From assembly GCA_963422735.1 (NCBI GenBank), contig OY730476.1, positions 1,728,001 to 1,792,000 on the forward strand: a stretch of 64,000 bases of DNA, in the 5' to 3' direction. This DNA is from Candidatus Latescibacterota bacterium. Lineage in GTDB: Bacteria > Latescibacterota > UBA2968 > UBA8231. Below the pieces are notes generated by a model. It searched no databases. It was not told the origin of the DNA and worked only from the letters and a program-made list of their open reading frames with translations. Positions 1 to 64,000 of this stretch are shown here, in pieces. Positions within the stretch are counted from its first letter, which is position 1. Each line of letters starts with the position of its first letter. The translations under genes and the position numbers were made by a program.

Positions 1-3000
1 TCGCCGCGCACAGCCGCCCTAGCAAAGACTACGCCTGGCTGCGCGGCCCTAGCGGCCCGACCCAAAATGTGGTAATCGGCGCGACCGGGCTGTTGGGCCG
101 CTTCCCGCGCCTCGGTCCAGCCTTGGTTGGTAGCGGCCAAGCCCCATAAAGCACGCGGTGCCCGCACCTTGGTCTCCTCGACCGATAGGCCGTCGCGCCA
201 ACAACCGCGCTGGGCGAATAGACCGCCGTCTTCCCGATAGATCAGCCCGCCGCCCACGTATTGGATCAACTGCTGTTGGCTGCCCCGCGCCCCCGATAGC
301 GTCAACAAGGCTAGGGTCCCCAAGTCGTTGTCGTCGAAATCGGCCTGCCGGTAGAAAGCCGCCACTAACTCGTCGCTGTACATTTGCCACTCGTCCCAAT
401 TGATCTCTTTGGGTTGCTCAGGCCACTCCCTGCTCGAACCCAAGAAGGGATTGAAGGAGGCCCCCGACTGCTTGCAGACCTCAAAGCCGCGCCGCGTTAG
501 CTGGTCGAGCACTTCCAGTGCTCGCTCCCAACCCTCGCGCTGCAGCACCTGAGCTAGCAAGCGGTTGAGTGTGCGCTTGGTGAATAGCCGGCTGCCATCC
601 ACGGCCCCTTTGGTCAGCTCCTCCACTTCAGCGCGACCTTCCTCGGTGCGGCACAGCCGAGCCAAGCCCCAGCTCATGCCGTGATAGTTGTCGGCTATGT
701 AGCGCCATACATCCGCATCGCGCTGTATGTGTCCGGCCACCGACAGCGCGGTTCCGGCTTCGGCCTGAGCTTCTTCAGTGAGGGGCAAAAACACCTCGAT
801 GTGGTCGCCGTCGAAATCTAGCTCCATCAGTCGGCAAACGCGCGGATGGACGCGCACGGCAGCCCCGGCCAAACGCTGCGGACGAAAGGCCACCACCGCA
901 GTGGGCGGCACGTGGCCCTCGTCCACCAGCACCCGCTGGGCACTGTACAGCAGCACCCACGAGCGTGCCATAATCGCGTCTAGAACCTCAGCCGCTCGGG
1001 CTGAACGCCGCGCACGACCCATCTCCCGCTCTACCTGAGGCCCAAACAAAGCCCAAGCCATTTCCTCGGGCAGGCCCACTTGGTCGAGATTCAGTTCAAA
1101 GCCCGAAGCGAGCGCGGCTCGGCCACTGAACAGCGGTCTGGCCTCGAAGTGAAGGAACTCCGGGCGCAACAACGCGGCAAAAAAATCCTCCACCCGTTGG
1201 GCCACCTGGGCCACTGCGGGGCCGGTTAGGGCCTCGGGTGCATCGCTATCGACGACGCGTTGCAAGCGCTCATTGGCTTCGACCAAATCCTCGAAGCAGG
1301 CTCGGATTGGATCGAACTCGGTCCTCGCGGGCAAGGCAACGGGAGACCCCACCGTCCCGATCTGGTGCCCCGGGGCCCACGGGTGCGGCACTAGCTGGGC
1401 CAAGGTCAGCCCCTCGGGCTCGGCAAAGGAAAAGCGCAACTCCGCGCCCGCCAATTTGGCCCGTATCCCGGCCATACCCAACAACTGCTGCAACAAGGCA
1501 AAGCGCGGGGACGGGGCTGGGGACGGGGACACCGGGCCGGTGGTTAGGCGCTGGCCCAGCGTATTGGCGTCGGGCCGCTCAGCTGCGGCCGTGTTGAACA
1601 AAGCGTGGATATTGGCTACGGCCCCGGCCTCACACAAAGCTCCGTAGGCCATCATATCGAGCTCTGGGCCGCCGGCCCTTGCCACCGCGGTTTCCAAGCG
1701 TTCGGCCGCGGTGTGGGTCAGGCGGCCCCAGTACACCCAACCCACGGTACTGCGATAGGGCAGCTTTGCGCCTTTGAGGGTCAGTTGCTCCATGCCGTCT
1801 TCGGGCAGTCCCGCCTCGACTAGACGCGCTTTCAACATCTCTTCGCTGGGTGCCTCGAAAGGCGGCACCACCGCCGGAGTCTCTTCGGCCCGGGCAATGC
1901 GACCCATGACCGCCTCGCGCTGCTGGCCGAAATTGAGCCGCGAGACCATACTGGTGGGACTGAAGATGAGCTCTACCAGCGCCCCATCGGGCAACTGCGG
2001 CATGTCGGCGTCGGGCAGGATGCGGGTCACCACCCCTTTGGCACCGTGGCGATTGCCCATGCGGTCTCCCACCCCGACTGCGGCGGGAAAATTCATCCGC
2101 GCCGCAGCCGACTCGCTGATGACCAAGCCATCCTCAAACGTGTCCCCGTCCCACATGATGAAGGCGGTCAGCAGATTGTACCCACCCCAAAAGTCGGGGG
2201 CTTCGGGCTCGTATCCCGTCTGCACTAGAGCTGGCTCGGGTTTGTTGCCCTTAGAGGCCAAGCACTGGTCGTACTGCTGGCGGAACCAACCCGTAGAGTG
2301 GACCGGAGCCGCTGTATCGGCGGCACTCGTCCACTGGCGCATCATGTTGATGCCCATCAGGGCGCGATTGGTATCGTCGTGTTCGAGAAAGGGCACCATG
2401 GAGGCCGAAAAGCCCAAGATGCTGTCGGGCGCATTGTCGATCCGTTCGAGCTTGCCGTCGCGGATGCGAGCCCCGCGGGCCACTTCGAGCACGCGGCCAA
2501 TATTGGGGCCCTCAGGGGTGCAGTAGGGGCACACTAGGCCGTATTGGCTGTAGGGGAAAACGCCCTGATCGTCAAAAGGCTCGACGACAACGGGGATCAA
2601 AGTCAGCCGCCGCAGATGGGTATAGCGGTCGAGCCAGTTGGTCGCCTGTAGGTACTGCGAGGTTTCCCCCAAGTGGAAGTCGCGCATCCAGGCGTCCAGC
2701 GGCAGCCAGTTGCGCACCAAGTCGCCGTCCCAAGCCAACTGTTCGGGGGCCACCTCCAACCTTTGGTCAATAAAGTCGTAGAGCTGCTCACCCACGCACA
2801 GAATCCGCGCTTGTTCGAGCGCACGCCGGTCGGGATAGGGAACCACGACCCGGTAGTTGCCTTCAATGTGGAAAAGGCCGTCTCGGTCGGGCCGCGGCAA
2901 ATCCCGGTACTCAACCTCGACCGAGGCATGGCCGAGCCCCAAACTCAGTTTAACGGAAAAAGTATAAGGGTCCTGTTGTTCGACTCGATAATCGGCCAGC

Positions 3001-3092
3001 GGCAAGCGCTCGCCCAAAAGCCGGGGCAGTCGCTGGTGGACGAAAAGGTCAAAGGACTCCCGGTGCCAAGGTACGTCGAGATTCAATGTCAT
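1..3092 (-). CDS. Miniature single-chain RNA polymerase beta-beta' fusion-like protein (>1030 aa, 3' end outside window; not in ORF track)
   Basis: Manual translation from ATG 3092 (GGAGGA SD; ATGA overlap with sigma stop) is stop-free to the edge. RpoB-like motifs in order: GLFHIEGNYRVVV, SQYLQATNWLDRYTHLRRLT, YGLVCPYCTPEGPNIG, PFLEHDDTNRALMGINMMRQ, WDGDTFEDGLVISE, GDRMGNRHGAKGVV, SRLNFGQ, TVGWVYWGRLTH. RpoC-like motifs follow: FSGRA..VGLPEEMA, VHPRVCRLMELDFDGDHIEVFLPL, SGARGS. Confidence 0.93.
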   Translation of the reverse strand, partial: MTLNLDVPWHRESFDLFVHQRLPRLLGERLPLADYRVEQQDPYTFSVKLSLGLGHASVEVEYRDLPRPDRDGLFHIEGNYRVVVPYPDRRALEQARILCVGEQLYDFIDQRLEVAPEQLAWDGDLVRNWLPLDAWMRDFHLGETSQYLQATNWLDRYTHLRRLTLIPVVVEPFDDQGVFPYSQYGLVCPYCTPEGPNIGRVLEVARGARIRDGKLERIDNAPDSILGFSASMVPFLEHDDTNRALMGINMMRQWTSAADTAAPVHSTGWFRQQYDQCLASKGNKPEPALVQTGYEPEAPDFWGGYNLLTAFIMWDGDTFEDGLVISESAAARMNFPAAVGVGDRMGNRHGAKGVVTRILPDADMPQLPDGALVELIFSPTSMVSRLNFGQQREAVMGRIARAEETPAVVPPFEAPSEEMLKARLVEAGLPEDGMEQLTLKGAKLPYRSTVGWVYWGRLTHTAAERLETAVARAGGPELDMMAYGALCEAGAVANIHALFNTAAAERPDANTLGQRLTTGPVSPSPAPSPRFALLQQLLGMAGIRAKLAGAELRFSFAEPEGLTLAQLVPHPWAPGHQIGTVGSPVALPARTEFDPIRACFEDLVEANERLQRVVDSDAPEALTGPAVAQVAQRVEDFFAALLRPEFLHFEARPLFSGRAALASGFELNLDQVGLPEEMAWALFGPQVEREMGRARRSARAAEVLDAIMARSWVLLYSAQRVLVDEGHVPPTAVVAFRPQRLAGAAVRVHPRVCRLMELDFDGDHIEVFLPLTEEAQAEAGTALSVAGHIQRDADVWRYIADNYHGMSWGLARLCRTEEGRAEVEELTKGAVDGSRLFTKRTLNRLLAQVLQREGWERALEVLDQLTRRGFEVCKQSGASFNPFLGSSREWPEQPKEINWDEWQMYSDELVAAFYRQADFDDNDLGTLALLTLSGARGSQQQLIQYVGGGLIYREDGGLFAQRGCWRDGLSVEETKVRAPRALWGLAATNQGWTEAREAAQQPGRADYHILGRAARAAQPGVVFARAAVRG

Positions 3093-3688
3093 TGATGTTC
3101 CTCCGGGTTATTAATGGCCTGCCAAGCCCGTGAGATCTGGCGGCGGCCGTGGTGCAGACGCGACTTTACGGTGCCTTCGGGAATGCCCAGTCGCTCGGCC
3201 GCATCTCGCACTTCGACTTGGGCGTCGTAGATCAGACGGAAAACCTCGCGCTTGTCCTCGGACAGTGCCTGTACTTGTCGCCGCAGCCAGCGCTGCTGGT
3301 CGGCCCGTTCCACCTCGGCGTCGGGGCGCTCAGACGCGGCCTCAATCATCCATTCGGGCACTTGGTGCGTTTCCTTCTCCACGGTTTCAGACAGCATTTC
3401 CAGCCGTTGCTCCCGCCGCCTTTGCACAGTGCGCAGGTGAGTTAGAGAAAGATGAGTAGCAATGCGGAACAGCCAGCCAGCCGCAGAGCCTCGACCGCTC
3501 CATTGGCCAGCTCGGTTCCACACCCGCAAGAAAACCTCCTGCACCACGTCGTTGGTACTCGCATCATCGCGGACGATGCGGCGCACGTGGTGGTGGATCT
3601 GCTCCCGATAGCGCTCAAAGAACTGCTCAAACGCGCGGGCATCGCGTTCTTTTATTTGCACTATGAGTTGTGAGTCCGGTATCTGCAT
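3089..3688 (-). CDS. ECF-type sigma-70 factor (199 aa)
   Basis: Region 2 (DVVQEVFLRVW...GWLFRIA) and region 4 (AERLGIPEGTVKSRLHHGR). ATG 3688 with GGAGG SD is preferred over the ORF-track start at 3907. Confidence 0.93.
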   Translation of the reverse strand: MQIPDSQLIVQIKERDARAFEQFFERYREQIHHHVRRIVRDDASTNDVVQEVFLRVWNRAGQWSGRGSAAGWLFRIATHLSLTHLRTVQRRREQRLEMLSETVEKETHQVPEWMIEAASERPDAEVERADQQRWLRRQVQALSEDKREVFRLIYDAQVEVRDAAERLGIPEGTVKSRLHHGRRQISRAWQAINNPEEHQ

Positions 3689-3707
3689 CGAGGCCCTCCG
3701 CAGATAA

Positions 3708-3734
3708 AGACGCCGCCCGGAAAGTACAGGTTCA
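3708..3734 (-). promoter_or_regulatory. Putative ECF-type (autoregulatory) promoter TGAACC-N16-CGTCT
   Basis: Minus strand reads TGAACC tgtactttccgggcgg CGTCT, ending 20 nt before the sigma ATG. Matches the general AAC/CGT ECF promoter consensus. Confidence 0.6.
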
Positions 3735-3746
3735 AGGACGAAGATG

Positions 3747-3780
3747 AAAAAGCCCGGAAACCTCATTGGAGACTGGCTTT
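3747..3780 (-). terminator. Hairpin plus U-tract upstream of the sigma gene (possible terminator/attenuator)
   Basis: Minus strand AAAGCC-AGUCUC-CAAU-GAGGUU-UCCG-GGCUUUUU. An extended -10-like TGgTAAGAT lies further upstream at 3821-3813. Confidence 0.35.
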
Positions 3781-3881
3781 CTCCCCGAATTGACTCACTA
3801 GTCGAGCACGGTATCTTACCACCCACCGCCTGAAGACCAGCCTCAACCCTTACAGACGCTCCTGCGCTAGATCGAGACCCC

Positions 3882-4559
3882 ATGAGCCTAACACCAGCCC
3901 AACTCAACCAGTTCCACCGCGACGGCTATATCATCGTCTCCGATCTGTTCACGGCCGACGAGATGGATGCCGCCCTAGCGGCGATGGAACAGATTTTCTA
4001 CGGCCAATCCTTCCAGCAATGGTTGGCCGTTTGCGACCGCGGTGAAGCGGCCAGAGTCTCGGACGGCTTTACCACCACGCACGACCACTCGGAGGGGCGC
4101 TCGCAATTTCCCGTGGGTGCGCCGGCCTTGGACCGGCTAATAGAAAAAGAGACCTACCTCGACATTTTTGAGCAATGCTTAGGCGCAAAAGCTAGCTACT
4201 GCAATGCCCACCTCTTTATGCGCTCGGGGCCTACTGACAAGCGCCATCCCCACAACCCTTGGGAGGGCTACCACATGGACCACTACACTAATTGCCTGCT
4301 GCCGCCCCACGACCAGACAGGCCGGTTTGACTACGTCAATTCGGGGGTGTACCTGCACGATGTCGGCGACGACGGTGCCCCCATGCTGGTCATCCCCGGC
4401 TCGCACAAAGTAGCCGGTCCCGCTTTTGTGCGAGCCTTTGCCCAAGGCAACGCTGCGGGTGGGTCCTTCAAAGACCTGTGCCAAGTCACCGAACTAGCCG
4501 CCCCGGTCCCCGCCACCGCCCGGCGCGGGAGTCTATGGCGGCCATCCGCCGCCTGCTAA
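3882..4559 (+). pseudogene. PhyH-family Fe(II)/2OG dioxygenase, C-terminally truncated
   Basis: LTPAQLNQFHRDGY, HMD, VIPGSHK. The sequence breaks after ARRGS, before the distal His strand. Confidence 0.75.
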
Positions 4560-5344
4560 GTCACCTCGATCCAGCGGCCTTGCGGGGCCGCCTCACGGCC
4601 ATCCCGGTAGTCAACGAGGCGGCCTATTGGCGCGGCCAGCGCACGGCCGAAGATGGGCTGGACTTGGCCCGCACCTGCCCAGGTCGGCCCGATGGCTCGA
4701 TTACCGAGCGCACAGCCCACGCCGTCAGCCAAGAAATCCGCCGGGCCGACTATCTCATCGACCTGCACAGCGGCGGGCTAGTCATGGAATTCTACCCTAC
4801 CGCGGGGTACACCCTGCATCCCGATAAAGCCATCCTCGAGGTGCAACGGCGCATGGCCCGAGCGCTGAATATGCCCATCATCTGGGGCACTTCGGCCCGG
4901 CTCGACGGACGCACGCTTTCGGTAGCCCGCGACGCCAACGTGCCAGCCATCTACGCCGAGTGGATGGGGGGTGGCACGTGCGATCCCCAGGGCGTGGATG
5001 CTTATTTCGAGGGCTGCTTGAACATCTTGGCCGAACTAGATCTGATCGACCGCACCCTGCCGCCCCTGCACACCGAGTACACCGTGGAGGACGACCGCGA
5101 CAACGCTGGCCACGTGCAGCTCAATTACCCAGCGCCCTTTGCTGGCTATTTTGAACCCCAAGTGACATTGAAAGCACCCGTGCAACCGGGCGATGTGATC
5201 GGCACGGTGGTAGATCATCTGGGGCAGCGGCGCGAGGAAGTGGTATCGACCCAAGCGGGCTTGATCCTGTGTCTGCGGGTCTTCAACCGCGTCCACCAAG
5301 GCGACAGTTTGGCCGCGGTTTTAGAACTCGACCCTTCCCAATAA
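4528..5344 (+). pseudogene. Succinylglutamate desuccinylase/aspartoacylase (AstE/AspA) family, N-terminally truncated
   Basis: DLARTCPG, LIDLHSGG, AIYAEWMGG and a C-terminal biotinyl-like hairpin are present. The N-terminal G-x-HGDE Zn motif is missing. Confidence 0.75.
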
Positions 5345-5612
5345 CCCCCTTTTCTGCGCCGCTAGACCCGCGCTGTTTCCAGCCCTCGCAAGTAGAAGAC
5401 CGGATAAATGCGCTTTCCAAAGATGTCCGACGGCTTACTGTGGCGCAGACTCACTGGACCCTAACTTCGGCTACGAAGGATGAGAATCTCTACCGAATCC
5501 AGACGTATTCGCACTCAAAGAAGCCATTGATGGGCGATCGATATTCGAGAGACTCTGGATCGTTGACAACGCGGTTCGGGCACAAATGATTTTTGGGGTC
5601 GGACACCGGTTT

Positions 5613-6473
5613 TTATACGCTGGCCACCTTGCTGCAATCTAGCGAAAACATGAGCGGCAAACTGCGATCTGGAATTTCCCAGTACCCATCGGCACCTTGC
5701 ACCATACACGCGAATCTGCGATAAGAGCAGTAAGGAAACTCCTCTAAGCGGTCGATCGCCAGACCAGCGGATGCAGCCGCTGTGACAAATTCCCCCATGT
5801 GGTGAGACCACTGGTATGTAGTCGTGTTCACCAGACGACCGCCCTCACCTGTGTAAGATTCCTCGGCCGTGCATAATTCGGGCGTCTCCTCGTGGAAATA
5901 GCTGTCGTTGAGTGAAAATGAACCGCTCGCGGCATCATAGGTAAGCATGTCGAGCACTGGATGTCCATCGACGACGAAAACTCGGCCGCGAAGTTTCAAC
6001 ATTGCGCTCGCAATCGAAAACCAGCGCTGGAGATCCGGTATCCAGCAGAACACGCCGTGGGAAGCAAAGACCAGATCGAATGATTGGCGCTCCAAGCGAT
6101 CGCCCACAGAGTACACGTTAGCACAGTGGAACTCGGCACTCAATCCAGTCTCTTCGGCCAGTTCGCGTGCTTTCTCAATTGCTGCGTCGGAAAAGTCCAC
6201 GCCCGTCACGATCCCACCCATTCTACTGAGAGAAAGGGAATCGAGGCCGAAGTGGCATTGCAGGTGGAGAATTCGCTTTCCGGCGACATCGCCAAGCGCT
6301 TTGATCTCGACCGGTCCCAAGGTGCATTGACCAGAGAGAAATCCCAACACGTCGTAAAACTTCGTCCCCAAGTGGAGTCCGACTCTTTCGTTCCAATTCT
6401 CGCGATTGGCGCGAAAGTAGGTTTCGTCAAAGGGCTTCAATCTTGAAACCTTTCGCGTATCCCCGGCGCACAT
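5613..6473 (-). CDS. Class I SAM-dependent methyltransferase
   Basis: NRENWNERV, LHLQCHFGLDSLSL, VTGVDFS, DGHP. Exact start uncertain. Confidence 0.85.
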   Translation of the reverse strand: MCAGDTRKVSRLKPFDETYFRANRENWNERVGLHLGTKFYDVLGFLSGQCTLGPVEIKALGDVAGKRILHLQCHFGLDSLSLSRMGGIVTGVDFSDAAIEKARELAEETGLSAEFHCANVYSVGDRLERQSFDLVFASHGVFCWIPDLQRWFSIASAMLKLRGRVFVVDGHPVLDMLTYDAASGSFSLNDSYFHEETPELCTAEESYTGEGGRLVNTTTYQWSHHMGEFVTAAASAGLAIDRLEEFPYCSYRRFACMVQGADGYWEIPDRSLPLMFSLDCSKVASV

Positions 6474-6499
6474 CGTCTATCACCCTGTCCGAGAACATT

Positions 6500-7471
6500 T
6501 TAGGCGCAGACGGCCGCATCGGTGCTCCAGCGGTTGAAGGGGGTATGCTCCTCTTGGGCCAGCCGGTCGCGGGTGTCGCGCCAGAGCTTTTCCCACGCTA
6601 CGGGATCGCGCAAGACGCTTGCGGGGTTAGCTCTGCTGCGGGCGGCAAAGCCGGGGAAGAGGTCGCGGCCCGTGGGCTGGCCGACTGGATTGTAGCGCAA
6701 ATCAAAGCTCCAGCGCACATCGTCGCTGGCGTTGACCAGCGAGCCGTGGATGGTGTGGCGAGTGAGGAAGAGCACATCGCCGGGCTGCATGGGCACCGGC
6801 AGGGCCGCGTCCATATCCATAAGCAGCTCCGGGATCCACAGACCCCCCGGTCCCCCCGGACAGTGCGTGTGCAGCCCCCGGCGGTGGCTACGGGGCATAA
6901 TCTGCAGACAGCCGTTTTCGATCGTCGCCTCATTGAGCGGAAACCACACCGTCAAGACCTCCGAGTCGTCGGCTTCGGGCAGGACTACGCCGTTGTCTTG
7001 GTGCCAGTTGGTGGCACTGACTAGGGCTTGGCCGTTGTGGTCTTTGGGCACTAGGCGTTCGGGCGGCTTGAGGCGCACGTGCTGGACGGGGTTGGACCAG
7101 ATCTCGGGACCGACGATGGACTCGACCGCATCGAGGAGGTCGGGGTCGGTAATGCAGCGAAAGACGGCTGGCCCGGCCCAGAAGGGAGTGTCGGCCTCGA
7201 TGCCCGTCTGGGGCAGGGAGAAGTCGAAGTACTGGGCGTGGATCTGGCCGCTATCGACGACGATTTGAGTCAGGCGCTTGCCAAAGGGCAGGTCATCGTA
7301 CGTGGACGCGATCCGGCCGGCTTGGTAGAGCGCACAAGCGAGCTTGTCGAGGACGCTGTGGTATTCGTCGATAATGGGCTGGATGACCTCGTCCACGTCG
7401 AGCATCCCCCTGACTAGTAAGTAGCCTTCTTCGTCAAAGTGTGCGAGTTGTTCGTCCGTCAAGCATGGCAT
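6500..7471 (-). CDS. PhyH-family dioxygenase
   Basis: WHQDNGV, GCLQIMPRSH, PGDVLFLTRHTIHGS, RWSFDLRY. Confidence 0.9.
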   Translation of the reverse strand: MPCLTDEQLAHFDEEGYLLVRGMLDVDEVIQPIIDEYHSVLDKLACALYQAGRIASTYDDLPFGKRLTQIVVDSGQIHAQYFDFSLPQTGIEADTPFWAGPAVFRCITDPDLLDAVESIVGPEIWSNPVQHVRLKPPERLVPKDHNGQALVSATNWHQDNGVVLPEADDSEVLTVWFPLNEATIENGCLQIMPRSHRRGLHTHCPGGPGGLWIPELLMDMDAALPVPMQPGDVLFLTRHTIHGSLVNASDDVRWSFDLRYNPVGQPTGRDLFPGFAARSRANPASVLRDPVAWEKLWRDTRDRLAQEEHTPFNRWSTDAAVCA

Positions 7472-7666
7472 ATGCTTTCCTCCGTGGGTTCATGGGGTTC
7501 TCCTTTAGGGTTAAGGAGGTTAATTATTCTTTATCCACTCGGCACCAAAGGCATCTAGCCAGTATGTGCGTGTCCTGTTGAAGAGTTCAATTTGCGCTTG
7601 AGTATAGCGATATGGTCCGTTTGCGAATAGCTAAAAGGAGGAGCGTCGCTTAATTGTCGCGTCGCA

Positions 7667-8584
7667 ATGGTTATGGAATTTCCCAAACTCGACGAAGCCC
7701 TGCGCTTGGATCGGTTGAAACCGCCGACAGACAAGGTGCGGATGGTGCTCGACACCGATACGTACAACGAGATCGACGATCAGTTCGCAGTGGTCCAAGC
7801 GCTGCTCTCGCCCGACCAGCTTGCAGTCGAGGCGATCTACGCGGCACCGTTCTACAACAGCCGTTCGGCCGGGCCGGGCGACGGGATGGAGAAAAGCTAC
7901 GCGGAAATCCTGCAGCTCTTGGAGCGGTTGGATATCTCGCCTGAGGGCTTGGTGTTCCGAGGAGCGACGGATATACTGCGAGACGACGCGCCGCAGGAAA
8001 GCGCAGCGGTCGATGACCTGATCGCCAAATCCAAAACCGCCGACCCGCTCTACGTGGTAGCTATCGGCGCGCTCACTAACATAGCGTCGGCTATTCTGCA
8101 AGATCCTGCCATAATCGAGCGGATCGTCGTGGTCTGGCTCGGCGGCCACGCTCACTACTGGCCAACGGCTGACGAATTCAACCTTCAAGGCGATCTCGTA
8201 GCAGCACAGGTGGTCTTTGACAGCGGCGTGCCCTTCGTCCAGATCCCATGCCACCCCGCGGCCTCGCACCTACAGACGACGCTGGCGGAGTTGGAGCGCT
8301 TCGTCAAGGGGCGAGGGGCGATTGGCGACTATTTGGTCGATATCTTCACCGCCTATTCCCAAAACCACTTCGCCTCTTCCAAGGTGATCTGGGACATGTC
8401 GGCGGTCGCTTGGCTGCTCGACGCATCGTGGGTGCCAACCGACGTGGTACATAGCCCGGTGTTGACCGATCAAAAGACTTGGAGCCACGACTCGTCGCGG
8501 CACTTTATGCGGGTGGCGCGAACGGTGCGGCGCGATGCGATCTTCGGAGATTTATTCGAGAAACTGGAATTGCGCCAGAGCTAG
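7667..8584 (+). CDS. Inosine/uridine-preferring nucleoside hydrolase family
   Basis: DTDTYNEIDDQFA, AIGALTNIA, EFNL, IWDMSA. Confidence 0.9.
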   Translation: MVMEFPKLDEALRLDRLKPPTDKVRMVLDTDTYNEIDDQFAVVQALLSPDQLAVEAIYAAPFYNSRSAGPGDGMEKSYAEILQLLERLDISPEGLVFRGATDILRDDAPQESAAVDDLIAKSKTADPLYVVAIGALTNIASAILQDPAIIERIVVVWLGGHAHYWPTADEFNLQGDLVAAQVVFDSGVPFVQIPCHPAASHLQTTLAELERFVKGRGAIGDYLVDIFTAYSQNHFASSKVIWDMSAVAWLLDASWVPTDVVHSPVLTDQKTWSHDSSRHFMRVARTVRRDAIFGDLFEKLELRQS

Positions 8585-8604
8585 TCGATTAGTAGCATAC
8601 ATCC

Positions 8605-11112
8605 ATGACCACTGTCGTCCTCGCCGAAAAGCCCAGTGTGGCGCGCGATATTGCCCGGGTCCTAGGGGCCAACAAACGCGGCAAAGGCTATGTCGAAGGC
8701 AACGGCTATATCGTCGCCTGGGCACTTGGGCACCTCGTGCAATTCGCCGAGCCAAACGATTACGGCCCGCCTTGGAACAGCCGCTGGTCTTTTGCCCAGC
8801 TACCGATGATCCCCGAGCAGTGGAAGCTCAAGGCGACGCGCTCGACCTCCGACCAGTACCAAATCGTCAAAAAATTGCTCAACAGCCCGCAGACGGAGCG
8901 CGTCATCTGCGCCACGGACGCCGGGCGCGAGGGCGAGCACATCTTTCGCCTGATCTACGAGCACGCCCGCTGCAAAAAGCCATGTAGCCGGCTGTGGGTT
9001 TCGAGCCTGACCGACGAGGCGATTCGGGGCGGTTTCCGCGCCTTGCAGGCGGGAGCGGCCTTCGATCATCTCGCTGCGGCCGCACGGGCGCGGGGCCAAG
9101 CCGACTGGTTGATGGGCATGAACCTGACCCGCGCCTATACTGTCCACAATAAGGCACTATGCACCATCGGCCGAGTGCAGACGCCAACCCTGTCCATGAT
9201 AGTCAAGCGCGATGCGGCGATTGCCAGCTTTGTAAAGGCGTACTTTTACGAGTTGGTCGCGCAGTTAGAAGAGGGCTTCGCCGCCAAGTACTGCAAAGAT
9301 GGCCAGACGCGCATCGACAAGAAGGAGGAAGCCGAGCGCCTCCATCGCCAGCTCAGCCCCAACAAGGTCGGCACCGTCCGCAAAATTGAGAAGAAAGTCA
9401 AAAAACATCGGCCACCCCCCCTCTACGACCTCAACAACCTCCAGCGCGACGCCAACCGCTACTTTGGCTTTACCGCGGCGCAAACCCTCGAACGCGCCCA
9501 AGCCCTCTACGAAACCCACAAGCTCATCACGTACCCGCGCACCGAGAGCCGCCACATCGCCGAGGACATGGTGCCCAAGCTGCCCGGTATCCTAGAAAAG
9601 CTAGCGCACCCTCAGGCAGCGGCTGCACTGGCGCGCCTGCGCGGTGGGCACCGGCTCAGCAGAGCGTATGTCGATCGCACCAAGCTCACCGATCACCACG
9701 CCATTATTCCCACCGGGCAACGGCCCACCCCTAATTTTGCACCGGACCTACAGAAGGTGTACGACTTGGTGGTGGCGCGCTTTGTCGGCGTCTTCCTGCC
9801 CGACCAAGTGGTTGAGGAGACGACTGTCTTGCTCGACATCGGCGGTGCCGATTTTGTGGCTAAAGGGTCTATCGTCTTAGAAGCGGGCTGGACGGTGGTG
9901 GAACCTGCCCCCGCGAAAGCGGGAGTGCGGCCTCCAGATGCTGCAAAAGGCAAGGGACAGAAAGACGACGATCAGCGACAGGTGCTCCCGCCGCTGCAAC
10001 AAGGTCAGCAAGTTCGCGTAACGCGCATGGATGTGGTCGAGAAGGAAACCCAGCCGCCCCGGCCGTACAACGACGCCACGCTCCTAGCGGCGATGAAAAA
10101 CGCCGGCCGCGAAATCGAGGACGACGAGTTGGCCGCGGCCATGAAGGAATCGGGGCTGGGCACACCGGCGACGAGGGCCGAGACCATCGAAAAGCTGATT
10201 CGCACCGGCTATGTAGTCCGCAACCACAAGGCGATCACCTCGACAGAGAAGGGCAAAGCCCTAGTGAGCTTGGTGGCCGAACCGCTGCGTAGCCCGGAAC
10301 TGACGGCCGAGTGGGAGCAGCAGCTCAAGGAAATCGAGGAAGGACAGCGGCCGGTGGCCGGGTTCTACGAAGAGATCGCCGAGCTGGTGAGGACGCTAGT
10401 GCCCACCGTTCAGCAGGGGCCGGCGCTCTCGCCCGAGCAAGCGGCGCAGGCACAAGGCAAGAAGAGGGGCAAGGGGAAAGGCCGCGGCAAGGTGTTAGGG
10501 CCTTGTCCCAAGTGCAAAGAGGGGCAAGTAGTAGAAAACGCCAAAGCGTACGGATGCAGCCGCTACCGGGAGGGCTGCAACTTGACTATCTGGAAGACGG
10601 TGGCACACAAGCGGCTAACCGAAAAGCAGGCGCAGTTGTTGATGGCCAACGGTCGCACCGAAAAGATGCAGGGCTTTATCTCCAAGGCCGGCAAGAAGTT
10701 TGCGGCGCGGCTCAAATTCGACGATGAGTTCAAAGTCGTCTTTGAGTTTGATGATCGGCCGCGAAATGGCTCCTCTAGCCCCTCAGCCCAACAGAGGCCA
10801 CCAGAGGAGACTGTCCGATCCGCCGCCGACCCATGGGCCGCCCTTACCTGCCCCAAGTGTCGGCAGGGCCAAATCATCGAGGGCCAACGCGGCTTTGGCT
10901 GCAATCGCTATCGCCAAGGATGCGACTTCGTGGTGTGGAAGGAAATGGCGGGCAAGAAGCTAACGGAACGGCAGATACAGACCTTGATCGCCAAAGGCAA
11001 AACCGGGGTGATCAAGGGCTTCAAAAGCAAAAAGGGCGGCAAGTTCGACGCGCGGTTGAGGCTCGGGCCGGAGTGCAAGGCCGCGTTTGATTTTCCCGCC
11101 AACGCGTGCTGA
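8605..11112 (+). CDS. topB: DNA topoisomerase III with two C-terminal Zn-ribbon/Toprim C-repeat units
   Basis: AEKPSVA, ATDAGREGE, GRVQTPTL, catalytic ITYPRT, GLGTPATRA. Duplicated CPKC..YGC..C..WK..GF.SK.GK.F.ARL. Confidence 0.93.
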   Translation: MTTVVLAEKPSVARDIARVLGANKRGKGYVEGNGYIVAWALGHLVQFAEPNDYGPPWNSRWSFAQLPMIPEQWKLKATRSTSDQYQIVKKLLNSPQTERVICATDAGREGEHIFRLIYEHARCKKPCSRLWVSSLTDEAIRGGFRALQAGAAFDHLAAAARARGQADWLMGMNLTRAYTVHNKALCTIGRVQTPTLSMIVKRDAAIASFVKAYFYELVAQLEEGFAAKYCKDGQTRIDKKEEAERLHRQLSPNKVGTVRKIEKKVKKHRPPPLYDLNNLQRDANRYFGFTAAQTLERAQALYETHKLITYPRTESRHIAEDMVPKLPGILEKLAHPQAAAALARLRGGHRLSRAYVDRTKLTDHHAIIPTGQRPTPNFAPDLQKVYDLVVARFVGVFLPDQVVEETTVLLDIGGADFVAKGSIVLEAGWTVVEPAPAKAGVRPPDAAKGKGQKDDDQRQVLPPLQQGQQVRVTRMDVVEKETQPPRPYNDATLLAAMKNAGREIEDDELAAAMKESGLGTPATRAETIEKLIRTGYVVRNHKAITSTEKGKALVSLVAEPLRSPELTAEWEQQLKEIEEGQRPVAGFYEEIAELVRTLVPTVQQGPALSPEQAAQAQGKKRGKGKGRGKVLGPCPKCKEGQVVENAKAYGCSRYREGCNLTIWKTVAHKRLTEKQAQLLMANGRTEKMQGFISKAGKKFAARLKFDDEFKVVFEFDDRPRNGSSSPSAQQRPPEETVRSAADPWAALTCPKCRQGQIIEGQRGFGCNRYRQGCDFVVWKEMAGKKLTERQIQTLIAKGKTGVIKGFKSKKGGKFDARLRLGPECKAAFDFPANAC

Positions 11113-11113
11113 C

Positions 11114-11692
11114 ATGGCTCTCCAACGCTGCCCGTGGCTCGACCTCGACAAACCCGATTACGTCGCGTACCACGACCGCGAGTGGGGAGTCCCGGTCCAC
11201 GATGACTGCAAGCACTTCGAGTTTCTCACCCTCGAATCCGCCCAAGCTGGCCTCAGTTGGTACACCGTCCTGAGCAAGCGAGCCAACTACCGCAAAGCCT
11301 TCGCCGAATTCGACCCTGCCAAAGTCGCTTGCTTCAGCGCGGCCAAAATCGAACAGATGCTCCAAGACCCCGGGCTGATTCGGAATCGCCGCAAGATCGG
11401 CGCGGCCGTAGAAAACGCTCGGCACTTCCTCGCCATGCAGGACGAATTCGGCAGCTTCGACGCCTATATTTGGCGCTTTGTCGATGGCAGACCCATTGTC
11501 AACGAGTTTAGCACCCTCGCCGATTTACCGGCCACCAGCCGCGAATCCGACGCCCTGAGCAAAGACCTCAAGATCCGCGGCTTCAAATTCATCGGCTCAA
11601 CCGTCATCTACGCCCACATGCAGGCTACTGGCTTGGTCAACGACCACGTGCTCGGCTGCTTCCGCCGCGGCCAGATTCTCAACGCGGGCTAG
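11114..11692 (+). CDS. tag: DNA-3-methyladenine glycosylase I
   Basis: RCPW, YHDREWG, LESAQAGLSW, GFKFIG, NDHVLGC. Confidence 0.95.
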   Translation: MALQRCPWLDLDKPDYVAYHDREWGVPVHDDCKHFEFLTLESAQAGLSWYTVLSKRANYRKAFAEFDPAKVACFSAAKIEQMLQDPGLIRNRRKIGAAVENARHFLAMQDEFGSFDAYIWRFVDGRPIVNEFSTLADLPATSRESDALSKDLKIRGFKFIGSTVIYAHMQATGLVNDHVLGCFRRGQILNAG

Positions 11693-11715
11693 GTGCCCCG
11701 CAATGGAGAACCCCG

Positions 11716-12447
11716 GTGCTCAGCAACGAACAATACCAACACTTTCAGACCTTTGGCTTCATCATCCTGCGCCAATTCTTCACCGCCGCCGAGGTGGCCA
11801 CCTTGAGCGCAGAGTTTGAAAAGGGCCTCGACCTCGCTTATGCACACCGCCCCTTCGACGGCTCTGAGCGCCATTGGGTGCCGCAAATGGGGCCGAGCAC
11901 GCCCTTGTACGCCAGCTTGCTAGAAGAAGAGCACTTCTGGTCAATTACCGCGCAGCTCTACGGCGAGGATGCCAACCGCTACGTCGGCGACACTCGCTGG
12001 CACCCCGATCACCGCGTCGATTCCACCGAAGACTGCTACGGAATCAAGTTTGCCTTCTATCTCGATTCGGTCCGCCCGGATACAGGTGTGCCTGGCTCGC
12101 ACAAAAACCCGCTGCACGACGACCTGCGGGCATACATCGAGGACCAAGGCATGGAGCTGGCAGATATCCCCTCGTGCGCCTGCTCCTCCGAGCCGGGCGA
12201 CGGTTGGCACTCCAGCTTCGGTGGGCGGCAGGGACGCCGCATGAGCACCTGCGTGTACTACAAAAACCCCGAGACCCCGGCGCAAGAACGAGCCGCACGG
12301 CAGCGCACCCAAAAAGCCACCAAGCACCCGCCCAATACCACCGCCCCAACGACCCGCTCATCCACCCCTATTGGCTCGGCCAGCCCCTTGCGCCAACGCT
12401 GGATCGAGCGGTTGGACGCCCTCGGCTTCCTGCATCCAGCGGCCTGA
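11716..12447 (+). pseudogene. PhyH-family dioxygenase with several internal micro-deletions
   Basis: FQTFGFIILR, WHPDH, VPGSHK present. Conserved strands appear missing before VPGSHK and between PGD and WH. A protein-like segment (RPNDPLIHPYWL) lies in another frame near the 3' end. Confidence 0.6.
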
Positions 12448-12524
12448 GCCTTGGGCCGCAACGTTGCCACACTAGCTTTCGTACAGTTTTCGACCTGATC
12501 CTTTCGCCCCACAAGGAGCCTCTC

Positions 12525-13508
12525 ATGCACGTCGGCACCCAGCAGTTCAATACATCGGACGAAGATCTCGAATATCTGGCCCGCCACGGGGTCTTCAACA
12601 AGAACGAAAACTTCATCGCGTTCCACCGCGAATACGGTTGGGACGTCGAAGAGTTGGTCGCCAAGAAGGAGAAGTGCGCCCGCTTTGGCATCGACATGGA
12701 GATGGTTGCCCTGCCCATGGCCCAATTCAATATCAACGGCGAGGCCGTGCCCAACTTTATGATGGGTAACTACGAAGAGGGCGATAAGGAAATTGAGCTG
12801 GTCGTCAACATGGTGCGGCAGGCGGCCGAAGCCGGCATCCCAGCCATCAAATACTACCTCTGCGCCCTCGAAAACCAGCGCACCGCAAGCATCCCCCCCG
12901 GCCGCGGCGGCTCCATCTACAGCACGTGGGACCTCGAAAAGGCCGACGCCGATACGCCTCGCTACGACCAACCGGTCACCGCAGAGGAAAACTGGCGTCG
13001 CATCACTTATTTCTTGGAGCGAGTCATCCCGGTCGCCACTGAGTGCAAGGTCCGCATGGCCTGCCATCCCTGCGACCCCTGGCTGCCGCCCGGCTTTAAG
13101 GGCGTCGATCGCGTGATGGGCGGCTTTGACGGCTTCAAGCAGTTTATCGAGATCTGCCCTAGCCCCTACCACGGCGTCAACCTGTGCTTGGGCTGCATGG
13201 CCGAAAGCGTCGAAGATCCGCTCAACGAGGTACCGGAGATCATCCGCTACTTAGGCTCGCGCAACAAAATTTTCCTCTGCCACTTTCGCAACATCGTCGG
13301 CAAGCGCAACAAGTTCCAAGAGGTCTGGCCGGATGAAGGGGTGATGAACATGCACCGCAATATGCAGGCCCTCCAAGAAGTGGGCTACCAGCACATGTGC
13401 GTCCCGGATCACGCGCCCGGGCACAAAGACCCCCACAGTATGCGCCAAGCTTGGGCCTATGAATTTGGCTATATCCAAGCCATGCTCCAAGCGGTAATGA
13501 GCGCGTGA
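12525..13508 (+). CDS. Mannonate dehydratase (UxuA)-like protein
   Basis: AAEAGIPAIKY, RMACHPCDP, LCLGCM, HFRN, PDEG, VPDHAP. ATG 12525 has an AAGGAG SD. Confidence 0.8.
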   Translation: MHVGTQQFNTSDEDLEYLARHGVFNKNENFIAFHREYGWDVEELVAKKEKCARFGIDMEMVALPMAQFNINGEAVPNFMMGNYEEGDKEIELVVNMVRQAAEAGIPAIKYYLCALENQRTASIPPGRGGSIYSTWDLEKADADTPRYDQPVTAEENWRRITYFLERVIPVATECKVRMACHPCDPWLPPGFKGVDRVMGGFDGFKQFIEICPSPYHGVNLCLGCMAESVEDPLNEVPEIIRYLGSRNKIFLCHFRNIVGKRNKFQEVWPDEGVMNMHRNMQALQEVGYQHMCVPDHAPGHKDPHSMRQAWAYEFGYIQAMLQAVMSA

Positions 13509-13575
13509 CCACATTTTTGGCGCGGCGGTCGGCAAGGGGCCACTGGCGGTCTCTTGCCGACCGCGCTAGGTGCCC

Positions 13576-14400
13576 ATGAGCACCGCCCATCCACTGCGCG
13601 ACATCGAGCGCATCAACGGGCCGCCCGGCCTGTATCTCGAAGCAATCGGCACCATCTTCGCCACCTTCGGTGCGGCCACCCAAGACTCCGGCAATGTCTC
13701 CTATGGCGTGCAGGTTGGCGGCGAGTGCTTCTTCGTCAAAACCACCGATCCCGAGGCCGAGGTATTCGGCGACCACGCGACCCGCGTGGCACTCCTGTAC
13801 AATGCGGCTCGGCTCAAGCGCAGCTGCGATCATCCGACCTTGCCGACCCTGCATTGCATCGTCGAAACTGCACACGGCCCGGCACTCGTGTACGACTGGG
13901 TTGACGGCGAGTGCTTGCACGGTGGACGCGACGATTGGCAATCGGCGCATCAGCGATTTCGCCGCCTGCCCGCCGCCGCCATTCTCGCCGTGCTCGACGC
14001 GATTTACGATTTGCACGTCCGGCTCGCCCAACGCGGGTGGGTTGCCGTGGATTTCTACGATGGCTGTCTGATGTACGACTTCAAACGCCAAGTCGCGCAT
14101 ATCGTGGATCTCGACATGTATCACTTGGGGGCATTCACCAATCAGATGGGGCGGATGTTTGGCTCGACGCGCTTTATGGCTCCAGAGGAATTTGAGCGCG
14201 GTGCGCTAATCGACGAGCGCACGACCGTCTTCGCCATGGACCGCACCGCAATCGCCTTTCTCGGCAACGACATCGGCGGTGCGTTGGGTAAGGTCGTGCG
14301 GCGCGCCTGTCGCGATGAGCGCACGGCGCGCTACCGCTCTATGGAGGAATTTTGCGCTGCTTGGCAGCAGGTGAGGCGGCTAGGGCACTGTATCCTTTAG
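13576..14400 (+). CDS. Protein kinase-like protein
   Basis: FFVK, WVAVDFYDGCL, IVDLDMY, GSTRFMAPEEF. Confidence 0.75.
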   Translation: MSTAHPLRDIERINGPPGLYLEAIGTIFATFGAATQDSGNVSYGVQVGGECFFVKTTDPEAEVFGDHATRVALLYNAARLKRSCDHPTLPTLHCIVETAHGPALVYDWVDGECLHGGRDDWQSAHQRFRRLPAAAILAVLDAIYDLHVRLAQRGWVAVDFYDGCLMYDFKRQVAHIVDLDMYHLGAFTNQMGRMFGSTRFMAPEEFERGALIDERTTVFAMDRTAIAFLGNDIGGALGKVVRRACRDERTARYRSMEEFCAAWQQVRRLGHCIL

Positions 14401-14521
14401 GTGCCAAAACCGTAGCGTCTAGCCCCCATTCTGCATTTCACACATCCCTACCAATCTCAGAGCACATCCTCGCTGGCACGGTTCTTGTTTCCTTTTGCCT
14501 GTCTCAACGGAAAGGAACCCC

Positions 14522-16048
14522 ATGCCCTCCACCGTCCTCTCGGCCGCTACGCTCGGGATTGACGCGTATCCGGTCCACGTAGAAGTCGATACCGACCGCA
14601 GCTTGCCGACCTTCGCGGTCGTCGGCCTGCCCGACTCCGCAGTCCGCGAAAGCAAGGAGCGCGTCTTGGCGGCCATCAAAAACGCCGGCTATCAGTGGCC
14701 GCGCCGCAAGATCACCATCAACCTCGCGCCGGCCGATCGCAAGAAGGAAGGTTCGGCTTTCGACCTGCCCATAGCCGTCGGCGTCTTAGCAGCCTCCCAA
14801 CAGATCGAGCCCGTGTGCCTCGCCGAGTTCGCGCTCTTGGGCGAGCTGTCGCTCAACGGCAGCGTGCGCCCGGTTCACGGCATGCTTTCCATGGCCACGT
14901 CCCTGCATCAGCAGGGCCTCTACGGCATGATCGTGCCGACGCAAAATGCCCGCGAAGCCGCCATTGCCAATGGACCGCTCATTTATGGCGTCAGTTCGCT
15001 GAGCGAAGCCCTAAGCATTTTGACCGGCGACGCGCGCCAACGGCCCTACGAATTGAACGTGGAGGAGATGTTTCGCAGCAACGCCAACTACGGGGTTGAC
15101 TTTGCGGAAGTGCGCGGCCAAGATCACGCCAAGCGCGCCCTCGAAGTCGCCGCCAGCGGGGGACACAACTTGCTCATGGTCGGGCCGCCTGGGTCGGGCA
15201 AGACCATGCTCGCCCGCCGCCTACCCACGATCCTCCCGGCACCAACTATGCGAGAGGCACTCGACACTACCAAGATCCATTCGGTCGCCGGCATCCTTCC
15301 CCCAGGCCAAGCTCTAGTCGCCACCCGGCCTTTCCGCGCCCCGCACCACACCATCTCGGACGCTGGCCTCATCGGCGGCGGTGCGTACCCCCGTCCGGGC
15401 GAGGTGTCGCTCTCCCACCACGGCGTGCTCTTTCTAGACGAGCTGCCCGAATTTCGCCGCAATGTCGTCGAGGCTCTGCGCCAGCCGCTCGAAGACCACG
15501 CCGTCACCATCACGCGGGCGCAGATCGCGATCGCCTACCCAGCGGATTTTACCCTCGTCGCAGCGATGAATCCCTGCCCTTGCGGCTACCTTGCGGACGC
15601 CCGCCACACCTGCACCTGCTCTCTGGCCGCAATCCGCCGCTATCGCGCGCGCGTTTCCGGACCACTCCTCGACCGCATCGACATCCACATCGAAGTGCCA
15701 GCCCTCGCCTACGACGACTTGGCCAACAGGGAAGGCGGCGAAGACTCAGCGCAAATCCGCCAGCGCGTCAACGCCGCCCGCCAGCGGCAACTCGACCGCT
15801 TTGCCGGGGAGCTATTCTGCAACGCCCAGATGAGTACGCGACACATCCGCTGCCACTGCTTGCTCGACGACGCCGGGCAGGCCCTGCTCGAAAAAGCCAT
15901 GGCCCGCCTCGGCCTCTCGGCCCGAGCCTACGACCGCATCCTCAAAGTCGCCCGCACCATAGCCGACTTGGCCGACGCGCCGATCCAGTCGCAGCACCTA
16001 GCGGAGGCCATACAATATCGGGCACTTGATCGCAGCGGCCTTCTGTAG
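14522..16048 (+). CDS. comM: YifB/ComM Mg-chelatase-like AAA+ ATPase
   Basis: [69 protein letters not shown]. Confidence 0.92.
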
Positions 16049-16128
16049 TTTGGGAACGTAGCGCATTAAGTGCCCGCGCTTCATATTCCTATGTAGATAG
16101 CCGTCCCCACCACAAAAAGGAAACGACC

Positions 16129-17058
16129 ATGGCCCCTAGTCCTGACCCGCGAATTCCCTGGTACACCTCCATCGGTGCGGTGACCGTAGAAAAGCACGCC
16201 CTGGACAAACCGCACCAAGGCAAGGTACTGGCCGCCGTCCAAGCCCACGCGGATGATATTCCCCTCTTTTGCGCCGGCCTCGTCGCCAAGCTCATCGCCG
16301 AAGGCTACACCGCCTACTTGATCCAGACCACCAACGACGAGAAGTGCGGACCGGGGACGATAGGCGAGACGATCCTCCAAAACGAGCGCGAAGTCGAAGT
16401 GCTGGCCGGGGAGTTGGGCTTCAAACAGGTCATCCACCTCGGCTACCGCAATCACTTTCTCGATGAAGCCGCTCCCACCGAGCTGAGGGCCCGGCTGGTA
16501 TTTTTGATCCACGCCCTCAAAATCGACACCATCACCACCTTCAGCCCTTGGGGCCACTGGGAGGAAAACCCCGATCACTACATCACCGGCCAAGCGGTCG
16601 AAGCGGCTCGCTGGATGGCCGGCATGAACAAGGATTACCCCGAACAACTTTCCTGCGGCCTCCAGCCTCACTCGGTCAAAGACCTCTACTACTGGACCTG
16701 CCGCCCGGGCCAGCCCTACAACACAGTCGTCGATATAGCACCTCATCTCGACGCAAAGGTTGCCGCAATGAGCACCAACAAGGCTCAGGGGCCAGCGGGG
16801 GGCCACGGTCGCCGCCTCAAGGAAGGGCTAGCGCGCCAAGGCAAACACCTACCCGCCTTGGGCAATGACGACGAAGAGGCCGACCGCCAGTACATCCGCC
16901 TCTTTGGCTTGCAAGAGTACCAGCACATTGGCGAGCGCTATGGCTTGGACTACGCCGAGGCGTTCTACTACATGCCGCCCGGCGGAACCTTTACCGGCGC
17001 GATGAGCGGAGCGGAGATCGAGCGCTATGTCGAAGAGCACGCCGAGGACTTGGGCTGA
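16129..17058 (+). CDS. PIG-L/LmbE family deacetylase
   Basis: AHADD and NPDH metal-binding motifs. Confidence 0.85.
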   Translation: MAPSPDPRIPWYTSIGAVTVEKHALDKPHQGKVLAAVQAHADDIPLFCAGLVAKLIAEGYTAYLIQTTNDEKCGPGTIGETILQNEREVEVLAGELGFKQVIHLGYRNHFLDEAAPTELRARLVFLIHALKIDTITTFSPWGHWEENPDHYITGQAVEAARWMAGMNKDYPEQLSCGLQPHSVKDLYYWTCRPGQPYNTVVDIAPHLDAKVAAMSTNKAQGPAGGHGRRLKEGLARQGKHLPALGNDDEEADRQYIRLFGLQEYQHIGERYGLDYAEAFYYMPPGGTFTGAMSGAEIERYVEEHAEDLG

Positions 17059-17158
17059 GCGCACTGTTGCAGACCGGAGACTAGAAGACGCCGAGAAATT
17101 TACACTTCAATGGGAATTTCTTTAATTTGCCCGCACAACGGATTGGGGAGAAGCCGCT

Positions 17159-18043
17159 ATGAAACTCACGATAGAACAGCTTGCAGAATTCGACACCCGC
17201 GGCGTGATCATTGCCCGCGAGGCTCTAACCCACGACGATTTGCAGCCAGTAATCGACGAACTGTCCGCGTGGATTGACGTGCGTGCGCGGACGCTGCATG
17301 AGGAAGGCGCAATAGCCGACCTGTACGAGGACGCCCCGTTTACCACGCGCTACGGCTTGCTGTTCAAACAATGCCCTGAGATCGGACGCGGAATGGACAT
17401 TATGCACTATCGGGGCCGGGCGATGTTCGAGTTTTTGCACAACGAAAATCTGCTCGACCTGCTCGAATCGCTGCTGGGCCCCGAGTTGATCTGCAACCCC
17501 ATCCAGCACCTGCGAGCCAAGCCGCCGCAAGCCTACGAAAACCGCGAAGGCCCCTCTTTCCACAACGCGCCTTGGCACCAAGACGCCGGCGTGATGATGC
17601 CGGAAGCCGAAGGCTCTGACGTGGTCACCTGCTGGCTGCCTTTGGCCAAAGCCACGATAGAGACCGGCTGCATGGAGGTCTTGCCCGGCCTCGTCGAAAC
17701 TGGCTATCTCCGGCATTTGGCGGCCGGTGGCACCACCATCGCTCCCGAGGCCATGCCCCAAGTTGAACCCATTCCCTTGGAGTGCAAGCGCGGCGATGTG
17801 GTGCTCATGAGCCGCTTTACCCCCCATCGCTCCACTCCCAACTACTCCCATCAGTGCCGTTGGTCGCTGGATCTGCGCTACCAACCCGCCGGCCAGCACA
17901 CCGGCCGCACTGGCCACCCCGATTTTGTCGCGCGCTCCCGCCGCGATCCGTCCAGCGAGCTGACCGACTACGAGGAATGGTACCGCTTGTGGATCGACGC
18001 CTTTGAGCATCCTCGCGGCGTGGTCGCGCACCGCGGAGAATAG
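17159..18043 (+). CDS. PhyH-family dioxygenase
   Basis: PWHQDAGV, GCMEVLPG, GDVVLMSRFTPHRS, RWSLDLRY. Confidence 0.9.
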   Translation: MKLTIEQLAEFDTRGVIIAREALTHDDLQPVIDELSAWIDVRARTLHEEGAIADLYEDAPFTTRYGLLFKQCPEIGRGMDIMHYRGRAMFEFLHNENLLDLLESLLGPELICNPIQHLRAKPPQAYENREGPSFHNAPWHQDAGVMMPEAEGSDVVTCWLPLAKATIETGCMEVLPGLVETGYLRHLAAGGTTIAPEAMPQVEPIPLECKRGDVVLMSRFTPHRSTPNYSHQCRWSLDLRYQPAGQHTGRTGHPDFVARSRRDPSSELTDYEEWYRLWIDAFEHPRGVVAHRGE

Positions 18044-18064
18044 CGCGGTGGTACAAGCAAACCC

Positions 18065-18260
18065 ATGCCCAAAACCAGCGAGATCGCCTTTAACGTCGAG
18101 CTGTCGAACGTGCTGCGGAGCAAAAGAGCATCCTCCGCGAGGCTGCCCTACAGCCGGACGTCGTCATTCGCCCTCCGAGTGGTATCCCGGTCGTCCTCGA
18201 AACCGAATTTGAACCTCGCTATTCTGCTGAAGAGACGGCACGGCGGTGGCGACGCGGGAG
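18065..18260 (+). pseudogene. Relic N-terminus of a restriction-modification (type IIG-like) protein
   Basis: MPKTSEIAFNVELSNVLRSK, then in a shifted frame LQPDVVIRPPSGIPVVLETEFEP (PD...ExE nuclease-like). No continuation. Confidence 0.45.
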
Positions 18261-18494
18261 AAATCTATTCGGCATGGGCATTGGGGCACACTATATTCGG
18301 GGCGGGACAGCGGGCAGGCTTTGTGGATGTATTGGCCGAAGTACCCACGGAGGTTGGGGGCGACTGGCCATGATGAGAGAAAGGCTGCCCATTGTCAAAG
18401 TAGGCTGAAAGGCGGCTTCGCAGATGCCAGAGAAACCCATCGCTAGATATGAAGCACCTATAATCCATGATCTATATGTGAAAGGAGCCGTTAC

Positions 18495-19168
18495 ATGACA
18501 CAGGATAAAACGCGCAGCAACGGGGGAATGAGCCGAGCGTCGAGAGCGTCGAGTTCTCCGTTGTTTTAGTCGCAACTGCAAACAACCCATCCATCTTAAA
18601 TCCAGATTTCTTGCAATACAACGAAATCGTGAATCCAGATTGGCAGGTACAAGGTTCCCCCGTCTTGAGTCCAGCTCTTGCCCAAGTATCATTTGAGGGC
18701 GGGCCTACCGTGACCGCTGACCTAAACCGCGTTATCTTTGAGCAAAAAACCGGACGCAAATTGGTCGCATCAGAAGTGGCGAAACGCTACCTTCGACAGG
18801 TCCCGCATGTTCCTTATTCCGCCATCGGCATCAATCCCAAGTTCTTTCTGCGCTCAACGGGAGAGCATCTGCCACTTATGGAGAGTGTAGTGCGCGATCA
18901 AGGCACTTGGATGTCGTTCAAGGATGCAGAACCGACGGTTCAACTGAAATTAATCTATAGCTACGAAGAAAGAACTATTCTCCTTGATGTTGCCCAGATT
19001 AAACCAACGACAGATGACCCGACGTCCTCTGGGATACTGTTCCAAGCGAATGTCCATCGTGATGTGGAAGGACTGAACGCACAAGCCCGAAACAAGCGCA
19101 TCCGGTCTATTTTGGACAGATGGGAAGACGATCTGGAGGATGTTCGTCAGTTGAGTAAGATTCTGTAA
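18495..19168 (+). CDS. Hypothetical protein (TIGR04255-like), frameshifted near its 5' end
   Basis: ATG 18495 has an AAGGAG SD. Adding one A to the A4 run at 18507-18510 joins it to NAQQRGNEPSVESVEFSVVLVATANNPSILNPDFLQY...AIGIN...FQANVH. Confidence 0.55.
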
Positions 19169-19179
19169 GGAGGGATGAA

Positions 19180-20097
19180 ATGACTATGGTTCTCGATGAA
19201 TCCGTACCGATTACATACAACTGGAACGAACCCGTATCGCCAACGGCTGGGGGTCCTAATCTAGCCATATCGCCGGTGCCTCCTTCGGAAGATGATTCGG
19301 CAGCAGAAGATCTACGCAGTACCTCTCAGCTTAGAGAACACCGAGAGGCCAAACTCATATCACCCAAAACGGCATACGCGGGAGATTCGAGGTGGAGTGG
19401 AGTAGGAGAACATCTCTTTACGAGCCGGATTGCGGAGGATTTTCCCACGCCTCCTGATGCCTTATTGGGTCTTGAACAAATCGATAAAACAAGCGAAGAT
19501 ATCTCATTGGAATCACTCCAAACGGCCTTACAGAACGTCTTCGATATTCTCAAACGGCATTACAATACCCATCCCATGTCGGCGTATGTATCTCCGTATG
19601 TATCTTCAACGTGGAATGAGGGAGGAAAGCACCACGTCTGGTTTGAAGTACGCCGGATTGCGGAACGTTTTTCCGGGGCGTTTCCCGTTGCCTTATTCGG
19701 TCTTGAGCAGAGCAACGACGAGGCGAGGGAAGAGGGCTTACCCGCTCCGCTCGCCAATGCCCTGCGCGATCTTCACGAATTAATCGCCGAGGCGCACGAA
19801 GAAGAAATTGCGCCGCCTTCCGAATCGGCTATGGCCGACGCGGATAGTCTGATACGAGCAATCTATGACATACGGCCACGTCAATATCTGGTGGAACTCC
19901 TGCCGGAGGGGGTTATTGCTATCACTATTCCCGGTGGGTTTCGGTGTTCAGTTATGTTGTTGTGCGAATCTGAGGGCGGGGCACTGTGCTCTGTCAACAT
20001 AAACGGCAAACACCGACGCAAACGGTACTTACGTACGGACCAACTATTGCCGGATAGTTTTCTGCGCGAAGCCTTGCGTGAATTGGAACGGGAGTAG
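19180..20097 (+). CDS. Hypothetical protein with an internal duplication
   Basis: 305-aa ORF, AAGGAGG SD, lower GC. Repeated RIAE.F....AL.GLEQ. Confidence 0.7.
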   Translation: MTMVLDESVPITYNWNEPVSPTAGGPNLAISPVPPSEDDSAAEDLRSTSQLREHREAKLISPKTAYAGDSRWSGVGEHLFTSRIAEDFPTPPDALLGLEQIDKTSEDISLESLQTALQNVFDILKRHYNTHPMSAYVSPYVSSTWNEGGKHHVWFEVRRIAERFSGAFPVALFGLEQSNDEAREEGLPAPLANALRDLHELIAEAHEEEIAPPSESAMADADSLIRAIYDIRPRQYLVELLPEGVIAITIPGGFRCSVMLLCESEGGALCSVNINGKHRRKRYLRTDQLLPDSFLREALRELERE

Positions 20098-20102
20098 GCT
20101 AG

Positions 20103-20528
20103 TTGGCTTACATAAACCCTCCTCAGAGCATATCTCTAAAAGAGACTTTGGGGCGGGGTGTATTTTCAGGCAAACAAGCACGTCGAGCTAAAAATGGGAT
20201 AGTTCCCCGTCATGCATTTCTCGAGCGGCGGGGGGAAGTGAATATATCCGTTGATCGGCTTGGTTTCGCTGAACCTGAAGAGATGGAGACGCTTGGCGAC
20301 AGTGTAGCAGTTGGCCGCAGTGTAGGCCGTGAGGTCACTTTTTATGGCTGGGCTTTCATTGCCGCTGAAGACGCCGGAAGCAATAAGCGGCGGGTGGTTG
20401 CCACTCCAAGACCCGATAATCCATACCATACAGACATTATCTTGCCCGACTCCACAGCTGAAGACCGCGACGAACAAATTCGTCACGCCCAAAAGCTGGC
20501 GCGAACGCCCGGACTCTACGAAAATTGA
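20103..20528 (+). CDS. Hypothetical protein, possibly RES/ADP-ribosyltransferase-like fold
   Basis: Pattern LGRGVFS..HAFL..ISVDRL..YGWA..NPYHTDI. TTG start after GGAG. Confidence 0.5.
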   Translation: MAYINPPQSISLKETLGRGVFSGKQARRAKNGIVPRHAFLERRGEVNISVDRLGFAEPEEMETLGDSVAVGRSVGREVTFYGWAFIAAEDAGSNKRRVVATPRPDNPYHTDIILPDSTAEDRDEQIRHAQKLARTPGLYEN

Positions 20529-20845
20529 CGAATGACTCTTTTTGTTGGATTGGAACTGCCAGCCAATGAAGCGTATCAAGACGAGGCGTGCCAAGCCCTT
20601 GACCTCTCTGTCTTGGTGGAGCTGTTGCACCTTCCTGAAGCAGCTTTTGAACCGTTTGTCATTTTGAGCGACCAATGGTGCAACGAGCCGAGTGTCCACG
20701 GTGGCCAGAAGGCATAGTATTGACTCAATCGAGAATAAAATCGACCTAATCGGCTTCTCGGGCTTCCTCGCAAGAGCTTGACCCAGCAGGCGGATTGCAT
20801 TAACTCACTCTGGGCGGCCAAAGCGAAGCGAAAGACAGGTGCAAA

Positions 20846-22786
20846 GTGGACCTAGACGAACTGCTGAGCGACGTAGATACAGACGAAATGCTGCGCCTCT
20901 ACGACGAGGCGGCTGAGGAACTGCTGCAAGTCGCCATAAGCGATGGCCACTTCGCCGACTGCGATCCAAGCAAAATCACCTGGCCGGTGGCCGGGGATCT
21001 TGGCGCACTTGTGCGACGCGCCGAACTGATCGGCACCATTCACGAGGGCATCCCCTCACTCCGCGACAAGCGCCTGCAAGAGGCTTATGACCACTACGAG
21101 CGCGTCGGCCCGGCGTACCACCAAGCGAACCGCCTCTACCTAGCAACGCGCCAGCTCTTCGTCAAACGCGGGCGCGGCGACGCGCTCGACTTCCACGCGC
21201 TCTACCAATCGGTCTATCTACACGCCCTAGGCCGAGACAATCCCTACACGCTTGACGAAGGCGAGGCGGCCCTCGTCAAGCTGCGGGTCGCCCGCGTCCC
21301 GCTGTCCCACGCCCACGCCGTCGCCGAGAAGCTGCAGGCCGGTACGGCGCAAAAAGAGCCCGCGACCGACTCGACAGAAGATCTACGCCTCGCAGAGCAC
21401 TACGCCTGTGAAAGCGACGGAGTGCGCCACGCTGGGACGCTCGGCGACCTGCTCAGCGAGGTTGCCGAGCGCGTCGTCGATTACCTCGCCGCTGGCGAGC
21501 ACTTCGCCATCCGCTTCAACACCTATAGCAACTTCATCTATCTTGGTATATCGGTGTGGAAGGCCATCACGGACGCCGACTTGCTCTTGGCCCGCATCGA
21601 GGGCCGGGTGCGCACCCAATGGCACCAAAAGCTGGGCAAGCTGGTCCTGCTGGGTAAGGCCATGCTGCTCAAGTTCCTCCAAGCCCACTCCGAAGATCCC
21701 GCTCAAATCAAGCCGAGGGAATTTTGGTACGGCCAAGAGTACAGCTACCTGACGCGCGACATGATCGACCTGACACGCCGCTTAGTCGGCTACGTCAACC
21801 GACTAGCGAGCCGGGTGCGCGGGGGGATTGATCCAGTGGTTCTGCCGCCACTGCTCGACGGCAAGGCCAAGGGCCGTTTTCTCGAATACCAGCACGTCGG
21901 GCGACGCCAGACCTTCGGCCCATGGCACCGCCGGGCGCGTCTCTTGCGCTGGGCTCTCCTCTACTATCGCACCGGCCGCAAAAAAATGAGCCTCCTAGCG
22001 GCTCAGCTCGAGGAAGCGGAGCGTCTCAAAGCGGCCAGCGTCCAAAGCGGCGAATGGGGGAGGGAATCGCTGGATATTTTCGGCATTGAACTGACCATAA
22101 GCGCCGACCCGCTCTTCGCCGCCACCGCGCGTGCCCTCGACCTAGCCAACAAACAGGAGAAGGTCCTTTTTCTTCCCACGCACCGCAGCCTCTTCGACCA
22201 TCCGGTGATGAGCAGCCTGCTCCACGACCCCCGCTTCCTCAAACTGATCGGCTGGCGCGAACCCCCCACGCCCGTGATCCTCGCCCGCGCCCGACTCACC
22301 GAACCCGCAACCCTGCGCATCGGCGGCCGCTCTTTTTCGCTGATTGGCTTTACTACCGAGGAAGTTGACAACATGATGGAGGCCGTTGACGGGCACGTCA
22401 TTATGACCCGCTCGGCCGACGCGAAAAACCCCACGCGCCGCTTTGCCAAGCTCCTCGCCAAGCGGCCGGGCGTCGTCTATGGCGAGGGTACCACCGCCGC
22501 CTTCGAGCCTCAGTGCCTGCCCATGCAGCACGCGCTCTTTGCTTACCTGCCGCCCGACGTGATCATCGTGCCGCTGGCTTTTCGCGGCATCCACTCGCTG
22601 TGGCCCAAATGTCCCCGCGGCAATCTCGACATCGGCAGCGGACGGGTCGAAGTGGTGGTTTGCCCGCCGATGCTCGGCGAAACCACGCTCCTGCCGCGCA
22701 AGCGCGCGCTGCGCACCCAGCTAGAGCCGGCGACGCTATTCCAAGCCGTACACATCGCACGGCTTTTTAATCCGTTGCCAGCCTAA
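20846..22786 (+). CDS. Large protein with a C-terminal PlsC-like acyltransferase domain
   Basis: PTHRSLFD (HxxxxD), VYGEGT, IVPLAFRG. The ~420-aa helical N-terminus is unrecognised. Confidence 0.75.
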   Translation: MDLDELLSDVDTDEMLRLYDEAAEELLQVAISDGHFADCDPSKITWPVAGDLGALVRRAELIGTIHEGIPSLRDKRLQEAYDHYERVGPAYHQANRLYLATRQLFVKRGRGDALDFHALYQSVYLHALGRDNPYTLDEGEAALVKLRVARVPLSHAHAVAEKLQAGTAQKEPATDSTEDLRLAEHYACESDGVRHAGTLGDLLSEVAERVVDYLAAGEHFAIRFNTYSNFIYLGISVWKAITDADLLLARIEGRVRTQWHQKLGKLVLLGKAMLLKFLQAHSEDPAQIKPREFWYGQEYSYLTRDMIDLTRRLVGYVNRLASRVRGGIDPVVLPPLLDGKAKGRFLEYQHVGRRQTFGPWHRRARLLRWALLYYRTGRKKMSLLAAQLEEAERLKAASVQSGEWGRESLDIFGIELTISADPLFAATARALDLANKQEKVLFLPTHRSLFDHPVMSSLLHDPRFLKLIGWREPPTPVILARARLTEPATLRIGGRSFSLIGFTTEEVDNMMEAVDGHVIMTRSADAKNPTRRFAKLLAKRPGVVYGEGTTAAFEPQCLPMQHALFAYLPPDVIIVPLAFRGIHSLWPKCPRGNLDIGSGRVEVVVCPPMLGETTLLPRKRALRTQLEPATLFQAVHIARLFNPLPA

Positions 22787-23399
22787 CCTAGATTGTCTCC
22801 CAACTAGGGTAGTGGACCGGCTCAGGGCCTCTAGGAATACGAGTCCCTCGTGCCTCTTTCCTTTTACTCGCCCGTCATCTCGGCCAAGGTCGCCAGAGCG
22901 GTTCGTTCCCATCTGGCGAGGGTACACAGCCGCGGCTGAATGCGCGGTACTACACTCGTCGTTTCCTTGGCCGCCCCTTTGAAGCACAAATTCTTCACCA
23001 CAAACCAGCTTTGGGAAATCGACTCAAATTCTCGGCTGAGGTCATTTAGACGGGGAAGCTAGCAAACCTGAGCCGCATGGTGGAGAAAGCGACTATGGCC
23101 TTCGCGGAGTAAGGCGATTTCCAAAAGCAATTGAGCGCATCGTCCTAAGCGAGCTTTGAGGAACGGCTTTTCGTACTCCTTCCAAGTTCCAGTATCCTCG
23201 GAGAGTCGCTCAATACCCTCCAGACCCACAGCGAGATTCGCTTGCCCGCTGGACGGACGCGGACATGCTGCGCAGGTTGCGCTGTAGGAGGGCACGGGCA
23301 GCTTTGGGCCGTAGGACAAGCCGTCGCTTCGACACCTCCAGCCAGAACCAGTTTATCGGTCCTGCCCCTCTCTGACCATCGCGCCCATATCCCAACTGG

Positions 23400-23481
23400 C
23401 ATAGTGAATAGTGGACAGTGAATAGTGAATAGAGGGAAGCGGGAACTAACCACTGATCACTAACCACTAACCACTAACCAC
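23400..23481. repeat. Two adjacent heptamer tandem arrays, (AGTGAAT)n and (CTAACCA)n
   Basis: atagtgaatagtggacagtgaatagtgaatag followed by ctaaccactgatcactaaccactaaccactaaccac. Confidence 0.8.
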
Positions 23482-23534
23482 CTCATTTGCCACGACTTGC
23501 ATTGTGTTGAGATTCGCCGACTAAAGTACACACC

Positions 23535-26500
23535 CTAAAAGAGCGATAGCTGCTCAGCCCGCCGCCGGCGCGGCATGGCCACATCCTCGCGCACGAGCAA
23601 CCGAGCGGGGATCTCGTCCACAAACGGCGATAGCGCACACTGCACCCGCTCGCCATAGCACTGGCGGCTGCGCGCCCGGAGCAATACCAGTTCCTCCTCG
23701 GCTCGCGTCATGCCCACGTAAAAGAGCCGCCGCTCCTCGGCGAGATCGGCGTCCCGCTCGCGAAAGGGGATGAGTCCGTCCTCTACCCCGCAGATAAAAA
23801 CCACTGGAAATTCCAAGCCCTTGGCTGCGTGTAAGGTCATCAGCGCGACGGCCTCCGGGCCTTGGGGACCGCCCCGCTCCTCGTAGTCGGCCTCCGCGCC
23901 TAGGAGCACGGTCTCCAAAAGCTGCGCGAGCGTCCCGGCCGCGTCCGCTACTCGAGCTAGGTGCTCCAAGTCCTCGTCCTCCGGGTCGCCGAACTCGGCC
24001 TGCCAGCGGCGCACCCAAACACCCGGCCCCTCCTGCGTGGCCCATTGCCTGTACTCTGCTATTCGCGCCTCTAGCACCTCAACCCGAACCTGCGCCGCTG
24101 CCGACAGATCCCCCCGTTGTACTTGGCGCAAAATGTGCGGTTCCGCGCCTATGGCCTCTAGAGCCTGCCAGCGGCGCACATCCTCTTGCGAGATCGAGGC
24201 ATAACGAGCAAACGCCAAGGCGGCCCGCACCATCGGTGCTTGGAGAAAGCCCTTCTGCCCAACGAGCCGGTAGGGCAGGCCCTCCTTGCGGAAGCATTCC
24301 TCCAACACTTGGCCCTGTCGGCCGGTGCGGAAGAGCACGGCAAAATCGGCGAAGCTGCGGGTGCCCTCTGCGCCGGCATCGGCCTGTACCATATCGGTGC
24401 CGCCGACCATGCGGGCAATCTCCCGCACCACCGCAATACCTTCGGCCGTCTCGCCCGGCACCTCGATTAGGCGGAGCCGCCCCTTGCCCGGGCGCATGGC
24501 TACAAGTTCAATGGCCTCTCGCCCCGGATTGTGGCCAACGACGGCAGCGGCAGCTTCGACGATATGGCCCTGTGAGCGGTAATTCGCGCCTAGATGGAAG
24601 AGCCGCGTACCCGAGAAACGGTCTCGCAAGTCGGCGAAGTAGGCGGGCGAAGCTCCGCGAAAGCTGTAGATCGCTTGATCGGGGTCGCCGATGGCCATCA
24701 GGCCCGCGCCTTCACCCGCCAACTGGAGGACCAATCTATACTGCGCGGCGTTGAGATCTTGGAATTCGTCTATTAGCAGATAGGGAAAACGCGCTCGCAC
24801 CTGTTCCCGCACAGCTACATCCCCTTCTAAGAGGCGCAGCAAATCCAAGAGAATGTCGTCGTAGTCGCAAGCCCCGTACGCATGGAGGGCCGCCTGGTAA
24901 GCATCGTAATGCGGCCGCCACTCCTCGGCGATCTCATCCGGCCCTTGCGCGGCGGCCTTGGCCAGCGAGAGGGCTCGACTAGCGGCGGCAGCCGGGCCCG
25001 GCAAACCAGCGTCTGCCAGCGCTCCTTCCAGCAACCGGTGCGCTTCCACCTCGTCGAGAACCAGCTTTGGCTCGCAGCCCAACTGCCGCAAAAGCGACAA
25101 CGCCAAGCGGTGGAAGGTCCCCACCTGCATCGCTCCTAGCCCGGACTCACCGCCCAACAATGCGCTCAGCCGCTGCCGCATTTGTCCAGCCGCCCGCCGG
25201 GTAAAGGTAATGGCCATGATCCGCCCCGGGTCCACGCCGCTTGCGACCAGCCGGGCAATGCGCCGCGTCAGCACCCGGGTCTTGCCCGACCCTGGCCCGG
25301 CCACGACCACTAAAGGCCCTCCTGCGGCCTCTTCGATTTGCCGCTGTGCGGCGTCGGGCGCGGCCGCGTTCCGATCCGCTTGTGAGGGGCTAGCAGACCT
25401 TGGTGGCTGCACCGGCACTACTTCCTCAGCCATATTGGCAGCCGCCGGTCCCAAGTCGAACAATGCACCTTGCCCTTGTAAGCGCGTCCGCTCCTCCTCG
25501 CTGAACACGCTGATTGCGCCGTACTCCCCATCGTGGCCGGGGTAGATTTCGACTTCGCCGCAGCGCATCCGGCGCACGCTTTCGGCCACCAACGGCCCGC
25601 CGCAGCTTTCAATTGCCCCGAGCCCAGCGCGGCGCAAGACTTCGAGTTCCGGGCCTATTTCAGCCAAGAGCCGGTCGTACACGGCGCGGACTTTTTTGGT
25701 CTTAGGTCCCGCGCCAACCGCTGCGCCGATCACTTCGTCGAGTGGGATCAAGTACTCGTAGGGCGGGGCCACATCCGGGCGGAACCCCTCCGGGCGATCG
25801 GCCAGCCTTTCCACCCGGTGTAAAACCCCCACCGTCAGCTTGCGTCCGCACACCGGACAGATTCCCCCGGCGGCCAGCGTTTGCTCTGGCTTGTAGCACA
25901 CCGCGCACTTGCGGTGTCCGTCGTAGTGGTATTTACCTTCTTCGGGATAAAACTCCAAGGTGCCCAAAAAGCGTGCTGGGTCGCGGTCTTTGAGCGCAGA
26001 GTAAATGCCCGGATACGAGCACTCGGCGTCAAAACACGTGGCCTCGCGGGCCAGCTTTTGCGGAGAGTGCGCGTCGGAATTGGATACGATCGCATAGCGG
26101 TCCAGGGCCGACAGCCGCCAGTTCATCGGCGGATCCGAGGACAGGCCGGTCTCCACTGCGAAGATGTGCGGCAGCAAATCCTCGTAGCACTCCTCCAACG
26201 AGTCAAAGCCCGAAGAGGCCCCCAAAGCGGCAAAGTGCGGCGTCCATATATGGGCTGGGACGAAGAGCACGTTTTCGTCGGCTTCGAGACAGATTTCTAA
26301 AAGGTCGCGGCTGTCCAGCCCCAAAATGGGCCGGCCGTCGGACTGCAAGTTGCCAATGGCACCGAGGCGGCGGTTGAGTCGGGCTGCGGACTCGAGGGTA
26401 GGCAGGATGACGACGTGGTGGATCTTGCGAGTTTTGTCGCCCTTCTTATAGATGGTGCTGATTTCCACCGAAAGCATGAAACGCACGGCGCGACGGCAGC

Positions 26501-26741
26501 ACTCGGGCAACTCTTGTTCCACGGCGGCGCGACGGCCGGGTTCGAGCTGATACAGGCCCTCTTCGGCTGGTTCGAGTTGCTCAGATAATTCGGCAAACCA
26601 CTCGGGATGCGTGTAGTCCCCGGTGCCGACTACGTCAACGCCCTTGAGCACCGACCACTTGTGCAAATTGGAAGGGTTGAGGTTGCGGCTCGTCGCTCGC
26701 GCAAAGCGCGAGTGCAGATGCACGTCAATTATGAACTGCAT
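23535..26741 (-). CDS. Endonuclease Q (PHP)-UvrD/PcrA-like helicase fusion
   Basis: N-terminal DVHLHSRF, PAHIWTP, SNSDAHS, GKYHYDGHRKC..C..CPVC. C-terminal AGPGSGKT, LIDEFQD, GDPDQAIY, TLHAAKGLEF, EERRLFYVGMTRA. Confidence 0.9.
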   Translation of the reverse strand: MQFIIDVHLHSRFARATSRNLNPSNLHKWSVLKGVDVVGTGDYTHPEWFAELSEQLEPAEEGLYQLEPGRRAAVEQELPECCRRAVRFMLSVEISTIYKKGDKTRKIHHVVILPTLESAARLNRRLGAIGNLQSDGRPILGLDSRDLLEICLEADENVLFVPAHIWTPHFAALGASSGFDSLEECYEDLLPHIFAVETGLSSDPPMNWRLSALDRYAIVSNSDAHSPQKLAREATCFDAECSYPGIYSALKDRDPARFLGTLEFYPEEGKYHYDGHRKCAVCYKPEQTLAAGGICPVCGRKLTVGVLHRVERLADRPEGFRPDVAPPYEYLIPLDEVIGAAVGAGPKTKKVRAVYDRLLAEIGPELEVLRRAGLGAIESCGGPLVAESVRRMRCGEVEIYPGHDGEYGAISVFSEEERTRLQGQGALFDLGPAAANMAEEVVPVQPPRSASPSQADRNAAAPDAAQRQIEEAAGGPLVVVAGPGSGKTRVLTRRIARLVASGVDPGRIMAITFTRRAAGQMRQRLSALLGGESGLGAMQVGTFHRLALSLLRQLGCEPKLVLDEVEAHRLLEGALADAGLPGPAAAASRALSLAKAAAQGPDEIAEEWRPHYDAYQAALHAYGACDYDDILLDLLRLLEGDVAVREQVRARFPYLLIDEFQDLNAAQYRLVLQLAGEGAGLMAIGDPDQAIYSFRGASPAYFADLRDRFSGTRLFHLGANYRSQGHIVEAAAAVVGHNPGREAIELVAMRPGKGRLRLIEVPGETAEGIAVVREIARMVGGTDMVQADAGAEGTRSFADFAVLFRTGRQGQVLEECFRKEGLPYRLVGQKGFLQAPMVRAALAFARYASISQEDVRRWQALEAIGAEPHILRQVQRGDLSAAAQVRVEVLEARIAEYRQWATQEGPGVWVRRWQAEFGDPEDEDLEHLARVADAAGTLAQLLETVLLGAEADYEERGGPQGPEAVALMTLHAAKGLEFPVVFICGVEDGLIPFRERDADLAEERRLFYVGMTRAEEELVLLRARSRQCYGERVQCALSPFVDEIPARLLVREDVAMPRRRRAEQLSLF

Positions 26742-26771
26742 ATTGGATTCCCGTTGACCTGTAGGGTCGCC

Positions 26772-27668
26772 CTAATCCCGCTCGACCCAGTTGGCAACCA
26801 CAATGCCCACAGCCACCAATCCCATGCTGGCCAACAGATAGGGCGATATGACCTCGCCCAAAAGCGCAGCACTCAACAGTACGCCCACCACCGGCGTGAC
26901 AAAGCTGAAGCCCCCCAATCGCCCCGGCGAGTGGTGTTGGAGCAGAAAGACTAGGATGATAAAACACAACCCAGCGACGGCGACTCCTTGGTAGAGTACG
27001 CCGGCGACGACCGGGCCGGTTAGGACGTACTCGGCTTCGGATTCTAAGAGCGCGCTCCAAACGGCAAACAGCGGCAGGCTCAGTACGGCCTGCCAAAACA
27101 GAACCTGATAGGGATTAAGCCCCTGTACCAGCCGCTTGATCACCACCTGCCGCAAGCCCAACAACAAGCCGCTAGCGGCCACCATCGCGTCGCCGAGCAG
27201 ATGCTGCGTCTCGGCCAGCGCGAGCGACTCCCCAAACAACAATACCACGCCGGCAAACGAAATGACCAGGCCAAACCACCGCCCCAAGCCCAAGCGGTCG
27301 CCGACGAGCAAGTGTGCGAAGAGTGCCGTGAAGAAGGGATAGATATTGACCACCACCCCCGAGCGGCTGGCCGTGGTGTATTGAGTGCCGGCGTTCAAAA
27401 GCCATATTTGCAGCGCGAAAAGCAGCACCAAGCCGCCCAACCCCTTCCATTCGCTGAGGGGTATGCGCAGCCGAATACCAGCAAAAAGTGCCCCGATCCA
27501 TACGGTCAGGGCACCTAGTGCGAAGCGCAAACCAGCCATGGCCGCGGGCGGCACCCCTTCGAGACCCATCTTGATCGCCACCGGATTGCCGCCCCACAGT
27601 ACAGCGGTCACAAGAGCTAGAGAACCGGCCTTTAGCCCAATAGCCTCATTGCGGATTTCGACGGCCAA
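26772..27668 (-). CDS. DMT/EamA family transporter
   Basis: About 10 hydrophobic segments, LWGGNPVAIK, TPVVGVLLSAALLGE. Probable TTG start. Confidence 0.85.
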   Translation of the reverse strand: MAVEIRNEAIGLKAGSLALVTAVLWGGNPVAIKMGLEGVPPAAMAGLRFALGALTVWIGALFAGIRLRIPLSEWKGLGGLVLLFALQIWLLNAGTQYTTASRSGVVVNIYPFFTALFAHLLVGDRLGLGRWFGLVISFAGVVLLFGESLALAETQHLLGDAMVAASGLLLGLRQVVIKRLVQGLNPYQVLFWQAVLSLPLFAVWSALLESEAEYVLTGPVVAGVLYQGVAVAGLCFIILVFLLQHHSPGRLGGFSFVTPVVGVLLSAALLGEVISPYLLASMGLVAVGIVVANWVERD

Positions 27669-27669
27669 C

Positions 27670-28311
27670 TTAGTCGATGATCTCGGCCTTGGCGATGTAA
27701 TCGAGGTTGGGAAAGTTTTCTTTGAGATAGGTGCTGCCACGCATAGAGATTTGCTGCTGGGAAGGCTGCTGGCCGTACTCGGCGTTGATCTGGTCAACTA
27801 TTTCCATGCCCTCTACTACTTCGCCGAAGGGTGCAAAATTCTGGCCATCAAGTCTGCTATTGTCTCCCAAGTTGATAAAGAGCTGGGTCGTGCGCGTATT
27901 GGGCTGATTGGTTTTGGCGTACGTGATCCGTCCGCGCGTATTGCTCTGCTTGACCGGGTCGTCGAGGATATGGGCTTGGTGCCAGACCTTGTTCAGCTCT
28001 GGATTGCCGCTCAAGCCCCACTGCACTACAAAGTTAGGCATTACTCGGAAGAAGCGCTGCTCGTCGTAGAAACCATTGCGGACCAAGTTGTAGAAGCGGT
28101 CGGCACCGTGCGGTGCCCAGTCGCGCGTCACTTGGATGACCACCGGGCCGATACTAGTCTCCAAGCGCACTGCGAATTCGTCGGGCGCCTGCACCTTGAA
28201 GGCGTCACTTGCTGGATCCATTAGGCCCTCCTTGTTTGCTTTCCCACCTTGGCCGCCGGTTCCACAGCCGAAAGCCCAAAGTGCGATGATTAGTAGTGCG
28301 CTCCGCTTCAT
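27670..28311 (-). CDS. Cyclophilin-type peptidyl-prolyl isomerase, lipoprotein
   Basis: Lipobox AFGC, WAPHGADRF, FFRVMPNFVVQWG, RTTQLFIN, FAPFGEV. Confidence 0.9.
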   Translation of the reverse strand: MKRSALLIIALWAFGCGTGGQGGKANKEGLMDPASDAFKVQAPDEFAVRLETSIGPVVIQVTRDWAPHGADRFYNLVRNGFYDEQRFFRVMPNFVVQWGLSGNPELNKVWHQAHILDDPVKQSNTRGRITYAKTNQPNTRTTQLFINLGDNSRLDGQNFAPFGEVVEGMEIVDQINAEYGQQPSQQQISMRGSTYLKENFPNLDYIAKAEIID

Positions 28312-28349
28312 TTTTAATGCCTTTTTCTTGGTGTGTTTATTGATTTCCG

Positions 28350-30587
28350 CTACAGCCCGCTCACGGCTGCGACGAGGGCCTCGGTCGTAATGCCAAAGTG
28401 CGCCCACGTCTCTAGATGGCCTTCTGACGGGGCCGTCGTCGGGTCGGTGATGCCGATGTGCGCTGCCGGAATTCCCAAGTCACCGGCGACGGTTGCCACC
28501 AGCCCGGCGAAACCGCGCACGCCGACATTGACCGCGCCGATCAGGCCATCTTCTATGGTTGCCACGCCCTTGGGATAGCGGCTTACGAGCTTTTCGAGGG
28601 TTTCGTCGGGCAGCGGTAGTCCATTGATGATGTGTGCATCCACCGCGCCTTCGAGCTGTTCGGCCGCTTCGCCAGCGAGAAAAGCTGGCGCGCCAAAAGC
28701 TAGGATCGCTCGCTCGGCTCCGGAGTATGTGCGATAGGCGGTCATCGGCTCCCAATCATCGCCCGCTTCCCACAGCGGCTCCGAGCCGTTTTGCTTTTCG
28801 AGGATGGGCAGGGAGTCGCGCGGGATGCCGATGATGTGTCCTCCGTAGTGCGCCGCCATATCGCAGACAGCTAAAAACGCCACCCGCGCATCGGCTGGCC
28901 CGTAGAAGCGGTGCAGATAGGGCAAATAGCTCAAGCCGACGTTGATCCACTCCAAGCCCCAACCCGAAAAGTGATCGCGCCCGGTGCAGGCCCCCACGTG
29001 CGAGACGTGGAAGCCGACGTTGAGGCCCTCGTTGACGCCAGTGAGGTTGCGCTGATAACGCCAGACGTCAAAGCCCTCGCGGGCAATACCCTCGTAAAAG
29101 GCGGCAAATGTCGATACCACATTGAGCTGCGGACCCGGCGCGCTCATCGCCAACCCATCGATGATCAGACAAGCGGCTTGCTCCTCAATGCTCATCTCAA
29201 ACTGGTGATCGGCGGCCAAGAAACCGCGCGCCTTCGCCAGTTTGGTCGAGGGGTCGAGATCGCAGCTAACGACGAAGACGCCGTCGGGAAAATGCGCGGC
29301 CACCGCCGCGTACCCGGCTTCGGAGCCGGCGCGCGGGCTTTCGCTCGTGCCCGCCGAGGGCAGGCTGACCTCTTGCTTGATGCTTTGGGGCAGGACCAAG
29401 TTGCGGCTGCCGGGAGCGGGTCTCGCTCGGGTTTCGACTTGGCGCTTCTCGTCTTGGCGCAGCGACGCTAGGGCTTGGCAAGCCGCCGCTGTTTTTTGGA
29501 ACATCGGATTGCTCAGCACTTGCGCTGCGTCGCGGCCTTTCATGTGGCCGTCGTGATGCCCTTCGCCGCCGGGTAGCTTGTTGACCAAGAAGATGCACTC
29601 GAGCATCGGCACTACGTCGCGGTAGCTCATCAGCGAACCGGGAACCCAGATGCGGGTGCTGAGAGCGACGCCGTGCTCGGCGGCGAACGTTGCGACCTCG
29701 GAACCAATGCCCAAACGCTCGCCAAAGTCGTCGAGGCGCTCGTGCGTTCCCGTGGGATAAATCAGCGCGGGCCGGCCCTGCTGCGCCAGTTTGTAGCCTT
29801 CGAGATAGATTTCGTAGAGCGTCGCGGCGTCGTGCAGGGTCTCGATCTCGATGATTTCTACGCCCATCGCCGCGACGCTCGGGCGCGGGTCCTTGTCCAT
29901 AATGCCCTCGGTAGTGCCCGAAAGCTGGATGCCGTTGCGATGCATGACAAAGGTGATCGGTGCCCCGTGGACGGCTGCGCCATTGAAGCCATTGAGGGCC
30001 TGACCCGAAATGTAGCCGGCGTCGCCACAATGGCAGATGACCCAGCTGCCCTCGCCGCGCTTGGCCCGCTTGCCGAGGGCTTGGCCCACGGCCACCGGGA
30101 TCATCACCCCCAAACGCCCACCGTTGAGTTGGGTGCCGCCCGGCAGCCAAGACACGTGCCCGGGAACATCGAGCCCGCGGCGAAAACCCTCGACGACGAT
30201 CTCCTCATCGACAAAGCCCAGCGCCGCCAATGCCGCATAGTAGCCCACGGAGGTGTGGGCGTGTTCAATGGTGTATTCGATGCGTTCGTAATCGGTGATC
30301 GCCAAGGTCAGCAAGAGCGACGGAATCAACTCTAGGCCACCGCCGAGGTGGTCCAGCTCGCCGATTTCAGCTAGCGAGGCCAGCGAGCGGATCGCGATCT
30401 CGGCCGCTTCGATCTGCAAGCCCTCTAGAGCGGCAATTTGCTCTTGGTGCAGTGCTTGTTGTTTGCCGATATCCACTGTGAGCGGCAAGACCTCGGAATG
30501 CACCTTCGCGCCCAAGTAGCGCACTCCGCCCAACAGCTCTTTGTTGCGCTGCCGCTGGCCTGCTTGCGCCGCTTCGATCCCCCGCAT
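28350..30587 (-). CDS. Divergent transketolase-like ThDP enzyme (single chain)
   Basis: DHLGGGL, PGHVS, GRLG, HCGDAG..N, DLDPST, SIEEQ, STFAAF. Confidence 0.75.
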   Translation of the reverse strand: MRGIEAAQAGQRQRNKELLGGVRYLGAKVHSEVLPLTVDIGKQQALHQEQIAALEGLQIEAAEIAIRSLASLAEIGELDHLGGGLELIPSLLLTLAITDYERIEYTIEHAHTSVGYYAALAALGFVDEEIVVEGFRRGLDVPGHVSWLPGGTQLNGGRLGVMIPVAVGQALGKRAKRGEGSWVICHCGDAGYISGQALNGFNGAAVHGAPITFVMHRNGIQLSGTTEGIMDKDPRPSVAAMGVEIIEIETLHDAATLYEIYLEGYKLAQQGRPALIYPTGTHERLDDFGERLGIGSEVATFAAEHGVALSTRIWVPGSLMSYRDVVPMLECIFLVNKLPGGEGHHDGHMKGRDAAQVLSNPMFQKTAAACQALASLRQDEKRQVETRARPAPGSRNLVLPQSIKQEVSLPSAGTSESPRAGSEAGYAAVAAHFPDGVFVVSCDLDPSTKLAKARGFLAADHQFEMSIEEQAACLIIDGLAMSAPGPQLNVVSTFAAFYEGIAREGFDVWRYQRNLTGVNEGLNVGFHVSHVGACTGRDHFSGWGLEWINVGLSYLPYLHRFYGPADARVAFLAVCDMAAHYGGHIIGIPRDSLPILEKQNGSEPLWEAGDDWEPMTAYRTYSGAERAILAFGAPAFLAGEAAEQLEGAVDAHIINGLPLPDETLEKLVSRYPKGVATIEDGLIGAVNVGVRGFAGLVATVAGDLGIPAAHIGITDPTTAPSEGHLETWAHFGITTEALVAAVSGL

Positions 30588-30664
30588 GTAGAACTCCCCT
30601 AAGTGGGTATTTTCAGTTGAGTAAAGGACTTTAAAAGTATAAACCCAGCACCGAATGCGGGCAA

Positions 30665-31675
30665 TTAACGCGGCTTGAATTGCACCGCCAATTTCTCTGC
30701 CCACGCCTTGTTCGCGTCGATCGTGCGCCCGGCATTGTGGGGAGTATGTACCACGTTGTGCCGCCCCAGTAGCGGATCGTCCAGGGGCAGCGGCTCTTGG
30801 TCCCACACGTCCGCCGCTAGGCTCAGCTCGTCGGCCATCACTCGTCGCCGGATTGAGCCGGTATCGCAGATTCTGGCTCTAGTCACCAGTACCACTAGAC
30901 AGCCCTTGGGCAGCGCGTCAATGTGCCCAGCGTCGACTAAGCCGCGCGTCGATTCCGCGAGCGGCACCATGGGCGCGAACACTTCGGCATCGGCGACTAG
31001 CTGCTCTAGATGGTACACGCGGCGCGATCCGGCCCGGTGGAAGCACGGCTCTGTGGCAAACGGATCCCAAGCCGCCACCTCGGCTCCCAGCATCGCAGCG
31101 AAGCTGGCGTAGCGGCTGGCGATATTGCCGGCCCCTACGATCCGCACCCGCTTGCCGCACAGCGTGCCATTGGCAAAAGCCGGGTCGTCGCCAAACTGGT
31201 GCCCTCGCCCTCCGGGCCGCCCCTCGCCCTCGGACGGCTCGTAGTTCCAAGGCGCTTGGCTTTGGATGATCTGTCGGTGCAACTGCGGAATTCGCCGCAG
31301 CCCGCACAGCGTCAATGCCAACCCAAATTCCGCTACGGTCTGAGACCAAAATCCCTCGCTCGGATGGTCGTAAACAGCGACGCCGGCCTCGGCCAGATAC
31401 TCGCTACAGCCCTCGCCTAGCCGCCGGCCATAAGACCCCTGAAAGGTCGCTTCCTGCAATGCGCTGAAACGCTGTAGGCACGTCAGGCGCACCGGCACCC
31501 CCAGCGCAACCAACCGCGCCACGCGGCTCGGATCCTCGACGAACTCGCCCAAGGGCCGCTCGTCTCCATGCGCTAGACGCACAAAGCCCGCTTCGGGCCA
31601 CAAGGTGCGGAAGTGGTCGGCGGCAAAGGGCCAAACTCCGTCAAAATCTGGATGAACGACGATCAAATCGCCCAT
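30665..31675 (-). CDS. D-isomer-specific 2-hydroxyacid dehydrogenase family
   Basis: VGAGNIA, VTRA, ADVWDQEP, TPHNAG. Confidence 0.88.
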   Translation of the reverse strand: MGDLIVVHPDFDGVWPFAADHFRTLWPEAGFVRLAHGDERPLGEFVEDPSRVARLVALGVPVRLTCLQRFSALQEATFQGSYGRRLGEGCSEYLAEAGVAVYDHPSEGFWSQTVAEFGLALTLCGLRRIPQLHRQIIQSQAPWNYEPSEGEGRPGGRGHQFGDDPAFANGTLCGKRVRIVGAGNIASRYASFAAMLGAEVAAWDPFATEPCFHRAGSRRVYHLEQLVADAEVFAPMVPLAESTRGLVDAGHIDALPKGCLVVLVTRARICDTGSIRRRVMADELSLAADVWDQEPLPLDDPLLGRHNVVHTPHNAGRTIDANKAWAEKLAVQFKPR

Positions 31676-31676
31676 G

Positions 31677-32558
31677 TTATTCGCTTTCCCAACTAAAAAA
31701 TGGCTGCGTCCAAGCAAACGCCTCTCCTGCTCCCCAACACTCAAAGCGCACGTATCCGGCCCGCTTGGGCACCTCCACCTCAATTTCTCGCCCATCGGCC
31801 GCGGCTATCCGCTTTGCACCAGCGCACAAGGCCACGATCCGCGCCGCGTTCTCCGTCTCAATCCAGATCCTGTTTCCCTCGACTTGGATCTGGTTGATTG
31901 CGACGCCCGTCGATGCGTAAAAGCGACCGACGCGTAGGGCCTCCATCACGCCGTGGGCCGTCTCCTCCGCCACGTAGGCCACATTCCACCCCAAGCCCAC
32001 ATCGCCTTCGGTCGCGTGGCTGTCGTCGTTTGCAAATCCCCACAGACGTCTTCCCGCGCTCAGCAGCATGTCCCAGCGATTCGTCGCGTAGGGGCTGCCC
32101 TCCAAGCGGCTGATCACGCCGTTGTATATCTCCAAGCCCACATAGCCCTCGCAGGTCTGTAAAAGCTCCTGCGGACAATGGTTGAAATTGCCGCGCCAGT
32201 TGGGATGGTTAAAAAGAACGAATCCACCACCCGACTCGTTGGCCTTGTCGATTACTTGCTGCCGATCCGCATGCGGCGCGACCCACGCTGCGGCCCCTAC
32301 GTGCAAAACGTGCGGGCCGTTGGCTGTAATCTCATTGCCCGGCACCAAGATCATCCCTTGGGCGTCGTATTGCTCGTACTCTTCTAAGGACGTATAGATG
32401 TCGTGGTCGGTGATTGACAAGAAGCCGTAGCCGCGGCCCGCGTAGTCGTCGATTACCGCCTGGTGGGTGCGCTCGCCGTCGCTGGCGGTGGTGTGTGCGT
32501 GCAGGTTGCCGACTAGCCAGCGTCCTCCGCGCAAATTCTGGTAGGGATGTTCGATCAT
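31677..32558 (-). CDS. PHP-domain metallohydrolase (CehA/McbA-like)
   Basis: GNLHAHTTASDG, ITDHD, GNE, NHP, EIYN, NDDSH. Confidence 0.85.
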   Translation of the reverse strand: MIEHPYQNLRGGRWLVGNLHAHTTASDGERTHQAVIDDYAGRGYGFLSITDHDIYTSLEEYEQYDAQGMILVPGNEITANGPHVLHVGAAAWVAPHADRQQVIDKANESGGGFVLFNHPNWRGNFNHCPQELLQTCEGYVGLEIYNGVISRLEGSPYATNRWDMLLSAGRRLWGFANDDSHATEGDVGLGWNVAYVAEETAHGVMEALRVGRFYASTGVAINQIQVEGNRIWIETENAARIVALCAGAKRIAAADGREIEVEVPKRAGYVRFECWGAGEAFAWTQPFFSWESE

Positions 32559-32819
32559 TAAGTTTCTCCTCGGTCGGGAAGCCGCCTCAAAATACGAGAG
32601 CACTCTGCGGGTGACAAGGGAAGGGCTCGCCGGGGCAGTGTTGACGCGAAAAGTAAGTGGCCCTTTAATACAAGCTTTAAGAACACATAATTCACTGACA
32701 TTACGCAGTTTGCCGCCCAATGCGTGGTTTAGCCCTGCCGAAGCAGGAGTCCAGTGGGAGCCACCCGCACGGACTGGTTCGTCCGCGACAAAGCACTGCG
32801 CAACGTCAGTAATTAAAAT

Positions 32820-32986
32820 CGGAATTTCCTAGTTTACGGTTGAGGATTCAGGTCTCATTTATGCGGTTTCACTCGGCCTGCCCGTAGCCCTCGTCCGGGC
32901 CAGCGCGGTACCCGGCCAGTCGCCGGGTACCCGCCGCCAAGGGGGCGGATGGGACTAACCCCTAACCACTGACCCCTAACCACTGC
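32820..32986 (+). mobile_element. MITE family copy A (diverged, no right TIR)
   Basis: Homologous to 40203-40409, with an internal deletion. Ends in CTAACC(C/A) heptamers. Confidence 0.75.
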
Positions 32987-32998
32987 TTTAAAATCCCG

Positions 32999-34153
32999 AT
33001 GAAAATCACCGATATTCACACGCTCTCGCTTTCGCGCGCCCACGAGCCTGAGCACCAGTGGTACAGCACCACCTTCCACGTGTCCAAAGCCGACTGCTCG
33101 ATCTGCATCATCGAAACCGACGAGGGCTTGCAGGGCATCGCCGAACCTTGCGCTTACGGTGTACCGCCCGCAATCGCCGCTCGCATCGAAGAGCTCAAGC
33201 CCAGTCTCATCGGCCGCGATCCCCGCGACGAGGACCTGACGCCACACAACGAGGCGGTGCGCACCAACGACATTGCCAATGCCGGCCTCAACTGCGCGCT
33301 GTGGGATTTGCGCGGCAAGATCGCTGGCAAACCCACCGCCGACTTGCTCTGCGCGCCGGGGCAATCCCCCCTGCGCCGCCTCCGCCTTTACGCCTCCTCG
33401 GGCGTGCGCTACGACTGGGACGATCACCCCGAATCCGTTGTCGAAGAGGCAATCGGCTACGCCGAAGACGGCTTCACCGCCTACAAGATGCGCCTAGGCA
33501 CCCACTGGGCTTGGTCGGGCGTCACCGTCGATCGCTTCCTGAAAATAGCGCACCAAGTCCACGAGGCCGTGGGTGAGCGTATGGACTTAGCCCTCGATGG
33601 CAATTGTCGCCTCTCGATGGAGGAGGCGCTGCCCATTGCCGAGGCTCTCGACGAGATGAACTGGGCTTGGTTTGAGGAGCCGATCAAACGCGTACCCGCG
33701 GACTACGCCCGGCTCAACGAGGCCGTCTCCATCCCCATCACCGGCGGCGAGCCTTTTACCACTTGGGCGCAGTTTGAGCCTTTTATGGAGGTGGGAAGCT
33801 TCGGCATCGTCCAGCCCGACGCCGGCGTCTGCGGCATCGACCTCTGCATGGAAGTCGGCCACAAGGCTCACTTCGAGTACGGCGGCATACCCCTGATCCC
33901 GCACAACTGGCACAATGGCCTGATGACGATGGCCAACGCCCACATGGTCGCAGCGCTGCCTGCCCCGCGCCTAGTCGAGCTGAATATGCGGCAGGGTCCC
34001 CTACAGTGGGAGATTCTGCGCGAAAAACCGCTGATCGAAGACGGCCACCTCGTTCTGCCCGATGCCCCGGGCTTCGGAGTCGAATTGGCCGACGACCTCG
34101 AGGCGCGTTTTCCGTACATTGAAGGCTCTTGGGGCAATCCCGTACAACGCTGA
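32999..34153 (+). CDS. Mandelate racemase/muconate lactonising enzyme family
   Basis: ALWDLRGK, YKMR, LDGN, WFEEP, GGE, QPD, PHNW, PGFGVE. Confidence 0.9.
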   Translation: MKITDIHTLSLSRAHEPEHQWYSTTFHVSKADCSICIIETDEGLQGIAEPCAYGVPPAIAARIEELKPSLIGRDPRDEDLTPHNEAVRTNDIANAGLNCALWDLRGKIAGKPTADLLCAPGQSPLRRLRLYASSGVRYDWDDHPESVVEEAIGYAEDGFTAYKMRLGTHWAWSGVTVDRFLKIAHQVHEAVGERMDLALDGNCRLSMEEALPIAEALDEMNWAWFEEPIKRVPADYARLNEAVSIPITGGEPFTTWAQFEPFMEVGSFGIVQPDAGVCGIDLCMEVGHKAHFEYGGIPLIPHNWHNGLMTMANAHMVAALPAPRLVELNMRQGPLQWEILREKPLIEDGHLVLPDAPGFGVELADDLEARFPYIEGSWGNPVQR

Positions 34154-34159
34154 GGACTT

Positions 34160-34993
34160 ATGGTCACCGACCTCGAAAATTATCTCTTCGACCTGCACGG
34201 CTATCTGCGCTTAGAAGGAGCACTTACCGACGACGAGGTCAGAGATCTCAACGATTGCCTCGACGCCGTCCCGCCGCTAGAGCCGGGCGACTGGTACGGC
34301 CATGTCCACGCTCATACCTATGGCGCAGTGGACGGCCTCAACTTGCAGCAAATCTACGAGGCCGGCGAACCTTTTGAGCGGATGATCGACCATCCCGCTT
34401 GGATAGAGAAGGTGAAGCACTTCGTCGGTGGCGAAGGCACGTTCGACTACGCACACGGCCCGCTTTTCATCGACGAAAACTTTGCCAACTTCCGCCAGCC
34501 CGGGGAGGCGATCGGCCTGCATTCCGGCGGCTATCCGCCCATCATGCGCAACCAATTCCGCTACCACGGCGGACGCTACATCTGCGGCCAAATCAACATC
34601 CTCGTAGCGCTCACGGACATCGGTCCGGGCGACGGCGGCACCATGCTGATCCCCGGCAGCCACAAATCCAACTTCGCGCATCCCCACTTAGACCGGCATC
34701 GCATGCGGCCTGAAGGTGCCACCGTTGAGGGCATCGCCGGCGCGGTCGAGTGCCATATGGCCCGAGGCGACGCCCTACTCTTCGTCGATGGCCTTTCTCA
34801 CGGCTCGGCCCGGCGTAAAAACGCGGGCACCCGTCGGATCTTCGTCTATCGCTACGGCCCCTCTTGGGGCAACTTCCGCCACGGCTACCACCCCTCGGAC
34901 GAGTTGTTGGCGCGCCTGAAGCCCGAGCGGAGGCAGATCGTCTGGCCGCAGAGGCCCCGTCCCCAAGGGCCGCAAAGAAAGGCCGTTGAGTAG
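34160..34993 (+). CDS. PhyH-family dioxygenase
   Basis: [33 protein letters not shown]. Confidence 0.88.
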
Positions 34994-34998
34994 ATTCT

Positions 34999-35880
34999 AT
35001 GAAGGGCATCATCCTCGCCGGCGGCCAAGGTACTCGCCTCTATCCTTTGACCGTCTCCGTCTCCAAGCAGATCCTGCCGATCTTCGACAAGCCGATGATC
35101 TACTACCCGCTCTCAGTACTCATGCTGGCCGATATCCGCGAGATCCTCATCATCTCCGGCCCGGAGCACATCGACCTCTACCGCCAGCTCTTCGGCGACG
35201 GCGAGCGGCTGGGGCTGAGCATTGAATACGCGGTCCAACCCCGGCCCGAGGGCGTGGCCCACGCCTTTATCGCGGGGGCCGATTTCGCCGGCCGCGACCC
35301 CTGTGCCTTGATATTCGGCGACAACTTCCTCTACGGGCACGGCCTGACCGCCGTTTTGGAGCACGCCAGCCAACTGCGGGAGGGGGGATTGGTCTTCGCT
35401 TACTATGTAAAGGATCCCACGCGCTACGGAGTCGTCGAATTCGACGGGGAGGGCAACGCCATCAGCATTGAGGAGAAGCCGCAAAACCCCAAGTCCAACT
35501 ACGCCGTCATCGGCCTTTATTTTTACGACGGGGAGGTCGTTGACATCGTCCGCGGCCTCAAGCCCTCGGCCCGCGGCGAACTGGAGATTACCGATGCCAA
35601 CAACGAGTACCTGCGCCGCCAGCAACTCAAGGTCAAGGTGTTGGGGCGGGGCTTTGTTTGGCTCGACACCGGCACACACGAGAGCCTCCTAGAGGCCAGC
35701 GACTTCGTCCAAACCATCGAGCACCGGCAGGGGCTTAAAGTGGGCTGCGTCGAGGAAATAGCGTACCGCAAAGGCTACATTGGCGAGGAACAGCTCCTCC
35801 GCGTCGCCAATTACTCCCAAGACAATGCGTATTGCCTCTATCTCAAGCACCTCGTCGAACAGTCCGGGCCGACGTTCTAA
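34999..35880 (+). CDS. rfbA: Glucose-1-phosphate thymidylyltransferase
   Basis: [43 protein letters not shown]. Confidence 0.95.
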
Positions 35881-35965
35881 TAGTCGCCTATTGGCCGAAT
35901 GATTTTCTCCGCACCCCCTTCCAGTTCGTATATATAGGGGGCGATGATGACCACCTTGTCGTTGT

Positions 35966-36124
35966 TGGATTGCCGCTTTCGCGGCAATGACGGAGTGATG
36001 TCCGCCGTTTCTAAGTCGGGCCGCCGCCCTCCCGTCCGTTCCGAAAAACCATCTTTCATTCCTTCGCCCCTTGTCATTCCCTTGCTTAAAGATGCAGGGG
36101 CCGGCTCTGCGGAAGCGGGAATCC
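35966..36124. repeat. REP-like palindromes (GTCATTCCC...GGGAATCC type)
   Basis: Hairpin TGGATTGCCGC-TTTC-GCGGCAATGAC at 35966-35991. Interrupted inverted copy at 36073-36124. Related half-sites near 32730-32750 and 55497. Confidence 0.55.
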
Positions 36125-36202
36125 TGTCACTATTGATCTTCCCATAGGGTTGCTTGCTTTACAACGTTGCTCTCAATGCCAATATGGAAAGGTTATAAAC
36201 CA

Positions 36203-36385
36203 ACGGAACTTCCTAGTGTACGGTTGGGGATTCCGGTTTCATGTAGGCGGTTTCACTCGGTATGCCCGTAGCCCTCGTCCGGACCAACGCGGTCCCCCGC
36301 GTCAATGTTCCGGGGCTAGTCGCCGGGTACCCGCCGCCAAGGGGGCGGATGGGACGGACCACTAACCACTAACCACTAACCACTA
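36203..36385 (+). mobile_element. MITE family copy B (right end lost)
   Basis: Near-identical to 40203-40377, ends in (CTAACCA)n. Confidence 0.85.
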
Positions 36386-36818
36386 CTATTTCGCGCAAGG
36401 TTACGCGACGATCCACCGCAGCGGCTTGGCGCAGCTTGGCGAGTGCGTAGTACTCCTCGGGCTGGTCGAAGACTTCCTGATTCACATAGTCGATGTAGCC
36501 CGCCTCGATAGCTTGGGCAGTGAAGTCGTTTTCGCGCACTTCATCGGCAAAGCAGTCGAAGAACACCCCTCGGAGCCAATCTGCTCGTGCTCGATCGTTG
36601 AGAGGAAGCCGTCACCCAAGTGCTCGTAGGTGCCGGCATATACAACCGGCCTTGCGCTCTAAGCCCCAGAAGTAGTGCAGATTGCCCGTCACCCAAGCCG
36701 TCGAGGTCGTCGCACTTGAGGGGGACATGCGCCTCTAAGCGGATATTGGCCCGTCCATTGTCGTCGTCGAAAAATCGCCAACCAGCACTTTCAAGCAACT
36801 GGTCGATTTTACGTTCAT
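36386..36818 (-). pseudogene. Collapsed remnant of a type I restriction subunit (HsdR-like)
   Basis: N-terminal-like KIDQLLESAGWRFFDDDNGRANIRLE sits directly beside C-terminal-like IDYVNQEVFDQPEEYY.L.KLRQAAAVDRRVTLREI. The ATG overlaps the murB stop. Confidence 0.55.
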
Positions 36819-37858
36819 TGCCCACCCTCCTCCACCAACACCGGCTCTCGCTCCAAACGAATCCCAAAGGTCTGTTCTACCGCGTCCCGAATTTCACTGG
36901 CCAAGTCGAGGACTTCGCGGGTCGTGCCGCCGCGATTTACCAAAGCCAGCGCGTGTCGCTCTGAGATGCCAACCTCGCCCCTTTGCAGCCCCTTGTGAAA
37001 TCCCGCTTGCTCGACGAGCCAAGCGGCGGGAACCTTAACGCCAGCCGAATCGGGAAAGTGCGGGACGCTGGGATAGCGGTCTTTTAATGCGGCAAACGCT
37101 TCGGCGTCAAGGACTGGATTTAAGAAGAAGGAGCCGACGGAGCGCGAGTTGGGGTCTTGCGGATCGATGACCATGGACTTGCGGCGGCGGAGCACGAGCA
37201 CAGCATCTCGCACAGTAGTCAAGGTCGGGCGCGCGTCGTTTACGTGCCGGCCCAACTCCGCGTAGCGGATTTGCGGCTGGCCGTCAGCATCCAAGCGATA
37301 CGTCACCGAGGTCACAATAAAGCGGTCGCGGTCGGCTCCCTTAAAGCGACTCTGGCGGTAGGCAAAGCCGCATTCGGCCGGGGCAAACGCAATTTCCTCC
37401 AAGGTCTGCCGATCGAGTGCCCGCACTTCCACGATGGTGTCTTTTACTTCTTGGCCATACGCGCCTACGTTTTGGATGGGCGTCGCACCCACCGATCCGG
37501 GGATGCCCGAAAGACACTCCACGCCGGCTAGGCCGCGCTCCACGCAGCACTGGACAAAGCCATCCCAATCCTCACCGGCCGCTACCTCAACGGTCGCGCC
37601 GGTAAATGCCATGCCGAGGAGTCCCACTTTGAGCACCAAGCCGCTATAGCCCGCGTCGGCAAAGAGCACGTTGCTGCCGCCACCGAGCACTTGCACGGGC
37701 AGGCCCTCGGCCGCCGCCCAAGTCAAGCAGGCGCGCATCTCGTCTAGGGAGGTGCTCTCGGCCAAGTAGCGCGCGGGGCCGCCGAGGCCCATAGTGGTGA
37801 GAGGGGCGAGTGGGGTATTCTCGCAGAGGATGCAGAGGATGTGGGACGGCTTTTCCAT
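36815..37858 (-). CDS. murB: UDP-N-acetylenolpyruvoylglucosamine reductase
   Basis: LGGGSNVL, GIPGSVGATPIQNVGAYG, FAYRQS, GSFFLNP, HALALVN, LEREP. Confidence 0.93.
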   Translation of the reverse strand: MEKPSHILCILCENTPLAPLTTMGLGGPARYLAESTSLDEMRACLTWAAAEGLPVQVLGGGSNVLFADAGYSGLVLKVGLLGMAFTGATVEVAAGEDWDGFVQCCVERGLAGVECLSGIPGSVGATPIQNVGAYGQEVKDTIVEVRALDRQTLEEIAFAPAECGFAYRQSRFKGADRDRFIVTSVTYRLDADGQPQIRYAELGRHVNDARPTLTTVRDAVLVLRRRKSMVIDPQDPNSRSVGSFFLNPVLDAEAFAALKDRYPSVPHFPDSAGVKVPAAWLVEQAGFHKGLQRGEVGISERHALALVNRGGTTREVLDLASEIRDAVEQTFGIRLEREPVLVEEGGQ

Positions 37859-37953
37859 GAAGTGACGCCTCGTTTCGCACGTAGTGAGCATTTGCGTTGC
37901 ACTGCCTATATTACAGAATATAGGGTGCATACCGCACACCGCCGGAGCCTACG

Positions 37954-38424
37954 ATGGGAAAGACCCTCTATCTCGCCAGCCCTTATGGATTCTCGCCGCA
38001 TTGGAAGGAGCGGCTCCTGCCCCAGTTCGTCTCTGCATTAGAGGGATTGGGGGCTGAGGTTTGGGAGCCTTTTGCCCGCAACAATCAAGTTGACTTTTCC
38101 AAGCCGGGCTGGGCCTATACGGTTGGCCAAGCCGATCTGCGCGACGTGGTCGCGGCCGACGCGATCTTCGCCATTGTCAACGGGACGCCCCCGGACGAGG
38201 GGGTGATGGTCGAATTGGGGGCGGCCATTGCCCTCGGCAAGCCGACCTTTCTCTTTCGCGACGACTTCCGTCGCTGCACGGACTCAGAGAACTACCCCCT
38301 AAACCTGATGCTGTTCACCGGCCTGCCGGAAAATAGCTGGGAAGCGTACTACTACACATCGCTCGCGGAAATTAGCGCGCCCGACAAGGCCCTAGCGCGC
38401 TGGCTGCGGGACGAACTGAGCTGA
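37954..38424 (+). CDS. Nucleoside 2-deoxyribosyltransferase family
   Basis: LYLASPYGF, DEGVMVELG, NLML. Confidence 0.88.
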   Translation: MGKTLYLASPYGFSPHWKERLLPQFVSALEGLGAEVWEPFARNNQVDFSKPGWAYTVGQADLRDVVAADAIFAIVNGTPPDEGVMVELGAAIALGKPTFLFRDDFRRCTDSENYPLNLMLFTGLPENSWEAYYYTSLAEISAPDKALARWLRDELS

Positions 38425-38428
38425 CATA

Positions 38429-39730
38429 ATGCGCACAGCCATTCCCCCCCATCTGCTGCAAGACCCGGAGATTGAACTGTCCGAAAAGGTCTTGCGCTCC
38501 TGCGTTCACTGCGGCTTTTGCAATGCCACCTGCCCCACCTACCTGCTCACCGGCAACGAACTCGAAGGGCCGCGCGGCCGCATTTACCTCATCAAAAGCA
38601 TTCTCGAAGAGAGCATCCCTCCGAGCCAGCAGACGGTCGAACACATCGACAACTGCCTCGGCTGCCTCGCGTGCGAAACTACCTGCCCGAGCGGTGTGGA
38701 TTATTCGCTCCTCTTGGAAACGGCCCGGCCGCGGCTGGATCAGCTCGTCAAGCGGCCTTTAGCCGACCGCCTGCTGCGCGCCTTGCTGACGCGGATGCTG
38801 CCCTATCCCGGCCGCACGCGCTTGGCGCTCAAAATGTCTGGGGTGGGGCGCGTGTTCTCCGGCCTTATGCCCCGTGCCATGCGGCCGCTGTTGGCGATGG
38901 CCCCCAAGCGGTTGCCGCCGCCAGCCGTTGTAGCTCGGCCCGGGGTCGTGCCGGCCGAGGGTACGCCGCGGCTGCGCGTGGCCCTGCTCACCGGGTGCGT
39001 CCAACAGGTGTTAGGGCCGCAGATCAACGACGCGACCGTGCGGCTGCTGACGCGGTTGGGGGTCGAGGTGGTCATTCCGCCGGATATGGGCTGTTGCGGT
39101 GCGCTGACCTTTCACATGGGCGAGCGCCAGCACAGCCGCAAGCTAATGCAGCGCGCCATTGCGGTTTGGCATCGCGAGCTGGAAGCGGGCTTGGACGCGA
39201 TTGTGCTCAACACGTCGGGATGCGGCACGGCAATCAAAGAATACGATCACATCTTTCGCCACGATCCGCAGTGGGCGGACAAAGCCAAGGCGGTAGTGGA
39301 GCGGGTGCGGGACGTTTCCGAGGTGGTGGCGCAATTGGGATTGGGTGCGGCCAATCACGCGCCGGCCCTGAAGGTGGCTTATCACGACGCCTGTTCGCTC
39401 CAACACGGCCTGCACGTCACCGAGCCGCCAAGGCAACTGTTGAAAGCGGCGGGCTTCGAGGTCGTCGAGGTGCCCGAAGGTCATATATGCTGCGGCAGCG
39501 CGGGCACGTACAACATGCTGCGCCCACACTTGGCGCAGAAGCTGCAAGCGCGCAAAGCCGCGCACATCGCCAGCGTTGCGCCGCAGATTGTGGCTGCGGG
39601 CAACATTGGCTGCATGGAACAAATCGCCGGTCGTGTCGAAGTGCCAGTCGTCCACACCGTCGAGCTGTTGGATTGGGCGACGGGTGGCCCGCGGCCGGCG
39701 CAGGTGCCGCTAGAAACTGCCAAGCGATAG
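38429..39730 (+). CDS. glcF: Glycolate oxidase iron-sulfur subunit
   Basis: CVHCGFCNATCP, CLGCLACETTCPSGV, two CCG domains. Confidence 0.9.
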   Translation: MRTAIPPHLLQDPEIELSEKVLRSCVHCGFCNATCPTYLLTGNELEGPRGRIYLIKSILEESIPPSQQTVEHIDNCLGCLACETTCPSGVDYSLLLETARPRLDQLVKRPLADRLLRALLTRMLPYPGRTRLALKMSGVGRVFSGLMPRAMRPLLAMAPKRLPPPAVVARPGVVPAEGTPRLRVALLTGCVQQVLGPQINDATVRLLTRLGVEVVIPPDMGCCGALTFHMGERQHSRKLMQRAIAVWHRELEAGLDAIVLNTSGCGTAIKEYDHIFRHDPQWADKAKAVVERVRDVSEVVAQLGLGAANHAPALKVAYHDACSLQHGLHVTEPPRQLLKAAGFEVVEVPEGHICCGSAGTYNMLRPHLAQKLQARKAAHIASVAPQIVAAGNIGCMEQIAGRVEVPVVHTVELLDWATGGPRPAQVPLETAKR

Positions 39731-39969
39731 ACGAATTTGCCTTTCCAAATGTTCTTAGAAGTGGTCTGCTTCACCGCGCCGGTCCGGGTGAAGCAGGCGC
39801 GACAGGCCGAGAGGGATTGCAGACCGCTTCTAAAATCCAAACGAGGAATCTCTGCCCATGCGCTCCATACTATGCGCCTTGATATGCTCGACCCGGCTTA
39901 CTTCTCATTCTGACGCTAACCCGGAAGGATTGGCGTTTGTAAAGATAGACGGCAAATTCGGGTTCACTG

Positions 39970-40101
39970 ATCCGCCGGGAGGCTACGATTGAGCAACATG
40001 GCAACACCAAGGCTGAGCCGTTGCCCGCGTGGAAAAAGGCCAGCGGCTATCATCGCCGCTGGCTAGCCGAAACCCAGATCGGCCGCTACAAACAAATGCT
40101 T
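39970..40101 (+). pseudogene. IS5-family (IS903-like) transposase fragment
   Basis: ATIEQHGNTKAEPLP and WKKASGYHRRWLAETQIGRYK. Confidence 0.65.
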
Positions 40102-40202
40102 GTTGACCATGATATTTCGGTGATTTTAGTCGAGTCACTGAGTCAAATGCTCTGGACGTTGGGCCAGCTAAAGCGCGTTGCAGGCCAGAACAGGTTTATG
40201 AG

Positions 40203-40409
40203 ACGGAATTTCCTAGTGTACGGTTGGGAATTCCGGTTTCATGTAGGCGGTATCACTCGGCTAGCCCGTAGCCCTCGTCCGGGCCAGCGCGGTCCCCCGC
40301 GTCAATGTTCCGGGGCCCGTCGCCGGGTACCCGCCGCCAAGGGGGCGGATGGGACGGACCACTAACCACTAACCACTGATTAAACAGTCCTTATTCTAGG
40401 AAAGTCCGT
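40203..40409 (+). mobile_element. MITE family copy C (complete, 207 bp)
   Basis: TIRs ACGGAATTTCCTAG / CTAGGAAAGTCCGT (13/14 match). Perfect 6-bp target duplication TATGAG at 40197-40202 and 40410-40415. Confidence 0.92.
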
Positions 40410-40415
40410 TATGAG

Positions 40416-41570
40416 ATGACTTTTAGGCCATTTCTTCTTCTCGCTATTTTATGCAGCATCTTCCTCGTGTTTCCCAATGCATGTAACGGCGAAGATCCTA
40501 TGAGTAGTCCAGATAAAGACCAAATAGATTCACCATATACCATAGGCGTCTATTATTATCCCTGGTACAGCGGTGATTTTCACGGTGGCCACTATATGCG
40601 CAAAGAGCTGGTACCGCCGCAGTTGCCCATGCTCGGCGAGTACGACGATCGCAATTCCGCTGTGATCGCCCAGCATCTCAAGTGGAGCCGACAGGCCAAT
40701 ATATCGCTGTGGGTAGCGAGTTGGTGGGGTCCCGATTCTCGTGAAGATCAGACTCTGCTACAGCACATTCTGCCGCACGATGAATTAGGTGATATGCAGA
40801 TTGCGCTGTTTTATGAGACTACAGGGCGCACAAGGGAGTTTTCAGCGTTCAACCATGTCGCACCGGACATAGCCCATATTGCCGAACGCTATTTCAACTA
40901 TCCCAATTATCTGCGGATCGATGGACGTCCGGTGCTCTTTGTCTATTTGACGCGAGTACTCTCGCGCAATGGGGTGCTGGCTGAGGTGGTGGAGGCGATG
41001 CGCGTAACGGCCAGAGATGCGGGATACGATATATACATCGTCGGCGATGAGGTCTTTGGACAACCGCCGACGTCTTATGAGGCTATTGGGCTATTGGATG
41101 CCGTGACGAATTACGACGTGTACGGCAGTATGGGAGCGAAGGGTTATGCGGGACAGGCGGCAGTAGATCGGTATTATGCGGCGCAGGCAGGTTGGCGGGA
41201 ACTGGCTCATGCTGAAGAGACAGCGTTTATACCCGCTGCGACACCAGGATTTAACGACAAAGGTGTGCGCAATGGACATGAGGCTGTCTCGCGGAAGTTG
41301 AGCGAGGAAGCCGAATTTGGATCGCTACTTCGGGCGATGCTGGCACAGGCTGTAAAATATACGGATGAATCAACGGGGCGAATGCTGATGGTTACTTCGT
41401 GGAACGAGTGGCACGAGGATACACAGATTGAGCCGGTTGAAAAGGGGGAAGTGACTCGGTTGGATGGTAGCGAGACGGGGAAGGCGTTTAGTGAGGGATT
41501 GGATTACGAGGGATATGGGGAGCGGTATTTGGAAATATTAAGGGAGATTAGCTCGGAGGCAAAACTGTGA
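40416..41570 (+). CDS. GH99-like glycoside hydrolase, secreted
   Basis: Signal peptide, YYYPWY, SWWG, GRPVLFVY, PGFND, TSWNEWHEDTQIEP. Confidence 0.82.
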   Translation: MTFRPFLLLAILCSIFLVFPNACNGEDPMSSPDKDQIDSPYTIGVYYYPWYSGDFHGGHYMRKELVPPQLPMLGEYDDRNSAVIAQHLKWSRQANISLWVASWWGPDSREDQTLLQHILPHDELGDMQIALFYETTGRTREFSAFNHVAPDIAHIAERYFNYPNYLRIDGRPVLFVYLTRVLSRNGVLAEVVEAMRVTARDAGYDIYIVGDEVFGQPPTSYEAIGLLDAVTNYDVYGSMGAKGYAGQAAVDRYYAAQAGWRELAHAEETAFIPAATPGFNDKGVRNGHEAVSRKLSEEAEFGSLLRAMLAQAVKYTDESTGRMLMVTSWNEWHEDTQIEPVEKGEVTRLDGSETGKAFSEGLDYEGYGERYLEILREISSEAKL

Positions 41571-41929
41571 ACATACATCGTATCACCGCGATGGTGCCAA
41601 TAACCGATTTGGCTCAAGCGATAACCTTCTACTCGCAAAGGCTAGGTCTTCAAGTCGTCCGCCATAGAGACGAGTAGGGCCATGCCGTGCTGGAAGGCGA
41701 ACAGGGTTGCCAAGTGATGATAGACCGCTCGATACGCACGGAATCGAACGCCTCCACCGTCGTTTACTACTATACGTCCGATGTTGAAACGGTACGAGAC
41801 CGCGTGATTGCCGCTGGTCTCGTACCTGCTCCTATCGGCGTAACCTTCTACGGCATGACAGAGTTTCGAGTTCTCGATCTCGATTGAAATGAGGTCTGGG
41901 TCGGTGCAAGTGAGGCTCCCGCCACCTAA
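41567..41929 (+). pseudogene. VOC/glyoxalase family gene with two in-frame stops
   Basis: AITFYSQRLG...TFYGMTEFRVLDLD*NEVWVG. TAG at 41675 and TGA at 41885. Confidence 0.75.
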
Positions 41930-41964
41930 CAAGTCACTACCGTTGACTACCCAATCAGATTGAT

Positions 41965-42966
41965 ATGAACTGCATACACGAAACCAACCGTCGGCTGTGG
42001 AATAGTCAGGCCGCTATCTGGAAAGAACGAAGCAATCGAGAAGGTAGGTGGCACCGATGCCATAAAGATCCCGATTTGGCGTTTGAAGGTGGCGCTCTCC
42101 AACTGATTCAGACGGTTTCTAACGGATTAAGCAACAAAAGAGTATGCGTTATCGGCAGCGGCGATAATATAGCAGCGTCCGCCCTTGCAGGCTTGGGCGC
42201 GCAAGTTACATCGACGGACATTTCGGAAGAGCAATTAGCAACGGGGGCACGTAGAGCTGAGCAGCTTGGTCTGTCGATCTCGTTCGTTCGCTCGGATGCC
42301 GCCTGCCAAGAATCGCTGGCCGATTCGAGCTTTGACCTCGTATGCTCAACCAACGGCTTCTTTGTGTGGATCGCCGATCTCGAAGCGGTTTTCTGTGACG
42401 GAATTTCCTAGTGTACGGTTGGGAATTCCGGTTTCATGTAGGCGGTATCACTCGGCTGGCCCGTAGCCCTCGTCCGAGCCCGCGCGGTCCCCCGCGTCAA
42501 TGTTCCGGGGCGGTACCCGTCGCCAAGGGAGCGGATGGAACTAACCACTAACCACTAACCACTGATTAAACAGTCCTTATTCTAGGAAAGTCTGTTCGGT
42601 GAAGTAGCGCGCATTCTAAAACCCGGTGGCTCTTATGTGTATTTCGATGTCCACCCCTTTCAGCGACCTTGGAAGGAGCAGGCGATGCCACTTGCAATGG
42701 AAAAACCATATTGGTCCACAGGGCCGTTTCAGTCGCAAGATCGAGACTCTTATGAATTCAACTGGACTTTGGCTGACCTTTTGAACTCAATGGCTGCGGC
42801 GGGACTCATGTTAGTCAAGATCTTGGAGAGGCCGGCCCGCGACACCCGGTATTGTCAGGGGTCTTCTCATTGCGATGTCGTTGACGACACCTTATTGGAA
42901 TGGGGTGAAAATCCCCGGGCGGGACTCCCCATATGGTTGGCGGTTGCGGCGCGCAAGACAGTTTAG
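41965..42966 (+). pseudogene. SAM-dependent methyltransferase split by MITE copy D
   Basis: Removing the MITE restores ...WIADLEAVFGEVARILKPGGSYVYFDVHPF... Confidence 0.88.
42398..42595 (+). mobile_element. MITE family copy D (complete)
   Basis: Same TIRs (right end CTAGGAAAGTCTGT). Flanks TCTGTG/TCGGTG form a 6-bp TSD with one mismatch. Confidence 0.9.
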
Positions 42967-42999
42967 CGGAGAAGTTGAGGAGGAGAGGACCTTTTCGAG

Positions 43000-43371
43000 A
43001 TGATATTTAGGATTCGAAGATATCAGGTCGTCCCCGGCAAGGCGAAAGCATTCAACGACTTTTTCCTAACGAGACTGTTTCCCGTTCAGAAAAGGTACGG
43101 AGCCCGTCTCGTCGGTCGTTTTCAAACAGACGATGGGCTCCAGATCGTCGCTGTATGGGTTTACCAGAGCTTCGACCACTATAAAGAGGTGCAAAGCTTG
43201 GTCGCCGAGGATGCCGACTCGCTCGCCGCTCAAGAGCATCGACGACAGGTGCTGGATCCGCTCTTCACAGAGACGGACGAGTCCTTTATGATCTCAACGG
43301 TATCAATGGCATTGACTGAACTCTCTCACTTGGAAGCATACGTGCAAGAGAGGACTTCAGCCCAACATTAA
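43000..43371 (+). CDS. NIPSNAP family protein
   Basis: MIFRIRRYQVVPGK..F..YGARLVGRF. Confidence 0.75.
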   Translation: MIFRIRRYQVVPGKAKAFNDFFLTRLFPVQKRYGARLVGRFQTDDGLQIVAVWVYQSFDHYKEVQSLVAEDADSLAAQEHRRQVLDPLFTETDESFMISTVSMALTELSHLEAYVQERTSAQH

Positions 43372-43378
43372 TGCGATT

Positions 43379-44152
43379 ATGAAACGCGACCACCGCCTCC
43401 GGCTAATTGCCTACCTGACGGTCGTCTTCTGGACGGTCATTTTCCTGCAGGCACCCATTCCGCAAGACCCTGCCTATCACCAGTTCGCCGATCAGCGCAC
43501 CCTGTTGGGTATCCCCCATTGCCTGAACGTGATTTCCAATCTGCCGTTTCTGTTGGTGGGATTTTGGGGATTCAGCGTCGTGTTCCGTCTCGCCGCGGCT
43601 CCTGTGCAGCAGGCGTTCGTGCGCCCGGCCGATTCGCTGGCGTATCAGATCCTCTTCCTCGCGGTGGCACTGGTCGGCCTCGGCTCCACCCACTACCACC
43701 TAGCCCCCAGCAACGAAACGCTCCTGTGGGATCGCCTGCCGATGGGCATTGCCTTTATGGCGTTTCTCGCTACTGCTATCACCGAGCGACTAGACCGGCG
43801 CACTGGCATCATCACCTTGCTACCGCTAATTGCCTTCGGCCTTTTCAGCGTGTTGTACTGGCACTATACCGAGCGGGCGGGAGCCGGCGATCTTCGTTAT
43901 TACATCGTCGCCCAAGCCTATCCGATTCTGTTCGTGCCCCTCATGGTTCGCCTGCTGCCGTCGCCGTACACGCGCGGGTCCGATCTCTACGTCGCCGGCC
44001 TGTTTTACCTGCTCGCGAAAGCCGCCGAAGTGTTTGACCAAGCCCTTTACGCGGCCGGAGGACTGATCAGCGGTCATACTTGCAAGCACCTACTCGGTGC
44101 CTTGGGAGCCTATTGGGTGCTGCGGATGCTCCGGCTGCGGCGGCTGCGCTGA
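43379..44152 (+). CDS. Ceramidase-like (CREST) membrane protein
   Basis: YHQFADQR, NVISNLPF, GSTHYH, WDRLPM, SGHTCKH. Confidence 0.8.
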   Translation: MKRDHRLRLIAYLTVVFWTVIFLQAPIPQDPAYHQFADQRTLLGIPHCLNVISNLPFLLVGFWGFSVVFRLAAAPVQQAFVRPADSLAYQILFLAVALVGLGSTHYHLAPSNETLLWDRLPMGIAFMAFLATAITERLDRRTGIITLLPLIAFGLFSVLYWHYTERAGAGDLRYYIVAQAYPILFVPLMVRLLPSPYTRGSDLYVAGLFYLLAKAAEVFDQALYAAGGLISGHTCKHLLGALGAYWVLRMLRLRRLR

Positions 44153-44175
44153 TTGGTTAGTTTGTCAAGGATACC

Positions 44176-45267
44176 ATGGATACTATCCGTCCCATCCGCG
44201 AGTCGGAACTCGACGAACTCATCGACCTGCTCTGCGCCGTGCATAACCCCCAAGGCCACGAGCGCTACCGAGGCTATATCGAGGGCGATCCGACTTGGTG
44301 CCCGTCGCAGACGCCGGTCATCGTCGTCGGAAGCCGCATCGTATCGACCCTGCGCATCTGGGACCGCCGGCTCCACCTCGGCTCCACGCCCGTCCGCATG
44401 GGCGGCATCGGCGGCGTCACCACCCATCCCGACTATCGGGGCCGCGGCCTAGCGACGCAGCTCATGGCGCAGACGGCTGAGTACCTGCGCGGCGATGGCT
44501 ACGACTTGGGTTTGCTGTTCACGGAGATTCCGGCGCACTTCTACCGGCGCCTTGGCTGGTGCTGTGTGCCGCTCATGGGATTTCGCGCCGAGCTGTACTG
44601 CCCTCCGCAGCCGGGGCGGTCCGCACTTGAGGTGCTGCCCTTCGACGAGAGCCGCGACTTGGAGGAGGCGGTAGCACTCTATCAGCGCTACAACGCCGGT
44701 CGCAGCGGCAGCCTGTTGCGTCTGCGTCCGTACTGGGACTACGCCCCCTCCCGTGTGCGGGGTGTGCTGCCCACCGCCATCGTCCGTGGTTCGGCGGGGC
44801 TCAACGGGTACATCAACTGGGTGAGAGACGACAACGGTGCCCGAGTGCGCGAAGTCGCCTACGAGAGCGGCCCGGCCCTCAATGCCCTCGTGCAGCATCT
44901 GCTTGACGAGTGCGCGGCGACCGGGGTGAGGCAAGTCCACGGCGAGATTCCCCACAGCCACCCCTTTGTCGATACTCTGGTCGCTACCGCTGACGCCGAT
45001 CTGTGGCTCGCGGGAAACAGCTCGATGATGGCCCTGCCCCTCAACCCCGGCTCGCTGATCGCCAAGGCCGTGCCCGAAGCGACAGAGGCTATCCGCAGGC
45101 TGCCGGCCGATCTGATGTGCCGACTCCTGTTCGGCGAGAGTTCCGGCCGCGACATAGAGCCCATCCTCCGCGCCCGCGGGATCTCGCTGGAGACCGGGGA
45201 AGCACGCCGACTTGAAGAGTGGTTTCCCCGCCGCGAGGTCATCTCTTGGATCCCCGACCACTTCTGA
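44176..45267 (+). CDS. GNAT acetyltransferase (Eis-like)
   Basis: GGIGGVTTHPDYRGRGLA, FYRRLGW. Confidence 0.88.
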   Translation: MDTIRPIRESELDELIDLLCAVHNPQGHERYRGYIEGDPTWCPSQTPVIVVGSRIVSTLRIWDRRLHLGSTPVRMGGIGGVTTHPDYRGRGLATQLMAQTAEYLRGDGYDLGLLFTEIPAHFYRRLGWCCVPLMGFRAELYCPPQPGRSALEVLPFDESRDLEEAVALYQRYNAGRSGSLLRLRPYWDYAPSRVRGVLPTAIVRGSAGLNGYINWVRDDNGARVREVAYESGPALNALVQHLLDECAATGVRQVHGEIPHSHPFVDTLVATADADLWLAGNSSMMALPLNPGSLIAKAVPEATEAIRRLPADLMCRLLFGESSGRDIEPILRARGISLETGEARRLEEWFPRREVISWIPDHF

Positions 45268-45740
45268 CGCCTGTGCGCCCGTCCAACTCCCCTCAGCAGG
45301 CCCTGCTTCCGGTCATCCGCCGCGAGCGACCCCGCCTGCTGAAGCCCCTCGACGATCCTCACTTCCGCTTCGAGCCGCCGGATGACCCCGTGCGACGGCG
45401 CATCCTCGCCAACCTCCTAGAAGGATTATCGGGGCACATGTCGGCCGCGAACCCCATGTAGCACCCCTCGGCCCCGCAGGTATTCGTCCAGCACATCGGC
45501 ATAGAATATGAGAGGCTCGTCCCCAACCGGGGACGCGATCTGTCGGGGCAACGGGCCGCATCAGGGATCTATTTTATCAATCTCCATGCCGGCGATCAGC
45601 TACACCAAGAAAAACTAACTTTGGTGCATTGAACCAGCAGCGCATGGCTTCAAGGGCGTGATCGAGAAGACGCCAAATCCCCTACATCTTCTTCACCGTC
45701 TATCGTGAGTAGGCCCGCCTTCGCAGCTAGTGAGCGCAGC

Positions 45741-48050
45741 CTAGATTTCCTCCGGCGGCACCAAGTGCTGAGTCGTCTCCGCTCGGTCGCATATTTCCTG
45801 CCAATCCCACAACTGAGGTATAAATTCCACGTCGGCCCAAAGCTGGGCTTGGTCGGCGTAGTGTGGGCTAGCCGGGTGGCCAGAGGCCCCCAGAGGCGCG
45901 ATCCAACACGAGCGGGTCCAGTCGGCGGGATCGAAGACATAGCGGTTGACCGAAAGACCCGTAACTGTGAAGTCGTCGAAGGCATAGCTGCCGGCTAGGG
46001 GCGTGTCGCCGTCGCCGTGAACGGAAAGCGACGGGGGGTCGAGGAAGGAAGCGGCCTCGGGGAAAACCGCGGAGAGCGGGTGCTGGGGCTGGGTGCGATG
46101 CAAGCGTCCCCAACGCCATTGGCGCATGTCGTCGCCGAGGGCTTCTTTGAGGACGGCGAGAGCACCGGTCAGGGCCTCGGTCAGGACTTGGGACCAAGTT
46201 TGGCCGGACGGCAGCAGTTTAGTATCGCCGCACTCGATAGCGAGGGTTGCTTCGAGGTTGATAAGACGCCAGTGGGCGTCGCCGCCATCCTCTGCGAGCA
46301 GGCCCAGGGCATCGCCGCCGAACAGGTGTTGAGCGAGGTAGTAGCCAAGCAGGGCGCGGGTTTGGGCATAGATCGTCGGCTGGGCTTGGTCGCGGTCCAT
46401 CCGGCCGTCCCACTCGCGCAGCAGGTCGAGGGCTTGACTGCAGTCGGCGTCGGGCGGTTCGATGGCGAGCAAGGCCCGCGTAAAGACCTCGGCCGGGAGC
46501 GAGACACGTTCGGCGTGGATGCGGCCCATAGCCTCGGGGGTGGCCGTGCCCTTTGGTAGTTGGAGAATGCGGGTCTGGATGCGGCGGGCGCGGTAGTCGG
46601 GGCTAAAGATAAGCCCGACGTAGTAGGGATAATCCGAGCCGGTCACGCGCTGGTTGCAGGTGATGGCATAGCCTGTTGCGGGGTCTATGGCTTTGGGCAG
46701 CTCGGCGTGGGGGATGTAGCCTTGCCACTCGTGCTCGCCGGTCCAGCCGGGGACGGCGCACCAGCCGTTTGCGGCCTCCCGCACGGGGATCCGACCCGCG
46801 TGGAGATAGCCGAAGCAGCCGTGGATGTCGGCGACAGCGTAGTTGTTGACGCGGTCGGTCCAGCGGGCAAAGGCTTGGTGCAAGCCCTCGACTGAGCGGG
46901 CGCGCATGGCATCGCGGGCGGCATCGACCCAAGGGGTACCTTCGGCGAGGCCGGGATCGCTGATGGCAATGGCTTGGCCCTTGCGCGGATCGCCGGCGAT
47001 GATAGGTCCGTGGTGGGTAATGACGACTTCAGAGGTGACGGGTGCCGCGCCGCGGATGTGGATTTTTTCCCGCAGGATCTCCGCTGGCCGCCACGCGCCG
47101 TTGAACTTGTACTCCAAGCCGTCGGCCGTTTCGCGGAAGCGCTCGACGAACATATCTTGAGTATCGGCACTACCGTAAGTCATGCCCCAAGCTACGTACT
47201 CATTGTGGCAAAAGTGCAGGGTGCCGGGGACGCCGGGCACTGAATAGCCGATGACGGCGAAGTCGGGGCAGGCGAGGTGGATTTGGTAATAGACGGAAGG
47301 GGTGTCGAGGGCGCGGTGTGAGTCTCCGGCCACCAGCGGCAAGCCCGAATCGGTGTACGCACCCGCGATGGACCACGCATTGGAGCCGGGGTCGGTTTCG
47401 CGGCGGCTGAGGGCAGCGAGGCCGTCGAGGGGCTCTCCCTGGTACTCGGTGCCGGGAGGCACGGTGAGTAGGTGGCCTTGGGGATAGCCTTTGATTAGCT
47501 GAGCGAGGTTTTCAGGGCCTACGACTTGGGCGAGACGGGTGCGCCAGAGCTTGGATTCAAAGGTGCCGAGCAGGCTGTTGCGCATCTTGTACACGGCGAG
47601 GCAGTGCCAGCTTTCCCACCGCTCGGGGCACTGGTCGAGGAGTTGGTATTCGACGGGTAGGGCCGTTGTCATCGCCAAAAAGGCGTTGACGCCAGCGGCG
47701 TACGCGTCGAGCATAGCACGGGCTTGGGGGCTGGACGCTTCGTAGTCCAACTTGGCGGTGCGGCCCATGCCAGCGGCGCGCAAGAGGCGATCGCGGGCCA
47801 GCCCTGCGGGACCGGCCCATTCGGACCAGCGGCCTAGGGCTTGATGGCGGTCGAAGTCCATCTGCCACAGTCGGTCTTGGGCCGTGGCGAAGCCTTGGGC
47901 GAAGAACATGTCGGCTTCGCTTGCGGCCTGGATATGGGGGATTCCCCACGGGTCGCGGTGGATGGGGACAGTTTTTTTAAGGCCCTCGCAACAGTAGGTG
48001 CTTTCGAGGTCGGGGAGGGCGGCTTGGAGGTCTTTGGCACTGATGGGCAT
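45741..48050 (-). CDS. Penicillin acylase family Ntn hydrolase
   Basis: RDPWGIPHI, AQDRLWQMD, GSNAW (catalytic Ser), GASGHPASPHYADQ. Confidence 0.92.
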   Translation of the reverse strand: MPISAKDLQAALPDLESTYCCEGLKKTVPIHRDPWGIPHIQAASEADMFFAQGFATAQDRLWQMDFDRHQALGRWSEWAGPAGLARDRLLRAAGMGRTAKLDYEASSPQARAMLDAYAAGVNAFLAMTTALPVEYQLLDQCPERWESWHCLAVYKMRNSLLGTFESKLWRTRLAQVVGPENLAQLIKGYPQGHLLTVPPGTEYQGEPLDGLAALSRRETDPGSNAWSIAGAYTDSGLPLVAGDSHRALDTPSVYYQIHLACPDFAVIGYSVPGVPGTLHFCHNEYVAWGMTYGSADTQDMFVERFRETADGLEYKFNGAWRPAEILREKIHIRGAAPVTSEVVITHHGPIIAGDPRKGQAIAISDPGLAEGTPWVDAARDAMRARSVEGLHQAFARWTDRVNNYAVADIHGCFGYLHAGRIPVREAANGWCAVPGWTGEHEWQGYIPHAELPKAIDPATGYAITCNQRVTGSDYPYYVGLIFSPDYRARRIQTRILQLPKGTATPEAMGRIHAERVSLPAEVFTRALLAIEPPDADCSQALDLLREWDGRMDRDQAQPTIYAQTRALLGYYLAQHLFGGDALGLLAEDGGDAHWRLINLEATLAIECGDTKLLPSGQTWSQVLTEALTGALAVLKEALGDDMRQWRWGRLHRTQPQHPLSAVFPEAASFLDPPSLSVHGDGDTPLAGSYAFDDFTVTGLSVNRYVFDPADWTRSCWIAPLGASGHPASPHYADQAQLWADVEFIPQLWDWQEICDRAETTQHLVPPEEI

Positions 48051-48119
48051 TGCGTTCCTCTTGCGTTGTTAGGTTCAGGATATTCTGCAAGGCCAATGCG
48101 TTTGCCGCAACATGCCCAT

Positions 48120-48138
48120 TGAACTGCTCTTTAGTTCA
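48120..48138. promoter_or_regulatory. Inverted repeat, probable TA operator
   Basis: TGAACT-N7-AGTTCA, with an extra AGTTCA half-site upstream of the antitoxin. Confidence 0.45.
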
Positions 48139-48171
48139 GCACAGTTCACTTTATAGTTCGGAGTTTGTGGC

Positions 48172-48418
48172 ATGAAATCAATTACCATTCGCGGAATGGA
48201 CGATGAAATGGACCGGCAAATCAGGGAGAAAGCCGCAGCCCAAGGCAAGAGTTTGAACGAGACCATGTAAAGGGTTGCTCGAACAGGCAGTGGGAGGGCG
48301 GCACTCGCGGCGAGAAGAATTTGCCGATCTATTTGGCTGTTGGTCGGCAGCGGATCTAGCCGAGTTTGAACAGGTGACAAAAGACCTCCGCCAGATTGAC
48401 CCCAGCGACTGGAAATGA
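48172..48418 (+). pseudogene. Ribbon-helix-helix antitoxin (FitA/VapB-like), frameshifted
   Basis: MKSITIRGMDDE..IREKAAAQGKSLNET, then TAA at 48268. Removing 1 nt near 48267 gives IKGLLEQAVG...IDPSDWK*, overlapping the toxin ATG. Confidence 0.75.
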
Positions 48419-48807
48419 ATCGCATACTTTTCGACACCAACGCCTGTACTGCTTTTCTAACCGGCAATGAGCGCGTACTGAATGCGCTGACCGAGGCGGA
48501 AACAGCGTTTTTCTCCGCCATTGTCATCGGGGAATTATACACTGGCTTTTGCGGCGGCAATCGGCTCAGGGAAAACAAGGCTCTGCTAGCGCGTTTTTTG
48601 CAAAAGTCCAATGTGCGCGTCCTCGACGTCACCGCCGAAACCGGGGAAATCTTCGGCCAAATCAAAAACGAGCTACAAAAAGCTGGAACGCCGATACCGC
48701 TAAACAATATATGGCTAGCGGCACAGGCTATGGAAACCGGCTCGGTTATCGTCTCCTTCGACGCGCATTTCGACCAAGTCAGCGGACTTAGGCGCTGGAT
48801 ATGGTAG
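48415..48807 (+). CDS. vapC: VapC/PIN-domain toxin, probable catalytic D-to-N change
   Basis: LFDTN, IGEL, PIPLNNIWLAA (usually ND), SFDAHF. Confidence 0.85.
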   Translation: MNRILFDTNACTAFLTGNERVLNALTEAETAFFSAIVIGELYTGFCGGNRLRENKALLARFLQKSNVRVLDVTAETGEIFGQIKNELQKAGTPIPLNNIWLAAQAMETGSVIVSFDAHFDQVSGLRRWIW

Positions 48808-49951
48808 GCCGATCGTGGATCGGGCCGGGGTGGTTGCGAAGCGAACCACCTTTGCGGCCGGTGAGCGCGGCTTGGATCTCGCCGAGAATGGACAGGGCAA
48901 TTTCCTCGGCCGTTTCAGCGCCGATGTCGAGGCCGACGGGGCTGAAGAGGCGTGCGGCCTGCTCATCGCTTGGCGCAATGCCTTCTTTTTGTAAATCGGC
49001 GAGCAGACGCTGAGTGCGCTGGTGCGGGCCGAGGACGCCCAAGTAGGCGAGGGGAACGTCGAGCAAATCCCGCAACAGAGCTTGATCCTGCAGGTAGTTG
49101 TGGCTCATGATGACGGCGCACGAGCGATTGTCGAACTGAAGCCCCTCGGGCAGATGACCGGGCTGGGCGAGGAGAACTTGCCTAGCCCAAGGGAAGCGCT
49201 CGGCGCGGGCATAGGCGAGCCGGTGGTCGGCGACGGTGACGCGCCAGCCGAGTTCGCCAGCTAGCCGGGCGAGGGGCACGGCGTCGTAGCCAGCGCCGAA
49301 GAGATAGAAAGCGATGGGTGGCAGCAGAGGCTCTATGAGAAGGGCCGCCTTGCCTTGCGTCAACTCGTAGTGGCGAGTGCAGCCCGGGGCGATGGGGAGT
49401 CGGGTGTCGTCGAGGGTAGCGAGGATTCCGGCGGCGTTGAGCGCAATCTCGCGCAGCTCCAAGTCGGCGATGTCGTCGCGGGTGTTTTCCCGCTCGTCGA
49501 GGATTAGATGTTGGCCCGGCGCGGCATTGGTTTCCCCCTCGGTGGCAAAGACTGTGACGAGAACGCCGTGCCGATTCTCCAAGGCGCAGCCGTGCAAGAA
49601 GGTTGGATAGTGGAAGGGGCTGTCTTGGGGCAGGCGCTCTAAGAGCACATCCACCGTGCCGCTACAGCCTAAGCCGGTGCCCCAGAGGATGTCGTCTTCG
49701 GAGGTAGCGTCGTAGTGGAGGAGACGGGGCTGGCCATCGGCGAAGACGGCTTGCGCATTTTCGCGTACATCGCCTTCGAGACAGCCTCCGCTGATGGTGC
49801 CCAAGCTCTGGAGGTCTGCTTCGATGAGCATGCGGGTGCCCGGGCCGCGATAGACCGAGCCGGAGGTCTGGACCACAGTGGCTAGCACATAGGGTACACC
49901 CGCCTCGTCAAGCTCCTGGGCGCGGCGGAGGATCGTTTGCAAGTCTTTCAC
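48788..49951 (-). CDS. XdhC/CoxF molybdoenzyme maturation factor
   Basis: LATVVQTSGSVYRGPG, ISGGCLE, FGAG, SPVGLDIGAETAEEIALSI. Confidence 0.9.
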   Translation of the reverse strand: MKDLQTILRRAQELDEAGVPYVLATVVQTSGSVYRGPGTRMLIEADLQSLGTISGGCLEGDVRENAQAVFADGQPRLLHYDATSEDDILWGTGLGCSGTVDVLLERLPQDSPFHYPTFLHGCALENRHGVLVTVFATEGETNAAPGQHLILDERENTRDDIADLELREIALNAAGILATLDDTRLPIAPGCTRHYELTQGKAALLIEPLLPPIAFYLFGAGYDAVPLARLAGELGWRVTVADHRLAYARAERFPWARQVLLAQPGHLPEGLQFDNRSCAVIMSHNYLQDQALLRDLLDVPLAYLGVLGPHQRTQRLLADLQKEGIAPSDEQAARLFSPVGLDIGAETAEEIALSILGEIQAALTGRKGGSLRNHPGPIHDRPTISSA

Positions 49952-51222
49952 GGCTGGACTCCAAAGCGCCGGTACCAGTCGGATCTAGTCGGCGCAGCGG
50001 GCTGGGCTTTCGTCGGCGCGGGCGGCGCAGGGCGGCGCAGGTCCCGCGCGGCCGTCGCGCCGCGCAGCGTCATCAGATATCCGACAAGGGCCTTGAGGCT
50101 CTCGATATTGTGGGCCGGAGCAAAGAGGTCAATGTACGGCAAGGCGGCCTGCATACCGCGCGTGGCAGGCCGGTAGTCCGGGCTGCCCAACAGAGGGTTG
50201 AGCCAGATTAGGCAGCGGCTGCGGCGCTGCAACGTGTGCATACTTTCTTCGAGGATCTCAATATCGCCGGTGTCCCAGCCGTCGCTGACGATCAGCAGCG
50301 CGGTCTGATGATCGACGAGGGCGGCGTGTTCGCTGAGGAAGGTCGCCAGCGAGGTGCCGATGCGCGTACCGCCCGACCAGTCCGGCACCTGCGCGACAAT
50401 CGCGTCTAACCCCGCGCTCAGGTCGTTGTCTCTCAGCAGGGGCGCGATGTGGTGTAACGAGGTCGCAAACGCAAACGTCTCGATGCGGCGATAGGCGTTT
50501 TGGAAGGCGCACATGAACTGGATCAAGAAGCGGCTGTACAGGTCCATGGACTTACTGACATCGCACAACAAGACCAGCTTGGGCTTCTGGCGAGTGCGGC
50601 GGCAATAAGACAGGTCCAGCAGCTCGCCGCCTCGACGCAGGTTGGCGCGGAGGGTGCGGCGCAAGTCGAGGCGGCCCGGCGGGCCGGCGGGCCGATAGCG
50701 ACGGCTGAAGCGCGTAGCGAGCGCACGGGCGATGGCTTGCAGCAACCGCCCGATCTCCTCTAGCTCTTCGGCGTTAAAGTCCTTAAAGTCGCGCTTTGTA
50801 TGTACCTCGATGGAGCTGTACCCGGCGGCTTCGCGCTCTTCTTCGGTCGGCTCGCCTTGTTTGAGCCAATCGCGAACGCTCGTCAAGCCACTCTTGACGG
50901 GACGGTTGGCACTGGTCTTTGCGGAGGCAGGAGACTCGGGCCGGGGCCGACCCAACTCGCTAGCGCGATCCCATATCGACCAATAGGTATCGAAGAGCGC
51001 GTCGAAAAGCTTCTGCTCGGCGGGCGTCTTGGCCAAAATCGTCCGCAGGCTTAGCCGAAAGTCCTCCGGGTCTGACAGGTCAATGGCCGCGAGGGCGCGG
51101 AGCGCGTCTTGCTCCTCGCCTAAGGCCGGGCCGGAATACTGGATGCGCAACAGGCGACAGAAGCCGACCAAATTCGCGCTCAACGCGCCGTGCAGGGCGA
51201 TGTCGTCGATTTTGTGATTCAT
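49948..51222 (-). CDS. CoxE-like VWA domain protein
   Basis: LCDVSKSM, WSGGTRIG, SDGWD, WLNPL. Confidence 0.88.
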   Translation of the reverse strand: MNHKIDDIALHGALSANLVGFCRLLRIQYSGPALGEEQDALRALAAIDLSDPEDFRLSLRTILAKTPAEQKLFDALFDTYWSIWDRASELGRPRPESPASAKTSANRPVKSGLTSVRDWLKQGEPTEEEREAAGYSSIEVHTKRDFKDFNAEELEEIGRLLQAIARALATRFSRRYRPAGPPGRLDLRRTLRANLRRGGELLDLSYCRRTRQKPKLVLLCDVSKSMDLYSRFLIQFMCAFQNAYRRIETFAFATSLHHIAPLLRDNDLSAGLDAIVAQVPDWSGGTRIGTSLATFLSEHAALVDHQTALLIVSDGWDTGDIEILEESMHTLQRRSRCLIWLNPLLGSPDYRPATRGMQAALPYIDLFAPAHNIESLKALVGYLMTLRGATAARDLRRPAPPAPTKAQPAAPTRSDWYRRFGVQP

Positions 51223-52115
51223 CGTTGTGGAGCCAGCTTGGCGCGGACCCCCAATCCTTCCAAGAACTCGGCCAGCGATTGTTTCACCTGCGCCACGTCG
51301 CGTTGGTCTTTGAACACAATGCCCAAGGTATCCGCCACTACTTCGAGGTCGAGGTGGTGCTGGTGCAGGGCGACGAGGGCCTTGGCCCAGTCGAGGGTTT
51401 CGGCGACCCCGGGGATCTTTTCGAGGCGCTGCATGCGAATCTTTTCCATGAAGCGACAGATCTGCTCGGCGAGTTGGATGTCGATCCCAGCGACCTTGCC
51501 GCGCACGATCTCCACTTCCTTGGCAAATTCCGGGTAGTCGATCCACAGATAAAAGCAGCGACGGCGCACGGCGTCGGAAAGCTCGCGGGTGCGATTGCTG
51601 GTCAGGATTACGTGCGGTCGCGCGGCAGCGCGGATGGTGCCGATTTCGGGGATGGTAATCTGCCAGTCGGACAGCACTTCGAGGAGGAAGCTCTCAAACT
51701 CCTCGTCGGCTCGGTCGAGTTCGTCGATCAGCAGCACCGGCGGGACGGACTGGGTGATAGCTTGGAGCAAAGGGCGCTTGAGCAGGAAGTCCTCGGAGAA
51801 GAGGTCAACCTCGCGCTCGGCTAGGGGGCGTTGGCTCTTCTCGTCGAGCTTGATGTGCAAGAGCTGGCGCTGGTAGTTCCACTCGTACAGGGCAGCGTGG
51901 GCGTCTAGCCCTTCGTAGCACTGCAAGCGGATCAACTCGGTGTCGAAGGCACGGGCTACGACCTTGGCGACCTCGGTTTTGCCGACGCCAGCCGGCCCCT
52001 CGATGAGCAAGGGACGTTCTAGGGTCTGAGCGAGGTACACGGACATAACAACTTGGCGATCGGCGACATACCCGTGCTCGGCGAGCATCTCTTGGATCGC
52101 AGCAGTGGCACTCAT
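51219..52115 (-). CDS. CoxD-like MoxR AAA+ ATPase
   Basis: EGPAGVGKT, RLQCYEGLD, LLIDELD, TSNRTREL. Confidence 0.92.
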   Translation of the reverse strand: MSATAAIQEMLAEHGYVADRQVVMSVYLAQTLERPLLIEGPAGVGKTEVAKVVARAFDTELIRLQCYEGLDAHAALYEWNYQRQLLHIKLDEKSQRPLAEREVDLFSEDFLLKRPLLQAITQSVPPVLLIDELDRADEEFESFLLEVLSDWQITIPEIGTIRAAARPHVILTSNRTRELSDAVRRRCFYLWIDYPEFAKEVEIVRGKVAGIDIQLAEQICRFMEKIRMQRLEKIPGVAETLDWAKALVALHQHHLDLEVVADTLGIVFKDQRDVAQVKQSLAEFLEGLGVRAKLAPQR

Positions 52116-52330
52116 TAAACCCCTCTCGTTGCGCAGTGTAACGTCCTATTCGCCGCCCACAAAGCTGCTCTTGCCGACTGCATGGTCGGAGGCGCGGGCG
52201 GTGCAAGTTTTCTAATATCACGCGTCGACTTCCGCATAGCAAGAACGCGCCGACTTCGCCCAACATTGCCCACTGCTAGGGATTCTCTATATTTCCAAGT
52301 CTCTTTAACGCCGTCTGTGGATACCTTTGT

Positions 52331-53380
52331 ATGGCCCTTGAAACACCTACCAAAACCGAGTTGGTACGCGACCTTTTGGGCCGCCCGTTGGCCTCTTTGC
52401 GCGTGTCGGTCATCGACCGCTGCGACCTGCGCTGCCAGTACTGCATGCCCGAAGAGCACTACACCTGGCTGCCCAGTAAAGACATTCTCAACGCCTCCGA
52501 GATCGAGCGCGTGGTAGATGCCTTCTGCCAAGTTGGAGTCCGCAGCGTACGCCTGACCGGCGGCGAGCCGCTGTTGCGCGCCAATCTGCCCGCGCTCGTC
52601 GCCCGCCTCGCCGCGCTGCCCCTCGTCGAGGACTTGGCGATGACGACCAACGCCACGCAGTTGGCGCGGTGGGCCGAGCCATTGCGGGCCGCTGGTTTGC
52701 AGCGGATCACCGTCAGCTTGGACTCGCTGGATCCAGCGCGCTTCGCGGCTCTGACACGCCGCAACACCCACGCCAAGGCACTGGAGGGGATCCGCGCAGC
52801 CGCGGCCATTGGCTTTGACGCGCTCAAGCTCAACGTGGTCGTCATGCGCGATTTCAACGACGACGAACTCGTGGATATTCTCGAATTCGGGCGCGAGGTA
52901 GGGGCCGAGGTCCGCTTCATCGAATACATGGATGTAGGCGGCGCGACTCAGTGGTCTATGCAGAAGGTCGTTTCGCAAGCAGAAATGCTGGCGCGGCTAA
53001 CGGCCCACTACGGGCCGATCGAGCCCGAGGCGGAGCGCGGCTCAGCGCCCGCAGCGCGCTTCCGCTTGAGCGATGAGACGCGCTTTGGCATCGTCGCGTC
53101 CGTCACTGAGCCGTTTTGCGGAGCCTGCGACCGCAGTCGCCTGACGGCCGATGGGGTGTGGTACACGTGCTTGTACGCGCAACAAGGCACCGACCTAAAA
53201 CCTTTGCTGCGCGGCGGAGCCGACCGCGCACGGCTAGTGAGACGGATGCGCGGCGGGTGGGCGGGGCGGACGGACCAAAGCGCCGAAGAGCGAAGCCGCG
53301 ACCCGCAGCGCGGCGCACTCTATCCGGCCGAAGCCTTAAAAGCCGATCCACACCGCGAGATGCACACCCGCGGCGGTTGA
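52331..53380 (+). CDS. moaA: GTP 3',8-cyclase
   Basis: CDLRCQYC, TGGEP, FIEYMD, FCGACDRSRL..C, C-terminal GG. Confidence 0.95.
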   Translation: MALETPTKTELVRDLLGRPLASLRVSVIDRCDLRCQYCMPEEHYTWLPSKDILNASEIERVVDAFCQVGVRSVRLTGGEPLLRANLPALVARLAALPLVEDLAMTTNATQLARWAEPLRAAGLQRITVSLDSLDPARFAALTRRNTHAKALEGIRAAAAIGFDALKLNVVVMRDFNDDELVDILEFGREVGAEVRFIEYMDVGGATQWSMQKVVSQAEMLARLTAHYGPIEPEAERGSAPAARFRLSDETRFGIVASVTEPFCGACDRSRLTADGVWYTCLYAQQGTDLKPLLRGGADRARLVRRMRGGWAGRTDQSAEERSRDPQRGALYPAEALKADPHREMHTRGG

Positions 53381-53398
53381 GCCACTCCCTCCCCCTAC

Positions 53399-55468
53399 AT
53401 GGATTACTTTCGCGCCAAACGCTATTTGGACGCCCTACCCGACTGGGAGGTCGGCCGTCCAGCGCCCGGGCCGGTCGCGGATTACCTGCCGAGGATGCGC
53501 GCCCTGCTGGCCCGCCTCGGCAGCCCGCAGACGCGCTTTCGCTCAGTCATTGTCGGCGGAACCAACGGCAAGGGGACGGTCGCTAGCTTGCTCGCCGCCA
53601 TCCTAAAGGCACACGGGCATAAGGTCGGGCTATACACTTCGCCGCACCTACACACCCAGCGCGAGCGGATCCGCATTGACGGCGAGATACTCAGCAAGGA
53701 ACAATGGGCCGCGGCCGTGTCACACCTCGACAATTGCACCCGCGACTTTGGCCGGGAGGCGTTGGGTTCGTTCAGCAAGTTTGAGGCCCTAACCGGCCTC
53801 GCGTCCCATCTCTTCGCGCAGCAGGGCGTGGAGTTCGGGGTTTTTGAGGTGGGGCTTGGAGGCCGCTACGACGCGACTAACGCCTGGGACTCGGAGCTGG
53901 CAGTCCTGACGGCCATCGGCCTAGACCACGTGGACCTGCTGGGCAATACCTTGAAGGAAATCGCCGCCGACAAGCTGCACATCGGCCGGCCGGGTCGTAC
54001 GCTCATTACTACGGCAGCGCAAACACCCGAGGTAATGGACTTGCTTCGGCAGACCTGTGCAAAGCGGAAAGTAGAATTGCAGGTTGCCGGAACCGAGTGG
54101 CCGAGCCGTCCGGCGACCTACGCGGAAAATGCGCGGCTGGCCCTTGAGGCGGCGCAGCGGCTCGTCCAAGGCTTAGAAGACAAGGTCGCACACCAAGTCG
54201 TGGCGACCCATCGCTGGCCGGGCCGCTTTGAAGTGGCGCAAGAAAAGCCGTTGGTCTTGCTCGACGGGGCGCACAATCCGGCGGCGGCCGAGGCGTTGGC
54301 CGGAGAGTTACAGCGGCTGAGTGCGGAATGGGTGCTGGTGGTCGGCGCGGGAGCAGGGCACGATGCGGCGGGGATTTTGCGCGCCCTAGTGCCGGTGGCT
54401 CAGCGAGTCTTGCTGACCTCATCGGACCATCCACGGGCACTGGCACCAGCGGTGCTGGCGGACTTGGCACCGGACGGACTAGCCGTTGAGCAGCAGCCTG
54501 CAAGCCGTCAAGCTCTCAGGCGCGCCCTAACGCTGGCGGGGAGCAGAGGCCGAGTCTGCGTGGCTGGGTCGCTGCACTTGGTGGCTCGGGCGCGGGAGTT
54601 TTTCGCCCTACCCGGCGAGCGCGACGGCATTACCGAAGACATGGCGCTGGAGAATCTGGAGTGCGTTGCCGAGGCGGGCCGGCGGCGGGGACTCGTCTGC
54701 GAGTGGATTTCGCCAGATCGCACTCGGCTTAAATTGTCTGGCGGACGGCGGCCCTTGCGCTTCTGGCGCAACAAGCATCCCTTCAGCGACTACGTCGAGG
54801 CCCGGCTCGCCGAAGACAAGGCATACCAGTACGAGGACTTCGCTGCGGCCGGGTTGCCAGTCCCCTACACGCTCAAGCTCTTCAACCCGCTGGCCGATGC
54901 GCGCTTCGACCGCTACAAGACGCACACTTCAGTAGCGGAAATCGTCGAGGAGGTAGTGGCGCGGTTTGAATTTCCCCTCGTGGTCAAGAAGTGCCACAGT
55001 TCGCTGGCGCAGGGCGTGTTTTTGGAGCGCAACGCAGCAGACCTCGGCAAGCGGCTCGAATCCCTCTTTGAAAACAGCGCCTTTTTAGACAACATCGCGC
55101 TGGTGCAGCAATTCGTGGCCGGGCCGGAGTATCGGATCGTCGCCAGCCAAGACGAACTGCTGCTGGCCTATCGCAAGGAAAGCGAGGCCGTGGGGATGGA
55201 TGGGGACCTCAATCCGTTGCATCAGGCCACAGGACGCGCCGTGCGGGTAAAAGACGAGGCGCTGCTAGCGCCGATGCAGGTGCTGACGGCGCGGGTGGCC
55301 CAAGTCTATGCGCTCGGTTTTTACGCCATTGATCTCATCCACGGCGAGGACGGTTTCTCCATCCTCGAACTCAATCCTAACCCCATGTGCTACGCCTACA
55401 ACCGCGACAATGGACGAAAGGACTTCGTCGAGCTGTACGAGCGGCTACTAAAACAATTTGCACTATAA
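53399..55468 (+). CDS. FolC-like Mur-ligase fused to a C-terminal ATP-grasp domain
   Basis: GGTNGKGT, YTSPHL, EVGLGGRYDATN, WPGRFE, LDGAHNP, then DKAYQY, FPLVVK, QQFV..EYR, IDLI, ILELNPNP. Confidence 0.85.
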   Translation: MDYFRAKRYLDALPDWEVGRPAPGPVADYLPRMRALLARLGSPQTRFRSVIVGGTNGKGTVASLLAAILKAHGHKVGLYTSPHLHTQRERIRIDGEILSKEQWAAAVSHLDNCTRDFGREALGSFSKFEALTGLASHLFAQQGVEFGVFEVGLGGRYDATNAWDSELAVLTAIGLDHVDLLGNTLKEIAADKLHIGRPGRTLITTAAQTPEVMDLLRQTCAKRKVELQVAGTEWPSRPATYAENARLALEAAQRLVQGLEDKVAHQVVATHRWPGRFEVAQEKPLVLLDGAHNPAAAEALAGELQRLSAEWVLVVGAGAGHDAAGILRALVPVAQRVLLTSSDHPRALAPAVLADLAPDGLAVEQQPASRQALRRALTLAGSRGRVCVAGSLHLVARAREFFALPGERDGITEDMALENLECVAEAGRRRGLVCEWISPDRTRLKLSGGRRPLRFWRNKHPFSDYVEARLAEDKAYQYEDFAAAGLPVPYTLKLFNPLADARFDRYKTHTSVAEIVEEVVARFEFPLVVKKCHSSLAQGVFLERNAADLGKRLESLFENSAFLDNIALVQQFVAGPEYRIVASQDELLLAYRKESEAVGMDGDLNPLHQATGRAVRVKDEALLAPMQVLTARVAQVYALGFYAIDLIHGEDGFSILELNPNPMCYAYNRDNGRKDFVELYERLLKQFAL

Positions 55469-55783
55469 AGAGTCGGACTTCTTGCCACCCTCCATTGTCA
55501 TTCCCGCGCATGCAGGCTTCACTACGCCACCCGTTTTCACGGGCACAGGCTTTTAGGCGTGCCATCCACTCCGCGCACGATGCGGACCCCCGTCTGCACA
55601 GGGACTGCACAGGGACCGGCTTGGGCGCACTCCGTCGAGTCGTCGCGTCGCTCAGCGGTCCGACTGAACGCACCTAAGCCCGAACCGCCGAGGGGTACGC
55701 TGGATGCCGGCTTGTCCTGCTGCCACAAGGTGAAGCCCAAGCAGGACAAAAGCTGCGTAACATCAACTAACAAAGGAATCACC

Positions 55784-56920
55784 ATGGATATTCAGACCCG
55801 CCTCATCCACGCTGGCGAGGAGCGCATCGAAGGCGCAGTAGTGCTGCCCATCTTCCAGAGCTCGACTTTTGTCTCGCAAGACGATCAGGACTACGACGCC
55901 AGCCGCTATCTTCGCCTCAACAACACGCCCAATCATCTCGCATTGCACGCCAAACTAGCCGCTGTCTGCGGCGGCGAGGATGCCTTGGTGGCCGGTTCGG
56001 GAATGGCGGCGATCACCACTGCGCTGCTGACCTTGCTCAACAGCGGCGATCACCTGCTGATCCAAGACTGCCTCTACGGGGGTACGCACAGCTTTGTGAC
56101 GCAGGATGCGCCTCGTTTGGGGCTACACTGCGACTTTATCGCGGGCAACGCACCCGAGACGTGGGCGGCCAAGCTCCGGCCCGAGACGCGGGCAATCTAC
56201 GTGGAGACCATGACTAATCCGCTGTTGGAGGTCGCCGATTTAGAGGCGGTAGTGGAATTTGCGCGTACGCACGGGCTGGTTTCGCTGATCGACAATACCT
56301 TTGCCTCGCCGTGCAACTTCCGCCCGCTGGAAATTGGGTTTGATATAGAGCTACACAGCGCGACCAAGTACCTCAACGGCCATTCGGACCTCGTCGCGGG
56401 GGTAGTCGTCGGCTCGGCTGCTCGCATCAGCGCCATTACGCACAAGCTCAATCACCTCGGAGGGTCGTTGGACACACACGCCTGTTTTCTGTTGCAACGG
56501 GGCATGAAGACCCTGTCGCTGAGAATGCGGCAACACGACGAAAATGGGTTGCGGCTGGCGCACCTTTTGGCCGAGCAGGCGCAAGTGGCGCGAGTGAATT
56601 ACCCGGGGCTGGAAAGCCATCCGCAATACGAGCGGGCGCAGCGGCTGTTTGCCGGGGCGGGTGGGGTGTTGAGCTTTGAGCTGCACGAGGGCGTGGAGGC
56701 CGCCGAACGGTTGCTGTCCAAGCTAATTCTGCCCGCGTCAGCTCCCAGTCTCGGCGGGGTCGAGACCCTCATCACTCGGCCAGTTACCACGTCGCACAGC
56801 GGCTTGAGTCGAAAAGAGCGGTCGGCCATGGGCATAGCCGATGGCTTGGTGCGGGTGGCGTGCGGCATTGAGGCCGCCGAGGATTTGTGTGCAGACTTTG
56901 CACAGGCGCTGGCTGGCTAG
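55784..56920 (+). CDS. Cys/Met metabolism PLP-dependent enzyme (cystathionine gamma-lyase/synthase-like)
   Basis: PIFQSSTF, SGMAAI, ETMTNP, DNTFA, HSATKYLNGHSD, SLGGVE. Confidence 0.92.
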   Translation: MDIQTRLIHAGEERIEGAVVLPIFQSSTFVSQDDQDYDASRYLRLNNTPNHLALHAKLAAVCGGEDALVAGSGMAAITTALLTLLNSGDHLLIQDCLYGGTHSFVTQDAPRLGLHCDFIAGNAPETWAAKLRPETRAIYVETMTNPLLEVADLEAVVEFARTHGLVSLIDNTFASPCNFRPLEIGFDIELHSATKYLNGHSDLVAGVVVGSAARISAITHKLNHLGGSLDTHACFLLQRGMKTLSLRMRQHDENGLRLAHLLAEQAQVARVNYPGLESHPQYERAQRLFAGAGGVLSFELHEGVEAAERLLSKLILPASAPSLGGVETLITRPVTTSHSGLSRKERSAMGIADGLVRVACGIEAAEDLCADFAQALAG

Positions 56921-56958
56921 TCCCGCTCTGTTATCTAACTTGAAAAAAAGCAGGTTCG

Positions 56959-58620
56959 ATGAGTCCGTATAACACATCATTGGCCGAGCAGTTGCGGCCC
57001 GTGCAGAAGCAAATGCACGAGCAGTACTCGTCTGTGATGCCGATCAGCCAAATCTCTATCAAAATCAACCCATGCGAGGGAACCGACCCCTTTGCAGCGG
57101 CTCAACAGAAAGTCTTGCAATGGACAGCCCAGCGCGTTGGGCAACGGCTCCCGGCGGAAGCTTGGAGTGGGCAATCCTTTGAGACCGAGAAAATTGGGGC
57201 GCAGTACGCCGCGGCCGTGTTGTTGGATGATCTGGCTATGTGGGGGGCGCGGCTCGATGATGCCGACAAGTCCGTGCCGCAACTTACTTGGGTTACAGAG
57301 GTTGGGCTAAAGCAGCTATCTGACCGGTCCATTGCCGTCAGCGCCCGCCTCGCGTGTACTAGGCGCGGGACGGATAACTTCATTGAGCGGTCCACTCCCG
57401 ATTTCATTCGGCCAATTGCCACCATTGGCACCGCCTTGCTAGACGGTCGTTTGTTGCGTCCAAATCCATGGCTGGTTTCCGACGACGAAATTCTGTCGCT
57501 GTGCGACTTGATTCGCGACCCCAGGCGCCGGGCCGCTGTCATTGTCGCGTCGCTCCCGGTCGGCTCCACTGATGCAAAAAACGCGACGTTCCCACTTGAC
57601 ATTCTATGCCGTAGGACGTTTGGTGCCGCCCACGTAGCCATCCTCACCGGGCCGGCCACCTTCCGCTTGACCGACGAGTTTGGGAAGGAGTTTTCCGTAT
57701 TCAATCGAGCTGTCAGAAACTACCGACCGAATTTTAATCCCGAGGTAGATGAACCGCATCAACACCCATGGGCTACAGCCCGTCGCATTCAGAATTGGGA
57801 CGGAGGCCCGGCTGCGTACGCGAGATTTTTGGCCGACCACATACTAAAGGACACAGTCAAGCGTTCGGATGCCGAGAGCGATCCCCCGTCCTTTGCCAAA
57901 ATTCGCCGACTGGCATCGGAGCGTCGCATAGAGCGCGCCAAGGAGACTAACGCGACCATAGCAGAAAGGCTCGAACTGGCTGAGGCCCAAATCGTCGAGC
58001 TCCAATCCGAGCGCGAAGAGATAGAAGAGACCTTTGAAGGCGTCCTGAAGTCCGTAGAGCAAGAGCGCGATGTAGCCCAAGCCAAGGCCGAGACCGCGAC
58101 CCAACGCGCATGGAATTTACGCGCCCGCGTGGAGATGCTCGAAAAGGCACTCGGGTCGAGCCCAAAAGAGCCGGAGATTCCCAGCAACCTGAACGATTTT
58201 GAGCAGTGGTGCGACAAGAACCTTGCGGGGTTTGTCGAAGTCTTGCCACGCGCCAAACACGCTGCCAAAAAAAGCAAGTACGAAGACCCTGCTTTCTTGT
58301 ACAAAGCCCTGCTTTTGCTCCGCGATTATTACGTTCCCATGCGGCTCTTCGGCTCTTCTAAAGCCGACGCTTTCAAGCAGGCTTGTTTGGCCCTGAACAT
58401 TGAGAATACCCAAACCTTTGCCGGCGCACGGTATGGAGAGTACGGCGACATGTATTTCGTGCGCTATGCCGGTCAGTCGCGCCTGCTTGACTGGCATCTG
58501 AAGAAGGGTAGCACCCGGGACGTACGCCGCTGTTTTAGGCTGTATTTCTTTTGGGACGAGGACTCGGAGCAGGCCGTTGTTGGATGGTTGCCTTCACACT
58601 TGGACACGCGAAAGAGCTAG
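56959..58620 (+). CDS. Hypothetical protein with a coiled coil and a putative C-terminal RelE-like nuclease domain
   Basis: 553 aa. E/Q/A-rich heptad stretch at about aa 325-400. C-terminal WHLKKG..RD.RRCFRLYFFWD...VVGWLPSHL. Confidence 0.65.
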   Translation: MSPYNTSLAEQLRPVQKQMHEQYSSVMPISQISIKINPCEGTDPFAAAQQKVLQWTAQRVGQRLPAEAWSGQSFETEKIGAQYAAAVLLDDLAMWGARLDDADKSVPQLTWVTEVGLKQLSDRSIAVSARLACTRRGTDNFIERSTPDFIRPIATIGTALLDGRLLRPNPWLVSDDEILSLCDLIRDPRRRAAVIVASLPVGSTDAKNATFPLDILCRRTFGAAHVAILTGPATFRLTDEFGKEFSVFNRAVRNYRPNFNPEVDEPHQHPWATARRIQNWDGGPAAYARFLADHILKDTVKRSDAESDPPSFAKIRRLASERRIERAKETNATIAERLELAEAQIVELQSEREEIEETFEGVLKSVEQERDVAQAKAETATQRAWNLRARVEMLEKALGSSPKEPEIPSNLNDFEQWCDKNLAGFVEVLPRAKHAAKKSKYEDPAFLYKALLLLRDYYVPMRLFGSSKADAFKQACLALNIENTQTFAGARYGEYGDMYFVRYAGQSRLLDWHLKKGSTRDVRRCFRLYFFWDEDSEQAVVGWLPSHLDTRKS

Positions 58621-58691
58621 GCAACTTAGGCGGCAAAGGCACGCGCTATCGCCATGGAGGTAAGTGAGAGAAACCAATGAGCGTCCAACAA

Positions 58692-59330
58692 TCACAATAT
58701 CCCGTAGCGATCAAAAACCTCCCTCGGCGACTGCCCCGCAGCTAGTTCATCCCGCACTACGTTTTCCCCGGCGAGCTTTTCCATGGCTTTTTTGTGGACC
58801 TCGCCTTTGATCGCCGCCGGGATCACGGCCACGCCGTCGTAGTCGGCTAGGATGAAATCGCCGGGGCGAACCTGCACACCGCCGCAGGTGATGGGTTGGT
58901 TGATCGTCTTGGCGAGGATGCGGCCCGCCGAGTCGAGCGGCGAATAGCCTTTGCAGAAACAGTGGTAGCCCATGGCGTTCATCTGGCGCACATCGCGGAC
59001 CAAGCCGTCGGTAAGCACGGATTCGACGCCGCGAGCTTGGGCGGCCGTGGAGAGCAGCTCGCCCCAGAGGCCGGAACGCTCTTCGCCGTTGGTGGCGATG
59101 ACGAAGACATCGCCGGGGCTAGTCTGATCGTAGGCGGCAAAAACTTGGCCGTAGGGATCCGGGTGGGGTTCGGTATCGGCGTACGCGTCGATGGTGAGGG
59201 CCGGACCGGCGATGTAGGCGTCGGGGCGGCTGGGCCGGATATCGGGCGTCATGGCCTGATCGCGGTAGCCGAGCTGGTCCATGATGTCGGCAACTAAAGC
59301 CGAGTAGATGGGCTTCCATGCGTCGTACAT
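58692..59330 (-). CDS. RraA/HMG-aldolase family protein
   Basis: GPALT, LWGELLS, DGLVRD, PGDFILADYDG. Confidence 0.88.
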   Translation of the reverse strand: MYDAWKPIYSALVADIMDQLGYRDQAMTPDIRPSRPDAYIAGPALTIDAYADTEPHPDPYGQVFAAYDQTSPGDVFVIATNGEERSGLWGELLSTAAQARGVESVLTDGLVRDVRQMNAMGYHCFCKGYSPLDSAGRILAKTINQPITCGGVQVRPGDFILADYDGVAVIPAAIKGEVHKKAMEKLAGENVVRDELAAGQSPREVFDRYGIL

Positions 59331-59353
59331 TTTTAATCTCCGTGTGTTCAGCG

Positions 59354-60652
59354 CTAATTCTCTTTCCTGCGTCCCCCATTAAAGGCGTCTGGCTTCTCGG
59401 TGCCCGAAGGCCAGTACCCGCTCGGATCTTCGCGCCACGGCGTCCCGCATAGCTCCGTCAAAACCCGCCACTCGGCCGCGCCCATGCCCTCTGGGTGAAA
59501 GACGAAGCGCTTGAGTCCGGCCGCCTCGGACGCCCGCAAAATGCCGAGTAGGTCGCGTACGGGCATGGGGTCGCCGGCGTGTGGCGTGCGACCGGTCGAG
59601 ACCCAGCAGATTACCTTGTCGGCACCGGCCGCCTCCAAAGCGCGGCGCGTTTCGCCGTACACGACCTCGCTGAAAAACTCGTCGGGAAAGCCGGCCTCCA
59701 AGTCAAAGAGCGTCCGCACCTGAGGTAGTTTGATGCCAAAAAGCGCCTCGACCACGGCAAAGGCGTCCTCCTCTGCCAGCCCCGGATTCCACTCCCCAAT
59801 CGTCTGCACCCAGCGCGCTAGTGTGCCGTAGAGGCCGTCAAAACCGCGATGCCAATAGTAGTGCTTGGGCAGTATATAATCGAAGTATTCGGCCATCCGC
59901 TCGTAGTCCTGCCCGGTCAACCCAGAGACGATGGCCGTGCGCGGGATCCCGCCCAGCTCAATTTTGCGCGAGGCTTGATCGACGATTGTGCGGGCTTCTA
60001 CCCAAGCGCGGCGCGACTTCTCCTGACGCATCCGCAACCAATACAGCCCGTCCTCGTCGAGGTCGATTAAGTTCAGCACCGAAAAGAGGCCGCCTTGGGC
60101 GAGGTAGCGCACCCGCTGGGGCGTCAGCCGACACAGAGCCTGCCGCAGATGGTCGATGCCGCGCTGCATCCGCCCGACATCGGCCCCCATGGCGGCAAAA
60201 AGCTGGTCTTCGCCGGGCCGGAGCTCCAAAAGCTCTCCGCCGTGATGGAACGCTAGCTCGTAGTGGTTTTCGCCGGGGCCGTCGATAATGACGCCTTTTA
60301 CTTGGGGGTAGAAAGCGATCAAGTCCTCCAGCCCGACTAGCCCGCCGCGGCCCATGCCAAAGGTCATAATCTGCCAGCCACGTGCCGCTGCGTCATCCAT
60401 CATGGCTTGAAGCTTTTTTTCCTTTTCTATATCGCGGGGTGTCTCCTCCGGCGGCTCGACGCCGTGCTCAGCATAGAGCTTGGGATTGGCCGGATAGCTG
60501 GAGATCACCGAACCATCGTCCTGCTTAAACTGCATGCGGCCGACGATAATGCCCTCGACGCCGCCTTCTTCCCAAGCGTCGAAGCGCTGCTGGTAGTCTT
60601 CGAGCCAGTGTTCGAGGGGCTGGTCGCTGTGGGTGAAGATCCAGAATTTCAC
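59354..60652 (-). CDS. Hypothetical protein
   Basis: 432-aa ORF with genome-typical codon usage, co-oriented within an operon. GGAGG SD before the GTG start. Confidence 0.75.
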   Translation of the reverse strand: MKFWIFTHSDQPLEHWLEDYQQRFDAWEEGGVEGIIVGRMQFKQDDGSVISSYPANPKLYAEHGVEPPEETPRDIEKEKKLQAMMDDAAARGWQIMTFGMGRGGLVGLEDLIAFYPQVKGVIIDGPGENHYELAFHHGGELLELRPGEDQLFAAMGADVGRMQRGIDHLRQALCRLTPQRVRYLAQGGLFSVLNLIDLDEDGLYWLRMRQEKSRRAWVEARTIVDQASRKIELGGIPRTAIVSGLTGQDYERMAEYFDYILPKHYYWHRGFDGLYGTLARWVQTIGEWNPGLAEEDAFAVVEALFGIKLPQVRTLFDLEAGFPDEFFSEVVYGETRRALEAAGADKVICWVSTGRTPHAGDPMPVRDLLGILRASEAAGLKRFVFHPEGMGAAEWRVLTELCGTPWREDPSGYWPSGTEKPDAFNGGRRKEN

Positions 60653-60662
60653 AAGGGCCTCC

Positions 60663-61496
60663 TTAGCGGTCTAACCACTTGTAAGCGATCTTGCCGTTTT
60701 TCCAGAAGTACTTGTCCGCCACGCCCTTTTCGCCAAAGTACGCTTTGACGATGGAGATGGCGGCCTCAAAACTCCCCGCCCGATCGCTGACGGGCCAATT
60801 GCTGCCGTAGATCACGCGGTCTGCGCCAAAGGCGTCCCACATCGCGTCGAGGATTGGGCGATAAAAATCCAGCTCTTCCGGTGCCGGATCTACCCTGCTT
60901 TGCTCCATGATCGCCGAGACCTTCACAAAGACCTGCGGTTGCTCGGCCGCTTGGGCGATGGCGTCCAACCACGCCGGATCGGGATCGCCGCCGTCGGTCC
61001 CTACCCCACCACAGTGGTTGATGACGATGCGCAATTCGGGCAGTCGCCGGGCCAGTTCGGACACTTGGCCCAAGTCCGCCGGCCCCACCAGCGCGTCGAG
61101 CTGCAAGTCCCGCGCGACGAGGTGCTCCATGTCAGCGAGAAAAGACCCGGCCTCCAAGTCGGCAAAATACCCGCTGCCACAGCGAATGCCGCGGAAAAGC
61201 GCGTTTGCCGCAAGGCGGTCAATGTCGCTTTTGAAAGCCGCTCGGTTGGGATCGACATGGCCCACCAACCCGACGATATAGGAGTCGGCGGCGGCCAAAT
61301 CCAAAATCCACTGATTGTCTGCCAGCCATGCACTGGCCTCCACCACCACTGTCCCGGTCACCCCTTCGGGCGCGGCGAGAGCGCGGTGATGCTCGGGCAA
61401 TACCGTGCGGTAGAGCAGCGCGTTGTCGGCTGGCGGCCAAGGTACCCCTTCGGGCCGGGTGGGATCGTAGAAATGGGTATGGGTGTCGATGATCAC
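60663..61496 (-). CDS. Amidohydrolase family (lactonase-like)
   Basis: IDTHTHFYD, VINHCG, VKVS, YGSNWP. GTG start after AGAAAGGA. Confidence 0.88.
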   Translation of the reverse strand: MIIDTHTHFYDPTRPEGVPWPPADNALLYRTVLPEHHRALAAPEGVTGTVVVEASAWLADNQWILDLAAADSYIVGLVGHVDPNRAAFKSDIDRLAANALFRGIRCGSGYFADLEAGSFLADMEHLVARDLQLDALVGPADLGQVSELARRLPELRIVINHCGGVGTDGGDPDPAWLDAIAQAAEQPQVFVKVSAIMEQSRVDPAPEELDFYRPILDAMWDAFGADRVIYGSNWPVSDRAGSFEAAISIVKAYFGEKGVADKYFWKNGKIAYKWLDR

Positions 61497-61531
61497 GATG
61501 CGTTCCTTTCTGTCATAGTGGTTGGCTCCGA

Positions 61532-62569
61532 TCATTCGGTCGGAGGGAGAAGCGTTTCGATCAGCGTCGCAAACGCCTCTATATCCCCTGCCTCGGTATC
61601 GAACGAGGTCATCCAGCGCACCTCGCCCCGATTCCAAGGATAAAAGAAAAACTCCTGCTGCAAAATGGGAATCACCTCCACCGGCAACCGGGCGAAGACG
61701 GCGTTGGACTGCACTGGGTAGATCACCTCCACCCCGCGAATGGGCCGCACTCGCTCTGCCAGCACCTGAGCCATGGCATTGGCGTGCTGGGCGCTCCGAC
61801 GCCACAGGTCGTCGGTCAACAGGGCCGTAAACTGCGCGGCGACAAAGCGCATCTTAGAGGCCAGTTGCATCCCCTGCTTGCGCGCCCGGCGATAGTGCAC
61901 GGCCAACTCAGGCTCAAAGAAGACCACAGCTTCCCCCAGCATCAGGCCGTTCTTGGTGCCGCCAAACGACAGCACATCGACCCCGCAATCCCCGGTGACC
62001 TCCCGCAGTTCCAAGCCCAAGCTCACGGCTGCGTTGGCGATCCGCGCCCCATCGACGTGCAGGAGCAACCCGTGTTCGTGGGCGCAGTCGGCGAGGGCAC
62101 AGATCTCGCTGGGTGCATAGACGGTGCCCAATTCGGTGGACTGAGTAATCGACACCACGCGGGGGCGCACTTGGTGCTCGTCGCCGCGAGCCGCAATGTG
62201 TGCAGCGACTCCCTCGGGAGTGATTTTGCCGTCGGGCGCGGGCGCGGGCAGGAGCTTGACGCCGGCCACCTGTTCGGGGGCACCGCATTCGTCGATGTGG
62301 AGGTGGGCCGTGTCCGAGCAGATCACCGCGTCGCAAAAGCGCGTGAGTGCGGAGAGGGCCGTAACATTGGCTCCGGTGCCGTTGAACACAAAGAAAACCT
62401 CTACCTCCGATCCCAACACCTCGCGAAAAAGCGCGACAGCTTCGGCCGTGTGGGGATCGTCCCCATAGGAATGCACGTGCCCCACGTTGACTCGCTGTAA
62501 GGCCGCCATGACCTCGGGGTGGACCCCAGCGTGATTGTCGCTGCCAAAGCCGCGAATGCGCTCGCCCAT
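61532..62569 (-). CDS. ltaE: Low-specificity L-threonine aldolase
   Basis: FGSDN, NGTGAN, HVDGAR, FGGTKNG, SKMRF. Confidence 0.9.
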   Translation of the reverse strand: MGERIRGFGSDNHAGVHPEVMAALQRVNVGHVHSYGDDPHTAEAVALFREVLGSEVEVFFVFNGTGANVTALSALTRFCDAVICSDTAHLHIDECGAPEQVAGVKLLPAPAPDGKITPEGVAAHIAARGDEHQVRPRVVSITQSTELGTVYAPSEICALADCAHEHGLLLHVDGARIANAAVSLGLELREVTGDCGVDVLSFGGTKNGLMLGEAVVFFEPELAVHYRRARKQGMQLASKMRFVAAQFTALLTDDLWRRSAQHANAMAQVLAERVRPIRGVEVIYPVQSNAVFARLPVEVIPILQQEFFFYPWNRGEVRWMTSFDTEAGDIEAFATLIETLLPPTE

Positions 62570-62662
62570 TATTGCCAGTGCCTTTCTCTGTTGTGTGTTT
62601 TACTACTTAGGTTGTCGTCTCGTCGGGGGTTGCCCCTCAAGTCCCTCCCGATGAAACGATTT

Positions 62663-63513
62663 CTAATCACGCACGCATAGCCTGAACCGCAGCTTTTCGT
62701 TCAACTTTTCCACGAACGCATCTTTGTTCGGCACCGCGGGGTTGCTTCGCATGGCTTGATATACCTCCTCAACGGTGGTCGATATGAAGCGAGTAGGTGT
62801 CAACGTCAAACGATCGCCGTTTGGCACCATGTCGTACAGCGCGAATGCGGAAGCGTATTTCGGTGAAAATCCATCCTTCTTGAAGCCGTATCGGGAGACC
62901 AAGTTCGCATAAATATACTCCTGTATAACCCAGTAGCACTTCGAGTCCCAGGCCTCGTACACGATGCCTTTATTCATCAGTTGAGTGATGGCGCGCTTTA
63001 TCGAGTCGTAGGTATTCATCCCAAACTTGTAGGATTGACTCTGTAAGTTGCTCCCTTCGTAGAAATCGCATATTCCGCGAACCAACTCTCCGGTTTGCGT
63101 CGTAGAGTCGGACTGAAATTCGACGGCGACAAATTCATCCACCGTAGATTGCATTGGTTTGTGTTTGGTTATGACGTAATCAATGTTGCCCACGTTCGGC
63201 AGGCGGACTTCAGGAAAAACAACGATATTGTCCGTATTGCCAAAATGGTGTACTGCAATGTCTTCCAAAACCCGGGCCACCCCGGCGAGCGAGCCGCGTT
63301 CCTCAAAGCGATGCGGGCAAATTGCGTGGATCTCGCCGTCGTACTCCACGGAACAGACACCAAAAGGAAAGTCAATCAGCCGGCTTTCCTTGTTGCACCG
63401 CTTTTCTCGGAACGGGCACCGATGATCTCGGCGAGCGTTTCGCGCTACATCGGAGCGATTCCCGACCGGGTACCCAAAATTTCCGCCGGCCGTCTGCCCA
63501 AGTTCTCAGCCAT
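62663..63513 (-). pseudogene. NotI-like restriction endonuclease, frameshifted near its 5' end
   Basis: Adding one T to the T4 run (63479-63476) gives MAENLGRRPAEIFGYP..CPF..CNK..GVCS..ICPHRF (Cys4), continuing into GNIDYV..AVEFQS. Confidence 0.75.
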
Positions 63514-64000
63514 CTGTTCCCTCCCGAATGAGGCTTTTCCAAGCGGCGCGAATTTCGCCCGGCGAGAATGCACTTTCCAACAACCAGCCCAGCGTTGCGC
63601 CGCATTGCCGGCAAAACGTTTCGCTGTCATTGGTGTCAATAGCGTCCAAGGGCGTCCACGGAGTGGATAGTCTGTTGCCGTCGAGAGCAAAAACCAAAAC
63701 GCTGTCGTGCCGGATTGAGTTCAAGTTGCGGATGTGTACTGAGATAGGATGTTCGGAATACACTACGTAAGCGTTCATCAGCCTAAACCCAGCGCTTTTG
63801 AGAGCCAACGTGAGTTCGGCCCACGCTCTAGGATCCCAGTGGTGAAAAGTAAACACCATCCGCCCGGTCTGCTTCTTTAGAACGCGCCCGCACTCTGCGA
63901 AAATCCCCGCGAGCACTCTCATAAAATTGCTGGCACCAGCGGTCGCTTTTGTCGCGACAGCACTGTCGGATTCGTCGTAACTCCATTCGGCCTCGTCGGG
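63506..64000 (-). CDS. C-terminal part of an adenine-specific DNA methyltransferase (DUF1156-like), 5' end outside window
   Basis: Open from the right edge. FAECGRVLK..GRMVFTFHH..AW..L..AGF. Overlaps the endonuclease start. Confidence 0.7.
   Translation of the reverse strand, partial: PDEAEWSYDESDSAVATKATAGASNFMRVLAGIFAECGRVLKKQTGRMVFTFHHWDPRAWAELTLALKSAGFRLMNAYVVYSEHPISVHIRNLNSIRHDSVLVFALDGNRLSTPWTPLDAIDTNDSETFCRQCGATLGWLLESAFSPGEIRAAWKSLIREGTDG

Follow-up and report, generated by a model that had tools for sequence, protein, structure and literature searches.

The window, a 64,000-nt stretch of contig OY730476.1 from a Candidatus Latescibacterota bacterium, carries at its left end two genes on the minus strand. 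[quoted passage not shown] The genes and their main features are as follows (window coordinates, with the supporting evidence in brackets).

1..3092, minus strand: mini-RNAP gene P0001, single-chain beta-beta', part within the window (ORF, Pfam, homologues)
3089..3688, minus strand: ECF sigma gene, 199 aa (Pfam, NCBIfam TIGR02937, orthologues)
3709..3735, minus strand: ECF-type promoter-like motif TTGAAC-N16-GCGTC (motif, recurring upstream of sigma orthologues)
1518..3092, minus strand: RpoB-like half of mini-RNAP, residues 1-525 (BLASTP to own RpoB, HMM map, VIA-align)
1..1448, minus strand: RpoC-like half, residues ~549-1049 (BLASTP, HMM map, VIA-align)
2127..2138, minus strand: FEDG motif in the beta half, residues 319-322, carrying the acidic residues for the second metal site (conservation; aligns to FEDA, own RpoB 777-780)
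2034..2054, minus strand: beta NRHGAKG motif, residues 347-353 (conservation)
1170..1322, minus strand: beta' clamp-helix coiled coil, residues 591-641 (AF2, alignment to own RpoC, invariant residues)
804..818, minus strand: catalytic DFDGD, residues 759-763 (conservation in homologues)

The sigma gene starts with ATG at 3688, and its TGA overlaps the mini-RNAP ATG (3092) as ATGA. Both this ORF and the coupled frame, which runs without a stop for 1030 codons to the left edge of the window, were found as described in the initial annotation. Extended leftward, the frame closes after 19 more codons and a stop (G000:C1:1727943-1728000, 58 nt past the edge), giving one chain of 1049 aa and ~115 kDa (L001:1441-4590, minus strand, in the full genome). 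The RpoB-then-RpoC order of motifs proposed for it is borne out by Pfam, in which Rpb2_3 (residues 146-210), Rpb2_6 (best stretch 340-467, E 2.3e-29) and Rpb1_2 (733-781, E 6.9e-11) occur in that sequence, and the proposed split into about 550 and 480 aa agrees with structure alignment (residues 3-525 beta, 549-1002 beta'). Canonical, full-length rpoB and rpoC are indeed present elsewhere in the genome, at G000:C1:161755-169709, with open frames 1271 and 1373 aa long, ~1.56 Mb from mini-RNAP. The possibility of an assembly chimera was also checked. A 21.3-kb contig from an independent run covers all of window positions 1-3900, differing by 4 substitutions and an intergenic indel of 11 nt, and full-length homologues of mini-RNAP occur in >100 independent assemblies; the stretch is not chimeric.

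The sigma protein (23 kDa) has regions 2 and 4 only (Pfam Sigma70_r2, E 3.9e-15; r4_2, E 2.7e-13), and its score of 98.5 bits on NCBIfam TIGR02937 (sigma70-ECF; cut-off 42.9) places it among ECF (group 4) factors. The promoter suggested earlier at 3708-3734 is present as a motif, with TTGAAC at 3735-3730, a 16-nt spacer and GCGTC at 3713-3709, ending 20 nt from the sigma ATG; GGAGGG lies between them at 3699-3694. A TGAAC-N16-G[T/C]GTC motif was found in 35/37 regions upstream of sigma genes, the spacer being 16 nt in 34 of the 35; the background rate, from 13 hits over 1.02 Mb, predicts 0.0019 per 150 nt. This spacer is ordinary ECF geometry, and the host holoenzyme fits it equally well. A search of the window's genome (G000) for a regulon by this motif gave 7 hits, which is chance level, and no regulon was found; in four of five other genomes, the sole hit of a stringent form of the motif was the sigma promoter.

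Of beta, the RpoB-like half retains the fork and the C-terminal region, together with an N-terminal domain of reduced size and a double-psi barrel that lacks the flap insert. It maps by HMM onto residues 138-161 (weakly), 404-538, 604-665, 747-781 and 1034-1266 of the genome's own RpoB, of which 162-403 (lobe), 539-603 and 782-1033 (flap) have no counterpart. Of beta', the RpoC-like half retains the clamp and bridge helices, the active-site barrel and the funnel/F-loop (SGARGS), and its C-terminal block resembles beta' near residue 1300 (weak alignment to RpoC 1300-1330). BLASTP aligns mini-RNAP 600-995 with own RpoC 271-778, and the HMM map covers RpoC 270-494 and 562-782; RpoC 1-269 (N-terminal clamp/zinc region) and ~783-1299 (trigger loop, jaw) have no counterpart. 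By its scores (pLDDT 70.9, pTM 0.57), the AF2 model ranks as moderate. In VIA-align, model residues 4-525 superimpose on E. coli beta 25-1319 (Z 16.6, rmsd 4.8, 469 aligned) and residues 549-1002 on beta' 17-800 (Z 16.7, rmsd 5.0, 436 aligned).

Two-barrel RNAPs have characteristic signatures, DxDxD in the beta' barrel, and basic residues together with an acidic pair in the beta barrel, and mini-RNAP has both. Among 173 full-length homologues, the beta' Asp residues are retained in 165 (D759), 170 (D761) and 167 (D763), the beta acidic pair in 162 (E320) and 168 (D321), and the basic-motif residues in 173 (R348), 173 (G350) and 164 (K352). In ~2-5% of homologues a catalytic Asp is replaced, for example at 759, where P0057 and P0059 have S or Y. 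The gap from FEDG to GDR..NRHG is ~20 residues, compared with 252 (782-1033) in own RpoB, and this short spacing indicates that the flap/SBHM insert is missing.

The beta' clamp helices are the main docking site of sigma region 2, and the beta flap tip helix holds sigma region 4. Mini-RNAP has kept the first of these and not the second. Its clamp helices form a hairpin in the AF2 model (helices 591-615 and 620-641, block pLDDT ~83-92), in which N607, P619 and L622 are invariant in alignment A1; identity to own RpoC is just 8/39 (residues 600-638 vs RpoC 271-309). Also lost is most of the RNA-exit channel, described as the path threaded by the ECF sigma linker (PMC6372665).

The mini-RNAP family is large and bears at least six phylum labels, with members of ~1000-1100 aa labelled just "hypothetical". 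A sigma orthologue (35-91% identity) lies upstream on the same strand in 38/39 loci, the 39th having just 52 nt of upstream sequence to inspect, and the two genes overlap or are <=25 nt apart in 24 of the 37 measurable loci. Among 168 genomes of the window's phylum, 62 have both genes, 5 have one and 101 have neither. Of the five, four have mini-RNAP without sigma, two of them with deletions, another at the edge of a contig, and the last, G143, as an intact orphan with no sigma orthologue at E <= 1e-30; the fifth, at a contig edge, has sigma without mini-RNAP. With a presence in 66/168 phylum genomes, mini-RNAP is accessory and not a sole housekeeping copy; in its own genus it occurs in 21/30 genomes and not in single-contig G132. 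Other conserved neighbour genes were sought at mini-RNAP loci across lineages, and none was found. Values of dN/dS are 0.128-0.184 for mini-RNAP (11 pairs) and 0.071-0.179 for sigma (6 pairs).

These data uphold the earlier proposal of a two-gene system with an accessory beta-beta' paralogue in the usual anti-sigma slot. Sigma linkage is conserved in homologues, co-occurrence is strict (62 both vs 5 one), and the selection suggested for the frame is purifying (dN/dS 0.13-0.18). The initial annotation knew of no prior description; likewise, none of the pair was found in the literature searched, and none of the curated families searched matches mini-RNAP. No family member was found in phage, plasmid and viral collections either: 32 phage records have a match, none covering >=80% of mini-RNAP, and viral contigs hold 257 confirmed relatives, none of them close. 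Matches in PHROGs are confined to families of ~1200 positions that resemble beta or beta'. Of the PADLOC defence models, none matches mini-RNAP, and sigma has one marginal match (E 4.7e-4).

The preferred reading, to which a probability of about one in two is given, is that the pair is a private RNAP, consisting of a catalytically active single-chain beta-beta' core and its own ECF sigma. Near-invariant catalytic residues and the kept clamp helices, as seen in alignments and in the predicted model, favour a private mini-polymerase over the two other functions suggested initially, anti-sigma mimicry and decoy. The mini-core would have arisen by fusion and trimming of bacterial beta and beta'. 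Sigma region 2 would dock on the clamp helices, and sigma would steer the mini-core to promoters of the form TGAAC-N16-G(T/C)GTC, that of its own operon at the least, where its action would create a self-activating circuit. For its first expression, the operon would probably depend on this sigma acting with the host core. Possible outputs are target genes, an RNA product, or transcription persisting while the host enzyme is blocked. A bolder form of this reading is proposed more tentatively, as quite possible: a self-sufficient two-polypeptide RNAP (115-kDa core and 23-kDa ECF sigma) that works on TGAAC-N16-GTGTC promoters without alpha, omega, flap and trigger loop, and that would be an orthogonal, self-activating private circuit and the smallest sigma-dependent RNAP known.

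Complex prediction for mini-RNAP residues 1-800 with sigma gave a score of 0.47 (best control 0.00), which weakly supports contact. The mark was reached by 58/80 solved complexes and 2/110 mismatched pairs, and at 0.60 or under by only 7/80 solved complexes and both mismatches. The runs, with alignments made for this analysis as input, agreed in at least 37% of contacts, with partner pLDDT of at least 63. The pass may mirror likeness to known structures, since sigma-RNAP complexes have already been solved. Counted against the private polymerase are the low clamp-helix identity, the 16-nt spacer that suits the host holoenzyme just as well, the substituted Asp in some homologues, the G143 orphan, the failure to find a regulon and the moderate AF2 model; furthermore, sigma region 4 would have to be positioned without the flap and with most of the exit channel gone.

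The mini-enzyme might instead be a specialised polymerase independent of sigma, an unlikely reading that still deserves consideration. The ECF sigma with the host core would then only turn the operon on, and the enzyme would act on, for example, a particular nucleic-acid template, as do YonO or RNA-dependent relatives of the fold. Conservation of the catalytic residues, loss of flap and exit-channel parts normally used by sigma, the standard ECF promoter geometry and the intact mini-RNAP without sigma in G143 are all in keeping with it, as is the synthesis of RNA by YonO on scaffolds without added factors, reported in its description. However, a mere regulator would need neither such strict co-inheritance nor an overlapping stop and start, the clamp helices were spared though much else was deleted, and the predicted contact, which may reflect the solved complexes, weakly argues for binding.

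More doubtful is an RNAP-core mimic that serves as an anti-sigma or sigma buffer, holding sigma on its clamp helices off the host core and letting go on a signal, with catalysis vestigial or secondary. ECF operons usually carry an anti-sigma gene right after sigma, and mini-RNAP occupies this slot, with the sigma dock kept and no other conserved anti-sigma candidate nearby; a few homologues lack a catalytic Asp, and the operon's own promoter is the only clear one. On the other hand, the active site is conserved as a whole across phyla, from the two barrels to the bridge helix and F-loop, each catalytic residue is >93% kept, and dN/dS is low over the full 1049 codons, a pattern not easily reconciled with a protein that serves only to bind sigma. 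At E <= 1, the Pfam domains of mini-RNAP are all Rpb2 or Rpb1 ones, with no anti-sigma domain among them.

A decoy or back-up enzyme against inhibitors of host RNAP (antibiotics, phage proteins) is very improbable: all that speaks for it is the deletions, which remove binding sites of such inhibitors in the jaw, flap and lobe and would make the enzyme useful for that reason, and the patchy, dispensable distribution noted above in the genus, whereas PADLOC has no match for mini-RNAP, no conserved defence or resistance neighbours and no members in phages, plasmids and viral contigs were found, and there is no link to any inhibitor.

Sigma and mini-RNAP form an undescribed gene pair, kept in many uncultured bacteria, that may be the smallest sigma-dependent RNAP known. 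To our knowledge, all sigma-dependent RNAPs characterised to date are a five-subunit enzyme of ~400 kDa, and the single-chain relatives known, YonO and killer-plasmid Orf6, have diverged strongly, are carried by mobile elements and lack a known initiation factor. The mini-RNAP family stands out in being chromosomal and recognisably bacterial, in having lost over half of beta and beta' with the sigma dock kept, and in being locked genetically to a sigma and a promoter. If active with its sigma, it would reveal the RNAP parts truly required for sigma-directed initiation, as a natural minimal model of the bacterial process, would give synthetic biology a compact module for orthogonal transcription, and would raise the question of why many uncultured lineages maintain a second, private polymerase. 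Should it turn out to be a regulator that mimics the core, anti-sigma factors would gain a new class.

Among known systems, mini-RNAP is plainly homologous in sequence to bacterial RpoB and RpoC, with ~40% identity in core blocks and the same motif order as the genome's own subunits. The alignment to these runs through the fork, both barrels, F-loop and bridge helix. Bacterial beta and beta' make up all of its best PDB matches, among which the family profile reaches E 9e-80 with beta and E 5e-48 with beta'. It differs in being one chain of 1049 aa compared with ~2640 aa for the two subunits, and in its accessory, ECF sigma-paired location outside the rpoBC locus. As a canonical equivalog it was rejected (TIGR02013, 158.1 vs a cut-off of 801.15; TIGR02386, 76.5 vs 963.5).

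Families NF007172 and NF011417 are the full-length beta::beta' fusions of the Helicobacter/Wolbachia type. They share with mini-RNAP the order of beta then beta' in one polypeptide, but are housekeeping enzymes with profiles of 2839-2890 positions, and mini-RNAP scores far below their cut-offs (148.3 vs 5372 and 135.5 vs 4632, respectively).

YonO of prophage SPbeta is described as a prophage-borne single polypeptide of ~100 kDa with both barrels, no trigger loop, a beta barrel without flap/SBHM insert (PMC7824862), no homology to the active centres of multisubunit RNAPs beyond a few residues, and an unknown initiation factor. Mini-RNAP is likewise a single chain with both barrels and neither trigger loop nor flap/SBHM insert, but it is strongly beta/beta'-like, chromosomal and sigma-locked. 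The contrast in bacterial beta motifs had been made in the initial annotation, and it agrees with the YonO paper as to the absent active-centre homology. Orf6 of the yeast killer plasmid pGKL2 is described as an Rpb2::Rpb1 fusion of 982 aa with about half of each subunit deleted (PMC2919709). By that description, it has the same order of second-largest and largest subunits and nearly the same size as mini-RNAP, and differs in its eukaryotic-type Rpb2/Rpb1 origin, its cytoplasmic linear plasmid and the lack of a sigma. Finally, the locus resembles ECF sigma/anti-sigma modules in having a sigma with regions 2 and 4, an operon of autoregulated type with a GAAC...GTC promoter and a co-transcribed partner gene directly downstream, but the partner here is an RNAP-core homologue and not a protein with an anti-sigma domain.

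The gene pair proposed in the initial annotation is real: an ECF sigma factor gene shares, through an ATGA overlap of TGA and ATG, its last bases with the start of a gene for a single-chain protein that fuses reduced RpoB (beta) and RpoC (beta'), here called mini-RNAP (P0001). The mini-RNAP frame, open at the window edge, closes 19 codons past it in the complete 4.95-Mb single-contig genome (G000).

The module and its upstream neighbours (window coordinates)
3089-3688, minus strand: sigma factor gene, 199 aa, with only Sigma70 regions 2 and 4 (Pfam)
ATG at 3092 to the window edge and 19 codons beyond, minus strand: mini-RNAP gene, 1049 aa
20 nt upstream of the sigma ATG: promoter-like TTGAAC-N16-GCGTC, followed by GGAGGG
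3882-4559, plus strand: divergent PhyH-family gene upstream of the promoter, 225 aa
4478-5344, plus strand: AstE/AspA-family ORF

The sigma factor scores 98.5 bits on the NCBIfam sigma70-ECF superfamily model (cut-off 42.9) and passes none of the narrower NCBIfam sigma models. Since a downstream PhyH-family gene converges on the mini-RNAP gene with 2 nt between the stops, the operon comprises sigma and mini-RNAP alone. The divergent PhyH-family gene, whose counterpart in locus L006 has 318 aa, overlaps the AstE/AspA-family ORF, which suggests a possible truncation or frameshift in this genome. An independent contig that spans the stretch, together with the existence of a family, rules out an assembly chimera. 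In the contig of the independent run, 11 nt are absent at about 3825, within the intergenic DNA that separates the PhyH gene from the sigma promoter. Run X19, guessed to be RNA, yielded four short contigs with pieces of 106-222 nt inside the mini-RNAP gene and unlike loose ends, which counts neither for nor against expression.

By its defining motifs mini-RNAP is a two-barrel RNAP, with Rpb2_3, Rpb2_6 and Rpb1_2 as the order of Pfam domains, and of the curated NCBIfam models it passes neither those of canonical RpoB and RpoC nor those of the full-length fusion. It was mapped by BLASTP and a family HMM on the full-length RpoB and RpoC of the same genome.

Segments of the genome's own RpoB and RpoC matched by the family HMM
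RpoB 138-161: weak match (i-E 0.08)
RpoB 404-538: end of the N-terminal domain and fork
RpoB 604-665: matched
RpoB 747-781: FED acidic pair
RpoB 1034-1266: second barrel half through the C-terminus
RpoC 270-494: clamp helices, switch region, DFDGD barrel
RpoC 562-782: funnel, SGARGS F-loop, bridge helix

The beta half lacks the lobe (RpoB 162-403), the external domain (539-603) and the flap (782-1033), and the beta' half lacks the first 269 residues and about RpoC 783-1299, which holds the trigger loop and the jaw. The C-terminal SRLFVG block was considered as a trigger-loop tip and rejected, as this final block aligns, weakly, to RpoC 1300-1330 instead (i-E 0.015; score reached by 2 of 300 shuffles). 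In an AF2 model of moderate quality (pLDDT 70.9, pTM 0.57), for which 15 sequences were used, residues 4-525 superpose on E. coli beta (Z 16.6, rmsd 4.8, 469 aligned) and residues 549-1002 on residues 17-800 of E. coli beta' (Z 16.7, rmsd 5.0, 436 aligned). The top Foldseek matches are all bacterial or plastid beta' chains. Against the PDB sequence set the family profile finds bacterial beta (E 9e-80) and beta' (E 5e-48), and the 60 matches listed include no solved single-chain relative.

Retention of catalytic residues was counted in 173 full-length homologues. The three Asp of the DFDGD motif are kept in 165 (D759), 170 (D761) and 167 (D763), the acidic pair in 162 (E320) and 168 (D321), R348 in all 173 and K352 in 164. 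The two-barrel active site is complete and conserved. One Asp is lost in a small minority of homologues (e.g., P0057 and P0059), so either loss of catalysis is tolerated in some lineages or these copies are decaying. The selection suspected earlier from the intact frame is borne out by pairwise dN/dS (NG86), which lies well below neutrality at 0.128-0.184 for mini-RNAP (11 pairs, three lineages); sigma gives 0.071-0.179 (6 pairs).

A word-indexed search with mini-RNAP gave 753 matches, among them more than 100 full-length relatives of about 1000-1075 aa with 44-91% identity, the only name given being "hypothetical protein", and an exhaustive search of 1.84 billion representatives gave 319 relatives at E <= 1e-30. 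In contigs taken from one genome per species, members occur in 39 loci (L006-L044) labelled by their depositors as Latescibacterota, Gemmatimonadota, Poribacteria, Chloroflexota (Anaerolineae, Caldilineaceae), Armatimonadetes, Planctomycetota (Phycisphaerae, Brocadiia) and Myxococcales. The lone Gemmatimonadota record shares 90% identity with Latescibacterota ones and may be mislabelled, and the count is therefore given as at least six phylum labels. In one Armatimonadetes locus the mini-RNAP gene (L040:5965-9006) lies in three overlapping ORFs (5965-7041, 6717-8420 and 8314-9006), a split that could come from frameshifts or assembly errors. The ESM Atlas holds two clusters with the mini-RNAP architecture (73 and 135 members). 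Its other single-protein clusters with Rpb2_6 and Rpb1_2, of 1330, 1453, 1609, 1625, 1675 and 1787 aa, indicate that further fused beta-beta' forms of intermediate size occur in metagenomes. No model describing mini-RNAP was found in NCBIfam, PHROG or PADLOC, and no description of the module in the full-text literature searched. The main text of the ECF reclassification paper contains none of the terms rpoB, rpoC, Rpb and "beta subunit"; its supplementary context tables might list the neighbourhood. The module is real and conserved, and appears to be undescribed in the literature.

Linkage to sigma, which the initial annotation had left to a homologue search, is general. A same-strand sigma orthologue (35-91% identity, tblastn with the window's sigma) lies upstream of mini-RNAP in 38 of the 39 loci; the 39th, without a sigma match, has only 52 nt of sequence upstream of the gene. 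Among the 37 loci where the distance is measurable, the genes overlap in 13, lie 2-25 nt apart in 11 and 73-263 nt apart in nine (Poribacteria-type), and are separated by one unrelated same-strand gene in four.

Genes inserted between sigma and mini-RNAP
L015:4162-5958: ABC exporter (ABC_membrane and ABC_tran)
L028:4002-5762: ABC exporter (ABC_membrane and ABC_tran)
L027:3233-5638: S9 peptidase
L016:4783-5928: 381-aa protein without a Pfam match

These inserted genes may be cargo driven by the sigma promoter. In ORF clustering across 40 loci, sigma and mini-RNAP alone are common to different lineages, other neighbours being conserved among close relatives only; a conserved third gene was rejected, the remaining cross-lineage clusters being antisense shadow ORFs inside the two genes. 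In the sigma family (alignment A2) region 4.2 is followed by an invariant Trp (W189), and in most members by an acidic W-E-E/D tail from there on; this may form a family-specific contact.

Across 168 genomes of the phylum, mini-RNAP (E <= 1e-60) is present in 66, the sigma orthologue (E <= 1e-30) in 63, both in 62 and neither in 101. Five genomes have one gene only. In G149 and G156 it lies at a contig edge. In G135 (L174, C1:3420000-3426000) a deletion joins sigma residue 32 to mini-RNAP residue 747, in G146 (L173) two deletions take out sigma and mini-RNAP residues 16-93, and in G143 (L172) an intact mini-RNAP has unrelated DNA in place of sigma; L174, L173 and L172 represent three stages of module loss within the window's genus. 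The module is found in 21 of 30 genomes of this genus, is absent from the single-contig, 96%-complete G132, and is dispensable. A genome of the same class (G071) has two copies (C1:1427408-1431177 and 3367758-3371731), each adjoining its own sigma. Mini-RNAP shares its inheritance, and for the most part its translation, with one particular ECF sigma factor.

The promoter noted earlier upstream of sigma is conserved. The pattern [TC]GAAC-N15-17-G[TC]GTC, which has the usual form of an ECF promoter, was found in the 150 nt before sigma at 35 of 37 loci, 34 of them with N16, and near-variants stand at the two others; the loci are mutually related, so that this count permits no formal test, and the motif nonetheless holds across phyla. 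Outside these upstream regions, the loci contain it 13 times in 1.02 Mb, both strands counted. The ECF form of the motif implies autoregulation. Scans of G000 and five other genomes found no regulon. TGAAC[CT]-N15-G[CT]GTC occurs seven times in G000, which is chance level (once in the first Mb vs. 0-2 in shuffles), and the stringent TGAACYT-N12-CGGTGTC matches the sigma promoter alone in four of the five other genomes, with one extra site in G171, vs. two matches of a reversed control pattern in those five genomes; hence no regulon can be claimed. The extra site, L168:1501-1526(-) (G171:C1:550146-550171), is an exact stringent match 25 kb from the module, has TGAACTTTCGTC in common with the G171 sigma promoter and precedes the gene of an ABC-2 family permease; it may be due to chance. 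Among the seven matches in G000, L175:2179-2205(-) (C1:~4295704, outside the window) reads promoter-like ATGAACCTG...GTGCGTC, 62 nt before a gene whose 534-aa product contains a PPIC-type PPIase domain. As targets, these two sites are leads only.

Because the two-barrel active site is conserved, the beta' clamp-helix hairpin retained and the gene co-inherited with an ECF sigma factor behind an ECF-type promoter, we infer that sigma may bind the mini-core and direct it to ECF-type promoters (probability about 0.5). The two would then constitute a private two-protein RNA polymerase, the first expression of which would presumably require this sigma on the host core. The clamp-helix hairpin is the principal docking site of sigma region 2. 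Its helices in mini-RNAP are identical to the genome's own RpoC at 8 of 39 positions, which would be compatible with a diverged, partner-specific interface and equally with lost binding. Complex prediction, run on the analysis's own alignments, points weakly to a contact of sigma with mini-RNAP 1-800: the score was 0.47 (best of three controls, 0.00). Of 80 solved complexes 58 reach the mark, as do 2 of 110 mismatched pairs; at 0.60 or under it is reached by only 7 of the 80 and by both mismatches. The runs share at least 37% of contacts, with partner pLDDT of at least 63, and the pass may be due to likeness to solved sigma-RNAP complexes.

The main difficulty for a sigma-directed mini-core lies in sigma region 4, which normally anchors on the missing flap tip. 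The RNA-exit channel that ECF sigma linkers pass through (PMC6372665) is likewise mostly gone. The missing region 4 dock would be expected if sigma with the host core merely turned the operon on and the mini-enzyme acted without sigma; the orphan mini-RNAP in G143 agrees with such a division, as does the activity of YonO on scaffolds without factors, but the tight co-inheritance of the two proteins and the retained clamp helices do not, and it seems rather unlikely. The position of the mini-RNAP gene and the retained sigma dock would also suit a core-mimic anti-sigma factor, a quite improbable role for a protein whose whole catalytic apparatus is conserved.

At least 80% of mini-RNAP was covered in none of the 32 phage records with a match and in none of the 67 plasmid records, and among the matches listed for viral contigs the best had E 2e-18, with 22-35% identity. 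An origin from mobile elements was rejected on these matches, as was a defence system, mini-RNAP having no PADLOC match. By the same two results, a back-up or decoy against host-RNAP inhibitors, for which there is no positive evidence, is very improbable.

Set against the partial descriptions of known single-chain enzymes, mini-RNAP resembles YonO in being a single chain without the flap insert and the trigger loop, and differs from it in its strong homology to cellular beta and beta' and its chromosomal location. It is similar in form to pGKL2 Orf6, described as a 982-aa Rpb2::Rpb1 fusion. Neither YonO nor Orf6, so far as these descriptions go, has a sigma partner, unlike mini-RNAP, and the module is rated as a putative sigma-paired, reduced single-chain bacterial RNAP.

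Follow-up and report, generated by a model that had tools for sequence, protein, structure and literature searches.

Genes and features at the locus

The stretch of DNA analysed here, termed the window, comprises 64,000 nucleotides of Candidatus Latescibacterota bacterium (GCA_963422735.1, contig OY730476.1, positions 1,728,001-1,792,000 of the forward strand). Its left end encodes, on the minus strand, a single-chain fusion of RNA polymerase beta- and beta′-like parts (hereafter the mini polymerase) and an ECF-type sigma factor. The mini polymerase has 1049 aa, and its gene runs 57 nt past the left edge, with the final 19 codons and the stop lying left of the window. Window 1-960, treated in a preliminary description, is the C-terminal third of this gene, read in one frame on the minus strand, and all of the motifs quoted in that description were recovered at their positions in this frame. 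The features, in window coordinates, are as follows.

1..3092, minus strand: beta::beta′ mini polymerase gene (genome 1727943-1731092), from the open reading frame and its extension, Pfam and the AF2 model
1..95, minus strand: C-terminal tail, aa 1000-1049, the last 19 residues outside the window; from conservation, the protein end and the structural alignment range
96..296, minus strand: SGARGS/F-loop region and bridge helix, aa 933-999; from hhalign and AF2 helix 971-999
804..824, minus strand: Mg-binding motif ELDFDGD, aa 757-763, with DFDGD at 818-804; from hhalign and the family alignment
906..956, minus strand: remodelled NRAP loop VLLYSAQ with a clade-specific insertion, aa 713-729; from hhalign and the family alignment
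1170..1322, minus strand: clamp-helix-like coiled coil, aa 591-641; AF2 helices 591-615 and 620-641, aligned by hhalign from E. coli (Ec) beta′ 265
1488..3092, minus strand: beta-like half, aa 1 to ~535, with fork region, first double-psi barrel and beta C-terminal region; from hhalign and structural match
2034..2069, minus strand: beta catalytic motif GDRMGNRHGAKG, aa 342-353, in which R344 corresponds to Ec beta K1065 and K352 to K1073
2130..2135, minus strand: E320-D321, corresponding to Ec beta E813/D814 by hhalign
3089..3688, minus strand: ECF-type sigma gene, 199 aa, ATG at 3688 (start inferred from homologue alignment); Pfam Sigma70_r2 and r4, TIGR02937
3709..3734, minus strand: candidate ECF-like promoter TGAAC-N16-GCGTC, which lies 20 nt before the ATG of the sigma gene and precedes a GGAGGG ribosome-binding site
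3790..3819, minus strand: genus-conserved block with an inverted repeat, upstream of the promoter and kept even where the further upstream neighbour differs

A trimmed beta::beta′ fusion beside a complete polymerase

The fused chain has about 40% of the combined size of rpoB and rpoC and gave the Pfam matches Rpb2_3, Rpb2_6 and Rpb1_2. By hhalign it matched Ec beta over 458 columns (E 6.5e-77) and Ec beta′ over 383 columns (E 1.6e-47), with aa 10-86 corresponding to Ec beta 31-148 and aa 88-549 to Ec beta 444-1341. In the AF2 model (pLDDT 92.1, pTM 0.89), the beta half matched Rpb2/beta structures with VIA Z 27-31 and rmsd 2.5-2.9, and the beta′ half matched cellular and large-virus Rpb1/beta′ with Z 17.8-20.1 over 430-480 residues, the M. 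tuberculosis beta′ match (Z 17.8, 481 aligned, rmsd 9.7) covering the chain range 5-1260. The region from SGARGS (aa 933, window 296-279) to the bridge helix aligned with beta′ 667-780 of the same genome at an hhalign probability of 97.6%. The bridge helix, previously described as a half helix, is modelled as a single 29-residue helix (aa 971-999) and aligned by hhalign through beta′ 791.

With DFDGD at aa 759-763, GDR..KG at aa 342-353, the bridge helix and the fold matches, the protein is a two-barrel polymerase. It retains both double-psi barrels, the Asp triad and the beta-side Lys/Arg, Glu-Asp, Arg and His, as well as switch 2, the F-loop, the bridge helix, the clamp helices and a beta′-type C-terminal piece. 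Since canonical rpoB (1814 bits) and rpoC (1765 bits), both passing the NCBIfam cut-offs, are present elsewhere in the genome, the mini polymerase is an accessory enzyme, and the locus is that of a fused beta::beta′ paralogue coupled to its own ECF sigma gene.

The mini polymerase belongs to a conserved, unannotated family of ~1000-1070 aa in Latescibacterota, Poribacteria, Chloroflexota and Gemmatimonadota, with 319 library representatives at E<=1e-30, about 100 being full-length with the same C-terminus. It is carried by 66 of the 168 genomes of the phylum. A motif pattern scan of the genome collection kept 80 loci, 4 of this family and the rest ordinary rpoB/rpoC. The database names seen for family members were all 'hypothetical protein'.

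Active site and its remodelling in one clade

Residue equivalences by hhalign bear out the earlier statement that the Mg-binding Asp triad is intact and the catalytic residues of the beta side are preserved. D759, D761 and D763 correspond to beta′ D460, D462 and D464 and are Asp in 64, 64 and 63 of the 66 representatives; the complete triad is intact in 160/173 full-length members. On the beta side, the motifs GDRM (aa 342), GAKG (aa 350), SRLN (aa 384) and LTH (aa 458) contain the expected residues, with R385 equivalent to Ec beta R1106 and H460 to H1237. Position 344 is K in 59/66 representatives and R in 5/66, switching between the two within the genus, while position 352 is K in 62/66; E320 and D321 are kept as E in 57/66 and D in 61/66.

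The residues reported earlier as lost, R425 and N458, are indeed replaced, by S717 and E757, respectively. L758 lies at A459, and within VLLYSAQRVLVDEGH (aa 713-727, window 956-912) Y716 corresponds to N424 and Q719 to P427. Model confidence drops below pLDDT 50 in the insertion (aa 721-727) and nowhere else. At the Ec R780 position the bridge helix carries L982, found in 12/13 of the remodelled clade, with R in 42/62 of the others. Because the family consensus is NADFDGD and NRAP (N 37/66 and A 47/66 at the N458 and A459 positions; R 55/66, A 43/66 and P 58/66 at the R-A-P positions), the changes are lineage-specific. The remodelled sequences form one split of 57 with support 1.0, of which 56 lack the R and carry E757; overall, E757 occurs in 57/66 members without the R versus 4/107 with it. 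Identity within the clade reaches down to ~51%. Against 19 remodelled-clade orthologues (86-91% identity, all but one from the window's genus), dN/dS was 0.152-0.206, and 0.13-0.28 in aa 600-800. The sequence comparison thus indicates that ELDFDGD and YSAQ plus insert are a lineage-specific remodelling under purifying selection rather than decay.

In the accessible part of PMC7862312, R425 is the main, experimentally shown determinant of the choice between NTP and dNTP, and N458 a minor one, so the earlier suggestion of altered sugar selection was reasonable, and sugar selection is probably altered in the window's clade. The triad itself is not invariable. It is gone entirely from two members (P0124 and P0192) whose length and C-terminal motif are kept, so that in some lineages the protein can persist in a non-catalytic role. 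A single Asp is missing in 11 more, six of them in the remodelled clade. All six retain an acidic residue at 757, and four members outside the clade that lost the first Asp have N there; speculatively, E757 might serve as a replacement metal ligand.

Absent parts and the C-terminal tail

The lack of trigger loop, flap, lobes and rudder is a family-wide trait, accompanied by retention of both barrels, the Asp triad, the bridge helix and the clamp helices. In the hhalign comparisons, Ec beta ~149-443 (the lobes) has no counterpart, three adjacent gaps take out Ec beta 825-1042 (the flap, to which sigma region 4 is anchored in normal holoenzymes), and a 25-residue skip at Ec beta′ 314-340, after the clamp helices, removes the rudder. 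The beta′ N-terminal zinc region, jaw and SI3 are absent as well.

After the bridge helix the chain continues for just 50 residues, and the profile alignment ends at Ec beta′ 791, so that everything between this helix and the C-terminal piece is missing, trigger loop included. Beyond the left edge of the window the open reading frame ends after 19 residues with no trigger-loop motif, and because the protein stops there no trigger loop is hidden outside the window, as the preliminary description had supposed from the visible part. This loss is ancient and common to the whole family, not peculiar to the window's gene. The altered processivity that had been attributed to it does not follow from it alone, since YonO, which has no trigger loop, is reported as efficient and processive in the accessible part of PMC5467207.

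The tail joins the bridge helix directly and is strongly conserved throughout the family; its stretch aa 1008-1030 lies at window 71-3. Its proposed likeness to the beta′ C-terminus fared unevenly: the last 50 residues gave no significant hhalign match to the beta′ C-terminal segment (E 0.31), while the structural alignment, reaching residue 1260 of the M. tuberculosis beta′ chain, is consistent with it.

The linked sigma gene and its candidate promoter

The sigma gene lies directly upstream of the polymerase gene with a 4-nt overlap, in which the sigma stop and the polymerase start share ATGA. Its product has regions 2 and 4 only (Sigma70_r2, 3.8e-15; r4_2, 5.3e-13), matches TIGR02937 with 97.2 bits (cut-off 42.9) and is therefore an ECF (group 4) sigma factor; no specific ECF equivalog of NCBIfam scored above its cut-off. 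The cognate sigma scored 316 bits, and the next paralogue in the genome 83 bits.

In the window and in 4/4 further loci, from three phyla, a sigma gene precedes the polymerase gene on the same strand, as it does in 28/30 loci of the phylum, the window's own included. Among the 168 genomes, 62 carry both genes, 4 the polymerase alone, 1 the sigma alone and 101 neither. The five exceptions comprise two fragments, one contig end, one deletion of the sigma plus the polymerase N-terminus and one clean sigma deletion, after which the genome retains the polymerase. The two genes thus co-occur almost perfectly and are translationally coupled, and some genomes have an extra, lineage-specific gene between them.

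Prediction of the sigma-polymerase complex gave a score of 0.38 (runs 0.42, 0.38 and 0.35), against 0.00 for the best of three controls. The runs shared at least 32% of contacts, with a partner pLDDT of at least 66. The mark applied is reached by 58/80 solved complexes and 2/110 mismatched pairs, although, at scores of 0.60 or less, just 7 of the solved complexes reach it together with both mismatched pairs, and the pass may reflect memory because sigma-beta′ complexes have already been solved. The prediction therefore weakly supports binding of the sigma to the mini polymerase.

The form TGAAC-N16-G(T/C/A)GTC precedes the sigma gene throughout the genus alignment and in 13/13 distant loci, with N15 in one of them. 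The block at 3790..3819, with its inverted repeat, is a possible operator. Genome-wide, TGAAC-N16-GNGTC had 19 matches versus ~27 expected and yielded no target genes; the strict form had 2 matches, one being the operon's own, and no spacer from 0 to 40 was enriched in the genome.

Genomic context, expression and literature

No third conserved gene was found at the loci, the flanks of which vary and include PhyH dioxygenases, GFO/IDH/MocA oxidoreductases, a TetR regulator, a hydrolase, a lyase and a P-loop AAA_26 (CobQ/MinD-type) protein. The neighbours are metabolic genes in a chromosomal setting, and no alpha or omega gene is linked to the mini polymerase. PADLOC returned 0 families for the enzyme and one marginal, unrelated match for the sigma (E 4.7e-4), and PHROGs returned generic beta and beta′ families only.

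None of the sequencing runs on record as RNA contains the locus. One run guessed to be RNA, its type unproven, has four short contigs inside the gene (1-222, 865-991, 1176-1331 and 1448-1553).

The literature within reach of our search contained no account of a sigma-linked fused mini polymerase. In the accessible text of the ECF reclassification paper (PMC7826278), the terms Rpb1, Rpb2, 'beta subunit', 'RNAP-like' and Latescibacteria have 0 occurrences, and the accessible text of PMC2919709 does not describe such a system.

Possible function of the two-gene module

Given the linkage and the retained parts, we suggest, with a probability of roughly 0.55, that the two genes form a private transcription-type machine, in which an ECF-type sigma works with a single-chain, trimmed beta::beta′ mini core whose sugar selection is probably altered in the window's clade. 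The clamp helices are the expected docking site of sigma region 2, and this region of the cognate sigma would dock on those retained here. The complex would then open DNA at cognate sites and make RNA with an always-open active site, without trigger-loop proofreading or cleavage, without flap-dependent pausing or termination, and with weak hybrid-separating elements. In the remodelled clade, the residues holding the ribose 2′-OH have been swapped (R425 to S, N458 to E), together with A459 to L beside them, R780 to L in the bridge helix and the loop insertion. The enzyme would remain a metal-dependent nucleotidyl transferase, in which discrimination between NTP and dNTP, or another sugar-modified substrate, is most likely relaxed or changed.

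A competing reading, which we regard as unlikely, is that the sigma merely activates the gene through the host RNA polymerase, the mini enzyme being a sigma-free, promoter-independent RNA synthase or primer-maker that would resemble YonO or QDE-1-type enzymes and use as its template RNA, single-stranded DNA, or DNA that is damaged or foreign. Since the flap, the anchor of sigma region 4, is deleted and the promoter has ordinary ECF spacing, the host core is no less fitting a reader of this promoter than the mini enzyme. The missing rudder and flap would also be expected of an enzyme with no need to manage a long transcription bubble, and the lack of further promoter copies, the genome with an enzyme but no sigma and the genes intervening elsewhere all point the same way. 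Nevertheless, the near-perfect co-occurrence and the ATGA overlap speak against it, as do the kept and conserved clamp helices, a cognate sigma with no other visible target in the genome and, weakly, the complex prediction (0.38 versus 0.00 for controls). A mobile-element or defence context is likewise lacking, with PADLOC giving 0 families and the neighbours being metabolic.

A further reading starts from the position of the gene, as ECF operons usually encode an anti-sigma factor there. The mini enzyme could be mainly a sigma-binding decoy, an RNA polymerase mimic that buffers or times the sigma on the host polymerase, with catalysis secondary or lost. It lies directly downstream of the sigma, is translationally coupled to it in a two-gene unit with no other anti-sigma candidate and keeps the clamp helices; P0124 and P0192, with destroyed triads and conserved length and tail, and the single-Asp losses, including the six in the remodelled clade, would suit such a role. 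However, the three Asp are kept in 160/173 members and the beta-side NTP and Mg residues in 57-66/66, the active-site region is likewise under purifying selection, and ~1000 residues with both barrels and a bridge helix far exceed what a decoy needs, which leaves this reading rather improbable.

The earlier options of a nuclease or a nucleotide sensor on a polymerase scaffold could appeal to the general ability of two-barrel active sites to hydrolyse RNA and to the changed ribose-contacting residues, but nothing in the analysis favours either, the Pfam search gave no sensor or effector domain, and, in the accessible part of PMC5467207, cellular intrinsic cleavage needs the trigger loop that is absent here and YonO shows no hydrolysis, so that both options are scarcely credible. 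Equally little weight falls on decay of a redundant rpoBC paralogue turning pseudogene: the preliminary description had tied such decay to homologues mostly having NADFDGD/NRAP, and the homologues do mostly have N-A-DFDGD and R-A-P, so that the changes are derived and lineage-specific, with a poorly modelled inserted loop, but the full-length open frame, the high-confidence model, dN/dS of 0.15-0.21 and the same substitutions throughout a clade of support 1.0, down to ~51% identity, contradict decay.

Returning to the sigma-guided mini core, a bolder and doubtful extension, based on the residue pattern, is that the clade with S717, E757, L758, L982 and the insert might be a two-barrel polymerase without ribonucleotide preference, which would add dNTPs, or mixed or modified nucleotides, wherever its own ECF sigma directs it. 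If true, it would be a bacterial, recent counterpart of the step from an RNA-polymerase-type active site to the DNA polymerase PolD. More broadly under the same reading, the family as a whole would provide bacteria, free-living and symbiotic alike, with a second sigma-dependent transcription system, orthogonal to the first and built on a core of ~115 kDa.

Cellular RNA polymerases are regarded as invariant in their multi-subunit core of ~400 kDa and as dependent on the trigger loop. A conserved chromosomal bacterial family, selected in at least four phyla, reveals the parts that beta and beta′ can lose with the active centre, bridge helix and sigma dock kept. With its dedicated sigma and recognisable promoter, the module lends itself directly to in vitro tests. 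Possible gains are a minimal sigma-dependent polymerase for mechanistic work and synthetic biology, and a natural experiment on the contributions of trigger loop, flap and rudder, while the remodelled clade could offer a natural double replacement of sugar-selectivity residues.

Comparison with known systems

The phage two-barrel polymerases (AR9/PhiKZ nvRNAP, P23-45 gp96 and crAss-like gp66) and QDE-1 share the fold and the reduced accessory domains. The beta′ half matched AR9 with Z 15.7 over 239 residues and PhiKZ with 12.9 over 159, and gp96, QDE-1 and the crAss-like enzyme with Z 8.1, 6.7 and 5.4, far below the 17.8-20.1 of cellular-type enzymes. To our knowledge, none of these polymerases uses an ECF sigma.

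YonO of the Bacillus prophage SPbeta is a single polypeptide of ~100 kDa without a trigger loop, encoded in a bacterial genome with a normal polymerase (PMC5467207, accessible part). Judged by this description, the mini polymerase resembles it in the single chain, the missing trigger loop and the company of a normal polymerase. YonO is, however, described there as very distant from cellular enzymes and is prophage-borne (PMC5467207), whereas the mini polymerase is recognisably beta plus beta′ by Pfam and phmmer. Unlike YonO, it is chromosomal, lies among metabolic genes and has its own sigma.

K2ORF6p of the yeast cytoplasmic linear plasmids is a beta-then-beta′ fusion with shortened spacers between conserved regions, a kind of fusion that its paper calls unknown in other RNA polymerases (PMC6211774, accessible part). 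Compared by that description, the fusion order and the size class (~970-1050 aa) are the same (PMC6211774). In the yeast element, beta′ C-terminal regions, including the drawn trigger helices, are partly assigned to the small subunit K2ORF7p, and this poxvirus-like eukaryotic system operates with a capping enzyme and a helicase instead of a sigma (PMC6211774).

With regard to the bacterial core, the mini polymerase is clearly derived from bacterial rpoB and rpoC, its best PDB sequence matches being bacterial beta (E 3.6e-42) and beta′ (E 5.5e-18), with archaeal matches weaker. Yet it is one chain of 1049 aa versus ~2700 in the canonical enzyme, and it scores far below the cut-offs for canonical rpoB (TIGR02013, 158.2 bits versus 801), canonical rpoC (TIGR02386, 76.6 versus 963.5) and fused rpoBC (PRK09603, 148.5 versus 5372). 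Compared with canonical RpoB/RpoC, it is without lobes, flap, rudder, beta′ N-terminal zinc region, trigger loop, jaw and SI3, and R425 and N458 are replaced in the window's clade, whereas the family consensus keeps R and N. Shared with canonical RpoC are the clamp helices, with helices 591-615 and 620-641 aligning from Ec beta′ 265, and shared with the bacterial core bound to an ECF sigma are the barrels, the triad, the beta K/R, E-D, R and H, switch 2, the F-loop, the bridge and clamp helices and the ECF-type partner itself.

A single-chain accessory beta::beta′ enzyme and its family

The mini polymerase is, on firm grounds, a single-chain beta::beta′ enzyme that is accessory, conserved and under selection, and that has no trigger loop, flap, lobes or rudder. 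Its minus-strand ORF, which begins at window 3092, continues past the left edge; the region of the preliminary description is its 3′ third, and all motifs quoted there were found where they had been placed. In the whole-genome sequence, the frame ends 19 codons past the left edge, giving 1049 aa (genome 1727943-1731092). Three Pfam domains lie on this one chain:

aa 146-210, Rpb2 domain 3
aa 340-467, Rpb2 domain 6 (E 2.3e-29)
aa 733-781, Rpb1 domain 2 (E 6.9e-11)

Matches to the NCBIfam rpoB, rpoC and fused-rpoBC models stay far under the cut-offs, and a normal rpoB-rpoC pair that passes the NCBIfam cut-offs is located at 161815-169616 in the same genome. The single chain, the sub-cut-off scores and the separate rpoB-rpoC pair indicate that the mini polymerase is an extra, fused, heavily shortened beta::beta′ paralogue. 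Sequence and fold both identify it as bacterial beta plus beta′ in reduced form, and it falls outside the curated rpoB and rpoC families of NCBIfam.

Among 1.84 billion cluster representatives, scanned in full with HMMER, 319 proteins reached E<=1e-30; about 100 of these are full-length relatives at 36-52% identity, each ending at query position ~1047. A word-indexed search gave 753 matches, with 44-91% identity and lengths of 1000-1070 aa among the matches listed. Where the sources supply a name it is 'hypothetical protein', from MAGs of Latescibacterota, Gemmatimonadota, Poribacteria and Chloroflexota, and ESM Atlas labels the family clusters 'hypothetical' or 'DNA-directed RNA polymerase family protein'. 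A literature search found no paper describing the family; Iyer and Aravind 2012 is one likely place for an earlier mention. Within the phylum of the window, the distribution of the mini polymerase is patchy: of 168 species genomes, 66 carry it, among them 21 of the 30 from the genus and 25 of the 31 from another family. One protein 88% identical to the query (P0013) is labelled Gemmatimonadota, the other named close relatives being Latescibacteria, which reflects either a binning error or a recent transfer between habitat-sharing phyla. As leads only, ESM Atlas also lists other unnamed clusters of single chains (1164-1787 aa) with both Rpb2_6 and Rpb1_2, and in some cases Rpb1_5; beta::beta′ fusions of intermediate length may make up a broader, unexplored series.

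Retained and missing parts

An AlphaFold2 model built with 50 family sequences was confident throughout (mean pLDDT 92.1, pTM 0.89), with only aa 721-727 below 50. By structural superposition, the beta half matched Rpb2/beta chains with Z of 27-31 and rmsd of 2.5-2.9 Å over 450-520 residues. Profile-profile alignment, which provided all residue equivalences in E. coli numbering, paired aa 10-86 with beta 31-148 and aa 88-549 with beta 444-1341; the lobes (beta ~149-443) are absent, and beta segments 600-652, 707-755, 825-1042 (flap) and 1124-1179 are skipped. The beta′ half, folded alone (pLDDT 89.9), found its best matches among cellular-type largest subunits, such as M. tuberculosis beta′ (Z 17.8, 481 residues aligned, ranging from chain residue 5 to 1260). 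Its aa 596-993 pair with beta′ 265-791, skipping the rudder (314-340), 519-576 and 651-674. Also kept are switch 2, the SGARGS/F-loop region and the second barrel, which carries the metal motif, together with:

aa 591-615 and 620-641, the two helices of the clamp-helix coiled coil
aa 971-999, bridge helix (29 residues)

Only 50 residues, among the best conserved of the family, follow the bridge helix, too few to accommodate a trigger loop, jaw or SI3. The structural range places this tail in the beta′ C-terminal region, its own profile match being not significant (E 0.31). The preliminary description had proposed that the trigger loop is missing, and this is borne out on both sides of the window edge: the tail ends the protein, and no trigger-loop motif lies in the codons outside. 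The loss is real but not special to this gene; like that of the flap and rudder, it is an old state common to the family.

Active site

Among 66 full-length representatives at 50% identity, the motif ahead of the Asp triad has N in 37, D in 18 and E in 5, and then A in 47, and the NRAP-equivalent loop carries R in 55, A in 43 and P in 58. The triad itself is kept in 64, 64 and 63 of the 66, and the beta-side residues are equally conserved. The protein of the window instead has S717 for R425, E757 for N458 and L758 for A459, exactly the positions lining the ribose pocket, so that the loss of the NRAP Arg and the NADFDGD Asn reported earlier holds in the profile alignment. A 5-7 residue insertion follows the NRAP-equivalent loop, and the bridge-helix Arg of the family (E. 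coli R780) is replaced by L982. The Arg replacing the first beta Lys (K1065, GDRM), also reported earlier, is a conservative toggle, both states occurring in the genus.

Arg loss and E757 co-vary among 173 full-length members (57 of 66 without the Arg have E757, against 4 of 107 with it), in a set weighted towards close relatives of the query, whose counts are not independent events. In the maximum-likelihood tree, 56 of those 57 fall within one 57-sequence split (support 1.0), and the remodelling has essentially one origin, kept down to ~51% identity. In comparisons with 19 remodelled-clade orthologues at 86-91% identity, of which one alone comes from outside the genus of the window, dN/dS was 0.152-0.206 over the whole gene, 0.13-0.28 over aa 600-800 and 0.10-0.19 in the tail, indicating that the remodelling is maintained by selection. 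The family consensus is indeed NADFDGD/NRAP, which the preliminary description would have read as lineage-specific decay, but the changes are kept by selection.

Six members of the remodelled clade are minus one Asp (SFDGD, YFDGD and four DFDGN), and four outside it have NANFDGD. Two proteins, P0124 and P0192, have lost the entire triad while keeping their length and the conserved C-terminal motif; all of these members count against simple catalysis, and the sequences of P0124 and P0192 suggest a non-catalytic role in some lineages. Their beta-side Lys and E-D residues are lost too, in part. In a large Poribacteria-type branch (P0084-P0121), KSRAFTSR replaces SGARG, the holder of the equivalent of E. 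coli beta′ R731, and some members have NANFDGD; this is a second, independent remodelling around the active site.

Cognate sigma and candidate promoter

The mini polymerase is solidly locked, genetically, to a private ECF sigma. The sigma gene and the element before it are arranged as follows:

window 3734-3709, minus strand, TGAAC-N16-GCGTC, 20 nt before the sigma ATG, followed by GGAGGG
window 3688, minus strand, sigma start ATG, giving 199 aa by homologue alignment
ATGA, overlap of the sigma stop with the polymerase start

The sigma, directly upstream on the same strand, is of ECF type, comprises regions 2 and 4 and scores 97.2 bits on TIGR02937, whose cut-off is 42.9; the family profile of the sigma gave it 316 bits and the next paralogue in the genome 83. 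The arrangement recurs in 4 of 4 recovered family loci (Latescibacterota, Poribacteria, Caldilineaceae) and in 28 of 30 phylum loci including the window's own. The sigma lies within -60 to +300 nt of the called start in 25 of those 28; the gap is 353 nt in one locus (L116), and the offset in two (L112, L113) is due to ORF calling. Both exceptions are deletions: in genome G143 (L124:5990-6103) the sigma was excised cleanly, leaving its last codons and a full polymerase, and in G146 (L117) sigma and polymerase codons 1-93 are gone, with the promoter and first sigma codons remaining. Across the 168 genomes, 62 have both genes, 101 neither, 4 the polymerase only (two fragments and these two deletions) and 1 the sigma only, at a contig end.

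No third conserved gene accompanies the module, flanking genes varying between loci. Some genomes of two other genera carry a gene between sigma and polymerase (L119:1153-2946, L122:1333-3093, L121:3367-4512), either a 586-597 aa ORF, read by eye as a putative fused ABC permease/ATPase exporter, or a 381-aa protein; these may belong to the sigma's regulon there. PhyH-family dioxygenase genes lie on both flanks (window 3882-4559, plus strand; L001:15092-15940, plus strand). The upstream one, 225 aa against 318 aa in locus L008 and overlapping the next ORF (AstE/AspA-like, 4478-5344), may be truncated.

TGAAC-N16-G(T/C/A)GTC precedes the sigma across the genus alignment, and all 13 of the more distant loci have the same element before it, one with N15 and another farther upstream; it resembles a standard autoregulated ECF promoter. 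No further convincing copies were found in the genome: the loose motif gave 19 matches against ~27 expected, the strict motif two, one being the module's own, and other spacings showed no enrichment. About 55 nt upstream of this ECF-like promoter, a non-coding stretch conserved in the genus (window 3790-3819, minus strand) contains an inverted repeat; the stretch is kept even where the farther upstream neighbour differs between loci, and it may be an operator for some regulator.

The ECF linker between regions 2 and 4 is normally variable. In this sigma it holds an invariant P..W motif (VPGWMID-like, alignment A3 columns ~160-175), unusual for such a linker, which might reach into the active-site cleft by analogy with region 3.2 of larger sigmas.

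Possible function

In the most likely reading, at a probability of roughly 0.55, the retained clamp helices would serve as the docking site of the sigma, and the two proteins together would work as a small sigma-dependent polymerase. Structure prediction of sigma against the beta′ half scored 0.38 (runs 0.42, 0.38 and 0.35; best control 0.00), with contact agreement of at least 32% and partner pLDDT of at least 66. In calibration, 58 of 80 solved complexes attained the mark, as did 2 of 110 mismatched pairs; both of these mismatches, but only 7 of those 80 complexes, did so with scores <=0.60. Support for the predicted complex is weak, and the pass may reflect likeness to sigma-beta′ complexes already solved.

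The reading is weakened by the missing flap, by ordinary promoter spacing that the host core could read, by a regulon not seen in the genome and by the weak complex support, and these points keep two rivals alive. In the first, less probable than the main reading, the sigma could drive expression of a mini polymerase that then synthesizes without it. The second, rather improbable, is a sigma-buffering decoy, hinted at by the occasional triad-less members. Decay is contradicted by a clade-wide remodelling held under dN/dS of 0.152-0.206 and is very improbable, as are nuclease or sensor roles, for which no support was found.

The remodelled clade could differ in sugar choice. According to Mäkinen et al. 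2021 (PMC7862312), selection against 2′-dNTPs depends mainly on R425; R425K lowers selectivity by factors of 17 (binding) and 25 (incorporation), R425L also loses pre-dG pausing, N458S has weaker, ~4-fold effects, and Q929, on the trigger loop, is the third ribose contact. With R425 and N458 replaced and Q929 gone with the trigger loop, the remodelled clade is without all three known 2′-OH contacts, from which we infer relaxed or changed sugar selectivity; a sigma-guided enzyme using dNTPs seems unlikely. The preliminary description, confirmed as an observation, is supported in part in its interpretation, which had also offered a slow or abortive enzyme among its options. YonO has no trigger-loop homology and is as efficient as a cellular polymerase, more error-prone and without RNA hydrolysis, according to Forrest et al. 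2017 (PMC5467207), and absence of the loop alone therefore predicts neither a slow nor an abortive enzyme.

The module is directly testable and should be of high interest to transcription specialists. A 2018 paper on the yeast element calls a beta::beta′ fusion of conserved regions unknown elsewhere (PMC6211774). YonO, K2ORF6p of the yeast linear plasmid and the phage nvRNAPs resemble the mini polymerase as single-chain or minimal two-barrel enzymes that dispense with many accessory modules, but none has been described with an ECF sigma.

Follow-up and report, generated by a model that had tools for sequence, protein, structure and literature searches.

The window analysed here is a 64,000-nucleotide stretch of contig OY730476.1 from a Candidatus Latescibacterota bacterium, and it begins with a gene for a strongly reduced RNA polymerase homologue (mini-RNAP; 1..3092), which is encoded on the minus strand, as are all features described below. 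The first 1030 residues correspond to positions 3..3092, and the remaining 19 codons, with the stop codon, extend 60 nt past the window start and so lie outside it. In the genome the full-length gene (L001:1443-4592) encodes a single chain of 1049 amino acids and 116 kDa. The polymerase gene is preceded by a cognate ECF sigma gene (3089..3688; 199 amino acids) with its ATG at 3688, the start codon having been picked from homologues. By their coordinates the sigma stop codon overlaps the polymerase ATG. An ECF-type promoter, TGAACC-N15-GCGTC (3709..3734), is located further upstream as a conserved motif that ends 20 nt before the sigma ATG.

Mini-RNAP is a beta-beta' fusion of about 40% the size of RpoB plus RpoC of the same genome. 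Residues 1 to ~550 form the beta-like half (1443..3092), as assigned with VIA-align and hhalign, and residues ~551-1049 form the beta'-like half (1..1442 for the part up to residue 1030), as assigned from its own fold and superposition. Three Pfam families exceed their gathering cut-offs: Rpb2_6 (E 2.5e-29; 103 bits versus 23.4), Rpb1_2 (E 7.3e-11; 43 versus 25.3) and Rpb2_3 (E 7.5e-07; 29.7 versus 21). The scores against the housekeeping equivalogs are far below cut-off, with 158.1 versus 801.15 bits for TIGR02013 (rpoB) and 76.5 versus 963.5 bits for TIGR02386 (rpoC). Since canonical rpoB and rpoC genes are present elsewhere in the same genome, mini-RNAP is an extra paralogue. All of the mini-RNAP records that were seen come from metagenome-assembled genomes.

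The AlphaFold2 model of mini-RNAP has a pLDDT of 93.2 and a pTM of 0.91. The beta half superposes on solved beta subunits with Z scores of 27-31 and rmsd values of 2.5-3.0 over 440-530 aligned residues (VIA-align); for example, residues 1..549 fit E. coli beta 22..1341 (6x26_I) with Z 27.6, rmsd 2.5, 520 residues aligned and 28% identity. The beta' half modelled alone (pLDDT 91.8) fits E. coli beta' 19..1358 through its residues 1..499 with Z 27-28, rmsd ~4.0, ~482 residues aligned and 23% identity. In all, about 1000 of the 1049 residues of the predicted model superpose on beta and beta', and the two-barrel fold is retained. Mini-RNAP is a member of the two-barrel (double-psi beta-barrel) multisubunit-type RNA polymerase superfamily, and its chain is derived from beta and beta' by pure subtraction.

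What has been subtracted was determined by hhalign comparison of a 63-sequence family profile with E. coli RpoB (probability 100%, E 8.5e-51) and RpoC (99.9%, E 5.7e-33), with the residue numbers verified on the E. coli genes. In profile alignments with the organism's own subunits, identity is 33% over 463 columns for RpoB and 28% over 386 columns for RpoC. Low-stringency secondary matches gave spurious long tails and were excluded, and sequence matches are weak at residues 60-86 (E 0.002), 562-589 (E 0.037) and 1021-1045 (E 0.19), which rest mainly on structural ranges. Relative to E. coli, the lobe, beta 706-787, the flap, 15 switch-3 residues and the beta' zinc finger are absent, as are the lid region, the rudder, the trigger loop and the jaw. 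The missing elements are more numerous than those in the original prediction, which had listed lobe, flap, switch 3 and zinc finger. The beta gaps and the rudder gap recur against the organism's own RpoB and RpoC (flap ~244 residues, switch 3 15 residues). A further gap at E. coli beta 1123-1176 was rejected as a loss: it is an E. coli insertion, and no such gap is seen in the alignment to RpoB of this organism. Both barrels and the bridge helix are kept, together with the clamp helices and the catalytic residues.

The motifs on which the proposed lobe, flap and zinc-finger losses were based all lie where they had been placed, within positions 1179-2861 of the window, and each loss appears as a gap in hhalign. 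In the lobe, GNYRVVV (residues 78-84) and ARILCVGEQL (residues 95-104) are separated by 10 residues, compared with ~300 between their E. coli counterparts GTERVIV (beta 140-146, a weak local match at E 0.002) and NRRIRSVGEM (beta 450-459). The junction, residues 85-94 (2811..2840), stands in for ~300 residues of beta (147-449) and has a length common to 62 of the 63 homologues. LVQTG (residues 289-293) and GYNLL (residues 304-308) almost adjoin, as had also been noted, with residues 294-303 (2184..2213) replacing beta ~706-787 in 62/63 homologues; the E. coli motifs PLVGTG (beta 698-703) and GQNM (beta 797-800) are ~90 residues apart, versus 10 in mini-RNAP. Between FED (residues 319-321) and GDRMG (residues 342-346) the 20 residues 322-341 (2070..2129) take the place of beta 815-1062, the 248 residues between FED (beta 812-814) and GDK (beta 1063-1065) in E. 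coli, and this flap junction is shared by 61/63 homologues. The beta C-terminal helix (beta 1322-1342), which includes RFALLQQLLGMAGI (residues 530-543), passes straight to the equivalent of beta' 105-115 and LTLAQLVPHPW (residues 562-572). The joined region (residues 530-572; 1377..1505), whose length is conserved in 61/63 homologues, has no Cys4 zinc site; C599 is the sole cysteine within residues 541-600, and the E. coli zinc-domain cysteines are C70/72/85/88. The claim for switch 3, between RLTH (residues 457-460) and GGPEL (residues 474-478), held in part: beta 1249-1263 is unmatched, but the element is really a shortened and variable loop (residues 467-473; 1674..1694) rather than a missing one, with a length range of 25-78 residues and 43/63 homologues no more than 3 residues off the median.

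The clamp coiled coil is kept, as proposed, in the form of two helices (residues 591-615 and 620-641; 1170..1322) that are seen in the AlphaFold2 model, match beta' 264-311 in hhalign and include FEDLVEANERLQRVVDSDAPE (residues 600-620) and AQRVEDFF (residues 631-638). It is followed by the rudder junction (residues 642-647; 1152..1169), where hhalign shows beta' 312-338 cut to a few residues and whose length is common to 59/63 homologues. The bridge-helix equivalent, identified from the model and the alignments, is helix 971-999 (96..182), after which the beta' C-terminal segment follows directly, without trigger loop or jaw. Neither of the two outcomes that would have counted against the original prediction (a model that fails to fold into two double-psi barrels, or junctions that cut through conserved secondary structure and differ at random among homologues) was observed. 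The 10-residue blocks into which the junctions fall have mean pLDDT values of 84-98, and 61-62 of the 63 homologues agree in length at the four main junctions (lobe, beta 706-787, flap and the connection of the beta C-terminus to the beta' HPW motif). The dN/dS ratio is 0.16-0.19 in 10/10 pairs over the whole gene length. The proposal of streamlining rather than decay is borne out by these data, which support the view that the losses are ancestral and selected.

The active site is largely retained. In the catalytic DFDGD motif (residues 759-763; 804..818) the Asp triad is kept in 59 (D759), 61 (D761) and 60 (D763) of the 63 homologues. R243, D321, R348, H349, K352, R385 and H460, equivalent in the same order to beta R678, D814, R1069, H1070, K1073, R1106 and H1237, show conservation of 90% or more, up to invariance. 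The equivalent of beta' N458 varies across the 63 homologues (N in 31, D in 16, E in 11). Several features count against an active, sigma-dependent enzyme. The equivalent of beta K1065 is R344, those of beta' R425 and N458 are S717 and E757 in this genus, and there is a 10-residue low-confidence insertion at residues 719-728. Moreover, canonical enzymes that lose the trigger loop, the lid and the rudder are severely impaired in catalysis and in the stability of their complexes.

The sigma gene product contains regions 2 and 4 only (Sigma70_r2, E 3.8e-15; Sigma70_r4_2, E 5.3e-13) and scores above the TIGR02937 cut-off (97.2 versus 42.9 bits), which identifies it as an ECF (group 4) sigma-70 factor. 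Its sigma2-sigma4 linker contains an invariant P111 and W113. Upstream of the sigma gene the family promoter has the form TGAAC-N16-G(C/T)GTC, with a -35-like TGAAC and a -10-like G(C/T)GTC. Of 69 distinct upstream regions 60 contain it, compared with none of 69 control windows, and the spacer is 16 nt long in 59 of the 60. The original prediction had suggested that mini-RNAP might hold sigma region 2 without positioning region 4 at a -35 element. This is not supported in that form, because region 4 of the partner sigma is normal by Pfam and its promoter has a conserved -35-like TGAAC. The conservation of this element together with the 16-nt spacer argues against an unused region 4 and indicates its use at least at the sigma factor's own promoter. 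No wider regulon was evident for this motif in the genomes searched. In this genome TGAACC-N15-G(C/T)GTC has 4 matches, compared with 1-9 for scrambled or re-spaced controls, and of 16 matches to a looser pattern only the cassette's own site is convincing. In the 168 genomes of the phylum 22 of the 31 strict matches are cassette promoters; 9 lie elsewhere, no more than expected from a reversed control, which gave 12.

A cognate ECF sigma gene that precedes the polymerase gene in nearly all loci and in several phyla, together with its conserved promoter, goes beyond what had been predicted. A sigma-like sequence lies immediately upstream of the polymerase in 29/30 loci (2 of the 29 being truncated) and in 20/20 loci examined over a wide region, and in cross-phylum loci sigma is directly upstream in 68/77, with a further 7 in which it lies within ~2 kb. 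In all, 472 related stretches were found, representing several hundred sigma-polymerase pairs. Of the 62 sigma-bearing genomes in the phylum, 61 also have the polymerase; in the sole exception the sigma gene is no more than 400 nt from its contig end. The promoter, sigma gene and polymerase gene form a conserved cassette in several phyla. Open frames of 1180-1238 amino acids at three loci were considered as sigma-polymerase fusions and rejected, as sigma and polymerase are in different frames. None of the best 120 or best 150 homologues listed is of fusion length (the longest is 1101 amino acids, except for one protein of 2246).

Canonical enzymes dock sigma region 2 on the clamp coiled coil. 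Prediction of the sigma-polymerase complex from custom-built alignments gave a score of 0.44, the best of 3 controls giving 0.00, which is weak support. The mark was reached by 58 of 80 solved complexes and by 2 of 110 mismatched pairs; with scores of 0.60 or less, only 7 of those 80 reached it, as did both of the mismatches that passed. Agreement between the runs extends to 35% or more of the contacts, and the partner has a pLDDT of 67 or more. The pass may reflect mere likeness, since RNAP-ECF sigma complexes have already been solved. Counting against sigma docking, R275, E295 and A302 of E. coli, which we take to be clamp-helix contacts to sigma, align with A606, A626 and R633.

Neither mini-RNAP nor the sigma factor contains an anti-sigma domain (Pfam), and the polymerase gives only RNA polymerase families at E values up to 1. 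The polymerase gene, directly downstream of sigma with overlapping stop and start codons, occupies the position of an anti-sigma gene with no anti-sigma family in either protein and no conserved third gene. These features, the kept clamp helices and the low but control-exceeding complex score could be accommodated by a sigma-sequestering decoy, in which region 2 is held on the clamp helices, autoregulation is damped and catalysis is irrelevant. Sequestration had been offered in the original prediction, and in its pure form it leaves unexplained the near-invariant catalytic residues (the Asp triad and the equivalents of beta K1073, R1106, H1237, R678 and D814). A chain of 1049 residues with conserved substrate-binding residues, both barrels and the bridge helix, and with such a low dN/dS, also exceeds what a sigma trap needs. 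Sequestration is therefore disfavoured, and we regard a decoy of this kind as highly improbable.

Mini-RNAP has a patchy, accessory distribution, occurring in 66 of the 168 phylum genomes and, within the genus, in 21 of 30. Apart from the sigma gene, no conserved neighbours were found in the 20 wide loci; some lineages have an ABC exporter gene inserted between the sigma and polymerase genes, and BlaI/BlaR1-like pairs lie downstream in 3/20 loci. One sequencing run, guessed to be of RNA, yielded four short contigs on the mini-RNAP gene with unrelated loose ends, which speaks neither for nor against expression. The patchiness, the presence of the cassette in several phyla and the exporter and BlaI/BlaR1-like genes would suit a spare or decoy polymerase used when RNAP-targeting antibiotics or phage inhibitors attack the housekeeping enzyme, one without the domains to which such agents bind (the jaw, the flap, the trigger loop and some of the switch region). 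However, these neighbours are not conserved, and housekeeping transcription cannot be taken over by a single ECF sigma for which only one promoter is detectable. No PADLOC-DB 2.0 defence family matches the polymerase, and the sigma factor has one weak match (E 0.00047), on its helix-turn-helix part. Searches of phage and plasmid collections returned only canonical rpoB/rpoC, with at least 80% query cover in 0/38 and 0/68 records, respectively, and matches in PHROGs are only to full-size beta and beta' families. A role as a spare polymerase is accordingly unlikely.

On balance, we lean towards mini-RNAP being a putatively active, sigma-dependent minimal RNA polymerase. We propose that it arose from beta and beta' by fusion and by the removal of every peripheral module, and that it works with the ECF sigma encoded immediately upstream. 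Sigma region 2 would bind the retained clamp helices, and the holoenzyme would melt and transcribe TGAAC-N16-G(C/T)GTC promoters, at least the cassette's own. Slower and less accurate synthesis, with poor separation of RNA from template, would be expected of an enzyme that has no flap, lid, rudder, zinc finger, trigger loop or jaw. That so reduced an enzyme can still be processive has a precedent in YonO (PMC5467207).

The conserved catalytic residues would also fit a polymerase that is active but makes no contact with sigma. Here sigma on the host core would merely switch the operon on, and the host core may indeed read the cassette promoter, since its canonical ECF geometry with fixed -35/-10 spacing suits a holoenzyme with flap-bound region 4. 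Mini-RNAP might then work alone, like YonO, which needs no known sigma (PMC5467207), or act on another template, for example as a primase-like, R-loop-forming or RNA-templated enzyme or one altered in sugar choice. The complete absence of RNA-peeling and exit-channel elements, the variable N458 equivalent and the low complex score fit such an enzyme. They must be set against a clamp coiled coil kept at high confidence where every neighbouring clamp element has been removed, a sigma gene that is without the polymerase in only one sigma-bearing genome, a pair that stays together across phyla and an unusually conserved sigma linker. We consequently judge sigma-independent activity to be a minority possibility.

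If sigma-dependent activity is correct, mini-RNAP is a natural experiment that defines the minimal beta/beta' set for promoter recognition, melting and RNA synthesis. More tentatively, and with somewhat less than an even chance in our judgement, promoter, sigma and polymerase may constitute a self-contained two-gene orthogonal system that moves between phyla, built on the smallest sigma-dependent cellular-type RNA polymerase and initiating at -35/-10 promoters without flap, zinc finger, lid, rudder or trigger loop. Sigma region 4 would then be positioned unlike in any solved holoenzyme. Several phyla include bacteria that maintain, besides the normal enzyme, a radically reduced polymerase that is a compact, single-gene and confidently modelled object for work on the structure and mechanism of initiation and that could seed small orthogonal expression systems.

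No description of the mini-RNAP family was found in a full-text literature search, and none of six polymerase-subunit terms occurs in the body of the ECF re-classification paper (PMC7826278); its supplementary group-wise neighbour tables may bear on this. The closest known relatives are the bacterial beta and beta' subunits, including natural fusions (NF007172, NF011417), with which mini-RNAP shares the fold, the active site and the beta-then-beta' order. The fused beta/beta' NCBIfam models match it at E 1e-43 and 1e-39, and identity is 28-33% to bacterial beta and 23-28% to beta'. Unlike these enzymes, it is an accessory paralogue of ~40% length with its own sigma and with the peripheral modules missing. 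Orf6 of the yeast killer plasmid pGKL2 is an extremely simplified Rpb2::Rpb1 fusion of 982 amino acids that is described as biochemically uncharacterised (PMC2919709). It resembles mini-RNAP in nearly equal size and in the fusion of the two large subunits, but it is encoded on a eukaryotic cytoplasmic plasmid, derives from Rpb2/Rpb1 and has no sigma.

YonO, from the SPbeta prophage of Bacillus subtilis, is an active, processive single chain without trigger-loop homology, and according to its authors the flap, lid, zipper, rudder and lobe seem dispensable in vitro under mild conditions (PMC5467207). Like mini-RNAP, it is a ~100 kDa single-chain homologue of multisubunit enzymes that lacks the trigger loop and peripheral nucleic-acid-handling domains. 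In contrast, YonO is very distant from multisubunit enzymes, prophage-borne and without a known sigma partner, whereas mini-RNAP is plainly derived from bacterial beta/beta', chromosomal and tied to an ECF sigma. No Bacillus phage is among the 12 records listed of the 38 from the phage collection. The likeness to YonO is one of design (a single chain with both barrels) and is not evidence for common descent. In organization the cassette is most like ECF sigma/anti-sigma operons, with an autoregulated GAAC...CGTC promoter, sigma first and a translationally coupled second gene, but this second gene encodes a polymerase homologue in place of an anti-sigma domain.

The mini-RNAP, a single β-β′ fusion chain, is encoded on the minus strand by an open reading frame that occupies window positions 3..3092 and runs off the window start; genome sequence beyond the window gives the complete frame of 1049 residues (L001:1443-4592, a fetched locus of the window's own genome). 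The chain matches the Pfam models Rpb2 domain 6 (E 2.5e-29), Rpb1 domain 2 (E 7.3e-11) and Rpb2 domain 3 (E 7.5e-07), and the NCBIfam rpoB, rpoC and fused β/β′ models with scores far under their equivalog cut-offs. Normal rpoB (open frame of 1271 aa) and rpoC (1373 aa) genes are located ∼1.56 Mb away in the same genome and the mini-RNAP, which is ∼40% of the size of this housekeeping pair, is therefore an extra paralogue. The database names of the members seen are 'hypothetical protein' and, in the ESM Atlas, 'DNA-directed RNA polymerase family protein'. In this genome the cassette (promoter, sigma and mini-RNAP) has PhyH-type dioxygenase genes on both sides, at window 3882-4559 (plus strand, divergent from the sigma promoter region) and L001:592-1440.

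A profile of 63 mini-RNAP family members (A1) was aligned to E. coli β (probability 100%, E 8.5e-51) and β′ (99.9%, E 5.7e-33), with residue numbers checked against the E. coli rpoB-rpoC sequences. The original prediction was of domain-wise deletions, and the motifs that it named are all found in the mini-RNAP where it placed them. The lobe is lost, as GNYRVVV (78-84, equivalent by a weak local match, E 0.002, to E. coli β GTERVIV 140-146) and ARILCVGEQL (95-104, β 451-460) are ∼300 residues apart in E. coli β versus 10 in the mini-RNAP. Likewise, LVQTG (289-293, β 699-703) and GYNLL (304-308, about β 797-801), which flank the β 706-787 junction, are separated by ∼90 residues in E. coli versus 10, and across the missing flap the distance from FED (319-321, β 812-814) to GDRMG (342-346, β 1063-1067) is 248 versus 20 residues. 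The β C-terminal helix (530-550, β 1322-1342) joins LTLAQLVPHPW (562-572, β′ 105-115) without the Cys4 cluster of the β′ zinc finger (C70, C72, C85 and C88 in E. coli), the only cysteine within residues 541-600 being C599. The clamp helices are kept, with model helices 591-615 and 620-641 aligning with the clamp coiled coil (β′ 264-311). For switch 3 the proposal needs amendment, since β 1249-1263 is indeed unmatched between ERLETAVARA and GGPEL, but the loop is shortened and variable rather than cleanly excised. The β gaps recur against the organism's own RpoB (33% identity, 463 columns; ∼244 residues for the flap and 15 for switch 3), and a gap at the rudder (β′ 312-338) recurs against its RpoC (28% identity, 386 columns). 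A gap at E. coli β 1123-1176 was rejected as a mini-RNAP loss, as it reflects an E. coli insertion.

Besides the rudder, absences beyond those predicted comprise β about 580-607 and 618-653, most of β′ 1-104 and 133-263, which we take to hold the zipper, zinc-binding domain and lid region, and parts of β′ 537-587 and 651-709. Everything is absent between the bridge helix (model helix 971-999, β′ about 769-805) and the β′ C-terminal segment, and thus the trigger loop, jaw and second zinc site are gone. Residues 1021-1045 resemble β′ 1330-1354, weakly by sequence (E 0.19) and with support from structure.

An AlphaFold2 model built from the 63-sequence alignment has a mean pLDDT of 93.2 and a pTM of 0.91, with values <50 only at residues 721-727, and folds into a two-barrel core as anticipated. 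Its best Foldseek matches are RNA polymerase β and β′ chains (E down to 8.1e-23). With VIA-align, residues 1-549 superpose on whole β/Rpb2 chains (Z 27-31, rmsd 2.5-3.0 Å, 440-530 residues aligned), for example 520 residues on E. coli 6x26_I residues 22-1341 at 28% identity. The β′ half folded alone (pLDDT 91.8) aligns with E. coli β′ 19-1358 at Z 27-28 and 23% identity, with an rmsd of about 4.0 Å over ∼482 of its 499 residues. By these alignments of both halves ∼1000 of the 1049 modelled residues can be matched to the canonical subunits, and the predicted enzyme is a pure subtraction with no added domain.

The catalytic aspartates of DFDGD (759, 761 and 763) are kept in 59/63, 61/63 and 60/63 sequences, respectively, and R243, D321, R348, H349, K352, R385 and H460, which map to β R678, D814, R1069, H1070, K1073, R1106 and H1237, are either invariant or conserved at 90% or more. 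The mini-RNAP is a minimal two-barrel core that is confidently modelled, is under selection and has its catalytic centre intact. The window's genus departs from the family at several positions: S717 at the β′ R425 equivalent (R in 45/63 sequences), followed by a 10-residue insertion (719-728; residues 717-728 are window 909-941) that overlaps the low-confidence stretch of the model, E757 (window about 820-824) at the β′ N458 equivalent (N 31, D 16 and E 11 of 63), and R344 at the K1065 equivalent. R425 and N458 are residues that recognise the NTP sugar, and substrate choice or activity in this genus may differ from that in the rest of the family.

A word-indexed search gave 753 relatives. An exhaustive search gave 7862 proteins with E ≤ 0.001, of which 319 have E ≤ 1e-30, and both sets include many full-length proteins of ∼950-1100 residues down to ∼35% identity. 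Junction lengths, counted as residues between flanking conserved anchors in the 63-sequence alignment, are within 3 of the median in 62 homologues for the lobe and the β 706-787 junction, in 61 for the flap and the β C-terminus to β′ HPW junction, in 59 for the rudder and in 43 for the switch-3 loop. In pairwise comparison with ten relatives from its genus, the gene has a dN/dS of 0.16-0.19. The deletions are ancestral in this family, and purifying selection acts on the gene. Deletion endpoints are common to homologues rather than randomly different, and the shared junction lengths and the dN/dS values support streamlining over decay.

The mini-RNAP is inseparable from a single ECF sigma and a single promoter. 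The gene directly upstream encodes a 199-residue ECF sigma (Sigma70_r2 and r4_2; TIGR02937 97.2 bits versus a cut-off of 42.9), its start fixed from homologues as the ATG at window 3688, and by coordinates its stop overlaps the start codon (ATG) of the polymerase gene. Immediately upstream of the polymerase, sigma-like sequence is present in 29/30 phylum loci (truncated in two of the 29; the remaining locus has none) and a same-strand sigma is upstream in 20/20 wider loci, with an ABC transporter gene intervening in one; these 20 revealed no other conserved neighbour. Within the phylum, the polymerase is present in 66/168 genomes (21/30 of the genus) and the sigma orthologue in 62, 61 of which also have the polymerase. 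A scan of 185,579 species genomes gave 472 related stretches, of which the best 80 include record titles from Latescibacterota, Poribacteria, Chloroflexota (several classes), Planctomycetota, Armatimonadota, Hydrogenedentota and Gemmatimonadota. Among these 80, 77 loci have enough flank, with the sigma directly upstream in 68, 1.3-2.1 kb upstream in seven and not seen in two.

Some lineages have a gene between sigma and polymerase (L102:662-2455, L048:5002-6759, L103:1283-2425), which encodes a fused ABC exporter (∼590 aa) in two of the loci examined and a 381-aa protein of no clear family in another. A collinear gene pair precedes the sigma in 4/20 wide loci (L042:10841-12711, with equivalents in L046, L047 and L054), one member (317-352 aa) carrying a C4 zinc finger of the DksA/TraR type at its N-terminus and the other matching no family; proteins of the DksA type bind to the secondary channel of the polymerase. 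In 3/20 wide loci a BlaI-like repressor and a BlaR1-M56/TonB_C protein are directly 3′ of the polymerase (L046:11217-15520, L047:4060-6887, L054:10391-12798). Three loci (L028, L015 and L027) hold decaying or incomplete cassettes: a polymerase without its first 93 residues beside no more than a remnant of the sigma, a sigma truncated to 123 aa, and a flank with no sigma. In a genome with two cassette copies, ISL3 transposase genes lie close to each copy (L043:165-1439 and another two ORFs in L044), and a recombinase fragment adjoins the polymerase gene at L045:6490-6930, which hints at mobility.

An ECF-type promoter, TGAACCTGTACTTTCCGGGCGGCGTC, is located at window 3709-3734 (minus strand), ending 20 nt before the sigma ATG. 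The pattern TGAAC-N15-17-G(C/T)GTC occurs across phyla in 60/69 distinct regions upstream of the sigma, with a 16-nt spacer in 59 of the 60, and in 0/69 same-sized windows inside genes. The window site and the equivalent place in loci L077-L139 give the family consensus TGAACcTtt...CGGtGTC, also with a 16-nt spacer. In a strict form the pattern has 31 places in 30/168 phylum genomes, 22 of them being promoters of the cassettes themselves, at one per genome, and the cassette promoter is usually the sole strict copy that a genome carries. The nine elsewhere are not above the 12 from a reversed control, and the window's own genome yielded no second site that was convincing. Given no excess away from cassettes, the cassette itself is the only clear target of the sigma.

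We propose that the sigma would dock on the retained clamp coiled coil, the sigma2-docking element, and that the two proteins would form a minimal holoenzyme. The original prediction was that the enzyme might bind sigma region 2 without placing region 4 at a −35 element, in keeping with either sigma sequestration or non-canonical initiation. The place of the gene in the operon fits sequestration, but the conserved catalytic residues are left unexplained by it, and neither the region 4 inference nor sequestration is supported. Complex prediction of residues 250-1049 with the sigma, using custom alignments for both proteins, weakly supports the pairing: the score is 0.44 (best of three controls 0.00), in a range (≤0.60) where the mark was reached by only 7/80 solved complexes and by both passing mismatches, against 58/80 and 2/110 mismatched pairs overall. 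At least 35% of contacts are shared between runs, with partner pLDDT of at least 67; because complexes of RNAP with ECF sigmas have been solved, the pass may stem from likeness alone. The linker between sigma2 and sigma4 shows unusual conservation (P111 and W113 invariant), as would suit a specific route through the reduced enzyme. Against a minimal holoenzyme, the strongest argument is that the −35/−10 geometry of the promoter is fixed and canonical while the flap is gone. In known holoenzymes this geometry depends on region 4 at the flap tip, and the host core may therefore read the cassette promoter instead of the mini enzyme.

The mini-RNAP family was not found in phage or plasmid collections, has no match among known defence families and yielded no description in full-text literature searches; none of six polymerase-subunit terms occurs in the main text of the ECF re-classification paper. 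In the ESM Atlas, other clusters of 1221-1787 aa combine Rpb2_6 with Rpb1_2 in a single chain, and a further cluster of 1164 aa carries no common family; reduced fused polymerases may thus have arisen as several independent families. The nearest known systems are canonical β/β′, including full-length natural fusions, YonO and the yeast killer plasmid Rpb2::Rpb1 fusion. YonO, from the SPβ prophage of Bacillus subtilis, is described as a single chain of similar size with no trigger-loop homology that is an efficient, processive RNA polymerase, and its authors note that under mild conditions in vitro the flap, lid, zipper, rudder and lobe appear not to be required (PMC5467207). The killer plasmid fusion has 982 residues (PMC2919709). 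Like the canonical subunits and their full-length fusions, the mini-RNAP is of bacterial β/β′ descent, but it is radically reduced and sigma-linked. Unlike YonO it is plainly derived from bacterial β/β′, and in contrast to both YonO and the killer plasmid enzyme this polymerase of bacterial origin is chromosomal and linked to a sigma.
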